Origin: Chthonomonadales bacterium
GTDB taxonomy: Bacteria > Armatimonadota > Chthonomonadetes > Chthonomonadales > Chthonomonadaceae
Direction: 5' to 3'
Assembly (NCBI GenBank): GCA_038217285.1
Contig: JBBQPO010000065.1
Location: 1-23,160 of the forward strand
DNA: 23,160 nucleotides
Below, piece by piece: positions 1-23,160 of this stretch. A program made the translations under genes and the position numbers. The notes beneath the pieces are model-generated. The model searched no databases. It had not been told where the DNA came from and saw nothing but the letters and a program-made list of their open reading frames with translations. The stretch's first letter is position 1. Every line of letters begins with the position of its first letter.

Positions 1-399
1 GGTCGGCAGGCGTTTCCCTGCCCATTGGGCATAGGCCGCCGCCCGATCATAGGTGATATTCGTGGCGGGTAGCCTCTCCTGTCCCTGCGCGAACGTATGG
101 TTCGCGTCGAAGCGGCGAAACTCCTCGTTCGTGACCTCGTGCACATCTATATAATAGGAAGAGACGTACACACGGCGTTTTGGCTTCACGTCCTCGTCGG
201 CATCCTCGTCGTCGGAGCCGAGCCAGCACTCTCCACCGGGAACCGCAGCCATGCCGGGAGGCGTATGAAAACGCAATACGTTCGTCTGCGCCACCGTATC
301 CGGGCGCGGCGCGTTCAGACGACGTTCGATCCCGAACACCAGGGCCACGCCTGCCAACACGACAATGGCAATTCGAATCCAGGAGATCTGTTTCAGCAT
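1..399 (-). CDS. Formylglycine-generating enzyme (FGE/SUMF1/EgtB/PvdO) family protein, N-terminal part, runs off the window edge
   Basis: Not in the ORF track; translated by hand from ATG at 399 (upstream AAGGA): MLKQISWIRIAIVVLAGVALVFG (signal/anchor)...PPGMAAVPGGECWLGSDD...KPKRRVYVSSYYIDVHEVTNEEF...LPATNITYDRAAAYAQWAGKRLPT, matching FGE-sulfatase motifs (EVTN, GKRLPT). Confidence 0.9.
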   Translation of the reverse strand, partial: MLKQISWIRIAIVVLAGVALVFGIERRLNAPRPDTVAQTNVLRFHTPPGMAAVPGGECWLGSDDEDADEDVKPKRRVYVSSYYIDVHEVTNEEFRRFDANHTFAQGQERLPATNITYDRAAAYAQWAGKRLPT

Positions 400-518
400 C
401 GGATTCTTTCCTTTTGTGCTGCGCACTATGCTACTCTACGCAATGTAGGGCGATTCGATACGCTGTCTGGCCTATTGGCGCAAAACTCTGTGGAGAGCGT
501 GGACGCAGGCAGGAATCG

Positions 519-547
519 TTGACAACCTGCGTGAATAGTGTGATAAT
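519..547 (+). promoter_or_regulatory. sigma70-type promoter for the pspA operon
   Basis: TTGACA (519-524), 17-nt spacer, GATAAT (542-547), with an extended -10 TG at 539-540. Confidence 0.75.
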
Positions 548-630
548 ACAGGCTGGGAGTCTGGCATTGGATGAGTGCGCGTGGTAGCATGAGGTGATAC
601 TGGCGCGTCCATTATCAACAGGAAGCATTC

Positions 631-659
631 TGAAACCGAAGTGGTTCCCGATCCATCTA
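631..659 (+). promoter_or_regulatory. Possible ECF-sigma promoter upstream of pspA
   Basis: TGAAAC-N17-CATCTA; resembles ECF (SigW/SigE-like) AAC...CGT promoters and the motifs upstream of the ECF gene at 15833-15897. Confidence 0.35.
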
Positions 660-780
660 AACATGCGTGGGAAGACGCTACGAGACGCCGGACTGGACGG
701 CTCGCAGACGTGACGGTTTTTCGGGAATGCGAGGACGCGCAGACCGCATCGGGCCAGGCGCGAGAAGGAGACTGGGTGTC

Positions 781-1632
781 ATGAACGTGGTCACACGCTT
801 TTTCCGCTACTTGAAAGGGTTGATTAACGGCAACCTCGATAAGTGGGAAAATCCGGAAATAATCCTCAACGAAGGCGTTCGGGAGATGAAAGAGAACCAG
901 ATCACGAACCGGGAACTCGCGGTCCAGGCCATCACGCAGAAGAATAATCTGCAGCAGGCCGTGGACAGCGAGGAGCGACTGGTCGCGGAGTATGAGCGCA
1001 AGGCGACCCTCGCCGTGTCGGGTGGCAATCGGGAGCTCGCCAAGCAGTTCTTGAAAGAGAAGGCGATCCACCAACAGACGCTGGAGAGTATGCGGGCTAG
1101 TCTTGCGTCGGCTATCGAGGCGGCGGAGAAGGTCAAAATCGCGATCAAGAACGAGGAAGACCGTATTCGCGTTCGCACCTCTGAAGCCCTGGCCCTCAAA
1201 GCCAACATGAAGCAGGCGCAGATCCAGATCTCTATCAATAAGGCGCTCGATCAGTTCCAGTTCAGTGACAACGAGAACCAGTGGTCCTCCGCCAAAGATC
1301 GGATCACGTCGATGCAGTCGGAAGCCAACGCCCGCGCCGAAATCGCCAGCACGAGCATGGACTCCAAACTGCGCGAAATGGAGTTCTCGCAAATGGACGC
1401 GCAGGCCGAGGACGAACTGGCGAAGCTGGAAGCGAAAATGGCGATGGGCGGCTCCCCAGCCAGTCGCTACACCAACACCACGACCGTGCAGCAGGTGCAG
1501 ACCCTCGGTGGCAACGGGGCGACCGCAGGCAGCAGCGCCAACGGCACAAACGGCGGCAGCACCGGCCCTGCGGTAGAGAGCGACCTGGACAAACAGTTGC
1601 GCGAACTCGAAGAGAAACTTGGTAAGCGTTAG
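781..1632 (+). CDS. pspA: PspA/IM30 (Vipp1-like) family protein, bacterial ESCRT-III, 283 aa
   Basis: ATG 781 with AAGGAG SD (preferred to the 667 track start). N-terminal amphipathic helix MNVVTRFFRYLKGLIN, ENPEIILNE motif, long coiled coil, AEDELAKLEAKM helix, Gly/Thr linker, then a terminal helix ESDLDKQLRELEEKL. Confidence 0.92.
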   Translation: MNVVTRFFRYLKGLINGNLDKWENPEIILNEGVREMKENQITNRELAVQAITQKNNLQQAVDSEERLVAEYERKATLAVSGGNRELAKQFLKEKAIHQQTLESMRASLASAIEAAEKVKIAIKNEEDRIRVRTSEALALKANMKQAQIQISINKALDQFQFSDNENQWSSAKDRITSMQSEANARAEIASTSMDSKLREMEFSQMDAQAEDELAKLEAKMAMGGSPASRYTNTTTVQQVQTLGGNGATAGSSANGTNGGSTGPAVESDLDKQLRELEEKLGKR

Positions 1633-1676
1633 TTCCCTGCCCGCAAATCGGTCAGAGGAAGAGGCGGAACCCCCGT

Positions 1677-2216
1677 ATGAGCATTCCGGAACGTTTTTAT
1701 CGTATCGCCAAACATAAGTTTTCCGAAATTCGTGACCGCGTTGATCGCTGGGACGAAGAGGCGGAGGAGGCGGAAACAGCCAAGCTCCGCAAGGCCGAGA
1801 CGCGTACCGACTCCCAGCGCGAACTTAAGGACGCCTTGAGAAGCCCGACTCCGACGAAATCCGATGCCGTCCCGCCCGCGCATGCCTCCACCCTGCGCTC
1901 CCCCGACGAGATTCGCCGTGGGGCCACTCCGACGCCTGCGAATACGCCGATGGGGCTGCCGGACCCGCTTGTTTTCCACTACAATCTGCTTGGCGTGGAG
2001 CCGGGAACCGAGTTTACGGAGGTGCAGGCCGCCTATAATAGACTGGCTGCACGGTGTGATCCCGCCCGCTTCCCGGCCCAGTCCACGGAGGCCCAGGAGG
2101 TGGAGCGCATTCGTAAGCGCCTGGAAGAATCTTATAAAGTGCTGCGGGACGCCCTCGACGCCACCGCCCGACGCTTTGACCTGTTGGAGTTCGACTCGCC
2201 TAGTGCGAAAGCCTGA
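1677..2216 (+). CDS. J-domain-like protein (C-terminal DnaJ fold with HPD replaced by DPA)
   Basis: HYNLLGVEPGTEFTEVQAAYNRLAARCDPARFP...RIRKRLEESYKVLRD aligns with the J-domain pattern YxxLGV...AYRKLAxxYHPD...INEAYEVL. GAGG SD upstream. Confidence 0.8.
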   Translation: MSIPERFYRIAKHKFSEIRDRVDRWDEEAEEAETAKLRKAETRTDSQRELKDALRSPTPTKSDAVPPAHASTLRSPDEIRRGATPTPANTPMGLPDPLVFHYNLLGVEPGTEFTEVQAAYNRLAARCDPARFPAQSTEAQEVERIRKRLEESYKVLRDALDATARRFDLLEFDSPSAKA

Positions 2217-2218
2217 CT

Positions 2219-2329
2219 TACCGGCAATGAATTGCCGTTCTGAAACGCAAAACCCGCATTCGCGGTTTAAATGCCTCAGAGTCCCCGAAGGGGGACTTCC
2301 CATGTCAGAACGGGATTTCAATCCCGGTA
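2219..2329. repeat. REP/BIME-like inverted doublet of palindromic units
   Basis: TACCGGCAATGAATTGCCGTTCTGA plus hairpin AAACCCGC-ATTC-GCGGTTT; inverted copy AGTCCCC-GAAG-GGGGACT ... TCAGAACGGGATTTCAATCCCGGTA. Four hairpins in 111 nt. Confidence 0.7.
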
Positions 2330-2357
2330 TACTCCGGCCTGCAAAGGAAATACTACC

Positions 2358-2648
2358 ATGTCCCATCCTACCCGATTGACTGACTCAGAGATTCAGAAAC
2401 TCCTTCCCACGCTGACAGGCTGGGAGTTGCGTGACGGCAAGCTGCACCGCACCTTTACGTTTACCGACTTTTCGCAGGCGTGGGGCTTTATGTCCCGCGT
2501 CGCCCTGGTCGCGGAAAAGATGGACCATCATCCCGACTGGTCCAATGTCTATCGCACTGTCCATGTCGATCTCGATACCCACGACGCCGGAGGCATCACC
2601 CGCCTCGATATTGAGATGGCACAGCAGATGAACGCCCTGGCTGTGTAG
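2358..2648 (+). CDS. phhB: Pterin-4-alpha-carbinolamine dehydratase (4a-hydroxytetrahydrobiopterin dehydratase), 96 aa
   Basis: ATG 2358 after [42 protein letters not shown] motifs. Confidence 0.92.
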
Positions 2649-2659
2649 AGAAGTTTTCC

Positions 2660-3823
2660 ATGGAACTACCTGTCTACCTCGATCACTCCGCCACCACGCC
2701 TGTCGCCCCAGCCGTCCTGGAAGAGATGCTGCCCTACTTCACGGAGCGGTTCGGCAACGCCTCCGCCCTCTATAGCGTCGGCATGGCCGCTCGTGATGGA
2801 GTGGAGAACGCCCGTGAGATCCTTGCGGCGGCGCTTCATGCCTCTCCCGAAGAGATCATCTTCACCTCCGGCGGCACAGAGGCGAACAACATGGCGCTGC
2901 GCGGCGCAGCGGAGGCCGATCCCCAGCGCCGCCACCTGCTGACCACCCCCATCGAACACCATGCCGTCCTGGAACCCCTCGAACGGCTGCAACATCAGGG
3001 CTACGACCTTGAAATGCTGCCGGTGGATTCGGACGGCAGGGTCGATTTTGCGACGACCGCCCAGCAACTGCGTTCCGATACCCTGATCGTCTCCATCATG
3101 CATGCCAACAACGAGATCGGAACCGTGCAGGACATCGCCGCCTTCGGCGCGCTCTGCCGGGCGCACGGGGTTCTGTTCCATACCGATGCCGTGCAGTCGT
3201 TCGGCAAACTGCCGATTGATGTCCGCAAAATGCAGATCGATCTGCTCAGTCTCTCCGGCCACAAGCTCCACGCGCCCAAAGGCGTCGGCGCGCTCTACAT
3301 GCGGCGCGGCGTCCCGCTGGCACGCTTCATGGACGGCGGCGGGCAGGAGAGGGGGAGGCGCGGCGGAACTCTCAATGTCCCTGGAATCGTAGGTTTGGGT
3401 AAGGCGACCGAATTGGCGCAGGAACAGATGGCCTCGGAAGTGTGCCGTCTGACGGAGTTGCGGGACTGGTTTTTTGAACGTCTAACAGCCACCATTCCCG
3501 GCGTTCGCATCTGTGGGAGCCGAACCTATCGGATGCCGAACAACATCCATTTCTGTCTGGAGGGGGTGCAGGGGGAGCCGGTGCTGCTCGCTCTGGATGC
3601 CGCAGGCATCTGTGCCTCGGCAGGCTCGGCCTGTTCGGCAGGCTCGACGGAACCCTCGCATGTCCTGAAAGCGATCAGTATTCCGCGCGACCTCGCGCGC
3701 GGGGCACTGCGTCTGACGATGGGGGCGAGTACGGACAGGGAAACGCTGGAATACGTGTTGGGAACGTTAAAGCGCACCGTCAGCGACCTGCGCCACCTCG
3801 TGGGAAGCGCGGAGTCACGTTGA
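2660..3823 (+). CDS. iscS: Cysteine desulfurase, IscS/NifS group I
   Basis: YLDHSATTP, FTSGGTEANN, HTDAVQ, SGHK (PLP lysine), AGSACSAG (catalytic Cys). Confidence 0.95.
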   Translation: MELPVYLDHSATTPVAPAVLEEMLPYFTERFGNASALYSVGMAARDGVENAREILAAALHASPEEIIFTSGGTEANNMALRGAAEADPQRRHLLTTPIEHHAVLEPLERLQHQGYDLEMLPVDSDGRVDFATTAQQLRSDTLIVSIMHANNEIGTVQDIAAFGALCRAHGVLFHTDAVQSFGKLPIDVRKMQIDLLSLSGHKLHAPKGVGALYMRRGVPLARFMDGGGQERGRRGGTLNVPGIVGLGKATELAQEQMASEVCRLTELRDWFFERLTATIPGVRICGSRTYRMPNNIHFCLEGVQGEPVLLALDAAGICASAGSACSAGSTEPSHVLKAISIPRDLARGALRLTMGASTDRETLEYVLGTLKRTVSDLRHLVGSAESR

Positions 3824-3945
3824 GCGCGTGAAATCCCGACCAAGGAGCGCGCTAGATCAAACAGCAGATGCCTGCAATCGCGTCGTTGCTACTACATGAA
3901 TGTTGAGCGACGAATAGTTTTTTTCGAGACGGCGGCAAAAATCGC

Positions 3946-3974
3946 TTGACAAATCCGCAACGCTGTCTTATAAT
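3946..3974 (+). promoter_or_regulatory. Perfect-consensus sigma70 promoter upstream of the sigma-factor leader
   Basis: TTGACA (3946-3951), N17, TATAAT (3969-3974). Confidence 0.85.
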
Positions 3975-3980
3975 ACGGTT

Positions 3981-4340
3981 GAGAGCAGTTTCAGCGACCT
4001 TCCGTAGTTGCGGTTGGCGGCATAAGAGCAGAGCACCCGGAGTTTCAGGCTCGGCCTCTTTCACGTAGCGCCTCTAGCGCTGTTTTATCAAGAAATTCAT
4101 AGGCGAGACGGCCTCTCCCGTAAGGGAAACTCGGTCCGCCCCATCATATAGGCACTCATTGGACGCAACGGCGCTCGACATTCCCAGATCCGTACTTGAG
4201 CAGGAGAATGGCCCATGCGAAATCTCATTGTTACCTGTCCTGAGTGCCTTGCGCAGAAGATAGTCTGTGAAAAAAGGCACGTAGTCACCGCGACGTGAGA
4301 TACGCCACCGCATACGAGACACCGAACGTCGGAGGAGAGG
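3981..4340 (+). ncRNA. Putative structured 5' leader / cis-regulatory RNA (no family recognised)
   Basis: Hairpin TAGCGC-CTCTA-GCGCTG followed by TTTTAT (4066-4087); hairpin 4102-4140 capped by TCCC-GTAA-GGGA (GNRA loop); long-range helix AGGCACTCA-TT-GGAC (4150-4164) / GTCC-TGAGTGCCT (4237-4249) enclosing GCTCGA/TTGAGC and GAGA/TCTC stems. Confidence 0.4.
4215..4298 (+). CDS. Putative 27-aa Cys-rich leader peptide ([27 protein letters not shown])
   Basis: AGGAG at 4202-4206, 8 nt before the ATG; CxxC-x6-C-x3-H pattern. Below the ORF-track size cutoff. Confidence 0.35.
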
Positions 4341-4350
4341 AGTGGCATTC

Positions 4351-5439
4351 ATGAGCACCAAGACCGCTGTTCTGGACAGGACACAGAGCCGAGGGCGCGA
4401 TGCCCGCTTTGCAACCCGCCCGGGCGATTCCGAGCTGAGCGAAGAGGAAACCGAAGATACTTTCGATAGCGAACCCAGTGACGATCTGCTGACCCTCTAT
4501 GAGAGCGATGTGGTCGTGGAAGCGGCTGTCTATCACGAAGAGGCGAACTCCTCTACCGGGGATGACGCGGATATTCGCACCGGCGCTCTGCCCCACCTGC
4601 ATGAAGAGAACGACAGCCATCGCAACGAAGAGAGCCTCCAGGTCTGGATGAGCCGCGCGCGGGGCGCGCAGTTGCTTACCGCCGATGAGGAGATCCGTCT
4701 CGCGCGGGCCGTGCAGCGCGGAGACAAACAGGCTAAAGACAAACTCACTGAAGCCAACCTGCGTCTCGTCGTCTCCATCGCCAAAAAGTACAGTGTGCGC
4801 GGCATTCCGCTGCCCGACCTTATTCAGGAAGGCAATATCGGCCTTATCCGCGCCGTCGAGAAGTTCGACCCCAGCAAAGGCTACCGCTTCAGCACCTACG
4901 CCACCTGGTGGATTCGCCGCGCTATTGCCCGCGCCATCATCAATCAGGGCCGCACCATCCGCATTCCCGTCTACGTCGCGGAGATCATTCACAAGCTCGT
5001 CAAAGCCTCCAGCCGCTTGCGCCAGCAGTTGCTGCGGGATCCTACCGTCGAAGAGATCGCTCGCGAACTCGAAGTCCCGGTCGAGCGCGTCAATGAGATC
5101 ATGCGTATCGCGCTGGAGCCGCTCTCTCTCGAAACCCCGGTCGGAGAGAAAGACAACAGCCAGTTGGCCGACTTTATCCAGTCGCAGACCGCCGTTTCGC
5201 CCTCCGAAGCCACGCTGAACCTGATCCGCCGCGAGCAGATCGAAGAGGTGCTCGACCGCCTGACCGGACGCGAAAAAGAGGTGCTCCGCATGCGCTTCGG
5301 CCTCGACGACGGCTACGCACGCACGCTCGAAGAGGTCGGTTGCCGCCTGCATGTCACCCGCGAACGTGTTCGGCAGATTGAGCTCCGCGCGCTCAAGAAG
5401 CTGCGCCATTTCGGTCCCAGCGAACTCATTCGCCAGTAA
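4351..5439 (+). CDS. RNA polymerase sigma70 factor, RpoD/SigA family, probably non-primary (group 2-like)
   Basis: [56 protein letters not shown]...[13 protein letters not shown] 4351 has GAGGAG at 8 nt; GTG 4342 is the alternative start. Regions 1.2 and 2.4 diverge from primary sigmas. Confidence 0.93.
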
Positions 5440-5450
5440 GTCCAGGTTTC

Positions 5451-5497
5451 GCGGGGAGGCCGGTCGTGTGCGCCCCCTCCACCGGCCCCGCTCTGTT
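5451..5497 (+). terminator. Possible intrinsic terminator after the sigma gene
   Basis: GC-rich stem GCGGGG(AG)GCCGGT ... ACCGGCCCCGC followed by TCTGTT; weak U-tract. Confidence 0.4.
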
Positions 5498-5538
5498 GGC
5501 CTTATCCTCTCTTGCGCATCGCGAGAGAGGAGAGCCTT

Positions 5539-8160
5539 TTGCTATTCAGCGCCCTTCCTCCGAAGTCCGATTCCCCATCTCAGGCGACAGGTAAGACGAT
5601 CATCGAAACGCGGACTGTCTATAATCTTGCCTGTCGTCTGGCGGTCGCGTTTACACTGCTTCCCGGCCTGATCGGAAGTGGCGCGCCGGCCGCCGCGCAA
5701 GCACCGACCGTACCCTCGGCTGTGCCGCCCGTCTCCGCACCGCCTGAGAGCACCCCCCCTATCACGGCTCCGCCAACAGGTACGCCGCCCGTTACGCCTC
5801 CGGACCCGGCCGACAGTTCGCCCCCTGACCGGCCCGGACAGTTGCAGCCGCAGATACGTGTCGGCTCAATAGAGTTCTCCGACGGCAAGGGCGGTATCAT
5901 GGGCAGCCGCGGCGTCGAAGTATCCTACGCAGGCACCACCGTCACCGCAGACCGCGTGGTAGGCAACGTCAACCGGGAACTCGTCCTCAGCGGCAACGCC
6001 AAAATCGAGTCCCATGGCCTGACCTCCTATGCCGATGCCATCCATGTCTTTCCCAAGACCCACTCTTTCCGTCTGGACAACCCGCGCGGTGTCCTCGAAC
6101 CCTCCCTGCTGCAAAACCGCATTCTCGACCCTCTCTACGTTACGGGCGGTTCGCTCAGCGGCAGCAGCACCGGCTACAGCTATGGCGACCACATCACCGC
6201 GACCACCTGTGTGGAAGAGAAGCACCACTACGAGTTTCGTATAGGAGAGGCCGAACTCTTTCCCTATAAGAAGCTGGTGATGCACCGGGTCTCCCTCTAT
6301 CTGTTCGGCGTCAAGGTCGTCACCCTTCCCTCCCTCGTCGTCCCGCTGGATGTCCGCAAGCCCGATTCGCGTCGGCCGCGCACCGACTACCTGCCGGAGT
6401 TCGGGCAGAACCTCAACGAGGGTTACTATGTCCGGCTGCCCTATGCCTTCGCCGAAGGCAACTCCGCTGGCACCTTCGTGCGACTGGACATAACGCAGAA
6501 GCGCGGCGAGGGCTACCGTCTGGAGCAGGATTACCTGGCAGGCAAACAGACCAGCGGATTCAGCACGGCGGGCATCTCTCCGCAGGGCGGCTTTACCGGC
6601 GCGACGTCCGGCGTCGTTGCCAACGCCTTCGGATATGGTTCGGTGCAGCGGCTTCCAGGGCTTGGCAGCGGGCTTGGCCCTCAGAACGGCGGCCTGTTCG
6701 CCATGCAGGGCTATTTCGCGGACGGCTTCAACCGCTTCTTCAACACCAGCTTCCGGCACCAACAGGGTATCGGCGGCAGCAACCGCTTCGCTCTGACGAC
6801 CGAGCTTCAGCGCGACAGCTACTTCATCGGCAGCAACCAGAGTTCTCAGAACACCCGCTTCAACTTCGACCATTCCGACGCCGCCCACGGGGTGCAGGGC
6901 AACCTTACGCTGGGCGTAACAGACTCCGATCAGAGCGGACTCTCCTCCAGCAAGTCGAGCCAAATCACCGGCAGTCTGCGCGAATCCTTCGATTTCGCCT
7001 CCCATGGCTCCAATCACAACTCGCTCTCTTACGGTTTCGATGCGAACCGGTATCTCACTCTCTCGCCGGGCTTCAGCAACCGCACAGCCACACTCGACTC
7101 GCAGTTTCAGTTGCAGCATGTCTCGCGGGACTACTCCTTTTCGGTCGAAGCCAACAAAGATACCAAGATAGGGCTGCAGACCGGCAACGGCAATTTCGGC
7201 GCGCTGGAGAAGCTGCCGGAGCTGAAGTTCAGCACCGATACGGTCAACTATCGGGGGGGATTTCTGCGGTCGTTGCCGCTTCATATGGACATCGGAGTCG
7301 GACGCTACTCGGAGCCAAGCCACAACTTCACCAACGACCGTCTGCTGCTCGGCTTCACGATGCAGGACATCTCCCTGATGCGTGGCCGCACGGAGATGGT
7401 GACGAGCGGCGGCTTCGAACAGCGGCTCTACAGCGACACAGCGGCGCAGTTCATCACGCGCAACACCACGCGCCTGCGCCAGCATATCGGGGGTCGCTCC
7501 GGCATCGATCTCAACTACAACTACGAGCAGCCGGAGGGCGGCACGCCGTTTCTCTTCGACGTCTTCGGCAAATCGCACAATATCACCGCCGAAGCAGGCT
7601 ATCTGGACGACCAGCACTTCCAGTTCACCGCTCGCGTCGGTTACGATCTGCTCGGCCAGACGCCAGGATTCACCGCGCGCCCTTTTCAGACCCTCTCCAC
7701 CCGCATGATGGTTCGACCCAACGACCACCTGCGCTACGACGCCCTCGCGACCTACGATCCCAATACCGGCGCATTCATCTCCTTCTCCAACAGCCTGAAA
7801 CTCCGCGCCCGCAACGACTTCGCCATCGACCTCATCGGGCGCTACGATCCCACACTGCACAAGTTCAGCCAGCTCAACACGCAGTTCGACATTCCGGTAG
7901 GGCGCACCTGGCGCGTTCAGGGCCTCTGGCGGTACAACGGCATCTCGAAAATGTTCGAGAGCCGTAACCTCCAAATCCTCCACGAGTGGGACTGTATGGA
8001 GGCGTCGGTCACCTACTCCGAGAGCCCCATCGGCTTCAGCTCCGGCAACAGCCGTCAGATCTACTTCACCCTGCGTCTGAAAGCGTTCCCCTTCTTCCGC
8101 AGCTTCGCCCGTGGCGCCGCTGGCCAGGCCCTCAGCACCGGCATCGGGGATCTCTATTAG
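5539..8160 (+). CDS. lptD: LptD-like outer-membrane beta-barrel (LPS assembly family) with Pro-rich N-terminal linker
   Basis: Signal peptide ending AAA-QA, Pro-rich linker, OstA-like beta-taco (VEVSYAGTTVTADRV..GN), ATTC...HY and LFGVKVVTLP motifs typical of LptD, many amphipathic beta-strands, C-terminal WDC...IYFTLRLKAFP. TTG 5539 has a GAGGAG SD (track start 5512). Confidence 0.72.
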   Translation: MLFSALPPKSDSPSQATGKTIIETRTVYNLACRLAVAFTLLPGLIGSGAPAAAQAPTVPSAVPPVSAPPESTPPITAPPTGTPPVTPPDPADSSPPDRPGQLQPQIRVGSIEFSDGKGGIMGSRGVEVSYAGTTVTADRVVGNVNRELVLSGNAKIESHGLTSYADAIHVFPKTHSFRLDNPRGVLEPSLLQNRILDPLYVTGGSLSGSSTGYSYGDHITATTCVEEKHHYEFRIGEAELFPYKKLVMHRVSLYLFGVKVVTLPSLVVPLDVRKPDSRRPRTDYLPEFGQNLNEGYYVRLPYAFAEGNSAGTFVRLDITQKRGEGYRLEQDYLAGKQTSGFSTAGISPQGGFTGATSGVVANAFGYGSVQRLPGLGSGLGPQNGGLFAMQGYFADGFNRFFNTSFRHQQGIGGSNRFALTTELQRDSYFIGSNQSSQNTRFNFDHSDAAHGVQGNLTLGVTDSDQSGLSSSKSSQITGSLRESFDFASHGSNHNSLSYGFDANRYLTLSPGFSNRTATLDSQFQLQHVSRDYSFSVEANKDTKIGLQTGNGNFGALEKLPELKFSTDTVNYRGGFLRSLPLHMDIGVGRYSEPSHNFTNDRLLLGFTMQDISLMRGRTEMVTSGGFEQRLYSDTAAQFITRNTTRLRQHIGGRSGIDLNYNYEQPEGGTPFLFDVFGKSHNITAEAGYLDDQHFQFTARVGYDLLGQTPGFTARPFQTLSTRMMVRPNDHLRYDALATYDPNTGAFISFSNSLKLRARNDFAIDLIGRYDPTLHKFSQLNTQFDIPVGRTWRVQGLWRYNGISKMFESRNLQILHEWDCMEASVTYSESPIGFSSGNSRQIYFTLRLKAFPFFRSFARGAAGQALSTGIGDLY

Positions 8161-8171
8161 TCGCCTGTTTT

Positions 8172-8933
8172 TCAGAGCGTCATACGGAGAGAGTCCAGAA
8201 AGTTCAGGCTTTTAAGGTCGCGGTCGGAGCGGTAGCGGATATACCAGCGCATGGCGCGCGCCACCTCGGCGGCGACCTTGGGGGCGGGCTGCAGAGTCAG
8301 GAGCTGTTCCGGTTCTGTGCCGGCGAGAAGCTGGAGGAGTTTGAGCGCGTCGAAGGAGAGAGCCTGGGCGTCGTCCGCGCGGTAGCGGTCGGCGTTGCAC
8401 AGCGCCCCGCCGAGCGCGGGGCTGAAACCGATCTGCCGGCCGCTCAGCAGCTCCCCGCAGCGCACGCAGTGCTCCAGCGCGGGGGCGTAGCCGATCATTG
8501 CCAACAAGCGCAGCTCGTAGGCGTGGACAACGGCATCCGGGTAGGTCGTGGCGCGCTGGAGCAGGTAGAGCGCCGACAGCAGGAGGTCGTAGAGATCCGT
8601 GCTCTGCAGCGCGTCGCTCTCCGCCGTCAGTCGATCCAGCAACTCGCACAGGTACGTGGCGCGGGCCAGCTTCTCCAGGTCGATGCGGATACCCGGAAAC
8701 GACTGCTGGATCTCCGCCTGCTGTACGATCTCCAGCGATTTTCCGGAGGCCAGCAGGAAGCGCGTCTCGGTGAAGAGCTCTGTCGCGCCGCTGGTGCGGC
8801 TTCCGGCTTTGCGCGCTCCCTTGGCAATTACGGAGAGCTTGCCGTGTTCTCGCGTGTACAGGGTCAGGATTTTGTCGGTCTCCCCGGTGTTCAGCCGGTG
8901 CAGAACCAGACCGGTCGCAGTATAAGAGGGCAT
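8172..8933 (-). CDS. recO: DNA repair protein RecO
   Basis: GLVL...GETDKILTLYTREHGKLSVIAKGARK..S; GYAPALEHCVRCG...GGALCNAD (Zn-finger region). Confidence 0.95.
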   Translation of the reverse strand: MPSYTATGLVLHRLNTGETDKILTLYTREHGKLSVIAKGARKAGSRTSGATELFTETRFLLASGKSLEIVQQAEIQQSFPGIRIDLEKLARATYLCELLDRLTAESDALQSTDLYDLLLSALYLLQRATTYPDAVVHAYELRLLAMIGYAPALEHCVRCGELLSGRQIGFSPALGGALCNADRYRADDAQALSFDALKLLQLLAGTEPEQLLTLQPAPKVAAEVARAMRWYIRYRSDRDLKSLNFLDSLRMTL

Positions 8934-8940
8934 GATAGTG

Positions 8941-10353
8941 TTAGTTTTCGAAGCGGGCGCGGTAGGCCCGAAAACGACGCTGCAGGGCGGTGAGGGCGAA
9001 GTGTTCCGCCTCTTGGACCGCCTCTCTGTCGATAGAGTGAGTCTTATTGTCTCCGGTCGGGCGCAGGGTCATGGTCGCTGTAGCGAGATCCTGCCAGAGA
9101 ACGACGCCATCGGCGACGCGTATCAGGGCGCCGACCGCTTCGGCGCGGGCCTCACGCGTGGCAAACGCCTGCGCGGCGTCCGGCGTTCCGGTCTGCAGCT
9201 CCACGGCGGTGATATGGGCCATAAGTACATAGGAAACTTCGAGCCGTTTTCCCAGCGCCTGCACCCGCGCTGTCTCCGGCTGATCCTGCCTCCAGAGCGC
9301 ATCGACCGTAATCCCCTCTCGTTTCAGCATGGCGCGTGACCTCTCCACGGGAACGACATCTTTCCCGCCGAGAGGAGCGATATCCGGTTGAAACTGGGTC
9401 GCCAGGTCGGCAGGAAGATCGCGCACCGCCGCCGAGGCCACGCGCCGCCCTTCCTGTGTAAAGAGCAGGGCATCAGCGTCGGTAGGAGCGGGAACCGGCA
9501 GCAGCGCGACACGCTCCTCTGCCTGCGCGAAGGGCGCGATCTCGCCGGTCCAGAAGGTGTGCGCCGCGACGGCCGCCGCCTGCTGGGCCGCTTCCGTCGC
9601 CAGTTGGACGGCGGTACGACGGTAACTCTCTTTGAACAGCACATGCCCGGTGACAGCCGTCCCAAAGAAGGGAAACGTCGGCGGCAAGGCAGGCAAAGTC
9701 AGACGGCGCTTTCTGCGCTTGCCGGGAGGGCTTTCGTCCGGGAGGGCTGCGGGGGCGATCAGCACGAACTGCATCGTTCCCCGCAGCGTCACGGAGCGTG
9801 TCGCCCCTTCGTTGCGCTCCAGATGCGTCAATTTCGGAATGAGGACAGCGTCGCAATCCAGCGCTCTCCCCAGTCGCCGCGCGGCTTCAGCGCTCTGCAG
9901 GGAGGCGTCGGTCAGGTGCAATGTGGTAAGTGCGGCACGGACCTCGGCTTCTGTCGGCAGGACCAGGTGCCGCTGCGTCCGTAAACGCTCCGCCAGATCG
10001 TCGTAGAGAAGCGCCTCGCACAACGCGTTCAACTGCGCCGGTGTCGCCTCATGAACAGAAACAGGCTTCTCGCCTGGTGCTTTTTTCTTCCCTGGCTCAC
10101 CCTTCGTCGTTTTCGGCCCGGACTTGTGCGTAGCGAAAAGACCGAACAGGCCCCCTTTTCGTGGGCCTTGCAGCGCCGCAGCGCGTTCCGTGACGATCCA
10201 CTTCTGCATACCGGGGGCTGGGGCCGCAGGAGGCAGTAGCACAACCCGGCGTAAAGCAGGCTGTGGCGGCGTCTCCTGCGCCCGAGACGCGCCTGAAACG
10301 ATCAGAAGGCACAAAAGGCTGCCGATCCGCATTTTCCAACGTGGTGTTGTCAC
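8941..10353 (-). CDS. Exported hypothetical protein with two CsgG/TolB_N/LpoB-like alpha/beta domains
   Basis: Signal peptide MRIGSLLCLLIVSGASRA-QE; repeated RVVLLP...ARRLGRALDCDAVL and RVALLP...QALGKRLEVSYVL...LIRVADGVVLW. Start uncertain (10371, 10353 or 10332); the 10851 track start overlaps a divergent operon and is rejected. Confidence 0.6.
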   Translation of the reverse strand: MTTPRWKMRIGSLLCLLIVSGASRAQETPPQPALRRVVLLPPAAPAPGMQKWIVTERAAALQGPRKGGLFGLFATHKSGPKTTKGEPGKKKAPGEKPVSVHEATPAQLNALCEALLYDDLAERLRTQRHLVLPTEAEVRAALTTLHLTDASLQSAEAARRLGRALDCDAVLIPKLTHLERNEGATRSVTLRGTMQFVLIAPAALPDESPPGKRRKRRLTLPALPPTFPFFGTAVTGHVLFKESYRRTAVQLATEAAQQAAAVAAHTFWTGEIAPFAQAEERVALLPVPAPTDADALLFTQEGRRVASAAVRDLPADLATQFQPDIAPLGGKDVVPVERSRAMLKREGITVDALWRQDQPETARVQALGKRLEVSYVLMAHITAVELQTGTPDAAQAFATREARAEAVGALIRVADGVVLWQDLATATMTLRPTGDNKTHSIDREAVQEAEHFALTALQRRFRAYRARFEN

Positions 10354-10403
10354 AGGCTCCGATCTCTCCATCGGCTCATGAGGAGAGCCGTTTCTGTGAA
10401 CTA

Positions 10404-10433
10404 TTGACAATCCCTGGCGGTATTTTGTATACT
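10404..10433 (+). promoter_or_regulatory. sigma70 promoter for the HTH-wzm-wzt operon
   Basis: TTGACA-N18-TATACT. Confidence 0.65.
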
Positions 10434-10530
10434 CTACCTTGTTCACCACCAGAAACAAGATTCCTCTGTCGCCCGATGCGCCCGGCAAGACCTGCGCGGC
10501 GACCGATATTCTCCAGAACGAGGGAACCGC

Positions 10531-10788
10531 ATGGATGTCGAGACAAGAGAACTGCTTACCGTCGAACAGGCCGCACAATATCTGCAGGTCAGTCAGTCTT
10601 CCATACGCTCCTATATTCGGCAGGGACGGCTGCAGGCGTTCCGTATCGCCGGAAAACGCAAAGTCTTGATTCCGCGTGCTGCTCTGCTGGCGCTGCTCGA
10701 ACCGGCCCGCCCGGAAGACATTGCGGTCATCGTAGAGACGGCAGACGGCCCCAATACCCCGGAAGAGAAAAACGGCTCTCATGCGTGA
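10531..10788 (+). CDS. Excisionase-family (HTH_17, MerR-like) DNA-binding protein
   Basis: LLTVEQAAQYLQVSQSSIRSYIRQGRLQAFRIAGKRKVLIPRAAL; GAGGG SD; stop overlaps the next start (ATGCGTGA). Confidence 0.88.
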   Translation: MDVETRELLTVEQAAQYLQVSQSSIRSYIRQGRLQAFRIAGKRKVLIPRAALLALLEPARPEDIAVIVETADGPNTPEEKNGSHA

Positions 10789-11653
10789 AGAGCTGCGAGA
10801 AGTATGGCGTTTCCGATATCTGCTGCGCCAGTTCGTCATGCGCGAACTCAAAATCCGCTACAAGAACTCCGTCTTCGGCGTATTATGGTCCGTTGTGCCT
10901 CTGATAATCTCGGTCCTTGTCTACTCATTTCTCTTCAAATCCGTCATGGGAAAGCAGGTCGATAACTATTCGGCCTACGCTCTCTGCGGCATCATTCCCT
11001 GGACCTTTTTTACGTCGGCATGCCTCGACTCCTGCCAGTCCCTTATAAACAACTATGGGATCATGAAAAAGGTCTATTTGCCGCGTGAGATCATTCCGCT
11101 GGCTTATGTCCTTAGCAACAGCATCCACTTTATCGTGGGATGGGCCTTCTACTTTACGACATTCTATCTCATTTGGCCCCTTGTCCTGCACATCCATATT
11201 CCTATTCTGCCATCCATTGTCTGGTTTCCATTCGTCCTGGTGATGGAGTTTCTGCTGATCCTCGGCCTCTCGCTCTGGTTTGCAGCGCTCAATCTCTACT
11301 ATCAGGATGTAAAATATGTCCTCCAAACCCTCTTCGGGTCCTTCTTTTTCCTGCTGCCCGTTCTCTATCCAGTCTATCTCCACTACTACACCCTGCGCAA
11401 AAACGGACTGGAGTGGGCGTATTCGCTCGACCTCATCAATCCGATTACCGCTATTCTCACCGGCTTTCGGGAGACACTGTTGCAGCCACTGGCCCCGGAG
11501 AAGTTCAATGCGAACTTAGCAGGTCAGCCTATGCTCCACATCTACAACCCTGCCTGGGCTTATGTGGCGGCCATATTGATCACGTTGCTGATTCTCTGGA
11601 GCGGCTACGCCTTCTTCAACTCCCGTAAGTGGCAGTTCGTGGAGCGCTACTGA
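10781..11653 (+). CDS. wzm: ABC-2 polysaccharide/polyol-phosphate export permease (Wzm/TagG/RfbA)
   Basis: RELKIRYKNSVFGVLW, GIIPWTFF, KKVYLPREIIP, YQDV, PVLYP, INP; six TM segments. Confidence 0.9.
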   Translation: MREELREVWRFRYLLRQFVMRELKIRYKNSVFGVLWSVVPLIISVLVYSFLFKSVMGKQVDNYSAYALCGIIPWTFFTSACLDSCQSLINNYGIMKKVYLPREIIPLAYVLSNSIHFIVGWAFYFTTFYLIWPLVLHIHIPILPSIVWFPFVLVMEFLLILGLSLWFAALNLYYQDVKYVLQTLFGSFFFLLPVLYPVYLHYYTLRKNGLEWAYSLDLINPITAILTGFRETLLQPLAPEKFNANLAGQPMLHIYNPAWAYVAAILITLLILWSGYAFFNSRKWQFVERY

Positions 11654-11656
11654 TCC

Positions 11657-12430
11657 ATGGCAACAGCACACCCCCTGACAGCCGCAGACGGTCCGGCGAT
11701 CGAGATCATCCATCTGGTGAAGCAGTTTCGTATCGTGCACACGGGGACTATCAAAGGCGCTCTCTCCCGGATTTTCAAACGACCGGAGGTCGTGCAGTTC
11801 ACGGCGCTCCAGGACATCTCTTTTACGGTTCCCCGCGGGCAGACGCTGGCCGTGATCGGGCGCAACGGGTCCGGGAAGTCCACATTGCTGGGCATTCTGG
11901 CGCGTGTCTACCGTGCGACATCCGGCACCGTGCGCCTGAACGGCCTGGACGGCCGGCCGGCGCGTATCGCGCCGCTGCTGGAACTGGGGGCGGGATTTCA
12001 GAACGACCTGACCGGCTATCAGAATGTGGAGTTCTATGGCGCGTTGCTGGGAATGAATGCCCGCCAGGTTCGCGAACGCCTCGATCAGATCGTTGAGTTC
12101 GCAGAGCTGAAAGAGAAGATGGATACGGCGCTGCATGGCTGGAACGACGGGGCCAAGTTGCGGCTCGGCTTTTCGATCGCCGTTCATATCGATCCCGATA
12201 TTTTGCTGGTGGACGAGGTGCTGGCGGTTGGCGACGAGGCGTTCCAGAACAAGTGCTATCGCCTTATCGCCGAACTGCAGGCGCAGGGCAAGACCATCGT
12301 CTTCGTCTCGCACGATCTCCCAGTTGTGGAACGAGTCGCCAACCGCGTCCTCTGGCTCAACAAAGGCGTCATCGTTCAGGACGGCGATGTCGCCACCGTT
12401 CTCTCCGCCTACCGCGCCGACTCCGAATGA
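11657..12430 (+). CDS. wzt: Polysaccharide export ABC ATPase (Wzt/TagH) without a C-terminal Wzt_C domain
   Basis: ALQDISF, GRNGSGKST, LLELGAGF..LTG..N, ILLVDEVLAVGD..FQ.KC, VSHD. Confidence 0.92.
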   Translation: MATAHPLTAADGPAIEIIHLVKQFRIVHTGTIKGALSRIFKRPEVVQFTALQDISFTVPRGQTLAVIGRNGSGKSTLLGILARVYRATSGTVRLNGLDGRPARIAPLLELGAGFQNDLTGYQNVEFYGALLGMNARQVRERLDQIVEFAELKEKMDTALHGWNDGAKLRLGFSIAVHIDPDILLVDEVLAVGDEAFQNKCYRLIAELQAQGKTIVFVSHDLPVVERVANRVLWLNKGVIVQDGDVATVLSAYRADSE

Positions 12431-12447
12431 GCCGCCCGCCTGCATCA

Positions 12448-12508
12448 TTGACACCAGGCATATGGTTGAGTATAATTTACTAAACCATACTTGACTTAAT
12501 TATACTTA
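12448..12508 (+). promoter_or_regulatory. Perfect sigma70 promoter overlapped by operator-like inverted repeats
   Basis: TTGACA (12448-12453), N17, TATAAT (12471-12476); IR TATGGTTGAGTA-n5-TACTAAACCATA (11/12 match) over the -10; second IR arm pair TGAGTATAATT / AATTATACTTA. Confidence 0.75.
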
Positions 12509-12544
12509 TTCAAAACGTACTCACCCTAATCTCTGGAAGCACGA

Positions 12545-13009
12545 ATGTCCTTTTCATCTCTCAAACCGGAGCCGTTCTTCAATCGTACCAGCGAACTGGC
12601 CGCGCTGGACCGTGCCTGGAAACACCGCGGACACGGCGGGCAAATGGCGCTGCTCTACGGCAGGCGACGGCTTGGCAAGACCTACCTCTTACAACACTAC
12701 TTTACCGGCGGCGTCAGCGGGCAGGAGGAGGCACGATCGCACTGCTACTCTCTGGCGGACCAGACCACGGACACAGTGCAGCGCCTGACACTGGCGCAGC
12801 AATTGCTGATGGCCCTGCCGTCGGAAGGAGTCACGCCGGAAGAGATCGCCGTCTCCTGGAACGCTCTGTTACGGTATGTTTCGCAGTCGGCCCAGGGGCG
12901 AGATAACGCAGCGGGACGTTTCGGCCTGATACTGGACGAGTTTCCCTATCTGGTGGAACGCACGCCGGAACTGCCTTCGATTTTGCAGGCATGGTGGGAT
13001 CGCGCTTGA
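12545..13009 (+). pseudogene. Truncated archaeal-type AAA ATPase (ATPase_2/DUF234 family), N-terminal 154 aa only
   Basis: FFNRTSELAAL, LYGRRRLGKTYL (Walker A), ILDEFPYL (Walker B), PSILQAWWD then stop. Family members normally continue with an LILCGS strand, a wHTH and a nuclease-like domain. Confidence 0.8.
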
Positions 13010-15243
<2,234 letters not shown>

Positions 15244-15266
15244 GCACCGTTCGTTGCGGAGTTCGG

Positions 15267-15782
15267 TCAAAAATCGCCGAAGGTGCCGGGGTCGGGGCCG
15301 CTGGTCTCTGCGGCGGTAATACGCCATTCGTGTGTCGAGTAGAGGCCGAAGAGGTGGGGGACGTCTGTACGGTGCAGATGCAGCGCGATACGTCCGGTGT
15401 AGACCTCGGCATTCAGGCCCGGCTCCTCGTGTTTCAGAGAGAGATCGAACTGCGCGGAGGCCTCGTCCGCCGTGCCGCCCTCGAAACTGAAGTTGGTGAC
15501 GTCGGCGCGCATCTCCTGCGCGTTACGGAAGGTGCGGGCCAGCAGCAGACGCAACTGATCCTGTTTGAGATTAACGATCTTGGCGTCGTTGTCTGTCGTG
15601 ATATAGCCCATAATGGTATTGACGTTTTTGGTCGCGACGGCAGTCTGCATACGCTGCACCATCTCGCGGGCCTGCGCTTCGGTCAGGGGACCGTTGCCCG
15701 TCTGCGACAGACGGTAGATAAAGACCAGCGATCCGGCCAGCACGGCGCAAAGACTCAGTATGATCCAGGAACTACGTTTCAT
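15267..15782 (-). CDS. Membrane-anchored NTF2/SnoaL-like hypothetical protein
   Basis: N-terminal TM; MQTAVATKNVNTIMGYI helix, beta-strands and terminal EWRITAAE typical of NTF2-like folds; AAGGAG SD. Confidence 0.65.
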   Translation of the reverse strand: MKRSSWIILSLCAVLAGSLVFIYRLSQTGNGPLTEAQAREMVQRMQTAVATKNVNTIMGYITTDNDAKIVNLKQDQLRLLLARTFRNAQEMRADVTNFSFEGGTADEASAQFDLSLKHEEPGLNAEVYTGRIALHLHRTDVPHLFGLYSTHEWRITAAETSGPDPGTFGDF

Positions 15783-15832
15783 TTTTGTGCTCCTTTTGGA
15801 AAACGCTGGGGCGGGCGCTTTTTCTCGGGAAG

Positions 15833-15897
15833 TGAACCTTTTCGTATCTCGCGCCGACAGAAGAGATAACAGAACTGTCGCGCGATGCCCTTACGTC
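15833..15897 (+). promoter_or_regulatory. Two candidate ECF autoregulatory promoters
   Basis: TGAACC-N16-CGAC (15833-15858) and AGAACT-N17-CGTC (15871-15897) upstream of the ECF gene. Confidence 0.45.
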
Positions 15898-15981
15898 TCA
15901 TACTATAGGGGCAAGCACGGCGTTAGCGAACAGCCGACTGCCGCCGCTAATATTCGGTAAAGAGGTTGAACTACAGCCAGC

Positions 15982-16551
15982 ATGACCATGCGCGACGAGC
16001 GACAGTTAGTACAACGGATACAGGCGGGCAACCGCGAGGCATTCGAGGAACTCCTCGACTCCTACGAGACGCGAGTCTATCGGCTGGCGCTGCGCTTTAC
16101 AGACAGCATCCCTGATGCCGAAGATGTTACGCAGGAGATATTCCTCGCCGTCTACAAAAGCCTGGGTAATTTTCGGGGCAACTCCGCCCTGGGAACCTGG
16201 ATCTATCGTGTCGCGATGAATCACTGTCTGGAGTTTCGGCGCAAACGCCGTCTGGAGACGCTGCCGCTGGACGAAGAGATCGCACTCGTCACGCAGGACT
16301 GGCGGCACGACCCGGTGCAGAGCGCGGACCGGCGTGAGCTTGCCGCAAAAGTCGAGGCCGCGATCAACTGTCTCTCCCCGCTCCACCGGGATGTCATCGT
16401 ACTGCATGAGCTGCAGGGATTAACCTATCAAGAGGTCGCCGCCGCGCTGGATGTGCCGGTCGGCACGGTCAAATCCCGTCTCTCCAACGCTTTTCGCCGC
16501 CTGCGTGACCTGCTCGGCGGCTATGTCCACGAAGGAAGCCCGACGATATGA
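15982..16551 (+). CDS. ECF sigma factor (RpoE/SigW-like)
   Basis: DAEDVTQEIFL, FRGNSALGTWIYRVAMNHC, LTYQEVA..LDVPVGTVKSRLS.A. Confidence 0.95.
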   Translation: MTMRDERQLVQRIQAGNREAFEELLDSYETRVYRLALRFTDSIPDAEDVTQEIFLAVYKSLGNFRGNSALGTWIYRVAMNHCLEFRRKRRLETLPLDEEIALVTQDWRHDPVQSADRRELAAKVEAAINCLSPLHRDVIVLHELQGLTYQEVAAALDVPVGTVKSRLSNAFRRLRDLLGGYVHEGSPTI

Positions 16552-17720
16552 GTCCTACTCGTCCTGACAATCTCCCGGAAACTCCTTCGACCCGTCGTCC
16601 CGCACGCTGTGTCGGCGGGTTGCTGAAGACCAACTTGAAAGCCCATCTGGACGGAGAGATGTCGGCAGTCCGCAACTGGCTGGTGCGTTGGCACTTGGCC
16701 CAGTGCGCCGAGTGCCGCGAAGAGCTCCGCTGGTTACGTCGTCTTGGTGAAGATATGAAAGATATAGAATCCGCTCGTCCTCGCCCGGAGCTGCGCGCCC
16801 GCATTCTGGCGAATCTGCCGTCTACGCCGCCCGCTCCCGGTATCCGCGTCGTCCATTCCCGCCAGGATCTCGTCCGATCGCCCCAGCGCATGCCGCGCCT
16901 GGCGCTGGCAGGCGGACTGGCGATGCTGGTGCTCTTCAGTGCGGCATACGCCGTGAAGCGCTCTTCCGACGCTACCGTCGCTCAGCAAAACTCCTTGACC
17001 GTGGCTCTGCACAACGACAAATCCACGGAGATCGCTTCTTCCGTACCCCAGGCGAACGCAGATGTTACGCCAACGGTCGCCTACGTACCGGAAGACGACC
17101 CCAACAACGCTCTCGCGGACAAGATGTTCCACGAACGAATGACGGAGATGGAGCGCGAGAAGCAGATACTAGGGCAGGACGACTGGCATCGTCTGCTGGC
17201 GAAGGCCCGCGCTGTCGCTCGCAAGACCGATAAGACTCCTGCGACCGAGATGGGGATCGCTCTGACCGTCTCCAATATCGCAATCATACGCACCCATCTG
17301 CCGACCTGGGCCAAACAGGAGGGTGTCCGGCTGGTCACGAGCGGCAAAACGGACCCCGACTCCTCCGACAATACGCCCCTGCTGCGCAGTCGCACCGGGG
17401 AATCTCTCGATAACCTGATCGCCTTCTATGTTCCGGCCGAACGTGGTCCGGCCTTCCTCGGCGCACTGAAGCATTTAGGGCAGATCTCTATCCTGCCACT
17501 GACCGCGAATCCGGTCCCGTCCACCAACCTGAAAAATGAGACCCACCTTCAGGTCGAAGCGGACGTCGCCGGACAGCGGAGAGCGGTTCCCGCCTTCCCC
17601 ATGACGGCCGATTCCGGTACACCGACGCAGAGAGTTGCTGTCGCGCACGACAAAAGCAGCAGTACGGCCCGGGTTCTCGTCGTGACCGTACTCCTCCTCC
17701 AGACCGCCGCCCACGACTGA
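16548..17720 (+). CDS. Zinc-binding (ZAS, zf-HC2) transmembrane anti-sigma factor
   Basis: HLDGE...HLAQCAEC (HxxxCxxC), single TM (LALAGGLAMLVLFSAAYAV), periplasmic domain with a DUF4349-like VPAE...FL..L..LG segment; ATGA overlap with the sigma gene. Confidence 0.85.
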   Translation: MSPTRPDNLPETPSTRRPARCVGGLLKTNLKAHLDGEMSAVRNWLVRWHLAQCAECREELRWLRRLGEDMKDIESARPRPELRARILANLPSTPPAPGIRVVHSRQDLVRSPQRMPRLALAGGLAMLVLFSAAYAVKRSSDATVAQQNSLTVALHNDKSTEIASSVPQANADVTPTVAYVPEDDPNNALADKMFHERMTEMEREKQILGQDDWHRLLAKARAVARKTDKTPATEMGIALTVSNIAIIRTHLPTWAKQEGVRLVTSGKTDPDSSDNTPLLRSRTGESLDNLIAFYVPAERGPAFLGALKHLGQISILPLTANPVPSTNLKNETHLQVEADVAGQRRAVPAFPMTADSGTPTQRVAVAHDKSSSTARVLVVTVLLLQTAAHD

Positions 17721-17763
17721 TCTCCTACCCCAGCCCCTTCCCAGTATTTGAAAGGCATTGGGA

Positions 17764-20511
17764 TCAGACGGGCTGCATTTCGGCCCAGTTGGAGCCTGCT
17801 TTGGAGTCGGCACGGAGGGGAACGTCGAGGGGATAGGCGGCCTCCATGCGGCACACGATGAGGGGAGTGAGTTTGGCGACCTGCGCCTCGTCTACCTCGA
17901 ACAGAAGTTCGTCATGCACCTGCAGCAGCAGATAGCAGCCGCCGTCGCACTCGGTGTGCAGCCAGTCGGCAACGGCGATCATCGCGAGTTTCATGATGTC
18001 GGCGGCGGTGCCCTGAATGGGCATGTTGACGGCGGCGCGCTCCGCGAACTGGCGCATGTTGTGGTTGCCGCTTTGAAGCTCCGGCACGTAGCGACGGCGA
18101 CCGAGCAGCGTGCTGACGTAGCCCTGCCGATGCGCCTGCGCGGTCGTCTCCTCTATATACTGTTTCACTCCGGGCAGACGGTCGAAGTAGTCCTTGATCC
18201 ACTGATTCGCGGTCGAGGTATCGACTCCGAGCGTTGCCGCCAGCGCAAACCCGCTTTGCCCGTAGATGACCGCGAAGTTGATGGTCTTGGCCTGCCGACG
18301 TTGCTCGGGCGTCACCTCTTCCAGGGGCACACCGAACACCGTGGCGGCCGTCATGGCATGTACATCGGCGTCCGACTGAAACGCCTGCGTCAGCGCCGGG
18401 TCGCCGGTGATATGCGCCAGGATTCGCAGCTCGATCTGGGAGTAGTCGCAGGAGAGCAGCAGACGACCTTTCGGCGCAGTGAAGGCCCGCCGAATCTCGC
18501 GCCCCGCATGCGAGCGCACAGGAATATTCTGCAGGTTGGGGTCGGAGGAGCTGAGGCGGCCTGTGCTGGCGACCGTCTGATTCAGCGAGGTATGGATCCG
18601 GCCGGTCGTCGGGTTGACGAGGCGGCTGAGCGCGTCGGCGTAGGTCGATTTCAGTTTCGCCACCTCGCGCCACTCCATGATCTTGCGGGCAATCAGGTGC
18701 TCGCCTGCCAGTTGCTCCAGCAGATCCGCCCCGGTCGAGTAGCCTGTCTTGGTCTTCTTGCCCGTCGGCAGTTTCAGCTTCTCGAACAGAATGGTCTGGA
18801 GCTGCTTGGTCGAACCGATGGCGAACTCCTCCCCGGCCAGCCCATAGACCTCTTTCGCCAGACCATCCATATCCGTGGCCATGCGTACGGCCAGGGTGTC
18901 CAGATAGCGATTGTCCACCAGCAGCCCAATCTGCTCGATCTCCGCGAGGATCGGCACCAGCGGCATCTCCATCGTGTTCAGGATAGACATCATGCCAAGC
19001 TCTTGCAGCGCCTCCCGTTGCGGGCCGATCAGCGCGAAGATCAGGGCCGTCTCGCGGGCCAGCGTCTCCTGCGGCGCGAAAGCGTCGTCGATGTCGAGCC
19101 GAACGTCGAGGTAGGTCTCCGCCAGATCCATCAGCGGATAGGAGGAGCGCCCCGCATTCAGCAGATAGGCCGCGATCAGGGTATCGAACACGAACGGGGT
19201 CGGGTGCAGACCCAGGCGCTCCAGCACGATCTCCGCGATCTTGACGTTGTGCCCGACCTTATGAATCTCCGCGCTCTCCAGCAGGGGCCGCAGGGCATCG
19301 AGCGGAGCGCCGAACTCCGCATCCGGTAAGGAATCAGTCTCCTCCGTTCCGCCAAAAAGACCGCCGAGGCCGCCCGTTTCTCCGCCCGTGGAGAGGGTCC
19401 GAATGGGCACATAGTAGCCCACCTCGGCGGAAGGCGCGAAACTGATCCCCTTCAGCTCTGCCTGCATTGGCAGCGTGTGGGTCGCCTCTATCTGCACGGC
19501 CACGGTGCCGCTGCGCTGCGCGGAGCCAATAGCGTCCTGCAGCTCCTCTATCGATCGTATCCAGACCATCTGCGCCACGAACGCGTCGGCAGGAGCGCTC
19601 TTTTCCAGCGCCTCCAGCGGCGCCGAAGAGGCAGGGCGCGGAATGCGGCCCTGCAGGGATTTAAACTCCAGACGGGTGAACATATCCCGCAGACGCTGAC
19701 GATCTTCATCGGTCGGCGCATAGGGGCGAATGGCGAACTCGATCGGCACATCGCAGACGATGGTCGCCAGTTTTTTCGACAGCCGCGCCTGTTCGATGTT
19801 CGCCTCCAGCGCGGCGCGCGCCCTGGGCGGCGTCACCTCCGCCACATGCTCCAGGAGGTTCTCCAGCGTCTCCCACTTCTGCAGCAGCGCCGTCGCGGTC
19901 TTGTCGCCGATGCCGGGTACGCCGGGAATGTTGTCGGAGGTGTCCCCCACCAGCGCTTTCCAGTCCGGAATGCGCTCCGGCCCCAGGCCGTACCGCTCCC
20001 GTACCGCGTCCGCGTCGTACACCTTGACATCCGTGACGCCCCGCATCGTCATCTGCACCGTCACGCCGTCTCCGACCAACTGCAACTGATCCGAGTCGCC
20101 TGTCAGAATCGTGACGGCATAGCCCTCGCGCGCGCCCTGCGTCGCCAGCGTTCCGATCAGATCATCGGCCTCGTAGCCGCCCACCTCCGCCGACTGGATG
20201 GCGAACGCCTCCACCAGTTCACGCGCCACCGGCATCTGCGCCTTCAGTTGCGGATCGACCTCCGGCCGATGCGCCTTGTAGGCCGCAAACTCCTGTGACC
20301 GCAGCGTCTGCTGATGCGCGTCCCAGCAGACCACCATCGCGTCCGGTTTTTCGGTGTTCAGCAGCGAGAAGAGCATGTTCGAGAAGCCGAAAAGAGCGCC
20401 CGTCGGCCGGTCGTCGGTCGTAGAGAGATAGCGGCCCGCAAAGAACGCCCGAAACAGCAGGCTGTAAGCGTCTACCAGAACCAACTTCTTCGACGGCAGG
20501 ACATTTTCCAT
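17764..20511 (-). CDS. polA: DNA polymerase I
   Basis: 5'-3' exonuclease (LVDAYSL.FRAF, EADD, GDSD, GDTSDNIPG); polymerase motifs TGRLSS.DPNLQNIP, DYSQIELR, RR.AK.INF..IYG, QVHDEL. Confidence 0.98.
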   Translation of the reverse strand: MENVLPSKKLVLVDAYSLLFRAFFAGRYLSTTDDRPTGALFGFSNMLFSLLNTEKPDAMVVCWDAHQQTLRSQEFAAYKAHRPEVDPQLKAQMPVARELVEAFAIQSAEVGGYEADDLIGTLATQGAREGYAVTILTGDSDQLQLVGDGVTVQMTMRGVTDVKVYDADAVRERYGLGPERIPDWKALVGDTSDNIPGVPGIGDKTATALLQKWETLENLLEHVAEVTPPRARAALEANIEQARLSKKLATIVCDVPIEFAIRPYAPTDEDRQRLRDMFTRLEFKSLQGRIPRPASSAPLEALEKSAPADAFVAQMVWIRSIEELQDAIGSAQRSGTVAVQIEATHTLPMQAELKGISFAPSAEVGYYVPIRTLSTGGETGGLGGLFGGTEETDSLPDAEFGAPLDALRPLLESAEIHKVGHNVKIAEIVLERLGLHPTPFVFDTLIAAYLLNAGRSSYPLMDLAETYLDVRLDIDDAFAPQETLARETALIFALIGPQREALQELGMMSILNTMEMPLVPILAEIEQIGLLVDNRYLDTLAVRMATDMDGLAKEVYGLAGEEFAIGSTKQLQTILFEKLKLPTGKKTKTGYSTGADLLEQLAGEHLIARKIMEWREVAKLKSTYADALSRLVNPTTGRIHTSLNQTVASTGRLSSSDPNLQNIPVRSHAGREIRRAFTAPKGRLLLSCDYSQIELRILAHITGDPALTQAFQSDADVHAMTAATVFGVPLEEVTPEQRRQAKTINFAVIYGQSGFALAATLGVDTSTANQWIKDYFDRLPGVKQYIEETTAQAHRQGYVSTLLGRRRYVPELQSGNHNMRQFAERAAVNMPIQGTAADIMKLAMIAVADWLHTECDGGCYLLLQVHDELLFEVDEAQVAKLTPLIVCRMEAAYPLDVPLRADSKAGSNWAEMQPV

Positions 20512-20549
20512 AGATATGCAAGACTCCCAACCCTTCTCCGACCCCGGAG

Positions 20550-21458
20550 TTAGGGAAGCATGAAGTGTTCGATAAGGGAACCGTCGGAGCGGAGGGCTTC
20601 GACCTCGATCTGACTGCCCTTGACGTCCACCACGACGATGTTATTGACGCTTTCGGCCTTGTCACCGGCGATCAGGCCACGGTCCTCGTGCACCGGGTAG
20701 AGCGGCGCGCCGCCTCCCCCCGAAACGATATAATGGATGCCGTCGCGAAGCGTATGGTAGTAGAGGTGGTCGTGCCCGTTGAATACTGCGCGAACGCCGT
20801 ATTTGATGAAGAGCGGGCAGAGAACCTTCCGCACATCCTCGTCCGAACCGTGGGAGCCGACCGAATATGGCGGCACATGGAAGAAGACGAAGAGGTGTTT
20901 CGCCTTACCTTTCGCTGCCGCCAGATCGTTGGTGAGCCACTGGTACTGCGGGCTTTTCGAGTCGTAGCGGGAAGATTCGTCTATCGCCAGAGCGATGAAG
21001 TGAGAACTGCCCTTATCGAAGGAGTAGTAGAGCTTGTTGCCTGAGGTAAACGGAACCGTGACACGCTCTTCGTAGCCGGGTCCGCCGACATCGTGGTTGC
21101 CCCGCGACGGATAGACCGGTATCTTCTTGCGCATATCGCCGGTGATCTCATCGTAGATTTTCCAGAGGGATGCGTTGGAGCCGGTATGCACCAGGTCTCC
21201 GGTCTGAATCACGAAATCCGGCTTCTGTTTCAGGATCAGCGCGACAAGCTTACGATGCATGTCGTGCCCGTCCCGCGTGTCGCCGTAGACCACGAAGCGA
21301 AAGGAGTTGGCCTTCACCATGCGCGCCCCCGGTTTTATCGGATGCACCCACTTCCGCTCCGCCGCTTTTCCTTCCCGTCCCGAACAACCCAGGACGCCGA
21401 CCGCTCCCAGCAGAAAGGCCAGACCCACCGAGATAAAATCTTTTCTTGTGTAGCGCAT
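20550..21458 (-). CDS. Calcineurin-like metallophosphoesterase (purple acid phosphatase-like), predicted lipoprotein, 302 aa
   Basis: ATG 21458 with GGAGGA SD; lipobox VLGC; motifs YGDTR, TGDLV, GNHD, FFH.PPY, NGHDH.Y. Confidence 0.9.
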   Translation of the reverse strand: MRYTRKDFISVGLAFLLGAVGVLGCSGREGKAAERKWVHPIKPGARMVKANSFRFVVYGDTRDGHDMHRKLVALILKQKPDFVIQTGDLVHTGSNASLWKIYDEITGDMRKKIPVYPSRGNHDVGGPGYEERVTVPFTSGNKLYYSFDKGSSHFIALAIDESSRYDSKSPQYQWLTNDLAAAKGKAKHLFVFFHVPPYSVGSHGSDEDVRKVLCPLFIKYGVRAVFNGHDHLYYHTLRDGIHYIVSGGGGAPLYPVHEDRGLIAGDKAESVNNIVVVDVKGSQIEVEALRSDGSLIEHFMLP

Positions 21459-21541
21459 GGTTTGTCTTCCTCCTACAGTCTCCATAAAGGTTGCCGACAG
21501 CGAACCGTATTGTCGCCGCCGCGCGGTCTTCATTATGACAT

Positions 21542-21594
21542 GTTTAGAGGCAGGGAAGAAACGCCTTTACGCGGTTTCTTCCCTGCCTCTAAAC
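21542..21594. repeat. Perfect 21-bp inverted repeat (terminator or MITE/REP-like)
   Basis: GTTTAGAGGCAGGGAAGAAAC-n11-GTTTCTTCCCTGCCTCTAAAC; extendable by TTATGA/TCATAA across a 3-nt bulge. Confidence 0.8.
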
Positions 21595-21659
21595 TCATAA
21601 GCGGCCTGTTCGGAAAGGCGGAGGAGCAAACAAAAACTCCTGCGCTCCGTCTGTCTCCC

Positions 21660-22493
21660 TCAAGCGGAAACGAGGAGGGGAGCCGTGGTGAGTATTTCGT
21701 CCGAAATGACGACAAACTGTTTCAGGATGGCCTGCCCGAACGAGGTGGTGAGCGCCACATCGACGGCATCACGTCCGGTCGCCATCAGAATGCGACCGAT
21801 ACGCGGCTGGTTGTTGCGCGCATCGAAAATATGCCACCGTCCTCCAAGATAGACCTGAAACCAGGCGGCAAAATCCATGTCGCCGTTCACAGGAACGCCG
21901 ATGTCAGGGATGTAGCCCGTAGCGTAGCGGGCGGGAATGTTGAGAGCGCGGCAGAAGGTGATGGCCAGATGCTGGAAGTCCCGGCAGACCCCGGTGCCTT
22001 CGTTCAAAACATCCATTGCGGTTTTGGAGGGATGGGTCAATTGATAGTCGAAGCGGACATGGGAGTTGACCCAGTCGCAAACCTCCTGAACGCGATCCCA
22101 GCCCTGCGCCGACGAAGATCCGAACAGTTTCCACGCCCTATCCGTCAGGCGGTCGACCTCACAATACCGGCTTGCCATCAGGAACTGCAGGGTTTCGGCA
22201 GGCAGCAGTTCCACCGGATGCTGGTAGGCGCTCCGGTCGATAGGGTCGGGTAAGCCGTCGTCTGGAACGTCGCAGGTACTGTGGAATCGGAAAGTGCCGG
22301 CAGGCGCTACGAGCCGTCCGCATCGGTTTCCGAAGGCGTCGGTATACTCCTGGATCGGAACTTCCGGCTCGGTAAGAATCCGGTCGAGGGCGCTCAGGTC
22401 GGTGCTGCGGGAAGGATGCAGATTGAGCAGGACGACCATCGGCGTGGGAGCCGGCAGTTCAAAGACGATATCGTATCCGACACGAATAATCAT
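21660..22493 (-). CDS. Transglutaminase-like family protein, 277 aa
   Basis: ATG 22493 with AGGAG SD; FLMASRYCEVD, GVCRDFQHL, NIPARYATGY, MDFAAWFQVYLGGRW.IFD, GRDAVDV. Confidence 0.92.
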   Translation of the reverse strand: MIIRVGYDIVFELPAPTPMVVLLNLHPSRSTDLSALDRILTEPEVPIQEYTDAFGNRCGRLVAPAGTFRFHSTCDVPDDGLPDPIDRSAYQHPVELLPAETLQFLMASRYCEVDRLTDRAWKLFGSSSAQGWDRVQEVCDWVNSHVRFDYQLTHPSKTAMDVLNEGTGVCRDFQHLAITFCRALNIPARYATGYIPDIGVPVNGDMDFAAWFQVYLGGRWHIFDARNNQPRIGRILMATGRDAVDVALTTSFGQAILKQFVVISDEILTTAPLLVSA

Positions 22494-22760
22494 GGTTTCT
22501 CCTGGGAACAGAGGCGACGAGACGGAGGATTCGGCACGACGACCGCCGCAGTCAACGAAATCAGGAGGGCTGGCTGCCCACCTTTTCCAACCTATAATTA
22601 CGTACACATCGGTCGGAAAGTGCCGATCAGTGTGGATTCGAACAGGAAATCCGCCGAAGGAGAAGCGGATTTGGGGTGCGCGTTAGAGCTTCCTCTCAGG
22701 GGGCAAAGAACGTGTCAAACACAAGAAGCGAGTAGAGTAATCAATAATTTTTGATAATCA

Positions 22761-22790
22761 TTGACAAAATACGGTAACATCTAGTATGAT
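22761..22790 (+). promoter_or_regulatory. sigma70 promoter in an AT-rich intergenic tract
   Basis: TTGACA-N18-TATGAT; a second TTGACA lies at 22806-22811. Confidence 0.55.
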
Positions 22791-22814
22791 AAGTGTATAA
22801 GTAGATTGACAGGC

Positions 22815-22840
22815 AAAACTACGTATATATACGTAGTTTT
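22815..22840. promoter_or_regulatory. Perfect 26-bp palindrome, probable protein-binding site
   Basis: AAAACTACGTATA|TATACGTAGTTTT, with no loop. Confidence 0.65.
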
Positions 22841-22895
22841 ACAGATCGCCCTGGATAGCTCCTTGCAATCGTTATACCTATTACCGTCTCTGTTT

Positions 22896-23025
22896 TTTGA
22901 CGTTTAGACTACAGAGCAGCCGAAGATAAACTTTGGCTGCCCCATTGGGTACCTTTCAGTTAACAAGAAAGGAAGGTGCCCACATGGATTTTAGCACACT
23001 TACCGACTTCCGGCGCAAGACCTAG
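22896..23025 (+). mobile_element. Probable IS left end with the first 13 codons of a transposase (IS701-like/NF041680-like), interrupted
   Basis: TTGACGTTTAGAC end-like motif; hairpin GCAGCCGAAG/CTTTGGCTGC; SD-occluding hairpin TGGGTACCTTTC/GGAAGGTGCCCA; ORF 22984-23025 MDFSTLTDFRRKT*. Family assignment is from recalled N-terminal similarity, not a search. Confidence 0.4.
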
Positions 23026-23160
23026 AAGCGCGGCCGAAAAGTCGCCTTCCAAACCAAAGGAATTGTTGGGTTGTGTGGTGAATCTATAGCCATCACACAA
23101 TGCTCCCAGGAGACCATGCTCACATGATTGGAAAACGAAGCAGCCAGGCCGATCTATTCG
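23024..23160 (+). mobile_element. Possible left end of a second IS (IS1182/IS5-like); transposase start at 23124 runs off the window
   Basis: Junction CTAG-AAGCGCGGCCGAAAAGTC; AGGAG SD and open frame MIGKRSSQADLF, resembling IS1182/IS5 N-termini with a QxxLF motif. Only 12 codons are visible. Confidence 0.4.

Follow-up and report, generated by a model that had tools for sequence, protein, structure and literature searches.

A J-like protein without the HPD motif encoded behind the ESCRT-III gene pspA in Armatimonadota

Introduction

PspA is a membrane-binding ESCRT-III polymer, a property that established knowledge of the family extends to the protein studied here, and the wider question that the present locus addresses is how bacterial ESCRT-III is assembled and disassembled without Vps4. 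Helix 0 of PspA and Vipp1 binds lipid and stacks inside the polymers, the C-terminal extension tunes polymer stability and a Vps4-like ATPase is apparently absent in bacteria (PMC7619361); the regulation of PspA without a AAA ATPase is called unknown by Ravi et al. (PMC11237479).

Chloroplast VIPP1, with HSP70B-CDJ2-CGE1 in Chlamydomonas and cpHsc70-1 in Arabidopsis, likewise pairs a PspA/Vipp1 polymer carrying a C-terminal extension with a J-fold protein (PMC13051332, PMC12798727), and the VIPP1 tail is bound by chloroplast Hsc70 (PMC12798727). Whereas CDJ2 works with Hsp70, the J-like protein described here has no HPD motif, opens with a PspA-like helix and has its gene next to pspA. J folds without HPD, used for protein-protein contacts, are found in Tim16/Pam16, ARC6 and CJD1 (PMC3196505), and by the definition of the same source, a J fold lacking HPD, our protein falls into this J-like class. 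Unlike these three, it has neither a transmembrane segment nor a neighbouring true J partner, and it combines a bacterial Psp context with a PspA-like N-terminus and a C-terminal RFxxLE tail. Substitution of the H or the D of HPD abolishes Hsp70 stimulation in every system tested (PMC8215388), and HPD-less CJD1 neither rescued dnaJ cbpA nor bound Hsp70 (PMC3196505).

Among bacterial Psp systems, the mycobacterial ClgR-PspA-PspM operon, in which PspM supports PspA at the membrane (bioRxiv 10.64898/2026.09.09.750162), likewise has pspA followed by a membrane coiled-coil gene, as do two sister families of the one studied here. This middle gene is, however, absent from our locus and its orthologue was not found in the same family, and no J gene is named in the portion of the mycobacterial text cited (bioRxiv 10.64898/2026.09.09.750162). 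The proteobacterial pspF-pspABC and the Bacillus lia and pspA-ydjGHI systems likewise use a PspA/IM30 effector, but the PspA described here scores far below the TIGR02977 (59.6 vs 243) and LiaH (46.2 vs 380) cut-offs, no PspC was found in the genome and no Band-7 gene lies at the locus.

The available main text of Ravi et al. 2024 (PMC11237479) contains none of the terms DnaJ, Hsp70 and Armatimon, and one of its supplements neither DnaJ nor taxon names; its web tables may list the neighbourhood, as may the external data sets of Popp et al. 2022 (PMC9239133), whose available text contains neither DnaJ nor Armatimon. A J-protein census (PMC10410713) does not mention PspA in the part cited and removed HPD-less sequences from its curated set. 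In the literature searched, no J or J-like protein linked to pspA in bacteria came to light, with the proviso that preprint supplements and subscription papers may cover the neighbourhood. Within this scope, the J-like protein is an unreported kind of Psp-system accessory, and a conserved one.

Results

A pspA gene followed by a J-like gene without HPD

The window analysed is a stretch of 23,160 nucleotides from a Chthonomonadales bacterium of the family Chthonomonadaceae (Armatimonadota; assembly GCA_038217285.1, contig JBBQPO010000065.1). Its pspA gene occupies positions 781-1632 of the forward strand (ATG at 781, 283 aa), behind an AAGGAG ribosome-binding-like site at 765-770. The product scores 107.6 bits against PF04012 (cut-off 33.9), which places it in the PspA/IM30 family of bacterial ESCRT-III proteins, and it is the sole PF04012 gene detected in its own genome. 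As is characteristic of the family, it begins with a basic amphipathic helix 0 (781-846; over 54 homologues, the hydrophobic moment averages 0.83 and the net charge +3.4). It also has a Vipp1-like C-terminal extension, in which a last conserved helix resembling Vipp1 helix 7 follows a low-complexity linker (1576-1620; motif in 48 of the 54 homologues in alignment A3); this Vipp1-type assignment concerns sequence motif and architecture, not Vipp1 orthology.

The J-like gene follows after 44 nt (1677-2216, forward strand, 179 aa). The preliminary description of the window had noted both this arrangement and the lack of pspBC, pspF, liaRS or flotillin genes nearby. The first is borne out by coordinates, PF04012 and PF00226 matches and an AlphaFold model, and for the second, no pspB, pspC, pspF, lia or flotillin gene was recognised among the scanned neighbours of the pair, which comprise a divergent FGE-sulfatase-like ORF, a pterin-4a-carbinolamine dehydratase, a NifS-type desulfurase and a sigma-70 gene. 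The dehydratase and, behind it, the NifS-type cysteine desulfurase lie on the same strand at 2358-3823. PspC (PF04024) was not found in the genome, which is 95% complete, and the four Band-7 matches in the genome are all on other contigs. The PspB/PspC sensors and pspF of the proteobacterial PspFABC type were accordingly not found, genome-wide for PspC and at the locus for PspB and PspF.

The PF00226 match of the J-like protein is marginal (27.9 bits against a cut-off of 27.8, residues 101-159), and its fold is clearer in the AlphaFold model. Built from 94 sequences, this has a long N-terminal helix (residues 3-55), a loose linker, a J fold (1962-2159) with pLDDT above 90 over residues 101-160, and a short last helix (162-170). 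All Foldseek matches of the model are J-domains, with probability 1.00 and none at E <= 0.001. The top VIA-align match is HscB (Z 8.2, rmsd 3.8, 66 aligned) and the fourth is the Tim16 chain 2guz_B (Z 7.5, rmsd 2.1, 61 aligned). The protein thus has the fold of J-domain co-chaperones, but alignment with the canonical J-domains of its own genome puts D128-P129-A130 at the H-P-D position (2058-2066).

The loss extends across the clade. HPD occurs in none of the 94 rows of alignment A2, which holds tail-bearing homologues and leaves out the tail-less L077, L078, L096 and L097, the last two with HPD; the H position is D in 56 rows and the D position is free. Among the new representatives, 1 of 143 has HPD; a tail-bearing member that retains the motif is P0205. 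Other positions are strongly constrained, with R126, F132, R166, F167, L170 and E171 at least 90% conserved and G135, S136 and E138 conserved at 87-88%. Helix II is mildly positive (mean charge +1.2, against -1 to +3 in the canonical J-domains of the genome). Three Hsp70s are encoded in the genome, each with an arginine at what we take to be the position contacting the HPD aspartate. The third Hsp70-like gene (G000:C16:5679-8553, a 706-aa frame) lies near a gene for a short J-protein in which HPP replaces HPD.

Layout and transcription of the pair

The layout of the two genes is operon-like. The 44-nt gap (1633-1676) holds no terminator-like site, and ribosome-binding-like sites precede both genes, with GAGG at 1661-1664 before the second. 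A sigma-70-type promoter-like site lies about 230 nt upstream of pspA (519-547, forward strand; 11 of 12 matches, extended -10 TG), one of two such sites found against a shuffle mean of 0.5. RNA evidence comes from three RNA-library runs of one study, in which a relative that is about 90% identical is present; the data are contigs, in which DNA carry-over is possible. The relative's contigs begin at 523-580, near the promoter-like site. The gap is bridged by one contig in each of two runs (885-2065 and 1559-1840), and one contig of the third run extends into it, a weak hint of cotranscription, given that a contig is not proof of a single transcript. Sequencing runs contained only 6-8% of the words, and we claim neither a habitat nor an expression level.

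Between the promoter-like site and pspA lies a leader of about 230 nt (553-780), which is about 90% alike in the relative's RNA contigs and single copy in its own genome; an Rfam scan of positions 400-2700 gave no match. Directly behind the J-like gene, a dispersed, palindromic, REP-like repeat of about 110 nt (2218-2326; 21 BLAST hits in the genome, itself included; folding energy -49.7 kcal/mol) may mark the end of the transcript.

Linkage of the J-like gene to pspA across the phylum

The J-like gene was found in 57 of 60 relatives of the order. All 57 carry pspA ahead of it in the same orientation and on the same contig, at a distance of no more than 2 kb (350 nt in 33), so that the adjacency whose survey the preliminary description had proposed is conserved throughout these J-positive members of the order. 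The remaining three relatives also lack a pspA orthologue, two of these genomes being only 67% and 75% complete. Members of the window's family have the two genes as direct neighbours in 33 of 34 cases, the other having an inserted gene. In two sister families, by comparison, all 18 loci read have a further gene between them, encoding a protein of about 280 aa with an N-terminal hydrophobic hairpin and long helices. Orthologues of this membrane coiled-coil gene were found in 23 of 24 sister-family genomes (E < 1e-96), whereas the 36 genomes of the window's family yielded distant paralogues and none better than E 1e-20. The paralogue in the window's own genome (G000:C134:11795-12871, L098), with a similar-looking second ORF behind it, sits between two pieces of what is presumably a carbamoyl-phosphate synthase large-subunit gene.

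We considered whether the middle gene is Rv2743c/PspM. In the ESM Atlas it lies near the Rv2743c-family cluster (score 0.91, 203 of 256 features, the family being on 40% of members). Pfam scans of 14 members and a loose HMMER search for PF25587 in five genomes gave no match at this gene, and the model of the protein has no PDB match at E <= 0.001. The resemblance is thus one of language-model features, without HMMER support, and we did not adopt the identity but kept it as a lead.

Of 151 genomes sampled across the phylum, 58 yielded the J-like gene and 93 did not; its ESM Atlas neighbours are all commonest in Armatimonadota. Outside the order, loci from 37 of 43 J-positive genomes were examined. 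In 19 of these 37 loci pspA lies upstream, either directly or across a membrane, porin-like or class-II GATase-like gene; the other 18 have no neighbouring pspA. Nine of these 18 have a porin-like gene, a membrane gene and the J-like gene in a row, and in others the J-like gene stands alone. PspA occurs somewhere in the genome in 21 of 21 J-positive genomes checked (the 18 without a neighbouring pspA and three more) against 10 of 20 J-negative ones, a comparison among kin that are not independent. Viewed from the pspA side, the J-like gene follows at a distance of at most 2.5 kb in 42 of 80 loci and is missing there in 32, mostly from Fimbriimonadaceae, Fimbriimonas or Fimbriimonadales, the other 6 being too short to tell.

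The link between pspA and the J-like gene is therefore strong and old, yet breakable. A fixed two-gene module, as the preliminary description had supposed, does not fit these data: genes are inserted in the sister families, and 18 of 37 other-order loci and 32 of 80 pspA loci are unlinked. We accordingly rejected it in favour of a variable operon that is split in some lineages. Judged by this linkage pattern, the two-gene form of the window is probably a reduced one.

The genes that come between are varied. The porin-like gene (about 293 aa; of two members scanned, one matched Porin_4) separates pspA from the J-like gene in some loci; in others, from which pspA has gone, it comes ahead of the membrane gene and the J-like gene (L064, L066, L081, L084, L086, L087, L089; L074-L076, L088, L090-L092, L094, L095). 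One family has a class-II glutamine amidotransferase-like gene (GATase_4) in the intervening position (L069, L070, L083, L131, L142, L149, L165). In two genomes of different families, a coiled-coil gene for 220-290 aa is inserted directly before the J-like gene (L054:3632-4303; L057:4033-5079), for which no Pfam family was found.

The N-terminus of the J-like protein resembles that of PspA

The N-terminal helical region of the J-like protein (1677-1841, forward strand) resembles PspA helix 0 together with the beginning of helix 1 and, less strongly, helix 4. Like PspA helix 0, it is amphipathic and carries a positive charge (moment 0.74 vs 0.83; charge +2.4 vs +3.4), and of its near-invariant residues R6, A46, E49 and L50, arginine 6 is common to PspA helix 0. 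The resemblance is visible only when profile is compared with profile. With unselected profiles the two proteins align in register over residues 1-23 at a probability of only 20%. When the profile was limited to the 127 members with a short linker before AxxEL, it matched PspA 1-38 at 91% (E 1e-6, 35 columns), and AxxEL aligns with the AxxEM of PspA at the start of helix 1. In a sliding-window control of 91 windows, PspA 1-46 was best and PspA ~165-190 (helix 4) second at 69%, and none of the 61 control windows, taken from the membrane and porin-like proteins, exceeded 6%. With a plain HMM built on the J-like N-terminus, PspA ranked only 54th among the ORFs of its own genome (15,790 candidate N-termini). 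Going by these profiles, the N-terminus is probably of PspA origin or a mimic of PspA, although amphipathic helices can converge.

A C-terminal tail shared with squalene-hopene cyclase

The J-like protein ends in an RFxxLE[FLI] tail (2172-2192, forward strand) that is found in all 94 rows of alignment A2 and in 136 of 143 new representatives. A scan of the window's own genome for the pattern returned three ORFs, near a rough chance estimate, one of which encodes squalene-hopene cyclase (G000:C28:2835-4862, L199). In the family loci (L201-L220), the cyclase ends, after a variable linker, in RFANLEV or a one-letter variant in 19 of 20, the twentieth being cut by the contig end, and none of the 19 readable cyclases outside the family carries this tail (3 of 22 could not be read). 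The PspA of the HPD-intact family described below ends in similar RxLEx letters. When RFxxLE followed by a stop was searched for in 41 genomes, the recurrent matches were the J-like gene, the cyclase and a non-terminal RFGEMEVW, which we take to be RpoB, and the totals were near those of a reversed control. The shared tail, noticed after the fact, may be read as a lead to a docking motif.

An HPD-intact sister form

In one armatimonad family (L096, L097), pspA is followed by a membrane gene and by a J-protein with a like N-terminus, an intact HPD and no tail; the same family also encodes an HPD-less copy that stands alone at another place in the genome. Two proteins were recovered in searches with the HPD-intact L096 protein, whereas plasmids and a first metagenome scan yielded none. 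In a second metagenome scan with this protein, pspA was present in only 3 of 80 loci and most of the others held unrelated J proteins; the 80 loci provided three further full triplets (L243, L246, L247) and two membrane gene-J pairs, confirming the pspA-membrane gene-J order with an intact HPD for armatimonad-like loci only. In a tree of 69 J folds, from which the cutting rule removed six rows including L096 and L097, the J-like proteins group largely by family, as expected for long vertical retention. With its 78 columns and midpoint root, this tree is no proof that the HPD-intact form came first.

Discussion

The conserved adjacency, the operon-like layout and the PspA-like N-terminus make it plausible that the J-like protein is a dedicated partner of PspA. 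That much of the preliminary description stands, freed of the fixed two-gene module in which it was set. The explanation that we favour, with about an even chance of being right, is that a disarmed co-chaperone uses its PspA-like helices to get to PspA assemblies, or to the membrane beneath them, and there, independently of Hsp70, modulates the assemblies or connects them with another protein. The pair would then be the reduced core of an armatimonad Psp operon, and the J-like protein would descend from a PspA-dedicated J-protein in which a PspA-like N-terminus had been fused to an HPD-intact J-domain; such a form is present in the sister lineage, where the gene order is unchanged. Through most of the phylum the motif that activates Hsp70 has been lost, while strong conservation was kept in the helices of the N-terminus, in a new set of residues of the J fold and in the RFxxLE tail. 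Most probably the copy of helix 0 would target the protein to the stressed membrane where PspA is, or insert it into the PspA lattice. Working there independently of Hsp70, it may serve as a cap, a spacer or an adaptor and so adjust PspA assembly, with the dead J fold and the tail as presumptive binding surfaces.

A rather improbable alternative, if the one that survives best, is a co-regulated envelope-stress protein that shares only a promoter with pspA, binds the membrane by its own amphipathic helix and has a different partner, be it the membrane coiled-coil protein, the porin-like protein or a reader of the RFxxLE tail. The nine pspA-less loci in which the J-like gene stays with porin-like and membrane genes, the loci in which it is alone and the occurrence of the same tail on the cyclase in 19 of 20 family loci all agree with such a role. 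It accounts less well for the J-like gene staying directly behind pspA in a family without a detected membrane-gene orthologue, or for an N-terminus that resembles PspA specifically.

The preliminary description had proposed a counterpart of the chloroplast system, and a CDJ2-like protein might still bring Hsp70 to PspA polymers, through a non-canonical J-DnaK contact or through Tim16/Tim14-style pairing with a true J-protein. An intact J fold, a mildly positive helix II and HPD-intact sister forms in the same gene order would suit it. The three Hsp70s of the genome nonetheless retain the HPD-contacting arginine at its presumed position, the window has no second J gene next to the pair, and across 94 homologues H is mostly D and D can be any residue. 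The Vipp1-like tail of the window's PspA recalls the VIPP1 tail bound by chloroplast Hsc70 (PMC12798727), but H or D substitution abolishes Hsp70 stimulation (PMC8215388) and HPD-less CJD1 neither rescued dnaJ cbpA nor bound Hsp70 (PMC3196505). Loss of HPD, these precedents and the canonical Hsp70 arginine together therefore make an Hsp70 recruiter unlikely, and the Hsp70 route of the preliminary description is probably wrong.

A bolder form of the disarmed co-chaperone, which we put forward as doubtful speculation, has a PspA-mimicking pseudo-co-chaperone enter or cap the ESCRT-III lattice through its helix-0 copy and control it without Hsp70 or a Vps4-type ATPase; the RFxxLE tail would be a transferable docking motif with a role like that of eukaryotic MIM motifs, and the cyclase would have acquired the same tail. 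If so, the cyclase tail would tie hopanoid synthesis to PspA-marked damaged membrane.

It is very unlikely that the protein is instead a decoy, whose PspA-like N-terminus titrates a membrane anchor or regulator that binds the N-terminal helices of PspA and so switches the response off without binding PspA itself. Mimicry of PspA 1-38, and a J-like gene that many lineages keep next to the membrane gene, would be expected of such a protein, but the J-like gene is retained where no membrane-gene orthologue was found, PspC was not found in the genome, and the conserved J fold and tail are left unexplained. A decaying pseudo-co-chaperone carried along without function, which the loss of HPD and the 93 of 151 phylum-sample genomes without a detected gene might suggest, is largely refuted by the conservation pattern, in which many families at 21-45% identity have unbroken frames and share near-invariant residues, and is hardly credible.

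If the disarmed co-chaperone acts as we propose, it would provide an example from bacteria of a co-chaperone turned into a pseudo-co-chaperone. The two proteins make up a system that lacks transmembrane parts and lends itself to reconstitution in vitro, and the natural HPD-intact sister permits a direct comparison of Hsp70-dependent with Hsp70-independent control.

Other arrangements of PspA also occur in the phylum. One frame in the window's own genome (G000:C75:1589-3697, L200) combines a PspA-like coiled-coil N-terminal part, which matches the window's PspA at E 1.9e-9, with a Gfo/Idh/MocA oxidoreductase, and weak PspA matches in frames of 700-890 aa recur in about a dozen relatives. At one locus of a J-negative genome (L188:2964-5701), pspA is followed by a gene for a 612-aa AAA+ ATPase, like the PspA-AAA pairs of Ravi et al., and in the phylum this ATPase may offer PspA an alternative partner for remodelling.
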